Shown piece after piece: positions 1 to 64,000 of a stretch of 64,000 bases of DNA. The stretch is taken from assembly GCF_039654945.1 (NCBI RefSeq), contig NW_027361684.1, positions 16,740,001 through 16,804,000 of the forward strand. Reading direction: 5' to 3'. The stretch is from Dendrobates tinctorius (taxonomy: Eukaryota). Numbering within the stretch: the stretch's first letter is position 1; the number at the start of each line of letters is the position of its first letter. The notes below the pieces were generated by a model. It made no database searches. It saw only the letters and a list, made by a program, of their open reading frames with translations, and was not told the DNA's origin. The position numbers and the translations under genes were made by a program.

Positions 1-2247
1 AACAGATTTCAGTCTTCTAAGTGGAGATGTAGACTTCCAGAAGTTTATGGTACACTGCCGTTAGAGTCACAAAGTCCTAGTACCCAGCAACGTCCTGGAA
101 CTCAGAGCAATTAGTCTGTCCTTTCTACATTGGCAACTAGCTGTTGGGTCTCCCTGTTCGACAACTCCACTGCCACGGCTTATATCAACCATCAATGAGA
201 CACTGAGTCACCAAGTAATGGCAAAGATGTCACAAATTTTTGACTGGGCGAAACAATTTTTTTTGGCAATCTCAGTGATCCACATTCCGGGAGTAAACAA
301 CTGGGGAGTGGATTTTCTAAGTCACAAAGGACTAACCGCAGGAGAATGGTCCATGCATCCGATCAGATGCGCCTATAGTGGGACTCTCCAGTCGTTGACT
401 TGATAGCGTACAGAGATAACAGCAAAGTTCCTCAGTTTGTATCTAAAGTTCACAATTCCTTAGAGGTCGTCTTCAACACACTGGCAAATCCATGGTCCCA
501 ATTTTCTCTCTTTTATATGTTCTCTACTCTACCTTTGCTACCCAAGTTGTTCAAGAAGGTACAGTTAGAAGACATTCCCATCATCCACTTGGCCGAGAAG
601 ATCATGGTACGTGGAAAGTGGGTCTATCTCCTCGCCGACGTTCCATGGAAACGTCAAGATTGACAAGACCTATTTTCCCAGAGTAGAGACTTCTTATTGA
701 AATTATGTTTTTTTTCAAATAACAGCATGGATGTTGAAGCTGTAGTTCTAAATCCTAAGAATTTTCTCATCAAGTTGTGCAGACCATGACCAAGACACTG
801 AAGACATGCTAGTCTCGTATCTACAATAGTATCTGCTGAGGTCCCCCATGTTTTCTCTACAGTCTCTTCTCACATTCCTGTAGTCGGGTTTTGTGGCTTA
901 GAATTGGTCCAGTCTGTCATATTTTTAAGACTATCAGGCTTCAAAGTCTCAAATCAAGACTTTGTCAGGGTGTGGCCCACTGTTCCTCCTTACCAACCTC
1001 CTTTAGATCCATGGGACCTAAACTTGATGCTTATCTCCTTTTGAACCAATCCAGAACATTTCCCCACTCTGGCTTTCCTTGAATGCTGCGTTAGAGACTG
1101 TTATTACTTCCATTAGGGAAGTATGAGAAATGGCAGCTCTGTCCGACTGCTCTCCATTTCTGGTACTTCACCTGGACAAGGTGTTTTTTTGATTGGTAAC
1201 CTCTTTCCTTCAGAAGGTGGTTTATTCCTTCCATCTTAGCAAAGATCATTCTGCTGTTACTCTGACCTTCTAGTTCAGTGGAGAGATCCATACACTGTTT
1301 GGACTTGGTCAGAGACTTGGGCCACTACCTATCAGAGACAGCCTCTTTTAAATGTTCACATTCTTTGTCCTCACGGAAGGAGCTTGTTGAGGTCTCTTCT
1401 CTTCCTCTAAGGTGACCATTGCCTGCTGGATTTGAAATGCTATTCTGAAAGCTTTAAAAGTCAAGAACAAAGTGCACCCGAAGGGGGTTAAAGCTCATCC
1501 CACCCAGGCAGAAGGGGCTTCCTAGGCTGCCATCATCATCAACTTTTTAAGACTGATCCTTGGACTTCCGTTCACGATCTCAAAATTTTACACACTTTCG
1601 CCTCGGCCAATGCGAGTCTGGGCAGAAAGGTGCTACCGGAGGCATTTGCCTTACACATTTTTATACATATTTCCAGCCCTAGGGACTGCTTTGCGTCATG
1701 CCATGGTTTCCAATATCCCCCAATGAAGCATATGAGAAAAGGCTTTTTGGACTAACCGCATAATCTTTCTCGTAGCCTTCACTGAGGTACACACAGCACT
1801 AATCCTTTGGCCGGGGTCAGACTTGTGAGAAACTGATGAGTCTCACACGTCAATACCCGGCACTGGGATCGGAGCGTTCAGCTACATGTATTTCTATGCA
1901 GCTGAACGCTTCGGTCCAGAGTTCCGGCGGCAGTGCCGGGTATTGACATGCGAGACTCGTCCGAGTTTCTCGTAAGTCTGACCCCAGCCTTTGTCTTCTT
2001 GCTGCCTCTTATGGCATGTGTATTCGTGATTATGTTATGCTTCTGCCATTTGCCTATTGCTTTCTAAATAACTGAATGGTTTAATGCTAGTATGTGGGTG
2101 TAGTCTCCTGTGGAGGAGACTTTTTCTTCAGGTTGTAATTCTTAGCGTCAGCCTCTTGGTGGTGGCTGCAGTATACACCCATGGTTTTCGGTGTCCCCCA
2201 AAAAAGCTACAAGAAAGGGATTTTATGGTAAATCAAAAAAACAGTAT
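1..2247 (+). mobile_element. Degenerate 3' part of a DIRS1-like retrotransposon (RNase H, methyltransferase and tyrosine recombinase remnants, ICR, right terminus)
   Basis: Fragments IHIPGVNNWGVDFLS..GEWSMHP and WSQFSLFYMFSTLPLL match the intact DIRS pol at 8184-8700. YR-like remnants lie at ~1000-1640, ICR-like sequence at ~1680-1800, and a terminal-like motif (cccatggttttcggtgtccccc..gattttatggtaa) at ~2175-2247. Many stops and frameshifts. Confidence 0.85.
1809..1989. mobile_element. Palindromic MITE (PIF/Harbinger-like) inserted in the old DIRS
   Basis: Termini ggccggggtcagactt...aagtctgaccccagcc, self-complementary body, flanked by TTT/TTT. Confidence 0.8.
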
Positions 2248-2402
2248 TCCCCATTACTGAAACAGGATAGGACAGTTGGTCCTCATACACTGATGGTGGT
2301 GGGGAGGAGAGAAAAGAAGAGCTAGAGATAGGCAGACAGACATTATGCTGCAAGTTCTCCTGAAACAAAAGTTACACTTAATAAAAGCATAAAAACAGTC
2401 AC

Positions 2403-2545
2403 CTCTCCATATCCGTGGTATCTAAAGGCCTTACTTCATCTGATAGCGGTTTGTCAGGATCAGCAGATATCTGCTCATACTGATAGGCCTGCATCTTCTG
2501 AAACAGACGTAAAAGATTTTGCCTTCTCAGTCGAAGCTGGGTCCA
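2403..2545 (-). CDS. SUPT6H: SPT6 coding exon 10 (last in window; gene continues off the left edge)
   Basis: [47 protein letters not shown](R); AG/GT sites; phase consistent with the preceding exon. Confidence 0.95.
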
Positions 2546-2789
2546 CTATCGAGCAAAGAAAAATAAAAAACATTTTTAGAATTCTAGCAAAACATACACA
2601 GATCTGTAGGGAAAAAGCCTGAAATGGAGTAAAGGAAAGTATTAAGTATTCCTGATCAAAATGGAGAAATATGGCAATCGATCAGATAATTTGAGGTGAA
2701 CGAGGCACATCTAGAAATCTTTATCCTGGGCACAAAGAGAGAAGGTCCATCACTACAAAATTTTAGTTCACTTTAACCCATCTTCTTTA

Positions 2790-2927
<138 letters not shown>

Positions 2928-2997
2928 TCAAATCAAAGAGAACTGCGACATTTAAGTTCAAGTCCATTAGAAAGTTCCAATAATGGAGATCACATAC

Positions 2998-3114
2998 CTC
3001 AAAGTGTTGATTTCTCATAAAATTTAAAGCTTCTCTAATTTTCTGTATGGTGCTGGGTCCCTTGCGGCCGAAGTTGCTGCCAACTTGACCACGTTCCAAG
3101 TAATCACAGCTTTC
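2998..3114 (-). CDS. SUPT6H: SPT6 coding exon 8
   Basis: [39 protein letters not shown]; 117 nt; AG/GT. Confidence 0.96.
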
Positions 3115-4164
3115 CTGTGAATGTGAAAATGTTACCATGAGGACTTTCAAAGCGGGGCGGCTACACACTTACATTTCTGTAGTTTTGCAATTCTCTAGTT
3201 TATTAACACATTAAGTTATTAGTGTTGTGACAAATGAATTCAGAGTAAAAGTCAATTTCTATAGAAATTACTTCTGAGCCTGGATTACAAATCCACAAAT
3301 GTTATTTTACAAATGTAATTAAAAGAATAATACCTATTAGAGACTCACATATTAGGCTAAAGGGTTATTTTCATGGTCACAAATTAAAATTGAAAAGTAC
3401 TAGTAAAAATAGGCAACTATGCAATTTACTTGACATTAAAAATCCTCTCTCAGGAACAGGGGAATTTTTAATCATTGCTTACTACTCCTTGACTAGGTTA
3501 CCGGCCACCTTAGCAGTCCATCAGCGGTAGCTGGACTCCTGGGCAAGGAGCGCAGTATTAGAATTTACAAGCGATTTCCAATACAGCTTGTATGCGCTGC
3601 TGTGAAGCTGGTCCGATTGCAAGTCCTTGCCAGTTTCCGTACCACTGCACTCCTCTGATGCTGCAGAGGCAAAGTTGCTTCATATAAGTAGCATCTGAGA
3701 GGGTGCAGAGTTTTAGAGGGGTGGCAGGGCTACATTTCCGAACTGTCAATTTAACAGGAGCACGTCACCCCTCAGCAATTAGGAGGCAGGAAAGTGGTGT
3801 ACACCTGAACAGAAGTGATGAGACAACCTTGGTAAGGTCATAGCTGCTGTACCAATACAATGTGGATAGATGTGGTTACTGACTACAACGACAGGCAAAA
3901 GGCTTACAGTAATTAACCACTTTCCACCAAAAGGAGAATACATGAGTTCAGATAAGTTTTGCTGTTACAATTCTATCAATTCTATTTAAGTTATATAGAG
4001 CCATCATATTCCACAGCACTTTAGAAAAAATTATCTCTTGCCCCATTTATGCTCTGAAGTCTTGGAGGAAACCTGCATAAACAAGGGGACAACCTACAAA
4101 CTCCTTGCAGATATTGTCCTTGGAGGGATTTGCAACCAGGACACCAGTGCCATCTCTACATTGA

Positions 4165-4524
4165 GGCTATGTACCCACGTTAGAGTTTTTAAACGCTCAG
4201 GAAACTGATCCCCTTCCCAGAAAATGCGCGTTTTATTTCCACGCGTTTCCTGCGCTTTTTTTCCACAAAAGACGTGAGTTTTTTCCACGCGTTTTCTGGG
4301 AACATTGGAAAAGGCTAAAAACGCTCTGCAATGCGGAAATTAATGAGCATGCTGCGTTTTTAGCTGCTAAGCGATTCCTGAGCGTTTAAAAACACATGCA
4401 TTGGCACAAAAAGCCAAAAACGCATGCAATTTAATGTGAAGCTTCTTTTAAGCGTTTCTGCAGCGTCTGAGCCAGCACAAACGCTGAGGAAACGCTTAAA
4501 AAAACGCAACGTGGGCACACAGCC
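4165..4524. mobile_element. PIF/Harbinger-like MITE
   Basis: Imperfect TIR ggctatgtacccacgtt...aacgtgggcacacagcc with TGA/TGA flanks; ends about 26 bp from a SUPT6H donor site. Confidence 0.75.
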
Positions 4525-4550
4525 TGAATGTGCAACAATATTTATACTAC

Positions 4551-4652
4551 CTGCTGTGAGATAGTTGGTGTTGAAAATGCATTCCTGTAGATCCAGTCAG
4601 CCTCCTCCTCCAGTTCTTCATCTTCAGCAGCTTTAACAGGTATGGTCCGTAA
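4551..4652 (-). CDS. SUPT6H: SPT6 coding exon 7
   Basis: [34 protein letters not shown]; 102 nt; AG/GT. Confidence 0.96.
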
Positions 4653-4976
4653 CTGCAATTGTAATAACATCTTGCTGTTATGTCCACACTACTATTACAT
4701 TCTAATTGAGAATGATGGAATAACTTAAAAGTGATAATGGTTAATTGAATGACCTTTTGGTTTTTAAAAAACTAACTCAACATGTATGCATTTCATGCAG
4801 TGGGGAAAGCCTATGACTTCCTATCGTATCTGAATTCTGCTCAGTCTGTGTACTCTTGGTGCGCAGCCTTTTGAGCAATTAGGAAGGGTCTCAGGAATCA
4901 GACCCTCACTGACCTGCCGATATGTAAAGTATCTGCAGAAAGCATCAACGTTTAGTCACCCCTTTAAGCAATTTAC

Positions 4977-5247
4977 CTGGAATCTCTCGGGCAGATCTGT
5001 GGTCCGGATCTCATTGTCTTGGTCAGTTAAGTGACTGCTTTCAAGTTCACTTGGCTCATAGATTTCAAAGATGCTGCGTCGGCTCACACGCTTCTTAGCG
5101 GTTTTCTTGGGTCGGACACGAGCCTCTCCATCCGCCTCTTCATCCTCATATTCATACTCTTCCATTTCCTCATCATCTTCATTGTATTTTTCAAACTCTT
5201 CATAATCAAAATCTACACCAAAGATCTCCTGAGCTTCCTGCAAAGCA
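4977..5247 (-). CDS. SUPT6H: SPT6 coding exon 6
   Basis: [21 protein letters not shown]...[24 protein letters not shown]; AG/GT; phase 2 to 0. Confidence 0.97.
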
Positions 5248-5397
5248 CTGAAAGACAAGTATACTGCTAAGAGAAAATATTAATATGTCGAAAGGACCCA
5301 AAGCCATTCATCTTCACTGTATAAGCAAGGAACAGATTCTGATCAGTCATGGGTCGTTACTGCAGCTGCTCTGTTATTCCTATTATTCAGTTACTTA

Positions 5398-5562
<165 letters not shown>

Positions 5563-5566
5563 TTAC

Positions 5567-5759
5567 CAGATTCTTCATCCTCCTCCTCCTCTTCTTCGTC
5601 AGCGGCAATAACGGGCTGATCACCTGAATCATGTCGGTCGTCATCCTCACCATCCTGGAAAATTTCCTCAGCGATTGCTTCTTTTTCATGTTCCTCTTTT
5701 CCAGCATCCTCTTCTTCATCTTCATCATCTGACATTTTTTTCACTCGACGGAATTTTTG
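5567..5759 (-). CDS. SUPT6H: SPT6 coding exon 4
   Basis: [36 protein letters not shown]...EES; AG/GT. Confidence 0.96.
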
Positions 5760-6064
5760 CTGCATTGGAAAATGGCCGTATATAGTATAACAAGCTCTTA
5801 CATAGATATAAATCATGTTTTGCACTTGGGAAAAAAAAAAAAATGTAATGTGGCAAAACGGGTTGCCTCATGAAGGCCAGCCCTTCTCATAAGATAGCCA
5901 GCACCTTAAAAGCTCCAGCTGGTCGTAGAGGTCACTGTAGAAAAAATGAATGATTACATGCTGTCCATTCAGAAGACGCTCATATGTTCTAATATTAGAT
6001 ATAGAAGAGCGTAGCACAAACGAGAAAACCTAACGGGGCAATACAACCAAATAGATTCACTTAC

Positions 6065-6135
6065 ACGTTTCACTTTTACACCCAAGTTTTCTTCAATGAG
6101 ATCAAAGTCGTCATCTTCCAGTCTGTCATCAAAGG
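6065..6135 (-). CDS. SUPT6H: SPT6 coding exon 3
   Basis: [24 protein letters not shown]; 71 nt; AG/GT. Confidence 0.96.
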
Positions 6136-6240
6136 CTATAAGCATTGAGAAAAAATATATATATATATTGCAATGTTCCAGGATGAGGTTTGTACCGAGG
6201 ACTTTGTGCATCTCCCACTCCATCAACAACACACACTTAC

Positions 6241-6408
6241 TGCGCTTTCTGGTTTTGTGGCCAATTTCATCATCTGAGCCTCCAGACTCACTCCCAGCAT
6301 CCTGCTCCTCCTCCTCCTCTTCATCCTCATCCTCATCGTCATTGATAAAATCTTTTAAATTTCCTTGTTCATCCTGGTCATCTGGATTTTCGTCTTCCTC
6401 CTCTTCGT
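6241..6408 (-). CDS. SUPT6H: SPT6 coding exon 2 (acidic N-terminus)
   Basis: [25 protein letters not shown]...IGHKTRKR; 168 nt; AG/GT. Confidence 0.96.
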
Positions 6409-7007
6409 CTACACGGAGCAAAAAATGTAAATCATATTGTACGTGATTTGGGATAAATCTGCCCTCTTGCTGTATGAATAAGAAAAATAGTGATAATTGG
6501 TCATAAGCCAACCTATGCAGTCAAGACGGCATTGATCCAACATTACCGCCACTGACTGTAGGAATATTATTAATATCTTATCAAGTAACAAGTTCTGCTA
6601 AAAGGTGGCACAAAAAAGTTACAGTAAGAGAGGGGGTGGGTGGGTTTACAGGTAACTAAAGAGCATTTGCACGAAAAAAAAATTTAAAAAAAAAAGGAGA
6701 TTTTTGTGTACTCACCGTAAAATCTCTCTTAGCCTTTAATTGGGGGACACAGAACCGTGGGTGTTATGCTGCTGTCCACTAGGAGGCGACACTATGCATA
6801 ATCTGAAAAAGATTAACTTTGGCTCCTCCTCTGCAGTATACACCCCTGGACGGCGTCAGCCTTCTCCAGTTTTGTGCCAAAGCATTAGGAGGAACGTAAC
6901 CAAATAACATAACCATGCCTGTAAGAAGGCTACTATGTACGAGCTCAAAGAACAATATGAGAACTCAACCGTAAAACAACGGCCCATAAGGGCAACACGG
7001 TGGGAGC

Positions 7008-7106
7008 TGTGTCCCCCAATTAAAGGCTAAGAGAAAGAGATTTTACGGTGAGTACACAAAAATCTCCTTTACTCTGTCGCCTTATTGGGGGACACAGAAC
7101 CGTGGG
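7008..7106. repeat. DIRS internal complementary region (ICR)
   Basis: First half is the reverse complement of ~6696-6751 (one 4-bp indel). Second half is the reverse complement of ~12804-12839. Junction reads ctcc-TTT-actc. Confidence 0.93.
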
Positions 7107-7164
7107 ACGTCCCAAAGCAGTACCTGGGTGGGAAGCAATGGACGAATATTGTGCTAGCAGATCC

Positions 7165-8210
7165 CTAAATTTGGGGCACTGCCGCATGCAGAACCAGTCT
7201 ACCCAGGCTCGCATCCGCTGAGGACTGGGTATGAACACTGTAGTGTTTCGTAAACGTGTGTAGGCTGGTCCAAGTGGCCGCCTTACACACTTGTTGTGCC
7301 GAAGCCTGATGCCGAATGGCCCAGGAGGCCCCTACTGCCCTTGTAGAGTGTGCCGTGATACCGGCCGGAAGAGGGGAACTGTTAAGTCGGTAGGCCTCAT
7401 GTATGGTGGACTTGATCCACCTGGCAAGGGTAGCCTTGGAAGCCGGCAGCCCCTTGCGACTACCTTCCGGAAGAATGAAGAGGGAATCAGACTTCCGGAA
7501 AGGTGCAGTCCTGGACACGTAAATCCGCAATGCTCTGACGAGGTCAAGCGTATGCAGAGCCCTCTCCACTCTATGAACCGGAACCGGGCAAAGGGATGGC
7601 AGTGAAATCTCCTCATTGAGGTGAAAGTTGGACACAACCTTCGGAAGGAAGGATGGTACCGTGCGGAGAACCACCTTGTCCTGGTGAAAAGCTAGGAAAG
7701 GCCGTCTGCAGGAAAGTGCTGACAATTCCGACACTCTGCGTAACGAGGTGATCGCCACTAGAAAAACCACTTTCTGAGACAGAATGGAAAGTGGAACTCC
7801 TCTAAGAGGTTCGAAGGGTGGAGCTTGCAATGCTGTCAGGACCAGATTGAGGTCCCATGTATCCAGCGGACGTTTGTAGGGAGGAACCAATCGGGAAACT
7901 CCCTGGATGAAAGTCCTGACTTGCGGTTTAATAGCAATGCGCTTTTGAAAAAGGACTGAAAGCGCCGACACCTGACTCTTAAGCGAGCTTAAGGATAGCT
8001 TGGCGTCTAGGCCCGATTGAAGAAAACCTAGTACCTTCGGGAGGGAATAAGGGAGTGGGACTTGTCCATGAGATTCGCACCAAGAAAAGAAAGCTCTTCA
8101 GGTACGATAATAGAGCTTGGCGGAGGCAGGCTTCCTTGCCCTGATCATAGTTGCAATGACTGCCGGTGAAAAACCTGCCTGGGTTAGAATCCAGGTTTCA
8201 AGGGCCATGC
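7165..8210 (-). pseudogene. DIRS tyrosine recombinase, interrupted by an in-frame TGA at 8098-8100
   Basis: Motifs SLRRVSEL, AHSTR, AATW and FTKHY. ORFs 8098-8607 and 7165-7971 share one frame and read YYRT*RAFFSWC across the stop. Confidence 0.92.
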
Positions 8211-10060
8211 CGTCAAATTGAGAGCCCCTGAATTCTGGTGGAAAAACGGACCTTGGGACAGAAGGTCGTGACGGTCGGGTAGACGCCAGGGGACGTCTGC
8301 AGTAAGTTGAACGATGTCGACGTACCATGTACGTCTGGGCCAGTCTGGCGCGATGAGGATGGTTGGAACTCCCTCTTGCTTGATCTTCCTCACGACCCTG
8401 GAGATTAGGGGGAGGGGTGGAAAAATGTACAGGAGTCGGAACTGGGACCAGTCCTGGACCAGGGCATCCGCTCCGAGTGACCGCGGGTCGTGTGTCCTGG
8501 CCATGAAATTGGGGACCTTGGTATTGAGATGGGATGCCATTAGGTCCACCTCCGGGGTTCCCCAACGTTGACAGATCTGGTAAAAAATCTCGGGATGGAG
8601 AGACCACTCCCCCGAGTCCATTCCTTGCCTGCTAAGGAAGTCGGCTTCCCAGTTTTCTACACCCGGAATGTGGACCGCAGAAAGTAGCGACCTCGTGTCT
8701 TCTGCCCAGCGGAGGATATGCGCCACTTCTCTCATCGCCTGGGCGCTGCGGGTCCCGCCTTGGTGGTTCACGTATTCCACAGCCGTGGCATTGTCCGACT
8801 GTATCCGTATGTGCGAGGCTGCAAGCAAGTGATGAAAGGCTCTCAGTGCCAAGAGGATGGCCCTGATTTCCAGAATATTGATGGGCAATGTCACTTCCCT
8901 CGGTGACCACTTGCCTTGTGCCCTGTGATGTAGGTGCACCGCCCCCCAGCCTGTCAAGCTTGCATCGGTAGTCAGGATCTTCCATTGTCCTGAGAGAAAG
9001 GGCTTCCCTCGTGAAAGCGAGGTTGGTTTGAGCCACCAATGCAGGGACCTCCTGGTTGACGACGTCAACCTGAACTCCCTGTCGAGGGAGAAGGGATTCC
9101 TGTCCCAAGATCTGAGTATGGCTAGTTGAAGGACCCTGAGGTGAAACTGGGCAAATGGCACTGCCTCTATTGCTGCTGCCATCCGGCCGAGGACTATCAT
9201 GGCAAACCGGAGAGATCGAGGAGGACTGCGAAGGAGTGTACGAACTCCCAGACGGATGGCCAGTGTCTTGTCCATGGGAAGGAGCACCAGGCCCCTGGAG
9301 GTGTCGAATAACATTCCCAGGAATGTTAGAGTCTGACTTGGGATAGTCGACGATTTCTGTAGGTTGACTAGCCATCCCAGGCGACTCAGTGTGTCTATTG
9401 TGATTGAGACACTGACCTCGCAGTCTTTGAAAGTGGGAGACTTGATGAGGAGGTCGTCCAGGTACGGGATGACTAGAATGCCTCTTGAGTGCAGAACGTC
9501 CATGGTGGCCGCCATGACTTTGGTGAATGTTCTTGGAGCCGTGGCGAGTCCGAACGGAAGGGCGACAAACTGGTAGTGGTTTTGGTTGACCGCGAACCTG
9601 AGAAACCTTTGGTGGGCGGGGGCAATTGGTATGTGCAGATACGCATCCTGTATGTCTATGGAGGCAGGTATTCTCCCTGCTCCATGGATGCAATGATGGA
9701 CCGGAGGGACTCCATGCGGAAATGACGGACCCGTACGTAATTGTTGAGCTGTTTTAGGTCCAGTATGGGTCGGACGCTGCCTCCTTTCTTGGGGACTACG
9801 AACAGATTTGAGTAGAACCCTCGGAATCTCTCGTTCGCGGGAACCAGCACCACAACTCCTGCTTGAAGGAGAGAGGAGACCGCTTGGTGGAAAGCACGAG
9901 CCTTGTCTGGTAGTGTTGGAGGAATAGAGAGGAAGAACCGGTTCGGTGGAGCGGAAGTGAACTCTATCTTGTATCCGGAAGACACTATTTCCCTGACCCA
10001 CTTGTCTTCTGTAATAGGCAGCCAGACTTGCTGAAAGAGTAAAAGTCGGCAGCCTACTGG
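8184..10060 (-). pseudogene. DIRS pol (RT, RNase H, N6-adenine methyltransferase-like domain), frameshifted near 9660
   Basis: N-terminal part FYSNLFVVPKK..RPILDLK in ORF 9656-9985. It continues in another frame as SIDIQDAYLHIPI, LPFGL, YLDDLLI, then RNase H TTDASLTGWGA/SDN, then MT-like DLMAS...YIFPP. Confidence 0.93.
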
Positions 10061-10085
10061 TGGGGTGTCTTCCGGAGTTCGTGAG

Positions 10086-11634
10086 TCATGATGAAGCGAA
10101 GTTCTGAGGTTTTCCTCCCTTGGGTTTCGCTTGGCCTGCTTTCGACTGCCAAGACCTGTCCGGTCGCTGCTGCGTCCGTGGGTTGTCCCTGCGTGGAGAG
10201 CGGTTACGGTTTTGCGCTGGGCGCGAAACGGACCAGCCCGAGGAATTCCGAAAGGATCGGAATCGTGTCTGGTTTCTTCGTTTAAACGTGCGTTTCGGTT
10301 TTAGTTGAGGGAGAGAGGTACTCTTACCCCCAGTGGCATTGGCTATCATTGTGTCCAACTTTTCGCCGAAAAGTCTTCCAGTAAGATACGGAAGTCGCGT
10401 GAGGGACTTCTTTGAGGCCGCATCCGCTTTCCATTCTCGCAGCCAGAAGATGCGTCGGATCGTGATGGCATTTGATGCTATTCCCGCTACACCTCTGGCG
10501 GAATCCAGGGCTGCATGAATCATGTAGTCTGCTACCACTGCTATCTGGACCGCTTGGTCCGAGAGCTCAGGATTTGAAGCTTGAAGACCCTCCTGTAGTT
10601 TTTTGGCCCAAGCCAGGATGGCCTTGGCCGCCCACACTGAAGCAAACGCAGGGCCCAGAGAGGCGCCTGCCGCTTCGAAAATAGAACGAGCCATGCGTTC
10701 TACTTGCCGGTCTGCTGCGTCCCTGAGAGTTGAGCTATCTGGCAGAGAGAGTAAGGTCTGCGCTGCTAGCCTCGAAACTGGGGGGTCCACTTCAGGTGGA
10801 TCTGTCCATTGTTTGGTGTCTTTCTGTGGGAAGGGGTACTTCGCTTCCAAATATTTGCGATTAGCAAATTTTTTCTCAGGCTGCGCAAACTGTTTGGTAA
10901 GTATTTTCTCAAACTCATGGTGATTAGGGAAGACGTTAGGTGGTTTCTGAACACTTTCGAAGCAAATCCTATGTTCCGGGACTTCCGGGGCCGACTCTGG
11001 AATTTTTAGCACCCGATGGATGGCAGAGATTATGTCCTCAACTAGCGCTGTATTGCTAGGGGGAGAAGGTACCACGGACCTCTCCGTCTCATTATCTGAG
11101 TCGGAGTCACAGATGCCCTCCGAATCCTGTGCCTCGCTAAGGTGATCCCTGGAGGGCGACCTGGGGCGGGGGTCTTCTGTGATGGGGGATCTCTGTGACA
11201 GGAGACTGCCTAGGAGACCTGGAATGACGCTGTCTCTCCCTGGAGGGGGACGACCTTGTGCTATAGGATGACTCAGGTGATCGAGACCTGTGGGTCCGCT
11301 TACGTCTGTGAGAGTCGGAAGCAGCATGTTCCTGAGACAAGCTGTCCGTTTGCTGTGTAACGTCCATAGCCGGAGCCCGACTCTGCAGAGCTTGCAGCAA
11401 TGTGGCAGTTAGGTTGTCTATGGACTGTGTCATAGACTGTGACATCTGAGTTGCCCTTTCCGGCGTGGCCTGTGACACTGAAGCGTCAGTAGGGACTCCC
11501 TGTGGTTCTGACCCAGAGTTCTGGATGCAGTCCCGGCAGTGCGGATACGTGCTGCCACTAGGGAGCGTGGCTTTGCAGGCTGTGCAGAATGCATAGAAAC
11601 ATTCCTGCCTGGTTCTCTTCCTCGAGCCCGGCAT
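10086..11634 (-). pseudogene. DIRS ORF1 (gag-like) with N-terminal CxxC..CxxC motif, probably frameshifted near 11190
   Basis: ORF 11137-11634 (CTAC...HCRDC) overlaps ORF 10086-11327 (PPEVDPPV..DRQVE..RRIFWLREW..LFG), which resembles vertebrate DIRS ORF1; lies directly upstream of pol. Confidence 0.8.
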
Positions 11635-13088
11635 AGTGCACAGAGGCTGGCTATAAGGGATCGTACAAGGGTGGCTACGCAGAGGGAACCCACAGATAGC
11701 CTTATAGGAAGTATAGATTCACAGCTGAGTATGCGAACCCAGCTGTGAGCTTACCCCACCGGTGTGCCCCTAGGTCCAGCGCCGACAGATCCCAGTTCTG
11801 TGCCCCCCGGAGACTGCTGTGATGCTCCTCTCCTGGATCTCATCCAAAAAAAATGGCCACCGGGACTCTGAGGAGAGGGAGGAGGGGGCGGAGAGCTGAA
11901 AAGGGCGCGCGGGGCTGTGTAAAAACGCGCCCTTTCTGCCTCAATCCGCCCCTTCTATGACACTTCAGTGTGTCATTTTAGTCATCCGGGGGGCGGGCCG
12001 GGGAAAAGGCGGCGGCTTCGGCTAGGCCGAAGCCGCGGTCTAAATTTGAGGCCTGATGCCCAGGAGGGCTCCAGAGCGGCGCGGTAGTCCGGGGGGGGGG
12101 GGGGGGCGGATTTGTACCAAACCCCCCCAGAATGGTCGACTGGATAGCAGTGGGGGTAGCGGTTCCTGTATGGGGGGCCCCCGGAGCGCTATGGAGCCGC
12201 TGCTGCTGCAGAGACAGGGACGCAGAAAAGCCCTGTCTCTGCTGTGCCATCCAGTCCGCACCCTCCCCCCGGCCCCAACAGGATCCCTCAGCTGGTCTGG
12301 GGTCCCTGGAAGCTGCGGAATGCTGCCTGTACTCCAACCCTACCTGAGGCGTCTCAACCTAATGCCCCCTGCGGGGGATTAGGGAGGGTGCGTCTGTCAC
12401 CGTCAGGGGGTCTTCATCCTCTCCTCAACCTCAACCCAGAGCCCAAAGGGGTTGGGGAAGGAGGGGGGTCTCGACCTCGAACCAGGACCCGAGGAACTGG
12501 GGAGGGAGCGACATGGGAAATAGCCACCTCGACCTCAACCGGGTACCCCTAATGGGGGACCGAGGAGGGAGCCATGCCGGGAGTCTCGCTGGAGACCCGC
12601 TTTTCTTCATCTGTAGTCCTTTGGAAAAAAATCCAGGAAAAAGACAGAGTAAAAAAAAAATTCTTAGGTGTGCCTCCTGCGACACTAAGCAAAAACTGGA
12701 GAAGGCTGACGCCGTCCAGGGGTGTATACTGCAGAGGAGGAGCCAAAGTTAATCTTTTTCAGATTATGCATAGTGTCGCCTCCTAGTGGACAGCAGCATA
12801 ACACCCACGGTTCTGTGTCCCCCAATAAGGCGACAGAGTAAAAGCAGACACACATTCCCACATTGGCAAACATGAAAAAAACAGGTAAACACATTAAACA
12901 GACCACTAAAAAGGTGCAATAGAACAAAGACAACCAAAGAAAGGCTAAAAACAACAAAGGCAAGACAAAAAAGAGGAACAAATCCAATAATGAATTGGGC
13001 TCCAAAAATGCTTTGACTGATAGAGCTATGGATTAGTCAGAAATGAGAAGAGCAGGGTGGAGGCAATGTTATAACCGATACTACTTAC

Positions 13089-13194
13089 CATCATCATCCT
13101 CAACAAACTTCTTGCTGGATCTCTGCACCACCTCCCCTTCATTGTTGTATTCCTCCTCAGATTCCTCTGCTTCGCTTTCCACAAAGTCTGACAT
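13089..13194 (-). CDS. SUPT6H: SPT6 first coding exon (start codon; exon begins at ~13201)
   Basis: [35 protein letters not shown], then gtaagt; acceptor cag 7 nt upstream of the ATG. Not in the ORF track. Confidence 0.96.
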
Positions 13195-13899
13195 AGTTCT
13201 TCTGTTCATGAGAATCAAAAAAAAGATAAGAAGGCTTGTTATGATCCCAACTAAACAAAATCAGGTGCAATTTCTAGAACAATTGTCTCCTTTTACACAA
13301 CGCAGTGTCCTGAATGTGCTCGCACATACTCAAGCCCCCATGCCCATTAGATAGCAGTGGTCTGAGCCATCGTGTAACAGCTATCTCTATATCTCCCAAT
13401 AAGGAACACTCCAGCGAGTGCCCAGTGTAGCCCTCCATATTCATGAGCTCTGTATAAGTCCCCCCTTCACAAGCCAGTGTCTACAGTATTTTCCTAAAAT
13501 ACCCAGAGGATAGGGAATATAAAAGGGGCAGCACTGCGCAGGATCTAAGCGCAATATTAACCCCTTCACCCCCAAGGGTGGTTTGCACGTTCATGACCGG
13601 GCCAATTTTTACAATTCTGACCACTGTACCTTTATGAGGTCATAACTCTGGAACGCTTCCATGGATCCCGGTGATTCTGACATTGTTTTCTCGTGACATA
13701 TTGTACTTCATGTTAGTGGTAAAATTTCATTCAAATAACTTGCGTTTATTTGTGAGAAAAACGGAAATTTGGCCGATTTTCCAACTTTGAATTTTTATGC
13801 CCTTAAATCACAGAGATACGGCACACAAAAAACTTGATAACTAACATTTCCCACATGTTTACTTTACATCAGCACAATTTTGGAACCAAAATTTTTTTT

Positions 13900-16340
13900 T
13901 GTTAGGAAGTTATAAGGGTTAAAAGTTGACCAGCGATTTCTCATTTTTACAACACCATTTTATTTTTAGGACCACATCACATTTGAAGCCACTTTGAGGG
14001 GTCTATATGATAGAAAATACCCAAAAGTGACACCATTCTAAAAACTGAACCCCTTAAGGTGCTCAAAACCACATTCAAGAAGTTTATTAACCCTTTAGGT
14101 GCGTCACAGGAATTTTTTTGAATATTTAAAAAAAAAAAATGAACATCTAACTTTTTTTCATAAAAAAAATACTTCAGGTTCAATTTTTTTTATTTTACCA
14201 AGGGTAACAGGAGAAATTGAACTGCAAAAGTTATTGTGCAATTTGTCCTGAGTACGCAGATACCTGATATGTGGGGGGGAACGACTGTTTCGGCGCATGG
14301 CAGAGCTCAGAATGGAAGGAGCGCCGTTTGACTTTTTCAATGCAAAATTGGCTGGAATTCAGATTGGACGCCATGTCACGTTTGGAGAGTCCCTGATGTA
14401 CCTAAACAGTGGAAACCCCCTACAAGTGACCCCATTTTGGAAACTAGACCCCCCAAGGAACTTATCTAGATATGTGGTGAGAACTTTGAACCCACAAGGG
14501 CTTTACAGAAGTTTATAACGTACAGCGGTACAATTAAAAAATCATATTTTTTCCACAAAAATGATCTTTTCACCCCAATTTTTATTTTCCCAAGGGTAAC
14601 AGGACCCTAAAAGTTATTGTGCAATTTGTCCTGAGTACGCTGATACCCCACATGTGGGGGTAAACCACTATTTGGGCGCATGGCAGAGCTCGGAAGGGAA
14701 GCAGCGCCATTTGACGTTTTTGGCTGGAATTGAGATCGGACACGATGTCGCGTTTGGAAAACCCCTGATGTACCAAAACAGTGGAAACCCCCCACAAATG
14801 ACACCATTTTGGAAACTAGACCCCCTAAGGAACTTATCTAGATCTGTGGTGAGAACTTTGAACCCCCATGGGCTTCACAGAAGTTTATAACATAAAGCCA
14901 TACAATTAAAAAATCATATTTTTTCTACAAAAATGATCTTTTCACCCTCAATTCTTATTTTTCCAAGGGTAACAGGACCCTAAAAGTTATTGTGCAATTT
15001 GTCCTGAGTACGCTGATACCCCACATGTGGGGGTAAACCACTATTTGGGCGCATGGCAGAGCTCGGAAGGGAAGCAGCGCCATTTGACGTTTTGGGCTGG
15101 AATTGAGATCGGACACCATGTCGCGTTTGGAAAACTCCTGATGTACCAAAACAGTGGAACCCCCCCACAAATGACACCATTTTGGAAACTAGACCCCCTA
15201 AGGAACTTATCTAGATGTGTGGTGAGCACTTTGACCCCCCCAGTGCTTCACACAAGTTTATAACATCCGGGCGTGAAAATAAAAAATTCGTATTTTTTCC
15301 ACAAACATGATCTTTTAATCACCATTTTTTTATTTTCCCAAGGGTACCAGGAGAAATTGGACCCCAAAAGTTGTTGTCCAATTTGTCCTGAGTATGCTGA
15401 TACCCCATATGTGGGAGAAAACTACTGTATGGGCACACGTCGGGGCTCGGAAGGGAAGTAGTGACGTTTTGGAATGCAGACTTTGATGGAATGGTCTGCG
15501 GGTGTCATGTTGCCTTTGGAGAGCCCCTAATGTACCTAAACAGTGGAAACCCCCGACAAATGACCCCATTTTGAAAACTAGACCCACTAAGGAACGTATC
15601 TAGATGTGAGGTGAGCACTTTGAACCCCCAAGGGCTTCACAGAAGTTTATAATGCCAGGGCATGAAAATAAAAAAATCGTATTTTTTCCACAAACATGAT
15701 CAATTAGTCCCCAATTTTTTCATTTTCCCAAGGGTAACAGGAGAAATTGGACCCCAAAAGTTGTTGTCCAATTTGTCCTGAGTACGCTGACACCCCATAT
15801 GTGGGAGAAAACTACTGTATGGACACACGTCGGGGCTCGGAAGGGAAGCAGTGACGTTTTGGAATGCAGACTTTGATGGAATGGTCTGCGGGTGTCATGT
15901 GCGTTTGGAGAGCCCCTGATGTACCTAAACTATTGAAACTCCCCACAAGTGACCCCATTTTGGACACTAGACCCCCCACGGAACTTATCTAGATGTGTGG
16001 TGAGCACTTTGAACCCCCAAGTGCTTCACAGAAGTTTATAACACTCGGACGTGAAAATAAAAAAATCATTTTTTTCCACAAAAATGATATTTTTGCCCCC
16101 AATTTTTTATTTTCCTAAGGGTAACAGGAGAAATTGGACCCCAAAAGTTGTTTTGCAATTTGTCCTGAGTAGGCTGATACCCTACATGTGGGGGTAAAAC
16201 ACTGTTTGGGCGCATAGCAGAGCTTGGAAGGGAAGGAGCACCATTTGACTTTTTCAACTCAGAATTGGCTGGAATTGAGATCAGACGCCATGTTGCATTT
16301 GGAGAGCCCCTGATGTGCCCAAACAGTGGAAACCCCCAAT
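13900..16340. repeat. ~373-393-bp tandem repeat, about 6-7 units, inside the piggyBac-like element
   Basis: Motif aagggta(a/c)cagg recurs near 14199, 14592, 14965, 15340, 15729 and 16117. Confidence 0.92.
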
Positions 16341-16444
16341 TCTAACTCCAACCCGAACCCCAACACGCCCCTAACCCTAACCCTAGCCCTAGTCCTACCC
16401 TAACCCAACACACCCCTAGCCCTAACCCTAGCCCTAACCCTAAT
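16341..16444. repeat. Degenerate (CCCTAA/CCCTAG)n telomere-like tract
   Basis: ccctaaccctaaccctagccctag...ccctaaccctagccctaaccctaa. Confidence 0.8.
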
Positions 16445-18184
16445 GGAAAAATGGAAATAAATACATTTTTTTAATTTTATTATTTTTCCCTAACTAAGGG
16501 GGTGATAACGGGGGGTTTGATTTACTATTTATGGCGTTTTTTATGTTGGGCGGCTGTCGCACGCTAAAAGTGCTTTTTATTGTAAAAATAGTTTTTGCAT
16601 CACCACATATTGAGAGCTATAATTTTTCCGTATTTTGACCCACCGAGTCATGTGAGGTCTTATTTTTTGCGGGACAAGTTGACGTTTTTATTGGTACCAT
16701 TTTTGGGCACGTGAAATTTTTTGATTGCTTTTTATTCCGATTTTTGGGACGCAGAATGAACAAAAACCAGCGTTTCATGAATTTCTTTTGGGGGGGGGTG
16801 CGTTTACACCGTTCCGCGTGCGGTAAAATTGATAAAGCGGTTTAATTCTTCGGGTCGGTACGGTTACAGCGATACCTCATTTAGGTCGTTTTTTATGTTT
16901 TTGTCGGTTTTATGCAATGAAAACTACTTTATATAAAAAATAATTATTTTTGCATCGCTTTATTCAGCGAGCTATAACTTTTTTATTTTTTCGCTGATTA
17001 TGCTGTGTGGCGGCACGTTTTTTGCGGGACAAGATGACGTTTTCAGCGGTACCATGGCTATTTATATGAGTCTTTTTGATCGCGCGTTATTACACTTTTT
17101 GTTTGGCGGTATGATAATAAATCATTATTTTTTGCTTCGTTTTTTATTTTTATTTTTTAAGGGGTTCGCTAAAGGGGTTAACTAATGGGACAGTTTTATA
17201 GGGCGGGTCGTTACGGACGCGGCGATACCTAATATGTGTACTTTTATTGTTTTTTTATTATTATTATTTCCAAAAAATGGATTTATTGGGGGAATATTTT
17301 TTTTTTTCTAATTTATTTGGCGATTTTTTTTTTTTATTATTTTTACAATTTTTTTTATTTTTTTTTTTACTTTATTAAATAGTCCCAGGTGGGACATCAC
17401 TGTCCTGTGACAGATCGCTGATCTGTCACATCACAGATCACTGTGACAGATCAGCGATCTGACACAGGCACTGCAGAAGGCTTCCTCATGCCTGCGCTTT
17501 GCAGGCACTGAGGAAGCCAGCTTCCGCAGGCCCCCGAAGGCCCCCGTCACCATCTTGGATTCGGGGGCCTGGAGGAAGGGAGTTCCCCGCAGCAGCACTG
17601 CACATTGCGCTGCCGTGGGGGGCTCAGGGAAGCACGGAGGGAGCCCCCTCCCTGCCGATGCTTCCCTTTAACCCCCGGTACACCGCGATCGTGTTTGATC
17701 GCGGTGTGCAAGGGGTTAACGTGTCGGGGGCGGTCCGTGACCGCCCCTGACACATTGTGCCGGGTGTCAGCTGTGATAATCAGCTGACACCCGGCCGCGA
17801 TCAGCGGCGCTCACCACGTGGGCGCCGCTGATCGCGCCGACGTACCATCCCGTCCCCGGTCATACGGGCCCGGGTACCGTGGACGGGATAGTACGTCGGA
17901 TGGCAGGAAGGGGTTAAAAATATCACAAAAGTGCAGAGCTAATGCATTCAGCAGACTTAGGTTGAAGAAACAGCGTATTGGCCCTGGGAAAGAGAATCCC
18001 AACCAAGGTCCTAGTTACTTGTTCTGCTGCCCGGCTCCTGGTCCACGAGGCGATCCTCAATCATACGCAGGTGAAAGTGAAAAGATGCAGAAAACCAGTC
18101 TGGTGCCGGCGCTCCCGAAAATTATATCCTGTCCAATATTGGTTTAGAAAAAAGTTTTTATTCTAAATATACAAGGTAAAAATC

Positions 18185-18221
18185 AACGCGTTTCGGCTCG
18201 GAGAGCAAAAGCCTTCATCAG
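18185..18221 (-). ncRNA. Hammerhead-ribozyme-like core (minimal type I) in the Penelope terminal repeat
   Basis: CUGAUGA-aggc..gcc-GAAAC-GC-GUU; stem I pairing is weak. Confidence 0.55.
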
Positions 18222-19683
18222 GCGAATTATACAACCATACTGGAACAATAGCCGGGTCTTTTTAAAACCTTTTTCACAAAGGGAGAGGGAGGGGTGTTTT
18301 CTACTCGCATCAATACTCCACTTGATTTGCTTATTCCTCTTATTTAGCACAGGTGGTATAATTCACTCAGATATATGCTAATGTGGACCAGATATCTTAA
18401 AAGGTTATACTCTAGTAAAAAGGTAATCATACATTATAGCGCCAATATGGCCTATCCAAAAAGAAAGAACCGTTTTTATACAACTAATGACAAAGTAACC
18501 CATAAAAGTAAACAAAAAAAAACAAAAACCCAAATAATCACAAAAAACAAATACAAAAAAAAAAAAAACATCCCCCCCCCCAAAAAAAAACCAACCAAAA
18601 ACACACAATCCCCCAGAAAACCACCAACAATCGCAGGCAACTAACAACTGATGCTTCGTGAAATAGTTATGAAAACAAAAAAATATAAAATGTAATAGAT
18701 CTGACCGCTATGTTAATAGGTATAACATCTCTAAGCTTTCTCAATTACATTGTTCAAACTGTTCGGGTACAAAGTTTGTAACCGAAATACCCAAAACGAT
18801 TCCTTCTTGTTTAATATTTGGTTGTGATTCAACACTCGGGAAGGTATAATTTCTACTGGTGTAACTGTTATTTGGAATTTTTTATTATGCTTTAATAACA
18901 TACGTCACGACAAGCTATGCTGAAGGAAGCCGATTTTTGTATTGTGACGGTGTCCATTCATTCCTGTTCTGCAGCCAACATATTGGAGGCCGCAGCAAGA
19001 CGTGACTACATAAATAACGTAGTCACTGTCGCAAGACAGATGTTGCTCAATCTCAAATACTTCACGAGTACTAAATGCAGTGATCGAGCGAGCCCCATGT
19101 TGTGAAATGCTGCTGTGCAGCAGTTCCTCGATCCACATTTGTAAACCCCCGGGGATAAATTTCTAGAGACAACTTTTGAAGACCCACAAATAAAATCTGT
19201 GGGGTTTTTTTAATTACTGGGCGCTATCAGATTTCTTATGGCGCGACCCCTCTTAAAAGGTTATACCAGGTTTTTTCAGTAACAAATTCTTTACAATGGG
19301 GTCTTCAATTAAAAGATACCAAAATTTTACAGTCAGAACAAGAATGAATGGACAATACACCAGCCCAAGATATACCTTCTTCAGAGTTTAATCGCAAACA
19401 AATATTAAACAAGAAGGAATCGCTTTGGGTATTTTGGTTACAAACTCTGTACCTGAACGGTTTGAACGATGTGATTGAGAAAGCTTAGCGATGTTATGCC
19501 TATCAACATAGCGGTCAGATCTATTACATTTTCTATTTGTTTTCATAACTATTTCACGAAGTATCAGTTGTTAGTTGCCTGTGACAGTTGGTTTTCTGGG
19601 TTTTTTTTTCCTTTTTTTTTTTTTTTTTGGGGGGGGTGTTGTGCTTTCTTGTACACTGCTCAAAAAAATAAAGGGAACAGTAA

Positions 19684-20650
19684 AGGCCCCGTCACACACA
19701 GTGATCTCGCTAGCGAGATCGCTGATTTTGGGATGCCACAGCGAAATCGCTGTGTGTGACGGGGATCAGCGACCTCCCCCCCGCCGGGTATCGCTGATCA
19801 TGCAGGATCGTCCAGGGCCATTTTTTGATCGCTGCTCTCCTGCTGGCCAGCACGCATCGCTGCGTGTGGCAGCGGGAGCCAACGATCAGTTAGGCTCCCA
19901 GCGCTCTAAGCAGGTGCTGGGGAGCTGGTATCTAAGGTAAATATCGGGTTACTAAGCGGCGCGCGTCACTTAGTTACCCGATGTGTACCTTAGAAACCTG
20001 CGTGCTCGCAGCTCCCGACGCGAGCACGCAGGTTTCTAAAGGTACACATCGGGTAACTAAGTGACGCGCGCCGCTTAGTAACCCAGTATTTACCTTAGAT
20101 TCCAGCGTCCTCGCTGGTGCTGATCGCTGGTGAAGCTGCCTGTTTGGCAGCTCACCAGCGATCATGTAGCGATGCACCAGCGATCCTGACAAGGTCGTAT
20201 TGTTGTCGGGATCGCTGGTGCATCTTTAAGTGGAACGGTACCCTACGAGTATCTTTCCACTTGCTGTATTACATCCGGATTAGCTGCGGGTTGAACGCTG
20301 TGTACAGCCGCAGCGTTCAATCCGCAGCATTCAGATGTTACAGCATAGTGGAGGAGATTTTATAAAATCCCGTCTCCACTATGCATGCGAACACGCATGT
20401 GGCGGCCCTGCGTTTTCAGACATGCTACGCTCTGTCTCTGCAAGGAAAATACCACCGTCCTATGTATACGGTGCTGCGATTCCCGATGTGTTCAATGAGC
20501 ACACCAGGAAACACCGCGCGTACAGAAGGGGCCGGCGCTTTGGGCGGAGCAGGGTTTCCGCTCTGTCCAAAGCGCAAGGAATGCGCTAAGTGGAAACATA
20601 CCTTAAGGCTGTGTGCCCACGTAGCGTTTAAGCGTTTCCGACGAGTTTTT
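19684..20650. mobile_element. Chain of palindromic MITEs (19684-20244, 20247-20602, truncated third from 20607)
   Basis: Consecutive inverted-repeat units separated by TA/TTAA-type spacers. Confidence 0.75.
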
Positions 20651-21713
20651 AAAATCAATTTCACATGCTGTTGTGTAAATGGAATAGACAACAGATGGAA
20701 ATTATTGGTAGTTATCAAGACACCCTCAATAAAGGAGTGGTTCTGCAGGTGGGGACCACAGACTACATCTCAGTACCAATGCTTTCTGGCTGATTTTTTG
20801 GTCACTTTTTGAATGTTGTTTGTGCTTTCACACTCGTGGTAGCTTGAGACGGACTCTGCAACCCATCCAGGATGGCACATCAATGCGAGCTGTGGCAAGA
20901 AGGTTTGGTGCGACTGTCAGCGTAGTGTCCAGAGGCACTACCATGAGACAGGCCAGTACATCAGAAGACGTGGAGGGTGCCGCCGGAGGGCAACAATCCA
21001 GCAGCAGGACTGCTACCTCTGCCTTTGTGCAAGGAGGAACAGGAGGAGCACTGCCAGAGCCCTGCAAAATGACCTCCAGCAGGCCACAAATGTGCATGTG
21101 TCTGCAGAAACAGTTAGAAACCGACTCCATGAGGATGTTCTGAGTGCCCGACGTCCACAGATGGGGGTTGTGCTCACAGCCCAACACCGTGCGGGATGTT
21201 TGGCATTTGCCACAGAACACCAGGATTGGCAAATTCGCCACTGGTGCCCTGTGCTCTTCACAGATGAAAGCAAGTTCACACTGAGCACATGTGACACTCT
21301 GGAGACGCCGTGGAGAGCTATATGCTGCCTGCAACATCCTACAGCATGACCGCTTTAGCAGTGGGTCAGTAATGGTGTGGGGTGGCATTTCTTTGGAGGG
21401 CCGCACAGCCCTCCATGTGCTCGCCAGAGGTAGCCTGACCGCCATTAGGTACCGAGATGAGATTCTCAGACCCCTTGTGAGACCATATGCTGGTGCGGTT
21501 TGCCCTGGGTTCCTCCTAATGCAGGACAATGCCACACCTCATGCGGCTGGAGTGGGTCAGCAGTTCCTGCAAGATGAAGGCATTGAAGCTATGGACTGGC
21601 CCACCCGTTCCCCAGACCTGAATCCAATTGAGCAGATCTGGGACATCATGTCTCGCTCCATCCACCAACGTAACATTGCACCACAGACTGTCCAGAAGAT
21701 TGCAGATGCTTGA

Positions 21714-22290
21714 AGCCCCCGTCTCACACAGTGATCTCGCGAGATCGCTGCTGAGTCACAAGTTTTGTGACGCAACAGCGATCTCACCAGAGAGATCGCT
21801 GTGTGTGACACTTATCAGAGACCGGCCCCCCTGCTGAGTATCACTGATCGTCCTGGAATGGGCAGGACATTTTTTTGATCGCTGGCCTCCTGCTGGCCAG
21901 CACGCATCGCTGCGTGTGGCAGGCGGAAGACCAGCGATCTGGTAACCAAGGTAAACATCGGGTTTCTAAGCACCGCGCTGCGCTTATAAACCCGATGTGT
22001 ACCTTAGTTACCAGCACACTGATGCAGGGAGCTGGTAACCAAGGTACACATCGGGTTTCTAAGCGCCGCTTAGATACCTGATGTGTACCTTGGTTACCAG
22101 CTCCCTGCACCAGCGCGCGGGTAACTAAGGTACACAGTTGGTAACTAAGCGACGTGCGTCGCTGTCCTGATCGCTGGTGAAGCTGCCTGTTTGGCAGCTC
22201 ACCAACGATCATGTAGCGACACACCAGTGATCCTGACAAGTTCACATCGTTGTCAGGATCGCTGGTGAGTCGCTATGTGTGACCGGGCCC
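21714..22290. mobile_element. Palindromic MITE (cgatcgctg-rich family) interrupting the Tc1 ORF
   Basis: Splits gatgct|ttagtccagg, which is contiguous in the related Tc1 copy at ~50300. Confidence 0.85.
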
Positions 22291-22365
22291 TTAGTCCAGG
22301 TCTGGGAGGAGATCCCTCAGCACACCATCCGCCGCCTCATCAGGAGCATGCCCAGGTGTCGTAGG

Positions 22366-23315
22366 TGTTAGGGCTGGCGGAACGCACCAGATTATAAAAT
22401 AGTAGAGAGTGACTTCGCAGCCCAGGGTCCACCGTGCAGAGGTGGTACACTGCTGCTAGTTAATGGCGGAAGGGAAGAGCGGCGTGAAAACAGTCACACA
22501 TGGGTTACGTCACCCAGTGTGAACAGGAGCGGATTCTGTTACTTCACAGAGCCGCACAGCCGTTTGAAAGTGAATGCCGGAGCTTGTTTAGCTCACAGAG
22601 CCCGGCCACAGTGCGCACAGCAAGCAGCCACAGAACTCCACCCCAAGGCACGGGGTTAGAGTCCTTCTAGGCCACTGAGCGCGCGGCGTCACTGCCACGA
22701 ACGCCGCTATAGACGCTGGCTAAGGAGTGCGGAGCACTTGCTCTGAGTTGTGCCGAGTGACTAATATCCGACCCAACTCTGTCCTACCTACGCCTAAGCC
22801 TGGACGCTAGCAGGCTAGGCTGCACAACACATGCGTACCAAGGGTAGGAGTTTCATAATGAGTCAGTCACCAGAGACATTCATATGTGCATCCATCACAC
22901 ACTCCTTATAGTCAGAAAATACTGGCTATCCTAGCACATGGCCGAGCGGCCATGCGAACCTTTTATAGCCGCGAGCGTGTGGGACCTTCCTGGCTTCTCG
23001 GATGGGCCAATCCAAACACGAGCAGGACCTGAGCACGTGATCTTCGATCTTCAATGGGAGATCACACCACGGGCATGCTCAGTGGCCCGACATGAGGACT
23101 TAGTCCCTGGAGAATCTCGCTGCTGAGCAGCATGCATTGCCATAGCTGTGCCAGAGGTGACAGCAGCAAGCAAACCCACGGAGCTGGTCTGGGCAGAGCG
23201 CAAGGACCGACGAGTTTGCTGAGCAAGCTCCTCTGAGGCTGGAGAGGAATGGGAGACCGCCGTAAGTTAGGCTCGGGATTCTCGCTGTGCAGCGAAAGAA
23301 ATCCGATGCCTAACA
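22366..23315 (-). mobile_element. Solo LTR (950 bp)
   Basis: TGTTAGG...CCTAACA termini with a perfect 5-bp TSD GTAGG. TATAAAA on the minus strand near 22960 (strand call tentative). Confidence 0.88.
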
Positions 23316-23874
23316 GTAGGGAGGTCATACAGGCACGTGGAGGCCACACACAATACTGAGCCTCATTTTGACTTGTTTTAAGGACATTACATTCCACTTT
23401 AATTTTGTGTGTGACTCCAAATCCAGGCCTCCTTGGGTAATAAATTTTATTTCCATTGATGATTTTTGTGTGATTTTGTTGTCAGCACATTCAGCTTTGT
23501 ACAGAACAAAGTATTCAATGAGAATATTTCATTCATTCAGATCTAGGATGTGTTAATGAGCGTTCCCTTTATTTTTTGAGCAGTGTATTTTTTGTTTTGT
23601 GTCGCTTTTTTGTTTATTTGTGCGATCTGAGTTTTTATTTTGTGTTGTTTTTTTTAGATTACTTTTACTGGTTATTTTGTCATTGGTTGTATAAAAACGG
23701 CTTTATATTAGTTTTCTAAGTTTTTTTGTTTAGGCCATATTAGCCCTATAATGTATGATTACCTTTTACTAGAGTATAACCTTTTAAGATATATGGTCCA
23801 CATTAGCATATAAATTCCTCGTGCCTCTGAGTGAATTATACTTCTTATCCACCTGTGCTAATGAAGAGAATTAA

Positions 23875-24247
23875 AGGACCCGTTACACTAAGCGATATCG
23901 TTAGCAATATCTCTATAACGTCACTGGTTTTGTGACGCAGCAGCGATATTGCTAGCGATATCGCTACATGTGATAATTACCTCCGACCGGCTCCCCCGCT
24001 GGTTATCGCTGATCGCGCGAGAACATCCTGGACGGTTTCTCGTCGTCTGCTTCCTGCTGTGGCGACGAGCGACGCATGGACATCTTCATCACCTCGTCTG
24101 ACAGGTAAGTAGCGACCGCTGCTATGTCGCTGGTGAAATCTGCCTGTTTGGCAGCTCACTAGCGACCATTTAGCGATGCACCAGCGATCCTGAACGGGTC
24201 ATATCGTTGTCGGGATCGCTGGTACATCGCTAAGTGTAACTTTACCC
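23875..24247. mobile_element. Palindromic MITE within the Penelope right arm
   Basis: taa-aggacccgttacactaagcgat...atcgctaagtgtaactttaccc-taa; flanks rejoin to match the left arm. Confidence 0.8.
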
Positions 24248-24352
24248 TAAGCAAATCAAGTGGAGTATTGGTGCGAGTAGCAAACACCTCTAACATTGTG
24301 AAAAAGGTTTTAAAAAGACCTGGCTATTGCTCCAGTATGGTTGTATAATCAC

Positions 24353-24391
24353 CTGATGAAGGCTTTTGCTCTCTTCAAGCCGAAACACGTT
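24353..24391 (+). ncRNA. Second hammerhead-ribozyme-like core
   Basis: CUGAUGA-aggc..agcc-GAAAC-AC-GUU, an inverted copy of 18185-18221. Confidence 0.5.
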
Positions 24392-25254
24392 GTTTTTACC
24401 TTTTATATTTAAAATTAAAAACCTTTTTTAGAAACCAATATAGCACAGGACATAATTTTCAGGAGCGCCAGCACCAGACTGGTTTTCTGCATCTTTTCAG
24501 TGTCTCCAGTATGTGAGGTGACAGTTTTCACACGCAAACCCATTTATATCTACGGCACTGCGCACATATCCGTGTGACCCACACGTGGACATATCAGATT
24601 TTTTTCCCAGTAGCACAGACCTCAATTCATCCCGCACACATATGACAGTGTGTCATTCATGTGCTGTCTGTGTGATACGTAGTGAAATAGAATGCAGAAT
24701 AGAAATGGCAGATATTTAGGTGTTAGATGTGCAAATATAGAGCTAGATAGATATCCATGAGATATATAATTAGTGTAGTCCGCCTGTATTTTACTGTACT
24801 TGTATGTAGGTAAAAATGAAATGAGAATTTAAAAAAAAAAAAAAAAAAAAAGGTGTGGTCCTCCTTATTTTTAATAACCAGCTAAGGGAAACCAGACAGC
24901 TGTTAATATCAGCTCACAGCTGTCTGCTTAGCATTTACTGATTAAAAAGGAGGAACCCTAAAAAATCAAGTGGGGTCACTCCTATTTGTAACCAGAAAAT
25001 GCTAAAAAGACAGCTGCAAGCTGATATTAATAGGCTGGGAAAGTGAATTGATATTGGCCCCTTCCAAGCCTAATAAATCCAGCCCTCAGCCACTTCAGAA
25101 ATGGCGTATCCTTAGGAAAGGTCATCAATGTCTGATTGGCCTGACCCCACTGATCAGCTGTTATAGGTGTCGACAGTCAACGGCCGGAAGTACTCACTGG
25201 CGGAGCTGGATGTCTTCTGGTAGTGGCCGCCACAGGATAGTACATATTCGCCTC

Positions 25255-25480
25255 TGCGATGGTGGGATATGGTATGTGGGTATCATTTAATTTGTATTAA
25301 TATTTTACTGATTTTCATGGTGTTCTCTTGTAGGATGAGTTATTTGCTAATTGATGAATGGCTGTTGTTGCCATCTGATATCAGCCCCCACAGTACTGTG
25401 TTGTTGTCTTCTCACAGGGTCATTGAATAAACCTGTTTGCTAATATGCTAATGACATATTGAACTAGGTTGTTGAAACAA
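25255..25480 (+). mobile_element. Partial LTR of the same family as 38136-38690
   Basis: tgcgatggtgggatatggtatgtgggtatc... is a near-identical reverse complement of ~38480-38690. Confidence 0.85.
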
Positions 25481-25592
25481 GGAGCCCCTGAGACCTTCAT
25501 CAAAGAGTAGTAGACAACCTCGTTAAAGTCAACAGATTAAGCAGAAGGAGAAACCACTGGGTATTACAGTGGCAGGGTTGTGAATGGAATAA

Positions 25593-26050
25593 AGGCCCTG
25601 TCACACATAGCGCTCTCGCTAGCGAGTCACAAGTTTTTTGACACAACAGCGATCTCACCAGCGAGATCACTGTGTGTGACAGCGATCAGCGACCGACCCC
25701 CCTGCCGGTATCACTGATCTCTGTAGGAAACTGCTGGACATTTCTTTTGTCGCTGGTCTCCCGCTGGCCAGCACACATGGCTGCGTGTGACAGGCGGAAG
25801 ACCAGCGATCTGCTGGTAACTAACGTACACATCGGGTATCTAAGGGACGCACGTCCCTTGGATACCCGATGTGTACGTTAGTTACCAGCTCCCTGCATCA
25901 GCGCGCTGGTAACTAATGAACACAGCGATGCCGTGTGCTCGGCGTCGCTGTGATGATCGCTGGTGAAGCTGTCTGACAGCTCACCAGCGATCCTGACACG
26001 TTGATATCGTTGTCGGGATCGCTGGTGAGTCGCTATGTGTGACTCCAGCT
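25593..26050. mobile_element. Palindromic MITE
   Basis: taa-aggccctgtcacacatagcg...gctatgtgtgactccagct-taa; closely related to 47435-47830. Confidence 0.82.
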
Positions 26051-27157
26051 TAAGAAATCTTGTGCACAGACTGTAAAGGATACCCAAGAGGAATAGAATG
26101 GCACTGTGGCCTGACATCTGCAGCAAATCCATTCATGCGGAGGACATTACCACAGATTTTAGTCATGTGCAATACATATAATCTCTATGCCTTTTTCATT
26201 TCTGCAAAAGTGAAAATGTCCTATGCAATCAAAGAGCCCCCAATGTTACTCTTCACATAAAGCAGTTACAATTAGTAGAACACGTGACAATAAGAAACCT
26301 TGTAGTACAGATTAAAAGAGGAAAGGAGCACCGACAGGAAGTTTCAGTTTCTTTATAAAAGACCATGAGTGTTTATTCAAACCTCAATATCACGACCTGA
26401 CTCCTGTGACATATTTGGCAATAAATATAATTAGAAACCGGCAATTCTCCCATCAGTCCCCAATTGACCCATGACCCAACGCCTCTTTCTTAAATACACA
26501 AAACACTAGCGACAATTTAAAAGGTCACATAACCGCAGTATAATTAAAGGGAATGTCACCAGTTTTGTCATATAACACAAACTATGACCTTATTCAGCGC
26601 CTGTGCTGCATTCCATAAATGATTATATAACCCCCTGTCAACCCCACAAAAATCTTTCTGGCGATGAACGTGGTTTTGGGAATCTTGATGTCTCCCCCCC
26701 AGCTGCTGCACGCTGTCCTCCTTCTTTAATGGAAGTGGATGACGCCTCGCACTATGAAGATGGCGTATGTGCACTTGTGTGGGCAGAGCAGAAAACATTA
26801 GAGCAAAGAATACTGTGCAAACGCAAGACTTCGCCCAGCAATGTGGATGACGTGAGGCATCATCTATGTCAATTAACGGAGGACAGAAAGAAGCAACCGG
26901 GGGTAGGGATGGAGAGGCACAAAACCACAACCATTGGAAGGACAGACCGGACTTCCAAACTTTCCATACAGCTCGGAAAAACTTAAGGGTTTTTTTTTTT
27001 TTTGGGGGGGGGGCGCCTTTTTAAAGGGGTTACTAAAGTTGATGTCCTCTCCAGGATAGGTAGAGGTTCATGCAGGGGCTACACCCAAGAATGGGACATC
27101 ACCACTTAACTAGACATTCATGTGCAATTAAAGGGGTTGTCCACTTTTGGTGACAAT

Positions 27158-27463
27158 TAGTGATGAGTGAACGTGCTCGGATAAGGTATTATCTGAGAAT
27201 GCTCAAGTGCTGAGTGTCTTGGGTGTGCTCTAAAAAAAGTTTGTGTCCATGTGGCTGCATGTCTTGCGGCTGTTAGACAGCTGCAACACATGCAAGGATT
27301 GCCTAATAAACAGGCAATCCGAGTATGTGTTGTGGCTATTCAACAGCCATGAGACCTGTAGCCGCGGGAACTTGAACATATTTTTCCATCACGCCGAAGA
27401 CAATCGGTTAGCACTCGAGCATGCTGAGATAACACCTTATGAGAGCACGCTCACTCATTACTA
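27158..27463. mobile_element. hAT-like MITE
   Basis: tagtgatgagtg...cactcattacta with near-perfect 8-bp TSD gtgacaat/gagacaat. Confidence 0.78.
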
Positions 27464-28164
27464 GAGACAATATTTTTAATTGGGGATAAAAATAGTTTCT
27501 GCAGCCGAGTTTCATTAAAAATGTTGCAGTACGCCATCTGTGTTGCACTATTACTGGCTGCAGAATCAGTCAATGGTGGTTTGCCTCATCACGTTTATTT
27601 TATAGGACGTGCTGGTGACATGATATTGTAAAGGTGTGACTGTTTCTTCTCATGCTTTTGTTAATGCAGCTCTCCAATTAACACAATGGCTATTGGAAGA
27701 AGAGCATGTGACCAAACCAGTCTCTCAGCCTCCTCCATTTGGAAAAAAAGATGCTTTACAATTGGAGGAGACTGGTGGACTAATATGGTTACGTGCTCTC
27801 CCACCAGCAGCCATTTTATGGACAGGAGATCTGTGCAGTCAGAGGAAAGCTGCACTAGCAAGAGAAGCAGGAGAATTTATACTGACGTAATAGTGAGTGC
27901 CACAAAGCCATGTCCCCAACACATCTGACAATATATGGATAAAATGTCCACACCTCTTTAAGGAAAATTCATGGATGTTTAATAGGAAGAGTGAAGCGAG
28001 CAGCAGAACCCCAATACTGACGATGGTTTATTGCCTCTCCGAACAAATGAATCAGCAATGAAAGTCAAAACACTTGATCCTTTATTACCCCAACATCGCA
28101 GGCCTCCACACACATTAAATGTTTGGTTGGACTCGCGCAAACCAGGGATTTGGGAAAACTTGCA

Positions 28165-29270
28165 CCGATCCCTCCGCACCCAACCCACAGGACGCCGATC
28201 CTGCCACCTCCGACCCCTCTGCGCCGGACCCACACGATGCCGATCCCTCCACCACCAAATCCCATGACGCCGATCCCTCCGCGCCTAACCCCACGACGCG
28301 GATCCCTCCACGCCCAACCCGCACGCCGCCGATCCCTCCACCACCAAACCCCACGACACCGATCCCTCTGCATCCGACCCGCATAACGCCGTGCCCGACG
28401 CAGATCCCTCCACGCCCAACACCTCGCACAATGCTGACCCCACGATGCGGATCCCTCCACGCTCGACCCGCACGACGCGGATCCCTCCACACCCAACACC
28501 TCACACAATGCCGATCCCTCCACCGCTGAACCCCACGACGCTGATCCCTCCGCGCCCAACACCTCGAACAATGCCGATCCCTCCACCTCAGACCCCTCCG
28601 CGTCCGACCCGCACGACGCCGATCCCCTCCGCGTCCGACCCGCACGACGCCGATCCCCTCCGCGTCCGACCCGCACGACGCCGATCCCCTCCGCGTCCGA
28701 CCCGCACGACGCCGATCCCCTCCGCGTCCGACCCGCACGACGCCGATCCCCTCCGCGTCCGACCCGCACGACGCCGATCCCCTCCGCGTCCGACCCGCAC
28801 GACGCCGATCCCCTCCGCGTCCGACCCGCACGACGCCGATCCCCTCCGCGTCCGACCCGCACGACGCCGATCCCCTCCGCGTCCGACCCGCACGACGCCG
28901 ATCCCCTCCGCGTCCGACCCGCACGACGCCGATCCCTCCGCGTCCGACCCGCACGACGCCGATCCCTCCGCGTCCGACCCGCACGACGCCGATCCCTCCG
29001 CGTCCGACCCGCACGACGCCGATCCCTCCGCGTCCGACCCGCACGACGCCGATCCCTCCGCGTCCGACCCGCACGACGCCGATCCCTCCGCGTCCGACCC
29101 GCACGACGCCGATCCCTCCGCGTCCGACCCGCACGACGCCGATCCCTCCGCGTCCGACCCGCACGACGCCGATCCCTCCGCGTCCGACCCGCACGACGCC
29201 GATCCCTCCACGCCCGATGCCGATCCCTCCACCGCCAAACCCCACAAGGCCGATCCCTCCACGCCCAACC
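28165..29270. repeat. CpG-rich 30/31-bp minisatellite in SUPT6H intron 1
   Basis: Unit ccgatccc(c)tccgcgtccgacccgcacgacg; homogeneous core 28593-29208 with degenerate flanks. Confidence 0.97.
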
Positions 29271-29612
29271 CCAACTCCTCTGCTCCCAACCTGCACAACA
29301 CCAATACCTCCACGCCCGACTCCAATCCCTCGGTGTTGGCAGGTAACCCCGCTGCAGGCACGTCCCAGACCACCACATTATTCCAGTATGGGGCGTATCA
29401 CACTTCTGCTACTGGAGAAAGTGCCTTAGATCCCAGAACGCCCCTTAAAGCCCATATATGACGCGTGAAGCAGGGGCCTCGTGTGTCCACTACAGCTGGG
29501 CACCCAACGATTCCGAGAGACCCAGCAGTGCGGCCTTGTACACAGGCCTCCTTGGTTCAGGCCTGAGGCGCAGCTGAACAGATAACACCTGGGGCCGATA
29601 GACGGGTCTCAC

Positions 29613-29750
29613 CTTGGCTGAGTCGCTCCTCTCCGAGCAGACGGACACTACGCCTCAGACTCGGTACCAGCGAGTAATGGAATCCCGACTGATCTCTACG
29701 CAAGCAATCGAGAGGAGAAAAAAACCCGAGCAGAGCAGCGTGACGTAACT
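29613..29750 (-). other. SUPT6H: Putative non-coding exon 1 of SUPT6H
   Basis: Strong donor AAG|gtgaga at 29613/29612 just beside the promoter motifs. The first coding exon has its own acceptor, so an upstream exon is required. Start site is approximate. Confidence 0.65.
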
Positions 29751-30012
29751 TCCGGTAGCTTTCCACACAGTGCGCATGCGTCCTAGCCTGGTCCGCCCAA
29801 TGGGCTGGCTAACGCGCATACCCAGCCTCTTTCCAAGTAACGTACACAACCTGCTGCGCAAGCGCAGGAATGGCGGTCACGGAATAGTGTATATTTATTT
29901 TGCCAGAAAATAAGATGGCTGACTGAGGCTTCCGGTTTCTTCTGTTACCAAGGGTGCATTTCCGGCGGAGCCCTCGGATGCTTCCGGTGTGTGCGGAGCC
30001 GGTGTGTGAGTG
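29735..30012. promoter_or_regulatory. Bidirectional CpG-island promoter shared by SUPT6H and SDF2
   Basis: TGACGTAA (CRE-like, 29741), CTTCCGG ETS/GABP sites (29749, 29929, 29981), TGCGCATGCG NRF1 (29771), CCAAT (29797), AAGATGGC YY1-like (29912). Confidence 0.8.
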
Positions 30013-30184
30013 ATGATGAAGGCTCAGGACGGGGCGGGCTCTCTCCTGCTCCTCTTCACGCCGCTGTTGTTTCCGTACGGCTCTGGCTCCGAGCTCTCCG
30101 TGGTGACGTGCGGCTCCGTGGTGAAGCTGCTGAACACCAAGCACAACGTCCGGCTGCACTCCCATGACGTCAGATACGGCTCAG
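30013..30184 (+). CDS. SDF2: Stromal cell-derived factor 2, exon 1 (signal peptide and start of MIR domain)
   Basis: MMKAQDGAGSLLLLFTPLLFPYGSGSELSVVTCGSVVKLLNTKHNVRLHSHDVRYGS-G|gtaacc. Confidence 0.95.
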
Positions 30185-30348
30185 GTAACCGGGGTCGTGG
30201 CAGAAACCGACATCATGGCGGATCCTGGGCGATGGCTGGGTGGTCCCTGCCGCGTGTCACTGTGCTTTAGGCCTGGAAGGGTCCTGCGCCATCAGATGGG
30301 GCACGTAGTGCTGTGCTGGCCTGGGCCATAGAGGCGTCTGTAATCACA

Positions 30349-31880
30349 GGACCCCCACAATGTGAGCGTATCTGTACATGTCCAGGAGGGATAATAGAAG
30401 ACCCCCACAATGTGAGCGTATCTGTACATGTCCAGGAGGGATAATAGAGGACCCCCACAATGTGAGCGTATCTGTACATGACCAGGAGGGATAATAGAGG
30501 ACCCCCACAATGTCAGCGTATATACATGACCAGGAGGGATAATAGAGGACCCCCACAATGTCAGCGTATATACATGACCAGGAGGGATAATAGAGGACCC
30601 CCACAATGTGAGCGTATCTGTACATGTCCAGGAGGGATAATAGAGGACCCCCACAATGTGAGCGTATCTGTACATGACCAGGAGGGATAATAGAGGACCC
30701 CCACAATGTCAGCGTATATACATGACCAGGAGGGATAATAGAGGACCCCCACAATGTGAGCGTATCTGTACATGACCAGGAGGGATAATAGAGGACCCCC
30801 ACAATGTCAGCGTATATACATGACCAGGAGGGATAATAGGGGACCCCCACAATGTCAGCGTATATACATGACCAGGAGGGATAATAGAGGACCCCCACAA
30901 TGTGAGCGTATCTGTACATGTCCAGGAGGGATAATAGAGGACCCCCACAATGTGAGCGTATCTGTACATGACCAGGAGGGATAATAGAGGACCCCCACAA
31001 TGTCAGCGTATATACATGACCAGGAGGGATAATAGAGGACCCCCACAATGTCAGCGTATATACATGACCAGGAGGGATAATAGAGGACCCTCACAATGTC
31101 AGCGTATATACATGACCAGGAGGGATAATAGCGGACCCCCACAATGTGAGCATATATACATGTCCAGGAGGGATAATAGAGGACCCCCACAATGTGAGCG
31201 TATATACATGTCCAGGAGGGATAATAGAGGACCCCCACAATGTCAGCGTATATACATGACCAGGAGGGATAATAGCGGACCCCCACAATGTGAGCGTATA
31301 TACATGTCCAGGAGGGATAATAGAGGACCCCCACAATGTCAGCGTATATACATGACCAGGAGGGATAATAGCGGACCCCCACAATGTCAGCGTATATACA
31401 TGTCCAGGAGGGATAATAGAGGACCCCCACAATTTCAGCGTATATACATGTCCAGGAGGGATAATAGAGGACCCCCACAATGTGAGCGTATATACATGAC
31501 CAGGAGGGATAATAGAGGACCCCCACAATGTGAGCGTATATACATGACCAGGATGGATAATAGAGGACCCCCACAATTTCAGCGTATATACATGTCCAGG
31601 AGTGATAATAGAGGACCCCCACAATGTGAGGGTATATACATGACCAGGAGGGATAATAGAGGACCCCCACAATGTCAGCATATATACATGTCCAGGAGTG
31701 ATAATAGAGGACCCCCACAATGTGAGCGTATATACATGTCCAGGAGTGATAATAGAGGACTCCCACAACGTCAGCGTATATACATGTCCAGGAGGGATAA
31801 TAGAGGACCCCCGCAATGTCAGCGTATATACATGTCCAGGAGGGATAATAGAGGACCCCCACAATGTCAGCATATCTATA
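30349..31880. repeat. 48/50-bp minisatellite (~31 units) in SDF2 intron 1
   Basis: acccccacaatgt(g/c)agcgtat(ctg/a)tacatg(t/a)ccaggagggataatagagg. Confidence 0.97.
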
Positions 31881-33899
31881 CATTCTTGGTAGCAATAATA
31901 GAGGAACTGTGCAATGTAGACGTAAAAGAAAAGATTTAGATTTCTTTTTTGTAATACAAGTATTTTCTAACACTCGTAGATACACATTGTGATGGGCGCA
32001 TATTCTCAGGAGGTGGGCGCTTGGCAATGAGGGAGGGATGTCCGGGTTTCTGTCCATCATAAGGATCTATTACAAAAAACTAAAAATGAAATGTTTCCTC
32101 TAAATAAGCGGCAAGCTGGCCCACAGATCACGCTTCTGGCCGCCTCCTTGTAAATGGGGGTCTATGGCAATGTTACGGTATATATCAGGAAAAACTCCCG
32201 ATGTGTGGAATTAGCTGGTAACATAGAAGAGGAACACATCGCACAGTGATGAAACCTCAGATCCACACCATCCACTCTCTGGTGAAAAGTGAAATACAAG
32301 CTGTTCTCGTATAACAGGAAATAGTTGAAGCTATTATTAGTTTAGTCATTCACATAAACTTTAATTTGTGGTTTATCACTTTGCACAAGACATTCACTTG
32401 CATAAGCAGGTGGCACAGCGGAAGTATCTGGCCCACTTAGGAGATACCGCTGCATCATAATTAATAAACATTGCTAAGTGCTTGTAAAAAAAAAAAAAAG
32501 CAAGCTTCCATTGTAGCGGTTACAATTTCTCTCTGTTCTCATGAATCATTAGTAACCTGTTTCCAAGGCAAGGAAGGCAGCACTTACAAGCTCTTTTCTC
32601 TTGCGTTTGCATGTATTGCTCTGGAGCGCACTGTTGGCACCTGGTCTCGGTCCTTGCTCTCCTCCAGTGCTGCGGAGGTAAAGCCGCCTCTGCTTGCAGC
32701 GTGGCACAGCACATATCAGCAGTGATCTCACATGGTCTAAACTGTCCATCAGGATTGCAGTGGCCAATGGGAGGCAGGGGAGTGGCGAGCTGAAGATGGA
32801 TAAATAAGGCTGCTTTCCATTAATTAGTAATGAACAATGTCTGTAGTAATTCCTATTTACTGTAATAGTTACCCTTGGTAAATTCTTTCTCCCCCAGCAA
32901 AACACTAGAAATCCTGACCATGCATCCACCCTACAGCTTGCGCCAGTTGGGAAAAAAAAAAGACCCCAAAAAATGAACACAAGTGGAGAAAATCACAAGA
33001 AATAAGTTTTATGTTTAGTATCTGTACTAGTGACTTAGGCTGGGTTTAGACCTGTCGACCGCGGCCATTTAAATGACAGCTGATATGCTATGTGTAAGCC
33101 GATTGCCGGTTTTGACAGGCTGATCTGATTTTAATGTGCACAGGATAGTCTTTAATAGATTGTGCAGTGCACGGACATTACCCCGTGTAACATGATATTC
33201 TATCACTTCTGCAGTGGGAAGGAAAAAATCCTGACTCCCTTCTTGCTTGTTTGTCAGGTCTTTGCTGGTCTGTTTAGACTGGCCTATAATCAGGGGTTGT
33301 CTAGTCTTAAGCTACTAGTTTGCAGTTAGAGTGGCGGCAGACCTGTGAATTGCGCACACTGTAAGGATTCTCCAGTGCATGCGCCTGTTTGGCCCCAATA
33401 AAATAATAAAGCCTACGGTCGCTTCCCGTGCTGGTGCCTGTGTCAGCCCTCGCGGTCCCGGGGCTCTAGTGCAGTTGTATGACACATGGAGCCCGAGACT
33501 GTCCGGATTGAAGAGGCAGTCTGGGCTGCAGCTGATCTCTGACTTCCTCTTCATGTTCAATCCGTACAAAGGTGGAGAGAGCAACCCCAGTGCTGATTGA
33601 GCGCCGGGCAACAAATGTCACAACACCGCACGAAACCCCCGGGACTGTGAGTGCAGTCTCCACTGAAATGGCGCCAGCACAGAAGGTGAGTATAGGTTTT
33701 TTATTTTATCTGGGCCAAACATTTTAGTTCAAGAAGGGGTTGTCGTAGTAGTGAACAACCCCCTTTAATACTAGACAACCACCCCCTCCATTGGTTGATT
33801 TGTGAGTAGTTATTTCAGCAGAATTTTGCAACTGTGCTGCCTCCGCCTTTATCATGGGGGGTCTGCTGCATCCTGCTAGTGCGTTGGTTTTCTGACTAA

Positions 33900-34764
33900 A
33901 GCCCCCGTCTCGCATAGCGAGATCGCTGAAGCGTCACCGATTTTGTGACGCAACAGCGACCTCGCCAGCGATCTCGCTACATGTGACACGCAGCGGCGAC
34001 CGGCCCCCCTGCTGGATATCGCTGATCGTGCTCGAATGTCGTGGGCCATTTTTTCGTCGGCGGCGTCCCACTGGCCAGCGCGCATCGCCGTATTTGACCC
34101 GACGAGCGACCTCGTTGGCGATGCAGAACTCAGGGACGCAGGCGTGAGTCGTTTAGAAAAGCTGCTGTGTGACAAGGTACCAACGACTGCTGAGGATCGC
34201 TGGATGGTTGCTGCATCGCTGAAGAGATCTGCCTGTTTGGCAGCTTACTGGCGACCATTTAGTGACACACAAGCGATCCTTACCAGGTCGTATCGTTGTC
34301 GGGATCATTGGTGCGTCGCTAAGTGAAACGGGACCCTTAAGGCCCTGTCAGACACAGCGAGATCGCTGATTTTGTGACGCCACAGCGATCTCGCTGTGTG
34401 TGACACGTATCAGCAACCAGCCCCCCCGCCGGACCTATCACTGATCATGCAGGAGTGTCCTGGGCCATTTTTTGATCGTTGGTCTCCCGCTGGCCAGCAC
34501 GCATTGCTGCATGTGACAGCGAGAGATCAACGATCAGCAACGCTGGGAGCTGGTATCCAAGGTAAACAGCAGGTAACTAAGAGCCGCGCGGCTCTTAGTT
34601 ACCCGCTGTTTACCATGGATACCAGCTTGCTCGCTGGTCCTGATCGCTGGTGAGTCTGTCTATGTGACAGCTCACCAGCAATCAGCTAACTATGTCCCAA
34701 TGATCCCATCCACGTCGGATCGTTGGTGCGATCGCTGGGACATTGAAGCGTGTAACGGGGCCCT
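33900..34764. mobile_element. Two adjacent palindromic MITEs joined at TTAA (~34338)
   Basis: agcccccgtctcgcatagcg...gtgaaacgggaccc-ttaa-ggccctgtcagacacagcg...gtgtaacggggccc-ttaa. Confidence 0.8.
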
Positions 34765-35403
34765 TAACGGGGGCTGCACATCTGGCTTTTACAGCCCATA
34801 TAGCTGGTCATGCTGGATGATGGACGGGTCTGGTTAGGGTTCAGCTTTACTTCATATCCGTCATATGCATCAGGCACGCTACTGGTGATTGTATCCATAG
34901 GTCTCCATGTAGCCTGCGTATGCCAAAAGATACTTTTTGGCATCTATGGATTCAGTTCTCTTTGACATGAAGACCCACCAATACCTTTATATTATTTTTT
35001 ACTAGAGAAGAAAGCGTAGTCAGCTGTGCAGAGGGAGTCGGTGGCTGATGTATGGCATCAGACGCGTCGGAGGTACACATCTGGGAGAGCTCCGTTGTCT
35101 CCTAAGTAAGCAAAAAGTGAAGCTTCGGCTCCAGGTGGTTTTTACAGCTTGCTGCAGTTGTGATGTTTCTATTTTGATGTCCATGTGGTCTCTAGTTCCA
35201 AAAAACACACAAATTTTAACAAGGATTTACAAACCGGTCTGATTTACAGCAAAACTGGGCACACACACAGCGCGGTTTGTGGCTGCACTTTGGCTGCTAT
35301 CTGTGGCTTTTTCATTTCAGCTGGACATAAATTTGCTGTGAAAGAAGGATCTGTGAGGACTGGACTCCAGCACCAATGAGAAAATATTAAAAGATATCTT
35401 TAA

Positions 35404-37011
35404 GGCTGGGTTCACACGTAGCGGAATTCCCATGGAAGTTACCGCAAGAATTCCGGAATTCAATTCCGCGGGAAAATCGCATTTTAAATTCCCGCGGAAA
35501 AACTAGCGTTTTGCAAGCGATCTGTAGCATCGCTTGGAGAACTGATTAACAGGTTGTTCACACTTCCAAACATAGTGTTTGACTAGTGTGACCAACTTTT
35601 TACTACTGAGGTTGCCTATGCGGCGTCAGAAGTAAAAAGCTCAAATGTTAAAAATAATGAAAAAAATAAATAAATTGTGTTATATTCACCTTCCGACGTC
35701 CCGCGCAGCGTCCCCAGGCCTCCGCGATGCTCCGGCAGGTCCCATTCCCAGTGATGCATTGTGGCAATGACCTTTGATGACGTCGCGGTCTCGCGAGATC
35801 GCTACAGCATCGCGAGACGCGACGTCGGCAAAGGTCATCGCAATGCATTACTGGGAACGGCTGTTCGGGACATCGAAAGGTGAATATAACCCAATTTTTT
35901 TATTTTAATTCTATTTTTTTTTATAGGGATATGGTACCGAGAGCCAGGAGGACAGTCTCCTCTCCTCCGGACCGTGGGTACCAACCGCACAGCCACATGC
36001 GGAAAGTAAGCAGAACAATGCATTCCTATGTGGGCGGGATCGCCGCGATTCCGCAAATTAATGAGCATGCTGTGGATTTTTCTGCGATGCGATTCCGCAG
36101 CGGGAAAATCCGCAGCATTAGCACAGCATTGCGGAATCCCATAGGATTGCATGGGATGCTGTTTTTTTGCGTTTTCGCGGGAAACTCGCATGGTAAAACC
36201 GTCACGAAAAAACCTGAACGTGTGAACGCAGCCTTAGGCTACTTTCAGACTAGCGTTATCAGGCGCAGTGCTCGGCCGCCGCTAAGCTCTGACCGCGCTT
36301 CCTCTGGTCAGCTCCTTCTATGGTCGCATGACGCTGCATGCGATCAGCGTATCCTATATTTAGCGTTTGGGTACGCTGGCTGTGTGCTAGTATATTTTTG
36401 CCGGCCCATGCGCCCTTTTTGCGCAAAAACATGCCAGGGTACCCAACGCTAAATATAGGGTACGCTGATCGCATGCAGCGTCATGCGACCATAGGAGGAG
36501 CTGACCAGAGGGGGCGCTGCCGGGGCGGAGCTTAGCGGCGGCTGAACGCTGCGCCTGGTAACGCTAGTCTGAAAGTAGCCTTAGGCTACTTTCACATTAG
36601 CGTTTTTTAGCTATGCGCTTTGTGCGCAATAGAAACGCATGCAAAAAACGCATCATGCGTTTTGTTTGCGGTTTTTAGGCGCATGCGTTTTAATCAGTTT
36701 CTAGCCATGTTAACTCTTAAAACGCATGTGATTTCAAATGCAGGCGTGCGCATGTCTATGCGCGTGCCTGCGTTCCCATAGACTGTAATGTGTTGTTTTG
36801 TCAAATTCCCTTGCGTTTTTTTTTTTTTACGCTGTTGAACGGACCCAAAAATGCAACAGGTTGCGTTAGGCGCACACTGCAAAAAACAAATGCGCACGAA
36901 AACACATACAAACGCGTGCAAACGCTAAACCATGCGCCCGCCAAGTGAAACATAGGGGCGCATGGACGCACACGATGCGCTGCGCTAAAAAACGCTAATG
37001 TGAAACCAACC
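35404..37011. mobile_element. Three different Harbinger-like MITEs in tandem (35404-36233, 36237-36580, 36584-37011)
   Basis: Each has its own GGCT-type TIR pair; units are separated by exactly TTA. Confidence 0.88.
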
Positions 37012-37703
37012 TTACTATGCAATTAAAAACATGGTGCAAAAAAGATTAAGGATCTATAAACTTGCGCATGTCGGATTAAGCACCCTTATTCATAGCTGAT
37101 TTCTCAGTAAGAGTGCATTCAGACAGCCATATTGTTTGTGTGTGGATCGCATCACAGTCCTCGGACTGGCCGTCGGCTCTCCTGACCAGAGTGTGACAGC
37201 ATGTATAAAAATACCTGCTGTCAAGCTCAGGTAGGAGGAGCCAACCGCCGGTCTGAGGACCGTGATGCAATCCCCGGGTAATGCAGCCGTCTGACTGCCC
37301 CCTTACAGGTATGTTCTACCATTTTCTCATTGGTGCTGGAGCCCAGTCCTGATGGACCCGTCTTCCAGTTCTGAGCTGGATACTATCCTGGTGTGCTCCT
37401 ACGCTCCCTGCACCACACCCCGACCAAACAATGTCTTCCATGGTTCCTTTGTGAATTCTAGTGGTTTCACACTGGATTGTCCTCCCTGGAAGGTGAGCTG
37501 ATTACCTTTTTTTCCCTTCCCTATATATTTACCATACAGTGGCTGCAACAGATGATGCATAAATAAGATGTGTTACATGTTGGGGCTGGGTCCATCACCG
37601 TGAGCGGCGCTCTTTGCGGTTCTCTATTTAGCCATTGCCTTTTATTCTATTTCTAAAAGCGTTTACCTGTCCAAAGTGATTGTTGATTTCCTCATTACCG
37701 CAG

Positions 37704-37900
37704 GCAGTGGGCAGCAGTCCGTCACCGGTGTTACATCCGCAGATGATGGCAACAGTTACTGGCGGATCCGCGGAAAGACGTCGACCGTTTGTGCAAGAGG
37801 AACATTGGTAAAATGTGGACAATCCATCCGCCTCACACATGTCAATACTGGGAGAAATCTACACAGTCATCACTTCACATCTCCATTATCAGGAAACCAG
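37704..37900 (+). CDS. SDF2: SDF2 exon 2
   Basis: GSGQQSVTGVTSADDGNSYWRIRGK...NLHSHHFTSPLSGNQ; cag/gt sites; 197 nt restores phase 0. Confidence 0.96.
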
Positions 37901-38135
37901 GTGCGTTATCATAAAGTGGCTCGCGTAGATCGGTGATTACGGTGTATATATATCTATACATCTATCCCAAAATCCCCCTGTGTGATTGAAGCAGAGATGT
38001 GCAGGTTGACACCTTTCTATTCAAACAGAAGACTGATACCCCATTCTTAGAATTGGTCAGATACCCATCTATGATGTATCACATAACCTGTGGATAGGTA
38101 ATAAATGTATTTAGTGGAAAAACCACTTTAGTTTA

Positions 38136-39960
38136 TGTCACAGGGTCCTTCTCCGATATCACACAATCAACAGAGCAAGAGAGTAGTGAACAATTCCAAG
38201 ACCTTTATTTAGGCAAAAATACGAAAAGTCCATATACGATCCACTACTCAAAGGGTGAGATAGTCCAGTACCCGAATGCAGTTCATTAACAGGATAAAAG
38301 TCCAACAATCCAGCAGACAGAGGAAAACACAATCCACATACTCTTCTTTCTCTGTGAGATAGTGTGATCACATCATCATTCCACACATGATCTGTCTCTC
38401 ACCTCCCTGATATTTTAAAAGTCCCTCTCATTCACAGGTCAGGAGGGGGAAGGTCACAGGGGCTCCATGTTTGAACAAGCTAATTCAATGTCATTAGCAT
38501 ATTAAGAAACAGGATTATTCACTGACCCTGTGAGAAAACAACAATACAGTACTGTGGGGGCTGATATCAGATGGCAACAACAGCCATTCATCAATTAGCA
38601 AATAACTCCTCCTACAAGAGAACACCATGAAAATCAGTAAAATATTAATACAGATAAAATGATACCCACATACCATATCCCACCATCACAACCTCTCCCC
38701 CCTCTTAATAAGTGAGCACTCTGAGGTCTACACAGACTTCTGGTCTGCTCACTTTAGTCCACTTTGCTCCACTGTTTATAGTTCCTTTTACAGTGACAGG
38801 GGTTGCAATAATCATGAATTTCCGGGTCCTGGCGTTACGGTCATACCAGGTTTTTTGACTGGACTGGGCCGTTCACTGATGTTCATTAGCCAAGGTAGCT
38901 AGCTGGGCGAGACAGTCTCTGAACTCTAAAACGTAGGGAATGATGGGCGTTCCGATGTCTGTGATATCTCCTTCCAATTGTTCTTTCACGAGCGAGAGGC
39001 CCACAGACCTTCTGGCCAAACAGATTGCTCCCCAGTGAGGTCCGGATGTCGTGGTGCTTGAAGGGCCTGTAGTCGGGTGACTGCTCCCACAAAATGACAC
39101 TGTAACTCCCCAATGTCATTTCCAGGGAGGATATCTGCAGGAAGTCCTCTCATCCTCCCATGACTCCTATCCAACACAGTTTTTCTCCAAAACCATAATC
39201 CAAATGTACCAAAGCTCGCTGTATATATTTGCGGACACCCCCCGCCAGGACAATGGGAATTCTCGGGTCCTGGTGAATTGCCTCTTGTCGAACCACACGG
39301 GGGTCAGCGATAGTCAGGAATGCCCCCGTGTCCATCAATTAAGACATCCTGCAGGTGGCGTTGCCATTGCTTTGTATTTCTGAGGGACAAAGGCTGGAGT
39401 CCATACACTCCAGGAGGGGTATCTATGGTGCCCTGGTCGGTGGACCTCTCAGGTGGGGGTGGTGGTAACTCTTAGGAGGGATGGAGTGCACAAAATGCAC
39501 TGGACGAGTTGGGGATGCGTGGGGCTCCCTCCGAATCCTTGAGGACAGCTGGATTGCACATGCCCAGGTTGCCTACACCCATAACATTTCCTCTCGGTGA
39601 TACCCCCAGGTCGTGGTTGGAACTGTTGGGGCCCAGGATTGTGAGGCGTGATTGTCATTGGCCTGCAGCTGGGTGGAGGGGCAGTTATAATCTCAGGGGG
39701 CCGGGGTGCGAGAGAAGGCTGTGGTTTATTCAGAAGCCTCCTCCATTGCAGTCGGATAGTAAGGGCTTCATCGGCCAGGGCTGCAGCTCTGTCCATGGTG
39801 CACGGCGTGCGTTCCCGTCCCGGACCCATTCCCGTAATTCTGCGGCGCACTTGGCAAAAAATTGTTCTATAAGGAATGCCTGTATAACATCTTCCTGTGG
39901 CTTTGCGTCATAGGAGATTGTCAGTTTCACAATACTTTGCAATACCATTGGATTGTATCA
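38136..39960 (-). mobile_element. Deleted Gypsy-type LTR retrotransposon (3' LTR 38136-38690, PPT, gag/protease remnants)
   Basis: On the minus strand, polypurine tract gaggggggagaggt precedes TGTGA...TGACA. Also CCHC knuckle CYGCRQPGHVQSSC, protease DTGA, and SCAN-like EQFF...LREWV. Confidence 0.85.
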
Positions 39961-40189
39961 GCAATAAAACGATTGCAGATTCTAGTTTCCTTAGAGGACT
40001 ATTTAAAAATGTAAGAAAATGTTGAAATTTTGCCCCTTTTCTCCAAACGTACAGAGCAAAAGGTGAAAAAAAAATTAACATATCAGCCGAACGAATACAA
40101 CAAAAAATATTTAGCCCATATTGTGAACGCTCAAAAGGAAATAAAAAAAATAATAATTTCCAGAGTGAGCCATTTTTGTTTGCTACAAT

Positions 40190-42132
40190 TTGTATGTTTG
40201 TCATGCTTAAATTTTTCAGATCACCAAAACAAATTTGAATATTAGACAAAGATAACACAAAAAGCAGTTTATAGATGAAGGTATTTATTAAGGGAAAAAG
40301 AAATCCAAACCTACAGGGCCCTGTGTGAAAGTACTCACTCTCTTTGTGGTCTAACACATATTTGGGAAGCTGAGTTCAAATTCTCTAGTTAAAGGGAATC
40401 TGTCACCCCTTTTATGAGATCATATAATATAATTCAATGGTGTGTCACATAAGGATTCTCTTAGTACTTTTGCTTCCCCCTGACCCCGCACCTTTCATGC
40501 ATAAATACCTTTTTTATATCGGTTCAGATGTATGTAAACTGCCGCTGTCCGGTCTGCTGGGCGGGGCTTATTCAACTGCTCCTCCCCGCCCTGTTTTGCT
40601 CTACACAAGAAGAAATGCGTAGAGCAAGACAGGGAGGGGGGGAAGCAGGTGAATAAGCCCCGCCCAGCGGACCGGACAGCGGCAGTTTACATACATCTGA
40701 ACTGTTATAAAAAAGGTATTTATGCATGAAAGGTGCGGGGTCAGGGGGAAGCAAAAGTACTAAGAGAATCCTTATGTGACACACAATTGAATGATCTCAT
40801 TATATGATATCTCAAAAAAGGGGTGACAGATTCCCTTTAAGCCCAGTCCTGATTACTTCCACACCTGTTCTCAATCAAGTAATCACTTAAATAGGACCTG
40901 CCTCACAAAGTGAAGTAGACCAAAGGATCCTCAAAAGAGAACCAAAGAAATTCTGGAACAAATGAGAAACCAAATAGTTGAGATCTGTCAGTGTGAAAAA
41001 GGTTAGAAAGCCATTTCTTAAGCTTTGTGACTCCAGGGAACCACAGCGAGAGTCATTATCCACAAATGGCGAAAACATGGAACAGTGGTGAACATTCCCA
41101 GAAGTGGCTGTCCGACCAAAATTACCCCAAGAGCGCAGCTACAACTCATCCAAGAAGTCACAAAGACCCCAGAACAACATCCAAAGAACTGCAGGCCTCA
41201 CTTGCTTCAGTTAAGGTCAGTGTTTAACTCCACCTTAAGAAAGATACTGGGCAAAAATGGCCTGCATGGCAGAGTTCCAAGATGAAAACCACTGCTGAGC
41301 AATAAGAACATGAAGGCTCGTCTCTGTTTTGCCAGAAAACTTCTTTATGATCATCAAGACTTTTGAGAGAATACTCTATGAACTGAAAAGAGAAAAGGTA
41401 AACCTTTTGGAAGGTGCATTTCCCATTACATCTGATGTAGAAGTAACACAGCATTTCAGAAAAGGAACATTATACCAATAGTAAAATATGGTGGTAATAG
41501 CATGAGGGTCTGGGGCTGTTTTGCTGCTTCAGGACCTGGATGTCTTGCTGTGGTAAATGGAGCTATGAATTCTATTGTCTACCAAAATATCCTGAAGGAG
41601 AATGTTCGGCCAACTCAAGCGCATTTGGGTTATGCAGCGGGACAATGATCCAAAGCACACAAGCAAGTCCAACCTTGAATGGCTTAAGAAAAACAAAATT
41701 AACACTTAGCAGTGACCTAGTCAAAGTCCTGACCTTAATCCTATTGAGATGCTGGAACTTAAGAAGCCGACTCATGCTCGGAAACCCTCCAATGTGGCTG
41801 AATTACAACAATTCTGCAAAGATGAGTGGGCCGAAATTCCTCCAGAGCGTCGTAAAAGACTCCTTGCCAGTTATCGCAAATGCATGATTGTGGTTGTTGC
41901 TGCTAAGGGTGTCCCAACCAGTCATTAGGTTTTGGGGGGCAATCCCTTTTTCCACACTGGGCCCTGTAGGTTTGGATTTAATGTTCCCTTAATAAAGACC
42001 TTCAGTTATAAACTGCATTTTGTGTTATCTTTGTCTAATATTTACATTTGTTTGGTGATCTGAAACATTTAAGTGTGACAAACATGGAAAAGAGAAAGTC
42101 AGGAAGGGGGCAAACACTGTTTCACACAACTG
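40190..42132 (+). mobile_element. Decayed Tc1 transposon with long (~200-bp) TIRs; left end truncated
   Basis: 40190-40330 is inverted relative to ~41950-42085; right end cacacaactg-TA. Remnants [31 protein letters not shown]. Ends ~58 bp before the SDF2 exon 3 acceptor. Confidence 0.88.
40393..40836. mobile_element. TTAA-flanked palindromic MITE (T2/Kolobok-like) nested in the Tc1
   Basis: TTAA-AGGGAATCTGTCACCC...GGGTGACAGATTCCCT-TTAA; arms of ~190 bp are nearly perfectly complementary. Confidence 0.88.
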
Positions 42133-42190
42133 TATATAGGTCTGTTAGGCAAGTAACCACTGACATATTTCCTTCTTGTTCATTGTGCAG

Positions 42191-42478
42191 GAGGTCAGCG
42201 CTTTTGGAGATGATGGGGAAGGAGATATCTTAGACGACTGGACTGTACTCTGCAATGGGGAATTCTGGCAGCGGGACGAGGAGGTGAGACTGAAGCATAC
42301 GTCCACCAGTGTGCTTCTGTCCATCACAGGAGAACAATATGGGCGCCCCATAAATGGACAGCGAGAAGTACACGGCATGACCTATGCAAGCCAGCATAAC
42401 TACTGGAAAGTAATGGAAGGCATCTTTATGAAACCTAGTGAACCTCCACGGACTGACTACACTCACTATGAGCTATGA
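42191..42478 (+). CDS. SDF2: SDF2 exon 3 (stop codon); total protein 218 aa
   Basis: EVSAFGDDGEGDILDDWTVLC...WKVMEGIFMKPSEPPRTDYTHYEL*. Head-to-head position with SUPT6H and a non-HDEL end favour SDF2 over SDF2L1. Confidence 0.96.
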   Translation, partial: EVSAFGDDGEGDILDDWTVLCNGEFWQRDEEVRLKHTSTSVLLSITGEQYGRPINGQREVHGMTYASQHNYWKVMEGIFMKPSEPPRTDYTHYEL

Positions 42479-43117
42479 CCGCTAGCACAATGACTGCTTC
42501 AAAGTCATTCGGTCTTTTCTTAACCATATAGTGTTGACCTCCTCCGAGGATTTCTCCAGGATCTCACGAAGTTCACTTTGAAGAGCTGGTCGCAGCGGAT
42601 TATGGGGCACAGTTTTGTATGGTGCACCCGTGTGTCGGTATTATTATTATTTCATGTTTTTATCTTATGGCAGCAATTCGCCGGATTCATCCATGAGCAT
42701 GACCCTGCAAAAGAGAAAAAAAAAATGATCATGTATGATCTCTGCAGCAAATGGTTTTTAAATGAAAAAAAATCTTAAGTTGTTGTTTTTCTCTTAGAAG
42801 AAAGAAAAATTTAAAATATTATTGTAATAACTTTCAGATTTCCTTTGTATTTGTGAATCTTTTGTTTTTTTTCTCCCAAAAGCATTTTTTGGGGTCCGTA
42901 TCATGCACATTTAATGCTTCACTCTGGCCGCGGCTGTCATACCCGGATGACAGCTCTGTAACATAGCCGGCATCCACAGCGTGCAGAAATGCTTCCTCCG
43001 CACTTGGAGACTCCTGCCCAGAACATTTAGGGTGTCTTAATGCAGGAAAGGGGTAAAGAGGTAGTTTCCCCATGAAAACTCTCTTTTCAGGGCATATAGA
43101 TTTCCTAGCGCTCAAAT

Positions 43118-43967
43118 TTAGTCTTGAGCGAACGTGCTCGGATAAGGTGTTATCTGAGCATGCTCGGGTGCTAAAATAGAGTATCTTCGGCGTGCTCGAA
43201 AAATATGTTCAAGTTCCCGCTCCTCCATGTCTCGCGGCTGTTCGACAAGTGTTACGCAATCCCTGCATGTGTTGTGGCTGTTGAACAGCTGCGAGACAAG
43301 CAGCCGCGAGGACTCTAACATTTTTGGAGCGTGCCGAAGATACTCGATTAGCACCAGAGCATGCTCAGATAACATCTTATCCCAGTATACTTGGTTAGCA
43401 CCAGAGCATGCTCAGATAACATCTTATCCCAGTATACTTGGTTAGCACCAGAGCATGCTCAGATAACATCTTATCCCAGCATACTCGGTTAGCACCAGAG
43501 CATGCTTAGATAACATCTTATCCCAGCATACTCGGTTAGCACCAGAGCATGCTCAGATAACATCTTTTCCCAGCATACTCGGTTAGCACCAGAGCATGCT
43601 CAGATAACCTCTTTTCCCAGTATACTTGGTTAGCACCAGAGCATGCTCAGATAACATCTTATCCCAGTATACTTGGTTAGCACCAGAGCATGCTTAGATA
43701 ACATCTTTTCCCAGCATACTCGGTTAGCACCAGAGCATGCTTAGATAACGTCTTTTCCCAGCATACTCGGTTAGCACCAGAGCATGCTTAGATAACATAT
43801 TTTCCCAGCATACTCGGTTAGCACCAGAGCATGCGCAGATAACGTCTTTTCCCAGCATACTCGGTTAGCACCAGAGCATGCGCAGATAACGTCTTTTCCC
43901 AGCATACTCGGTTAGCACCAGAGCATGCGCAGATAACACCTTATCTGGGCACGTTTGCTCATCACTA
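43118..43967. mobile_element. hAT-like MITE with an internal 47-bp tandem expansion (~13 units, 43345-43945)
   Basis: Same family as 27158-27463; the segment ttagcaccagagcatgctcagataacatcttatcccag repeats every 47 bp. Confidence 0.85.
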
Positions 43968-45469
43968 TGGGTTATATATGAAAATGGCTACTCTCGGTAT
44001 GCATCTGTACACACCTGCTGTTTTTTAAGTGATGGTCAGTCTTTTGTTAGCAGTGCGTGTCTGATGGCTGTATCATTAGAATTAGTTAATGGCCATGCAG
44101 ATTTCACAAAACCGCCCAGCCATTAACAATTGCCAACCCGGCTACATGCGTCCAAAAGGCCACTCACCATGATGCCCAGTTTGGTTACAAAATCTTTTGT
44201 CCATGATGCATCCGTGATGGGCAGACTTTCAAACCAGCACGTTAGATGGAAATTAGTCTGATTTTTTTTTATATTTTTTGGCTTTTAGATTAAACCTGGA
44301 GTGGATTACCTTACGGAATCCATTCACATGTCCGTTTTTCACTTATATGCGCTATTTATTTTTTTTAAATAGATAAAACATTGCAGTCTATGGGCCTTTT
44401 CAAGTGCAAAAAATACAGCTACGTCTGACTGTAATCACATTATGGTTATTATAAAAAAAATCATAATTACACTTGTTAGATCAAACTCATTCATTCAAGT
44501 ATATGGGTCGGCGACGATTACAGGCATCGCACGGGTGTTATGTGAATTCCATCTGTGTGCTATCCATTTTTTTGGGGTCACCGAGTATTACTGGTAATTT
44601 GTTTTTAATCTCTGCTAGGGAGAAAAAAAATACTGCGGGTGAATAAACTTTCAGGCTGCGTTCACACTGAGTTGTTTTAGACAGTCGGAAACCATGCGGT
44701 CAAGCCGCTTTCGGGGCTCTAGTGGTTTGTGCAGTTTTTCTTTTCTTAAAGCATTCCTTGAAGATTTTTCTCCCCAGAAAAAAGTTCTTTGCAGCCTTCT
44801 GAATGGACAGTGTCTAGTTTGGAGAGGTGCACTTTTTATTTTTTACAGCAAACATTTTTCAAAACTTCTGGATCAAAATCTAACGTGTCCACAATTTTCC
44901 ACGGACTGAGAGGTCTGTGAAAAATCATGGACATGTGAATGGCCCCATAGACATCACAGGTGGAAAAACACGGATAGTCATTATACGTGAAGATCGGCCA
45001 TGTGCAAGAGCCCGTAGGGCATTGTGTTTGCTGGAGGCTGGAAGTCCATTATGTACCGCCATGTGGTCCTCTGTCTGATGCAGGGTGTCGGGACATCCCT
45101 TATAGAAGCAGTACTTCTAGATAAGAGGGCCTTTTTTTATTCCGACTTACAATGGAGCAGGCCATGTTATACGGAGGTGCAGTAAGGCCGTATACCCTCC
45201 TGTGTCTCTATTGACTACAAGAAGCATCTTCTCCATCTTTGATCCGACCTGATTCGCTTATTCTGTTCTCTTGGATTAGTTAGCTACGTCAGATCAGTAT
45301 TCCAAAATATTTAATTGAAATCTAAATTCTGAAGATATGAGAATTAAGATGTAGTGAGAACTGAAGAGCTAGCTTACCCTCTCCTCTTTGTGGTCGCTAA
45401 CGGCTCTTACAGCTAAAAAGACCCCCATGGTCCCAGTAAGAACACGTGTCAGGCCAGTCATGTTGCCAA

Positions 45470-45581
45470 AACACTAGGAAGTACCGAACTGTAGCTAGGT
45501 ATATTACTCTTCAAAATGACCCGGCGTTTCAGAAAAATATACCCATAGTTTCCTGTGTCCCCCAATGAAGTGATAGAGAAA
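45470..45581. mobile_element. Small DIRS terminal-repeat remnant
   Basis: atacccatagtttcctgtgtcccccaatgaagtgatagagaaa resembles the DIRS termini at ~12800-12842 and ~1700-1740. Confidence 0.55.
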
Positions 45582-46934
45582 TATATAAATAATCCGGCAG
45601 AGGAGCAAAGACTAGTCCGATTCTGCCTATGGCCGGCTTCTCCCAGAGCCACAGTGCGTGATTGACAGGATTCTGCCTGGTGTGTACATAGGTAGACAGC
45701 TGTCAATCACCTGCAGCAGAGCTGGGAAGAGCCAGTCAAGGGCGGATACGGTCTGGTCTCAGGTTATGGATCTCCAACGTTTATCTTCTCTGAAACACCG
45801 CAGCTCCATACAATAATATACCTGGCTGCACTTTGGCAGTCGGGCTGTGATTCGTGCTGCCCGTGGTTTGACCCTGGCAGGTTCCTTTTTTGGTCCTCCA
45901 AATATAGGACAGTTGTGACACAGACTACGTATATGCTATAAATCCCTCATTTAAAAACCACTTCAGCCTATCCTGATATGTGACTTACAGGAGCTGAGCC
46001 GAGGCCAAACATGGTGGGTTTTGCTGTGTTCTACAACAACCTGTCTGGAAACACAGCGATTATAGACATCTTTCATCCTCACAGTTTAACCCTTCAGAGA
46101 TGTTGGGTAATACTGACCATGAGTGGTTATGCAGTGTCTCACAATACTGATAGTTGTCATCTTAGTACTCCTATTAAAGGGTTATTCTCACCATGTGTCC
46201 TGAGCAACACCCTGCCCCCCAGCCTCTGTCAGTGCCTAGCAGTTTGGGGGCATTCCTCCTTGAGTGACAGTTCTGGCTCAGCAGCTTCTTCCTATGGCTG
46301 AGCTTCCTCCTGTGATACTTCAATGTCTGCTTGTTCTGAAGTCTACACTACACTATTATCATGTATTTGCACTCAGAGATAACAGGGACTGTGAACAAGC
46401 AGGGATCTAGTGATAATATTAGTAGAACTGCTCTGGAAACTGCCAAACATGGAGGATTGTGTTTTATTGCAAGACTGAAAACATCAGCTTCAGGTCACAG
46501 AGGGGCGAGCAACTAACTGCTGTGTAGGACTCGGTGGGCTGGAAAGAGTTAACTTCTCAGACTACTCTGTAGCTACTCCTATAAAGTATGATGCCAATAA
46601 AAGTGCCCCCCCCCAATACAGTATGAAACCCCAAAAGTGACTTCCTCCACAGTAAAACCCCCCCCACCCCTACAATACCCTCTGAAATGTATGATACCAA
46701 CACAGTATAATGACCCTCCACACAGTATGATGGCCCCAACACAACCCTCCACACTGTATAAAGGTCCCCCACATAGCCTTACAAACAGTATAATGGCTGC
46801 ACACAGCCCGCAAGACTGTATGATGAACTTTACTTGTCCTCCAAACAGTATATTTGACCCTCACATAGCCCTCCAAATAGGATTATGGCCCCCACATAAC
46901 TCTCAGGATAATGACCCCCATCTCTCCAGTCCAT

Positions 46935-48282
46935 CCTTAACTCTGCCGCCCGACTAATTCATCTCTCTCCTCGCTACTCCTCTGCTTCTCCCTCTGCAAA
47001 TCTCTTCACTGGCTCCCATTCCCTCAGCGTATCCAGTTCACATTACTAATACTGACCTACAAGGCCATCTATAACCTGTCTCCCCCATATGTCTCTGAAC
47101 TAATCTCCCGATATCTTCCCTCACGTAATCTCCGGTCCTGCCAAGACCTCCTTCTCTCCTCCACATTTATTCGCTCCTCACCCAACCGCCTCCAAGACGT
47201 CTCCAGAATAGCCCCTATTCTCTGGAATTCCCTGCCCCAACACGTCCGGCTATCAAGCACACTCGGATCCTTCAGACGGAACCTGAAAACCCACCTCTTC
47301 AGGAAAGTCTACAGCCTGCAATGACCCCGCTACCTCCTCTCTCACCACAACCGGTGATATCACCTCAACCAACACCGGAACTGCTGCAACCCACCGACCT
47401 ACTGTCTTCTTCCCCACCATCCTGTAGCATGTAAGGGCCCCGTCACATAGCGATCTCGCTAGCGAGATCGCTGCTGAGTCACAAGTTTTGCCGGTATCGC
47501 TGATCGCTGCAAGAAACCTCTGGACATTTCTTTTGTCGCTGGTCTCGCGCTGGCCAGCACGCATCGCTGCGTGACAGGCGGGAGACCAGCGATCAGCTGG
47601 TAATTAACGTACACATCGGGTATCCAAGGGACGGGCGTCCCTTAGAAACCCGATGTGTACGTTAGTTAACGAACACAGCAACGCCGCGCATTTGGCATCG
47701 CTGTGCTGATCGCTCGTGAAGCTGCCTGTGTGACAGCTCACCAGCGATCACATAGCGACTTACCAGCGATCCTGACACGTTGATATCGTTGTCGGGATCG
47801 CTGGTGAGTCGTTATGTGTGACTCCAGCTTAAAGGTACTGTCACACTTAGTGATGTACCAGCCATCCCGACCAGCGATATGGAGGTCAGGATCGCTGGTA
47901 CATCACTAAGTGGTCGCTAGTGAGCTGCCACACAGGCAGATCTCACCATCAACATCGCAGGGGTCGGGGGTCGCTACTTACCTGTCACACCAGGCGATCC
48001 TGCGTCCTCCCGCCCGCCTCCACGCGTCGCGGTCCTGAACGTTCTCGCGCGATCAGCAATAACCAGCGGGGGAGCCGGTCGGAGGTAAGTATCAGACATA
48101 GCGATATCGCTTAGTGTGACAGTACCTTAAGCCCAAAACGGCAGGGTCCTCTCCCCTCTGTATCAGTCTGTGATTGTTAGCTTGTTTATTGTAAGTGATA
48201 TCTGTAATTTGTATGTAACCCCCCTTCTCATGTACAGCACCATGGAACCAATGGTGCTATATAAATAATAATAATAATAATT
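46935..48282 (+). mobile_element. 5'-truncated L2/CR1-clade LINE 3' end, interrupted by two MITEs
   Basis: AARLIHLSPRYSSASPLCKSLHWLPFPQRIQF..LTYKA..LWNSLP..FRRNLKTHLF, then a 3'UTR ending in an (AAT)n tail. Confidence 0.88.
47435..48127. mobile_element. Two chained palindromic MITEs joined at TTAA (~47830)
   Basis: gggccccgtcacatagcg...gtgtgactccagct-taa-aggtactgtcacacttag...tagtgtgacagtacct-taa. Confidence 0.85.
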
Positions 48283-48497
48283 AATATAGGCCTCCAAATA
48301 GTAGAATGACCCCCACACTGATTAAAAAATACTCCTCTCTCCCTGTTCCCTCGGTCTCTGCATTGTGTGTCCTGAAGCTTTGCACTGCTCAGTGTGCGAT
48401 GTAGGAAGAATGATGACGGGAAGAGCTGACGCTCCTGGTCCATCATTGCTTTCAACTGTATCTGCTTCCAGGATGTAGATACAGCTGAATTTGTGAT

Positions 48498-49186
48498 GCC
48501 GTGTGGGGAGGACCAGTGCCGGCACCGGGCCCCATCGGAGCCGTGTGGGGAGGACCAGTGCCGGCACCGGGCCCCATCGGAGCCGTGTGGGACCAGTGCC
48601 GGCACCGGGCCCCATCGGAGCCGTGTGGGCAGGACCAGTGCCGGCACCGTGCCCCATCGGAGCCGTGTGGGGAGGACCAGTGCCGGCACCGGGCCCCATC
48701 GGAGCCGTGTGGGGAGGACCAGTGCCGGCACCGGGCCCCATCGGAGCCGTGTGGGGAGGACCAGTGCCGGCACCGGGCCCCATCGGAGCCGTGTGGGGAG
48801 GACCAGTGCCGGCACAGGGCCCCATCGGAGCCGTGTGGGGAGGACCAGTGCCGGCACCGGGCCCCATCGGAGCCGTGTGGGGAGGAGCCGTGTGGGGAGG
48901 ACCAGTGCCGGCACAGGGCCCCATCGGAGCCGTGTGGGGAGGACCAGTGCCGGCACCGGGCCCCATCGGAGCCGTGTGGGGAGGACCAGTGCCGGCACCG
49001 GGCCCCATCGGAGCCGTGTGGGGAGGACCAGTGCCGGCACAGGGCCCCATCGGAGCCGTGTGGGGAGGACCAGTGCCGGCACCGGGCCCCATCGGAGCCG
49101 TGTGGGGAGGACCAGTGCCGGCACCGGGCCCCATCGGAGCCGTGTGGGGAGGACCAGTGTCAGCACCGGGCCCCATTGGAGCCGTG
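48498..49186. repeat. 42-bp GC-rich minisatellite (~16 units)
   Basis: gccgtgtggggaggaccagtgccggcaccgggccccatcgga. Confidence 0.97.
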
Positions 49187-49837
49187 GTCTGCCGATATTA
49201 GCTGTAGGCCACTTGGCGTCTACAATATGAAAGAAATAATTTTATATTTTTTAGACAAGATTTTTAAGGACGTGGAATAAACAGTCTCCCATCTCTTTAC
49301 TTCGGCTCAGGCTGCACATGTCTGTGGGGGCCATTTTTAACCACTTAGGTGACATTAATGCACGCCAGCGCAGGGATGAGTATAGCTGGATGGAGATCAG
49401 GAGCTGAGCTGTGTTATATAGCAGATATGTGTATTAACACCTGAAGCTGAGCTCTGATCGCTGCTGTTAACCATTTAAATGCCTCAGTCATTTTGTTCAT
49501 AGTTTTTATACTGTCTGCTCAAATAATCAAAATCAGCTTTTGATGTTTGTTTTTCCATATCACTATCTATGTATTAAAAAGAATGAAATCTACCAGATTC
49601 ACACATCCAGACTTTCAGAAGTTTCATTATCCTAACATATGGGTTTAGTAACCGATAACACCACTATACACAGCTTATAAGTGTGGTCCTTCATAGATAT
49701 CACAGCTCACCTCTTCCCCCTCCTGTCACATTTAGAGTATGCTCAGTTAACCTTTCTATACAAATAGGGTCTGACTCTAAGGCTGTATAAAAATAAAAAT
49801 ATTCAATTAAATGACAGCAAGCAGAGATCTTGAAAGA

Positions 49838-50682
49838 TTGGTGCCCTGTGCTCTTCACAGATGAGAGCAAGTTCAAACTGAGCACATGTGACAGATGTGA
49901 CATTCCGGAGACGCCGTGGAGAGCGATTTGCTGCCTGCAACATCCTTCAACATGACCGGTTTGGCAGTGGGTCAGTTATGGTGTGGGGTGGCATTTCTTT
50001 GGAGGGCCGCACAGCCCTCCATGTGCTCGCCAGAGGTAGCCTGACTGCCATTATGGATGAGATCCTCAGACCCCTTGTGAGACCATATGCAGATGAGGTT
50101 GGTCCTGGGTTCCTCCTAATGCAGGACAATGCCAGACCTCGTGTCTGGAGTGTGTCAGCAGTTCCTGCAAGATGAAGGCATTGAAGCTATGGACTGGCCC
50201 GCTCGTTCCCCAGACCTGAATCCGATTGAGCACATCTGGAACATCATGTCTCGCTCCATCCACCAACGCTACGTTGCATCAGACTGTCCAGGAATGGCGG
50301 ATGCTTTAGTCCAGGTCTGGGAGGAGATCCCTCAGGAGATCATCCACCGCCTCATCAGGAGCATGCCCAGGCGTTGTACAGTAGGGAGGTCAAACAGGCA
50401 CGTGGAGGCCACACACAATACTGAGCCTCATTTCCTTGACTTGAGGCTTTTCCACTGAAGTTGGATCAGCCTGTAATTTGATTTTCCACTTTGATTTTGA
50501 GTATCATTCCAAATCCAGACCTCCATGGGATATTTATTTTGATTTACATTGATATTTTTATGTTTTTTTTTTGTTTTCAATTTATTCCACTATGTAATGA
50601 ATAAAGATTTGCAACTGGAATATTTCAATCAGTGATATCTAGGATGTGGTATTTTAGTGTTCCCGTTATTTTTTGGAGAGCA
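49838..50682 (+). mobile_element. 3' fragment of a Tc1, same family as 19654-23585
   Basis: [31 protein letters not shown]; degenerate right TIR gttcccgttattttttggagagca. Confidence 0.88.
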
Positions 50683-51266
50683 AAGTAATTCTATGAGGCT
50701 GTAACGCTGGGGTCAGGAGAGCTGCGACCAGCCCGTGCACTCCGATTCAAGATCAGACCGATGATCACGGACTTCTGAAAGAGCCCTTGGTAAAAATCCT
50801 CAAAAACCGAGGGATTCTAGATGATATCGTTTAGTGCTAGCTGACAAAGTTGCTGGCCACTTCACAGGTGGCCGGTTTCCTAGGCAAGGAGCGCGGGCTG
50901 GCTTAGTGTTTGTTGTGCAGCGCCGGCCTGAATCTGGCAGGGTCGTTAGATTCCAGCGCCCCCCTCGTGGCGATAGTTGGCTGATCGTAAAGGTCCAGCA
51001 CTGACAGATCTGTGGCGATAGTTGGCTGATTGTAAAGGTCCAGCACTGACAGATCTGTGGCGATAGTTGGCTGATTGTAAAGGTCCAGCACTGACAGATC
51101 TCTGCCTGTAACCAGCGCTGACTGATGATATGACTGCTCCGGTTTAGTACGAGTGTTCAGTCCCCATACAGTGCACGCCTTTGGCAGCGCAGCCCTTGCT
51201 AACACATGGAGCCGTCCTGCTGACGATGGCCGGGGTGCAGATATTCGGCTGGTCACTGCCGGCTTA

Positions 51267-51790
51267 GGCCTGTTTCATACCTCCGTCGGCGGCGGTCAGC
51301 TGAAATCCACCAGCAACTGATCCGTCTCCGTTCAGTGACGGACGGATAGCAGAGGACCACGTTGGCAGCGGATCCGTGGGAGAAGGCAAGCAGCGAGATT
51401 TAAAGCGACCGCGGTACGTAAATTGCGTGGCGGCCGCGATTCTATGCGAGATCGATTCTATGCGAGATCGCGCAGCGGCCTGGGAACGTGCGAGGTGAGA
51501 GATTTTAGCGGCTCCCTGGACGCCATTTCAGGGTTAAAACTGCTCCCGACTTTCACCTCCCGGGCATGCGCAGTTAAAAATAGCGGACCGTCAACCAAAA
51601 AAAAGTTGTAGTGTCCGCCCGTGAGCCGCTAAAATTCTCACGGATCCGTCAACAAACGGACCCAACGGACGACCACTAATGCAAATCAATGCTGGAAAAA
51701 AACGGATCCACCCAAAAATGGGTGGATCCATTTTTTTCTAAAAGTGGCGGATTTTGACTGACGTCAAAAAAGTGAAGTGTGAAAGAGGCC
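51267..51790. mobile_element. Harbinger-like MITE
   Basis: tta-ggcctgtttcatac...gtgtgaaagaggcc-taa. Confidence 0.7.
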
Positions 51791-52288
51791 TAACATGGAA
51801 TAAGCGCAGAAATCATTACAAGGATCTGGTCACACCGAGTCCAGAACGCTGCGTTCTTCATTAGACGCACAGTGCATGGGATCTATGGGAATCCTGCGCC
51901 CTCTGTGCCTCTATTTAACCCTGCGTAAACTCACCCGCGGGTTCACGAGCCGCAGCATGGTAATTATCCACAGAGGAGTGCGATTCCCACGACAGCGGCA
52001 GCAGAGGAGATGGAGAAATTACTTTCTCTGTCTCCTCTGCAATTGTGCTGCGATCCTGTCACGTGAGAGGATCTGAGCACTCGGATCACGCTCACCAGGA
52101 GCTAGGGAACGCTCCCACCTTCAGGGTTTGCTGCGGGTTTCATGCTGCGTATTTTTTCTAGAAATCCCATCCGCTGTGCTGTAACATCTGGGCGCATGTT
52201 AGGGGCTGCAGAAGGCCTGATTCACACATCAGTTTCTTCTGTCAGTTGTAATCCCCCAAAATGGCAGAAAACAGATCCGCCTGTGTAC

Positions 52289-52446
52289 NNNNNNNNNNNN
52301 NNNNNNNNNNNNNNNNNNNNNNNNNNNNNNNNNNNNNNNNNNNNNNNNNNNNNNNNNNNNNNNNNNNNNNNNNNNNNNNNNNNNNNNNNNNNNNNNNNNN
52401 NNNNNNNNNNNNNNNNNNNNNNNNNNNNNNNNNNNNNNNNNNNNNN
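52289..52446. other. Assembly gap (158 N)
   Basis: Run of N. Confidence 1.
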
Positions 52447-52649
52447 ATTTTTCAGCCGCCAGAACAGGGTTTAGGGTTAAATTTGCGGCCGAGGCCAGTC
52501 CTCCGGACATGCGCAATGTATATTGCGGATCCGGCCGCCCGAAAAAACGTTGCATTGTCCGTCCAGGCATGTCGGTGGACGCCAAAATTTTGGCGGATCC
52601 ACAAAAAAACAGATCCAACAAATGGCCATCTGTCAAGATCCGCCGCAAC

Positions 52650-55528
52650 TAGAGTTGAGCGATACCGTCCGATACTTCAAAGTATCGGATCGGAATGGAT
52701 CGGCCGATCTTTAAAAAAAGTATCGGTATCGCCGATTCCGATACCGGAAGTCCCATTCAAGTCTATGGGACTTCCGGTATCGGAATAAGAAAAACCCTGT
52801 TTTTGCCTTGTACAGCCTCTCTGGGGTCTGTACGGGCCTTTCGGGGGGTCTGTGCAGGCTCCGGTGGTCTGTGCCGGCCTGCCGGTGGTCTGTGCAGGCT
52901 CCGGTGGGCTGTGCCGGCCTGCCGGGGGGCTGTGCCGGCCTGCCGGTGGTCTGTGCAGGCTCCGGGGGGCTGTGCCGGCCTGCCGGGGGGCTGTGCCGGC
53001 CTGCCGGTGGTCTGTGCAGGCTTCGGGGGTCTGTGCAGGCATCGTCCGATGGGACTACAAGTCCCATCGGGCGATGCCTGCTACCATGACAGTGATTGAC
53101 ACATTAGCCAATGATGGGACAGTAGTAGTCCCATCATCCGGCTAATGTGTTAAATGTAAAAAAAAAAAAAAAAAAAAAAATACTACATACATACTACATG
53201 CATGCTACATACATACTACATGCTACATACATACTACATGCTACATACATACTACATACATACTACATGCTACATACATACTACATATATACTACATGCA
53301 TGCTACATACATACTACATGCTACATACATACTACATGCTACATACATACTACATATATACTACATACATACTACATACATGCTACATACATACTGCATG
53401 CTACATACATACTACATACATACTGCATGCTACATACATACTACATGCATGCTACATACATACTACATGCATGCTACATACATACTGCATGCTACATACA
53501 TACTACATACATACTACATACATACTACATGCATGCTATATGCATGCTACATACATACTACATGCTACATACATACCACATACATACTACATACATACTA
53601 CATACATACTACATGCATGCTACATACATACTACATACATACTACATACATACTACATGCATGCTACATACATACTACATGCATGCTACATGCATGCTAC
53701 ATACATACTACATACATACTACATACATACCACATATATACTACATACATACAATACATTCATACAATACATACATAGACATACAGTACATATAACATAG
53801 AGTAACATACTTACCAATACTTGTCACATTGTTCCCCGAAGCCATTGTCTTTTCCGGAATAAATATTAACATAAACCACAAAAATACTCACCCACGATCC
53901 GAAGCAGTCCACGAGTGTGTCCCACGACGATCTTGGGTAGAGAACTGCAGCATCAGATGATGCTGCCGTTCTCTACGGGCTGCAGGAATCCAATGACGGA
54001 AGGTAGGTATCCTTCCGCACTGTATTCCTCCGCCACTTAAAAAAAAAAAAAGTCCCTAGTCTCACTTTATGCCATTGCTGGGTGGGAAATTCCCACACAG
54101 CAATGGCATAAAGTGAGACTAGGGACTTTTTTTTTTTTTAAGTGGCGGAGGAATACAGTGCGGAAGGATACCTACCTTCCGTCATTGGATTCCTGCAGCC
54201 CGTAGAGAACGGCAGCATCATCTGATGCTGCCGTTCTCTACCCAAGATCGTCGTGGGACACACTCGTGGACTGCTTCGGATCGTGGGTGAGTATTTTTGT
54301 GGTTTGTTATGTTAATATTTATTCCGGAAAAGACAATGGCTTCGGGGAACAATGTGACAAGTATTGGTAAGTATGTTACTCTATGTTATATGTACTGTAT
54401 GTCTATGTATGTATTGTATGAATGTATTGTATATATGTAGTATATATGTGGTATGTATGTAGCATGTAGTATGTATGTAGTATGTATGTAGCATGCATGT
54501 AGCATGCAGTATGTATGTAGCATGCATGTAGTATGTATGTAGCATGTATGTAGCATGTATGTATGTAGTATGTATGTAGCATGTAGTATGTATGTAGCAT
54601 GCATGTAGCATGCATGTAGTATGTATGTAGCATGCATGTAGTATATATGTAGTATGTATGTAGCATGTAGTATGTATGTAGTATGTATGTGGTATGTATG
54701 TAGCATGTATGTGGTATGTAGCATGTAGTATGTATGTAGTATGTATGTAGCATGCATGTAGTATGTATGTAGTATGTATGTAGTATGTATGTAGCATGCA
54801 GTATGTATGTAGCATGTATGTAGTATGTATGTAGGATATATGTAGTATGTATGTAGCATGTAGTATGTATGTAGCATGCATGTAGTATATATGTAGTATG
54901 TATGTAGCATGTAGTATGTATGTAGCATGCATGTAGTATGTATGTAGCATGTAGTATGTATGTAGCATGCATGTAGTATATATGTAGTATGTATGTAGCA
55001 TGTAGTATGTATGTAGTATGTATGTAGTATTTTTTTTTTAACATTTAACACATTAGCCGGATGATGGGACTACTACTGTCCCATCATTGGCTAATGTGTC
55101 AATCACTGTCATGGTAGCTGGCATCGCCAGATGGGACTTGTAGTCCCATCGGACGATGCTTGCACAGACCCCCGGACATCAGCACAGCCCCCCGGCAGGC
55201 CGGCACAGCCCCCCGGCAGGCCGGTACAGACCCCCACAGGGTGCACAGACCACCGGCAGGCCGGCACAGCCCCCCGGCAGGCCGGTACCGACCCCGGGCA
55301 GTCCACACAGCCCCCCGGCAGAGACCCCCGGAAGGCCCGAAATGACGGCGCATCATGATGCGCACACACCGCGCATCATGATGACGTCAGGCCGTCAATC
55401 AACTTTGAACTTCCGATTCCGATGCCGAATTCCGATATTGAAAAAATATCGGAAGTCGGTATCGGAATTCCGATACAGCAAGTATCGGCCGATACCCGAT
55501 ACTTGCGGTATCGGAATGCTCAACACTA
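52650..55528. mobile_element. Non-autonomous hAT-like foldback element with a ~2.4-kb internal palindrome, nested in a MITE (~52213-55639)
   Basis: tagagttgagc...gctcaacacta with a perfect 8-bp TSD GCCGCAAC. Arms are mirrored about ~54089 and include (CATA/CTA/CATG) microsatellites at 53180-53760 and 54420-55030. Confidence 0.9.
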
Positions 55529-55966
55529 GCCGCAACTCAATGGGAAAAAAAACCGATCCGCCAAGCAAAATGGGAGATCCGTTTTTTGCAAAACGGCGGA
55601 TTTTGACTGATGGTAACACACGGATGTGTGAAACAGGCCTAAGTTACACAGCTTCAAAACCGCAGCAAATCCCGGACGTGTGCACATTACCGTGCGTCTA
55701 TAATCCTGCCAGGCAAACAGGGCCCTGATGGAGATGCACATCGGACCCATGAGGACCCGCAGGTGCTAGCGCACCACAGGCCGAGCACGGACACCGCGGC
55801 CTCCCCGCCTCCTCCTCACATGATGCCGCGCTCGGCCCCCTCTCACTTCCTGTTCCCGGGATAGTGGCTCCGGAGGAGGAGGGACCTCCATGCTCCCCCG
55901 GATCGGTGTGACAGTGTCAGGCGCCGGTTGGCCGGTGTCGGTGGCCCGGGTTCCCGGGTAGGCACC

Positions 55967-56034
55967 ATGCCCATCATCTCCGCGGTGCTGCTGGCGCTGC
56001 TGCTCCTGGCGGTGTGCGCCCTGCTGCTAGGACG
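55967..56034 (+). CDS. BLTP2: First coding exon of bridge-like lipid transfer protein 2 (KIAA0100/hobbit orthologue)
   Basis: Kozak gcaccATG; MPIISAVLLALLLLAVCALLLGR|gtgggt resembles the human N-terminus as I recall it ([23 protein letters not shown]). CpG-rich context and synteny downstream of SDF2. Exon 2 not found in the window. Confidence 0.82.
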
Positions 56035-56119
56035 GTGGGTACCGGGGGCAGAGCGGGGCCTGGGGCTGCCGGGAGGAGCTGTCAGACGTGGCGCTGAGCG
56101 GTGACTGCTGCTGTCTCTC

Positions 56120-56935
56120 TGACCCCTGACGGGGGGCATCGGCACTGCTCCGGGCACAGCCCCCGGCGGGGGCATCGGCACTGCTCCGGGCACAGCCCCC
56201 GACGGGGGGCATCGGCACTGCTCCGGGCACAGCCCCTGACGGGGGGCATCGGCACTGCTCCGGGCACAGCCCCCGGCGGGGGCATCGGCACTGCTCCGGG
56301 CACAGCCCCTGACGGGGGGCATCGGCACTGCTCCGGGCACAGCCCCTGACGGGGGGCATCGGCACTGCTCCGGGCACAGCCCCCGGCGGGGGCATCGGCA
56401 CTGCTCCGGGCACAGCCCCTGACGGGGGGCATCGGCACTGCTCCGGGCACAGCCCCTGACGGGGGGCATCGGCACTGCTCCGGGCACAGCCCCTGACGGG
56501 GGGCATCGGCACTGCTCCGGGCACAGCCCCTGACGGGGGGCATCGGCACTGCTCCGGGCACAGCCCCTGACGGGGGGCATCGGCACTGCTCCGGGCACAG
56601 CCCCTGACGGGGGGCATCAGTACTGCTCCGAGCACAGCCCCTGACGGGGGCATCGGCACTGCTCCGGGCACAGCCCCTGACGGGGGGCATCGGCACTGCT
56701 CCGGGCACAGCCCCTGACGGGGGGCATCAGTACTGCTCCGAGCACAGCCCCTGACGGGGGCATCGGCACTGCTCCGGGCACAGCCCCTGACGGGGGCATC
56801 GGTACTGCTCCGGGCACAGCCCCCGGCGGGGGCATCGGCACTGCTCCGGGCACAGCCCCTGACTGGGGCATCGGCACTGCTCCGGGCACAGCCCCTGACG
56901 GGGGCATCGGCACTGCTCCGGGCACAGCCCCTGAC
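56120..56935. repeat. 35-37-bp GC-rich minisatellite (~22 units)
   Basis: ggcatcggcactgctccgggcacagcccctgacgggg. Confidence 0.97.
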
Positions 56936-56964
56936 AGGAGGATGCCTCATACATGCAGCTTACA

Positions 56965-57420
56965 GCCCATATGTACAGCGTGTATCACCCCTATATAACA
57001 CATATCCCCCTATACAGCGTGTGTCACCCCTATATAACACACATCCCCCTATACAGCGTGTCACCCCTATATAACACACATCCCCCTATACAGCGTGTGT
57101 CACCCCTATATAACACACATCCCCCTATACAGCGTGTGTCACCCCTATATAACACACATCCCCCTATACATCGTGTGTCACCCCTATATAACACACATCC
57201 CCCTATACAGCGTGTGTCACCCCTATATAACACATATCCCCCTATACAGCGTGTCACCCCTATATAACACCTATGCCCCATACAGCGTGTGTCCCCTATT
57301 TAAAACCTACCCCATATATAGCGTGTGTCCCCCATATGTAACATATCCCCCTATACAGCGTGTCCACCCTATATAACACCTACCCCATATACATGTATCC
57401 CCCCATATGTACCATGGATA
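56965..57420. repeat. 37-39-bp minisatellite decaying to the right
   Basis: cagcgtgtgtcacccctatataacacacatccccctata. Confidence 0.93.
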
Positions 57421-57658
57421 CCCATGTATAACACCTACCCCCACATAAAACTTGTATCGCCATCATATGTAACACTTGTCCTCCTCCTCCCCTATTTAGT
57501 GTGTACCCCCCATATTCCCATCACATCTCACTATATGTATCTCCTATCCCGCTGTATACTTATTTTTGAGATATGTATGTTCTCCAGTATAAACCTCACA
57601 CATCCCGCTCTACATATTGCCTGTAACCCAGTATATATAGGTGATGTTTATAATGGGT

Positions 57659-58018
57659 ACTAGATGGTGGCCCGATTCTATCGCATCGGGTATTCTAGAG
57701 TCTCTGTTAAAATAAAAAATAGTTATATACTCACCTCCCAACGGCCCCCGGACTCTTTTTCTCTCCTCTCCATGCTCCCGTCATCTTCCGGTTCCAGTAA
57801 TGCTTTGCGCGAAACACCGCTGATGACGTCACACTCTCGCGAGAGTGACGTCATCTTCAGCCCTTCTCGCTAAGCATTACTGGAACCGGAAGATACCGGG
57901 CGCGTGGTGAGAGGAGGGACAGAGTCTGGTGGTCGTCGAAAGGTGAGTATATAACTATTTTTTATTTTAACAGAGACTCTAAAATACCCGATGCGATAGA
58001 ATCGGGCCACCATCTAGT
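57659..58018. mobile_element. ~360-bp near-perfect palindromic element (unclassified MITE)
   Basis: actagatggtggcccgattctatcgcatcgggtatt...aatacccgatgcgatagaatcgggccaccatctagt; centre tgacgtcacactctcgcgagagtgacgtca. Confidence 0.85.
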
Positions 58019-58788
58019 GTATTATACTCCTGTTACACCCGGAGCTGCTGTCACTGTTCTGCTGTAACCTAATGTATTGTACTCCAGTTAGTCCCAGAGC
58101 TGCAGTCACTTCTGCTTTTACCTAATGTATTGTAGTCCAGTTACACCCAGAGCTGCAGTCACCATTCTGCTCTTACCTAATGTATTATACTCCTGTTACA
58201 GCCAGAGCTGCAGTCACCGTTCTTCTCTTACCTAATGTATTGTACGCAAGTTACACCCAGAGCTGCAGTCACTGTTCTACTGTTACCTAATGTATTGTAC
58301 TCCAGTTACACCCAGATCTGCAGTCACTGTTCTGCTGTTACCTACTGTATTGTACTCCAGTTAGTCCCAGAGCTGCAGTCACTTCTGCTTTTACCTAATG
58401 TATTGTAGTCCAGTTACACCCAGAGCTGCAGTCACCATTCTGCTCTTACCTAATGTATTATACTCCTGTTACAGCCAGAGCTGCAGTCACCGTTCTGCTC
58501 TTACCAAATGTATTATACTCCTGTTACAGCCAGAGCTGCAGTCACTGTTCAGATCTTACCTAATGTATTGTATGCAAGTTACACCCAGAGCTGCAGTCAC
58601 TTTTCTGCTCTTACCTAATGTATTGTAGTCCAGTTACACCCAGAGCTGCAGTCACCATTCTGCTCTTACCTAATGTATTATACTCCTGTTACAGCCAGAG
58701 CTGCAGTCACTGTTCAGATCTTACCTAATGTATTGTATGCAAGTTACACCCAGAGCTGCAGTCACTTTTCTGCTCTTACCTAATGTAT
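58018..58788. repeat. ~55-bp minisatellite (~14 units)
   Basis: gtattgtactccagttacacccagagctgcagtcactgttctgctgttacctaat. Confidence 0.95.
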
Positions 58789-58995
58789 ATGTACAGGACT
58801 GTGCCTGTGTAATGAGAGACGCAGCAGTGATGCCTTTAATGGCTGTAATGTGCCTGTACAATAAGCGATGTGGCCGTGTTGCAGCGACGACTAAGCGACT
58901 GTTGCTGATTGGTCACGGCCTAACTGCCGCGACCAATCAGCGACGCAGGATTTCGGTTACAGACAGACATGATAAGACAATTATATATATATATA

Positions 58996-60216
58996 CACTC
59001 ACTGGCCACTTTATTAGGTACACCATGCTAGTAAGGGGTTGGACCCCCTTTTGCCTTCAGAACTGCCTCAATTATTCGTGGCAGAGATTCAACAAGGTGC
59101 TGGAAGCATTCCTCAGAGATTTTGGACCATATTGACATGATGGCATCACACAGTTGGCGCAGATTTGTCGGCTGCACATCCCTGATGCGAATCTCCCGTT
59201 CCACCACATCCCAAAGATGCTCTATTGGATTGAGATCTGGTGACTGAGGAGGCCATTTGAGTACAGTAAACTCATTGTCATGTTCAAGAAACCAATCTGA
59301 GATGATTCGAGCTTTATGACATGGCGCATTATCCTGCTGAAAGTAGCCATCAGATGTTGGGTACATTGTGGTCATAAAGGGATGGACATGGTCAGCAACA
59401 ATACTCAGGTAGGCTGTGGCGTTGCAACGATGCTCAATTGGTACCAAGGGGCCCAAAGAGTGCCAAGAAAAAATTCCCCACACCATGACACCACCACCAC
59501 CAGCCTGAACCGTTGATACAAGGCAGGATGGATCCATGCTTTCATGTTGTTTACGCCAAATTCTGACCCTACCATCCGAATGTCGCAGCAGAAATCGAGA
59601 CTCATCAGACCAGGCAACGTTTTTCCAATCTTCTACTGTCCAATTTCGATGAGCTTGTGCAAATTGTAGCCTCAGTTTCCTGTTCTTAGCTGAGAGGAGT
59701 GGTACCCAGTGTGGTCTTCTGCTGCTGTAGCCCATCTGCCTCAAAGTTCGACGCACTGTGCGTTCAGAGATGCTCTTCTGCCTACCTTGGTTGTAACGGG
59801 TGGCAATTTGAGTCACTGTTGCCTTTCTATCAGCTCGAACCAGTCTGCCCATTCTCCTCTGACCTCTGGCATCAACAAGGCATTTCCGGCCACAGAACTG
59901 CCGCTCACTGGATTTTTTTTCTTTTTCGGACCATTCTCTGTAAACCCTAGAGATGGTTGTGCGTGAAAATCCCAGTAGATCAGCAGTTTCTGAAATACTC
60001 AGACCAGCCCTTCTGGCACCAACAATCATGCCACGTTCAAAGGCACTCAAATCACCTTTCTTCCCCATACTGATGCTCGGTTTGAACTGCAGGAGATTGT
60101 CTTGACCATGTCTACATGCCTAAATGCACTGAGTTGCCGCCATGTGATTGGCTGATTAGAAATTAAGTCTTAACACACAGTTGGACAGGTGTACCTAATA
60201 AAGTGGCCAGTGAGTG
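58996..60216 (-). mobile_element. Intact Tc1/mariner transposon, DD36E (Incomer-type), 1221 bp
   Basis: Identical 29-bp TIRs cactcactggccactttattaggtacacc, TA flanks, one full transposase ORF. Confidence 0.95.
59028..60068 (-). CDS. DD36E transposase, 346 aa, uninterrupted
   Basis: Paired-like HTH N-terminus; [25 protein letters not shown]; 36 residues counted between the second D and the E. Confidence 0.95.
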
Positions 60217-60715
60217 TAGATGGTTCTTATTGTGCTGTGTGCAGGCCTCCCGTCCCACTTTGTTATCCGCCATGCTCGGGTGCTAGCGGAGTGTCTTTGG
60301 TGTGCTCGAAAAAACATGTTACAGCCCCCACGGCTGTTAGACAGCAGCAACACCTGCAGGGACGGCCTGTTTGTTATGTGATCACTGCATATGTTGCGGC
60401 TGGCTAACAGCCGGGATACAGGCAGCCACGGGGACTCTAACATATTTTTGAGCACCTGAGCGTACCCGGATAACACCTCACCATAGCTCTCTCACCTGTG
60501 TACATCGCCCGTCCCGCTGTACACACGTCACCCACCTTGCTTTATACATATTAGTTACCCCCATATGTGTCACCCACGCCCCGTCCTCTCAATTATTTTC
60601 CCCTTTCCCTCGGTGTCACCTGGCGGAGGTAGAAGTGGACAGCAGTTTCTGACAAGCCCACAGCCAGTTTTCCATTTTCCCGTGTTCTTCACCTTGTGCA
60701 GAGACTGCAGGCGTT

Positions 60716-61823
60716 TTGGGCTGTGGGTATGGCTGCACCTTTGTGTACCGCGGGTCCACCCTGTGCCTCACACAATGCTGGGCTGTGGGTATGGGTGCAC
60801 CTCTGTGTACCGGGGTCCACCCTGTGCCTCACACAATGCTGGGCTGTGGGTATGGCTGCACCTTTGTGTACCGCGGGTCCACCCTGTGCCTCACACAATG
60901 CTGGGCTGTGGGTATGGCTGCACCTTTGTGTACCGCGGGTCCACCCTGTGCCTCACACAATGCTGGGCTGCTGATAAGGGTGCACCTCTGTGTACCGGGG
61001 TCCGCCCTGTGCCTCACACAATGCTGGGCTGTGGGTATGGGTGCACCTCTGTACCGCGGGTCCACCCTGTGCCTCACACAATGCTGGGCTGCTGATAAGG
61101 GTGCACCTCTGTGTACCGGGGTCCTCCCTGTGCCTCACACAATGCTGGGCTGTGGGTATGGGTGCACCTCTGTACCGCGGGTCCACCCTGTGCCTCACAC
61201 AATGCTGGGCTGCTGATAAGGGTGCACCTCTGTGTACCGGGGTCCTCCCTGTGCCTCACACAATGCTGGGCTGTGGGTATGGGTGCACCTCTGTACCGCG
61301 GGTCCACCCTGTGCCTCACACAATGCTCGGCTGTGGATATGGATGCACCTCTGTGTACCGGAGTCCACCCTGTGCCTCACACAATGCTGGGCTGTGGGTA
61401 TGGGTGCACCTCTGTACCGCAGGTCCACCCTGTGCCTCACACAATGCTGGGCTGTGGATATGGATGCACCTCTGTGTACCGGAGTCCACCCTGTGCCTCA
61501 CACAATGCTGGGCTGTGGGTATGGGTGCACCTCTGTACCGCGGGTCCACCCTGTGCCTCACACAATGCTGGGCTGTGGATATGGATGCACCTCTGTGTAC
61601 CGGGGTCCACCCTGTGCCTCACACAATGCTGGGCTGTGGATATGGATGCACCTCTGTGTACCGGGGACCACCCTGTGCCTCACACAATGCTGGGCTGTGG
61701 GTATGGGTGCGCCTCTGTGTACCGCGGGTGCACCCTGAGCCTCACACAATGCTGGGCTGTGGATATGGGTGCACCTCTGTGTACCGTGGGTGCACCCTGA
61801 GCCTCACACAATGCTGGGCTGTG
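60716..61823. repeat. 60-62-bp minisatellite (~18 units) with a 121-bp dimeric higher-order repeat
   Basis: gggctgtgggtatgg..gcacct..gtacc..gggtccaccctgtgcctcacacaatgct; near-identical ORF-track entries recur every 121 bp. Confidence 0.96.
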
Positions 61824-62581
61824 CTCCTCATGTTGACACAAGGCCTTTCTCTGGGTCACCGGTGCTGCGCACACAGGACAGATCACGGCACAGTCCGCAG
61901 CACTTTCTCTGCTTCTTCACCATTAGTTTATGTTCACACTGAGTTTTTTATGTGGATTTTGAAATGGATCGGCTTCAATATCAAAGTGTATCATAAACAC
62001 CAGTGTGAACAAAGCCGTGTAGGGACGCCGTGGTCAGTCGCGTCCTGAATCCGCCGTGTGAAGCAGACACTGTCCGCATTATGGCAGTTGGGTGTGTTTT
62101 ATGTGGAAAAGCTGCGGCATGTCAGAGAAAAGTGTCATGGACCTGAGTGGTCCGGAGGAGCCCCCCGGCCAGCGTCTCCCCACTCCTCACTGAGTGTATA
62201 GGAAGAGATCTGTCAGTCTGAGGCGCAGGATAGTGGGAAGCTGCAGAGGACGTCATCGGACCCCTCCAGTCCCCGGTCACATCTTCAAACCTTTTTTCTG
62301 ATTATTTTTTTATCCCCCGATGGGCCACTTTTATCCATGTTACAAAATATAGCAGCAGGTCAGATGTCGGACGGCCGCTCCATGCATTCTCTATAGGTCT
62401 GCCAGAAAAAGCAAAGCGCAGCCCTATAGGAGATGAGTGGAGCGGCCGTCCAGCGTGCGCAGTGCCCCTCCATTCTAAAGGGGGTGTAAGCTCCCTGTGC
62501 TGCCGATCGGTGCAGGTTACAGAGGTCGGCCCTCCACTGATCAACAAGTTATCATCACCAATCCCATGGATAGGTGATCAC

Positions 62582-62853
62582 TAGTGATGAGCGAGTATAC
62601 TCGTTGCTCGGGTGGTCTCCGAGTATTTTGGCGTGCTCGGAGATTTCGTTTTCGGCGTCTCAGCTGCATAATTTGTGGCTGCTAGACATCTTGAATACAT
62701 GTGGGGATTCCCTAACAAACAGGCATTCCACACATGTATATTCAGCCTGTCTACAAGTCGCAATACATGCAGCTGAGACAACGAAATCTAAACCTCCGAG
62801 CACGCCAAAATACTCGGAGACCACCCGAGCAACGAGTATACCCGCTCATCACT
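62582..62853. mobile_element. hAT-like palindromic MITE
   Basis: tagtgatgagcgagtatactcgttgctcggg...cccgagcaacgagtatacccgctcatcacta; 8-bp TSD gtgatca(c/t). Confidence 0.85.
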
Positions 62854-64000
62854 AGTGATCATTTGTTTTCACTGAACAACCTCTCTAATGTTTCAAGTTT
62901 TGGCCGGGGAGGTCCACCCTTGTAGTGTCTATGGCGGTCCCTTTAGTACCTAAGAGGTGTTCCCTCTTCAACGTTCATTCACAGTGATGGCTCCTTCCCT
63001 TACCCCTATCACTCCAATTGTTGGAGTACACGGCCCTTCTTTTTCTTTGGAGGTACAGCAATGCCACTCTCACTGCCTCAATGATAAAAACAGGCCCTCA
63101 ACTTCCCTTCCCCAGCAGTCGCAGCAGTCTCCTGCACTCTCCCAGTATTCTAGCAGACTCCCTAGTAGTCACAGCAGTTACTTCCAGATCCCCAGAAATC
63201 ACAGTATCCCCTCTATCTTCACAGTAATCTCAGAAGCCCCCCTACATCTGTGGTTGTCACTGCCTCGGCCCCTATTTTGTGTGCATTCGTAGCGGTACGT
63301 CATCCCACGTCCCTAGCAGACACAGATGGACTCGCAGCTCTCTCTCCTGGTAGTCACATGGCTAATGTCAGTGACAACCAAGGAGCCAGGCCCACTTGTT
63401 AGGGCTGATTTTGTCAGTAGCCAGGACCCCCTGGCCCAGTAATGTGTCAGGAGTGCGGAGGTTATCGGTGGGAATCGCCCTGCTCTGCGCGTAGCAGAAA
63501 TAAAAAAGTGGTTACATTGTGTGTGAGTTGGTGGATTCCACGTGTGTGCGCGCTGTCGTCACACCGCTTCCATTGTAATGCTTTGTATGGCCGCCTGACG
63601 CCCCGCGCACTTGACATGTACTTCTTACCGCGGTAGATGGATGTGCGGATCCTAAAACTCCGATACACTGGACACTGAATTTGCAGCTTACGTTGTTTTT
63701 TTTTGTTTTTTTTGTTTCCTTATTTTTTATAGAGTCCGCCTAAAGGCAATCTGTCAGCACAAAGTGACCGTTCTGATTCTGACCCAGCACTGGCTGCTCC
63801 TTTCCACTTGTTTTCCATCTTTCTCTGCCCTCCTCTTACTTCATTGACATAGATGGATTTACTGGAGGCAGCGAAAGGAAACCATGCGGAGGGAAGGCGC
63901 AGTGAATTCCTACGGCAAACCAAGCGTTCACTCAGCGCCTCTACTTGGTTTGATCTTTTCTTTTTTTGTGTGGACAGGATCCCTTAATTTTTTTTTATCA

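Follow-up and report, generated by a model that had tools for sequence, protein, structure and literature searches.

A probable, recently inserted Incomer (DD36E/IC) transposon of a high-copy subfamily downstream of a BLTP2-like exon

We analyzed a 64-kb stretch of Dendrobates tinctorius DNA (hereafter, the window), in which the exons surrounding the transposon described below were scanned individually. A minus-strand exon at ~6.0-6.5 kb matched the acidic N-terminus of SPT6 (SUPT6H), and a plus-strand exon at 37.6-37.9 kb matched a MIR domain; together with exons at ~30.0-30.2 and 42.2-42.5 kb, the latter constitutes an SDF2-like gene. Further downstream lies the putative first coding exon of a BLTP2-like gene (Table 1), the peptide of which presumably resembles the N-terminus of human BLTP2. 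We take the human gene order to be SUPT6H-SDF2-BLTP2, which is the order in the window. A motif scan of positions 56030-64000, of low power because its motifs were modelled on the human protein, found no second exon of the BLTP2-like gene. The transposon was originally predicted to lie in the first intron of BLTP2, and this placement is supported by its position downstream of the BLTP2-like exon 1, in a window that also holds SDF2 and SUPT6H. It is plausible that the element lies within intron 1 of this gene, in antisense orientation and ~2.96 kb from the donor site.

The surroundings of the genes are rich in repeats. A GC-rich minisatellite with a 36-bp unit (56027-56935; at least 12 units, 94% matches) starts essentially at the exon 1 donor, and further minisatellites were observed at 56974-57443, 58014-58794 (55-bp unit) and 60717-61823 (61-bp unit). 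Tandem repeats thus make up most of the intron on either side of the element. The immediate flanks of the element (58795-58990 and 60225-60354) are low- to mid-copy repeats, for which contigs of the same species had a depth of 50-600 compared with 2.5 for unique sequence, and the copies of the left-flank repeat are ~8% diverged. An inverted repeat flanking the element, hinted at by an odd joint (58982/60262) in contigs of sequencing run X1, was not supported. Upstream of the BLTP2-like exon 1, at a distance of less than 1 kb, two arrays of short AT-rich units (53.2-53.75 and 54.4-55.05 kb) form an inverted pair with arms of ~500 nt that are 75-86% complementary and ~700 nt apart; their outer flanks (52.7-53.1 and 55.1-55.4 kb) appear to be mirrored as well, and the pair may be a foldback-type element. 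A run of N is present at ~52.2-52.4 kb. Just upstream of exon 1 of the SDF2-like gene (~30.0 kb), a very GC-rich (68%) tandem array at 28.0-29.5 kb has an observed/expected CpG ratio of 1.56 and is possibly either a promoter region that SUPT6H and SDF2 share or a satellite resembling a CpG island.

Other mobile elements were also observed. A DIRS-like retrotransposon that contains long ORFs occupies 7165-11634 on the minus strand (Table 1). Three frameshifted Tc1 remnants of the DD34E type lie on the plus strand at 20.8-21.7, 41.0-41.9 and 49.8-50.4 kb; the second D is separated from the E by 34 residues in the portion at 21.3-21.7 kb of the first, and the remnant at 41-42 kb is within the second intron of the SDF2-like gene.

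Table 1. Positions of the features of the transposon, the BLTP2-like exon and the DIRS-like frames, numbered from the first letter of the window
Feature	Positions	Strand	Details
Transposon unit	58996-60216		1221 bp; ORF on the minus strand
Left TA target-site copy	58994-58995		final unit of a (TA)n run
Right TA target-site copy	60217-60218		
TIR, 3' end of transposase gene	58996-59024	+	outward AATAAA at 59010-59015 (minus strand), soon after the stop codon
TIR, 5' end of transposase gene	60188-60216	-	AATAAA on the plus strand at 60197-60202
Transposase ORF	59028-60068	-	346 aa + stop
First helix-turn-helix (HTH_23)	59925-60047	-	aa 8-48; Pfam
Second helix-turn-helix (HTH_Tnp_Tc3_2)	59643-59858	-	aa 71-142; Pfam
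Catalytic domain (DDE_3)	59184-59618	-	aa 151-295; Pfam
Catalytic D155	59604-59606	-	
Catalytic D246	59331-59333	-	
Catalytic E283	59220-59222	-	
Codon 121, TGG (W)	59706-59708	-	interdomain linker, ..RRPH-W-VPLL..
Codon 332, ATA (I)	59073-59075	-	C-terminal motif, ..MPRRIEAV..
5' untranslated/subterminal region, TIR to ATG	60069-60187	-	presumed promoter
Putative first coding exon, BLTP2-like gene	55967-56038	+	24 aa, hydrophobic N-terminus; Kozak-like ATG at 55967; GT donor at 56039
DIRS-like ORF	10086-11327	-	413 aa
DIRS-like ORF	8184-10001	-	605 aa; reverse-transcriptase/RNase H-like by eye
DIRS-like ORF	7165-7971	-	268 aa; weak Phage_integrase/tyrosine-recombinase match, E 0.003

The two terminal inverted repeats (TIRs) of the transposon are reverse complements over exactly 29 bp with 100% identity, and diverge beyond this length. 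When the 29-mer was searched for with up to 3 mismatches, these two sites were the only ones in the window, and none were obtained in 100 shuffles; a second Incomer copy or fragment was likewise not found in the 64-kb window. Because the left TA belongs to a (TA)n run, the TA flanks are consistent with a target-site duplication and carry little weight alone. The 346 codons of the transposase are free of stop codons and frameshifts, and the Pfam scores were 1.6e-19 for the Tc3-type helix-turn-helix (PF01498) and 1.8e-13 for the DDE_3-type catalytic domain (PF13358). A candidate GRPR-like motif (..CGRKC..) and candidate basic linker/NLS stretches were seen by eye. There are 90 residues between D155 and D246, and 36 between D246 and E283. 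Each TIR carries an outward AATAAA, of which the one on the transposase strand is 13 bases past the stop codon. The length, identical TIRs, TA flanks and unbroken ORF stated in the original prediction were accordingly all confirmed, as was the contrast between the spacing of 36 in this element and that of 34 in the decayed Tc1 near 21 kb.

We compared these features with the published description of the Incomer (DD36E/IC) family, according to which the elements are ~1.2 kb long and have one ORF of ~346 aa, a DD36E triad, TIRs of 22-32 bp and a TA duplication (PMC6875036). The frog Incomers in Table 1 of that study are 1194-1225 bp long, encode 346 aa and carry TIRs of 28-29 bp, and the type element from Rhinella marina (TMIC01Rrhma in its Table S1) has 1225 bp, 346 aa and 29/29 TIRs beginning with CACTC (PMC6875036). 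A total of 5475 copies was reported for R. marina (Sang et al. 2019, PMC6875036). In its length, ORF, TIRs, CACTC ends, TA flanks and spacing, the element in the window matches this description, which bears out its earlier assignment to Incomer. It shares with the R. marina type element the protein length, the DD36E signature, 29-bp TIRs starting with CACTC, the TA duplication and membership in a high-copy family; their DDE domains are identical at 149 of 153 residues (4 differ), and contigs with the ends and subterminal sequence of the R. marina entry show ~97% DNA identity to this copy. The two differ in length (1221 versus 1225 bp), at position 8 of both TIRs (T in this copy, C in the R. 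marina element), at four sites in the subterminal stretch 60169-60177 and in protein changes that include R121W, Q173K, G254R, M296R, T315S, M329L and R332I, the last of which is private to this copy.

The elements of the DD34E/Tc1 group (Sleeping Beauty, Frog Prince, Passport, ZB) belong to the same superfamily and have the same domain order, TA target and conserved PLL linker core, the last described for SB and ZB (PMC9777934). However, their spacing is 34, and their TIRs are usually much longer, for example 180-300 bp in SB and ZB (PMC9777934). The spacing of 36 in our element differs from the 34 residues that define DD34E/Tc1 sensu stricto, and protein identity to the DD34E remnants of the window was only 32-39%, compared with 149/153 to the R. 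marina DDE domain. In an alignment of word-search matches, the D-90-D-36-E arrangement was present in 30 of 47 full-length homologues. On the basis of these sequence comparisons, the transposase would fall in the IC clade, distinct from DD34E/Tc1; a placement outside the Incomer family is very unlikely because of the near-identity to the type element.

To characterize the copy within its species, reads were examined as assembled contigs of four runs over positions 58795-60716, in which the outermost ~20 bases of either end of the element were not scorable. No direct sign of mobility was seen: none of the joints listed for these contigs bypassed 58996-60216, although contigs cannot reveal the absence of an insertion. 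One run (X1) covers the unique right flank (60402-60588) at a depth of 2.5 with 0 differences, and because of this identity we assigned X1 to the same species as the window. The element unitigs of X1 reached depths of 2000-4000 each (3000-13000 summed per bin) and showed 0-1 differences per piece from this copy. The depth of the element is ~1000 times that of the unique flank, which suggests about a thousand copies as an order of magnitude, with the provisos that summed contig depth is not itself a copy number and that the ratio would not reflect copy number if X1 were an RNA library. Position 59074 is the sole position of the element at which all X1 contigs differ from the window; positions 59035 and 59708 are polymorphic in X1, and the window has the majority letter at both. 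This corresponds to one private difference in ~1160 assessable bases (~0.1%). As the dominant X1 sequence differs at a single position, the copy is very young and belongs to a high-copy subfamily.

Taken together, we consider it highly probable (roughly 0.9) that the element is a recently inserted full-length Incomer (DD36E/IC) copy of the Tc1/mariner type, belonging to a species-specific high-copy subfamily. As alternatives, a domesticated transposase gene or an assembly artefact would have nothing but the intact ORF in their favor. Domestication is at odds with the perfect TIRs, the TA flanks and the large number of near-identical copies, and the element was recovered independently in runs from 10 studies; we regard both explanations as extremely improbable. 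The element was also present in one RNA-labelled run of another organism, although its presence there is no proof of transcription.

We further examined how this subfamily is related to copies elsewhere. The exact 346-aa protein was absent from a collection of 15 billion proteins, and the closest protein (P0121) was 96.8% identical. It is encoded on at least 10 short metagenome contigs, each of which contains a gap-free 1221-bp element with 97.5-97.7% DNA identity and TA flanks at a different insertion site. More generally, the relatives found elsewhere were 97.0-97.7% identical at the DNA level, gap-free and TA-flanked at other sites; many of the metagenome-borne insertion sites are of the TATATA type. 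In two organisms, B and D, the element occurs at very high depth with 16-17 fixed differences from this copy in addition to the divergent stretch 60169-60177, and with no flank of this site. There are 15 sites at which B and D differ from this copy or from the majority in its species, and more distant contigs (L001 and L002) agree there with B and D, which places the origin of these ~15 changes on the lineage of the subfamily in this species. Nine of them are non-synonymous and six synonymous, which are too few to decide on constraint.

These results bear on the original prediction of a recent invasion. The copy itself is indeed recent, but the invasion is called into question by the ~15 substitutions that the subfamily has derived relative to its nearest relatives. 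Judging from the sequences compared, a master lineage that had accumulated ~1.2% of changes before its burst is explained by residence and evolution within the host lineage no less well than by a newly arrived element. The alternative, namely that a very recent horizontal transfer brought the family into this genome, draws on similarity across distant hosts. The 90%-identity clusters of two proteins (P0001 and P0002) contain proteins of the distantly related teleosts Pimephales, Cyprinodon, Fundulus, Sinocyclocheilus, Xyrichtys and Pampus. Elements of the teleost Incomer cluster B (Pimephales promelas, Fundulus heteroclitus, Cyprinodon variegatus) have the same architecture in another host class, and the closest named fish proteins show 92-95% amino acid identity. 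The ~97% DNA identity of the R. marina element points in the same direction, and repeated horizontal transfer has been inferred within the same cluster (PMC6875036). However, the 15 changes that preceded the burst need time within the host lineage, and if organisms B and D are close relatives of this species, as they may be, vertical descent with continued activity suffices. A very recent transfer seems rather unlikely.

A youthful copy might nevertheless be a fixed and silenced relic that looks intact only because it is young, in a species in which the family is no longer mobile. The observed/expected CpG ratio of the element (0.41) is low compared with that of the window (0.67), and several changes of the subfamily are CpG losses, including the replacement of C by T at position 8 of both TIRs; such depletion fits methylation of the family. 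Some metagenome Incomer copies (among L004, L005, L007 and L008) have lost the position-8 CpG in one TIR only, indicating that this position decays recurrently, and two independent hits at position 8 in the master lineage are plausible. On the other hand, a single private difference in the assessable bases indicates an insertion that is very recent on an evolutionary scale, and silencing is compatible with recent activity rather than exclusive of it. Silencing with loss of mobility is thus a possible explanation, albeit one we hold only tentatively, beside that of a recently mobile subfamily.

Two substitutions bear on whether the protein of this copy works. Residue 121, directly before the PLL core of the interdomain linker, is R (CGG) in 98% of the 47 full-length homologues and W (TGG) here. 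W121 is the majority form in this species, accounting for 92% of the depth at 59708 in X1, and R121 (G at 59708) accounts for 482 of 6271 (~8%). Residue 332 is R in 85% of the 47 homologues and I here; all contigs of the same species and of the relatives compared with them read AGA (R332), the R. marina element also has R332, and the fish copies retain both R121 and R332. The element had been described as bearing no visible lesion, and as having the only such transposon ORF in the window. The first statement holds with respect to stop codons and frameshifts, but needs qualification because of R121W and R332I, which affect conserved arginines; as for the second, the DIRS-like element also has long, unbroken frames, and the Incomer ORF is thus not unique among the mobile elements of the window in this respect. 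As W121 and I332 replace conserved arginines, the transposase may be weak or dead.

We accordingly weighed the possibility that this copy is autonomous and currently active, its own 346-aa protein being a working transposase. The unbroken ORF with all domains and the catalytic triad, the perfect TIRs and the close agreement with the dominant sequence of the species favor this possibility, and the predominance of W121 among very many copies indicates that a lineage bearing W121 did amplify. However, Tc1/mariner-type transposases act in trans, and the abundance of W121 copies is therefore no proof of a working W121 protein; the amplification may have occurred in trans, with the R121 minority as a possible source of activity. 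In addition, R332I is a private change in the conserved ..PRR.. motif, and the 9:6 ratio of non-synonymous to synonymous changes is not clearly indicative of constraint. Autonomous activity of this particular copy is hence doubtful. With respect to the subfamily as a whole, it might be that W121 transposases are catalytically competent despite the lost linker arginine, or that the R121 minority supplied, in trans, all of the activity behind the burst; we give this proposal a low probability. If it is true, the subfamily would represent either a naturally active vertebrate DD36E transposase or an ORF-intact but dependent subfamily that outgrew its helper.

Elements of the Tc1/mariner type move by an established cut-and-paste mechanism, which this copy would be expected to share. 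The transposase would bind the 29-bp TIRs through its two N-terminal helix-turn-helix domains, and the DDE center (D155, D246 and E283) would excise the element and join it into a TA dinucleotide, the target TA being duplicated on both sides upon insertion. This copy would have landed in a TA-rich stretch of the putative intron 1 of the BLTP2-like gene. Because its TIRs are perfect, any functional Incomer transposase present in the cell should be able to mobilize it in trans, whatever the state of its own protein.

The element is real but ordinary, being one of very many near-identical copies of a known family. A study from 2019 had already reported the family and its frog hosts, together with its abundance of copies in a toad, its pattern of horizontal transfer and its possible current activity (PMC6875036). 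What is mildly new is that a subfamily specific to this species bears R121W, a change at a linker arginine that is nearly invariant. The main use of the finding is in annotation, namely of a young Incomer in the putative intron 1 of the BLTP2-like gene, antisense to it and with an AATAAA that reads in the same direction as the gene. To our knowledge, naturally active Tc1-like transposases are rare among vertebrates, and an Incomer copy proven to be active would, if this is true, be a modest gain for gene-transfer tools and for the study of transposon bursts in amphibians.
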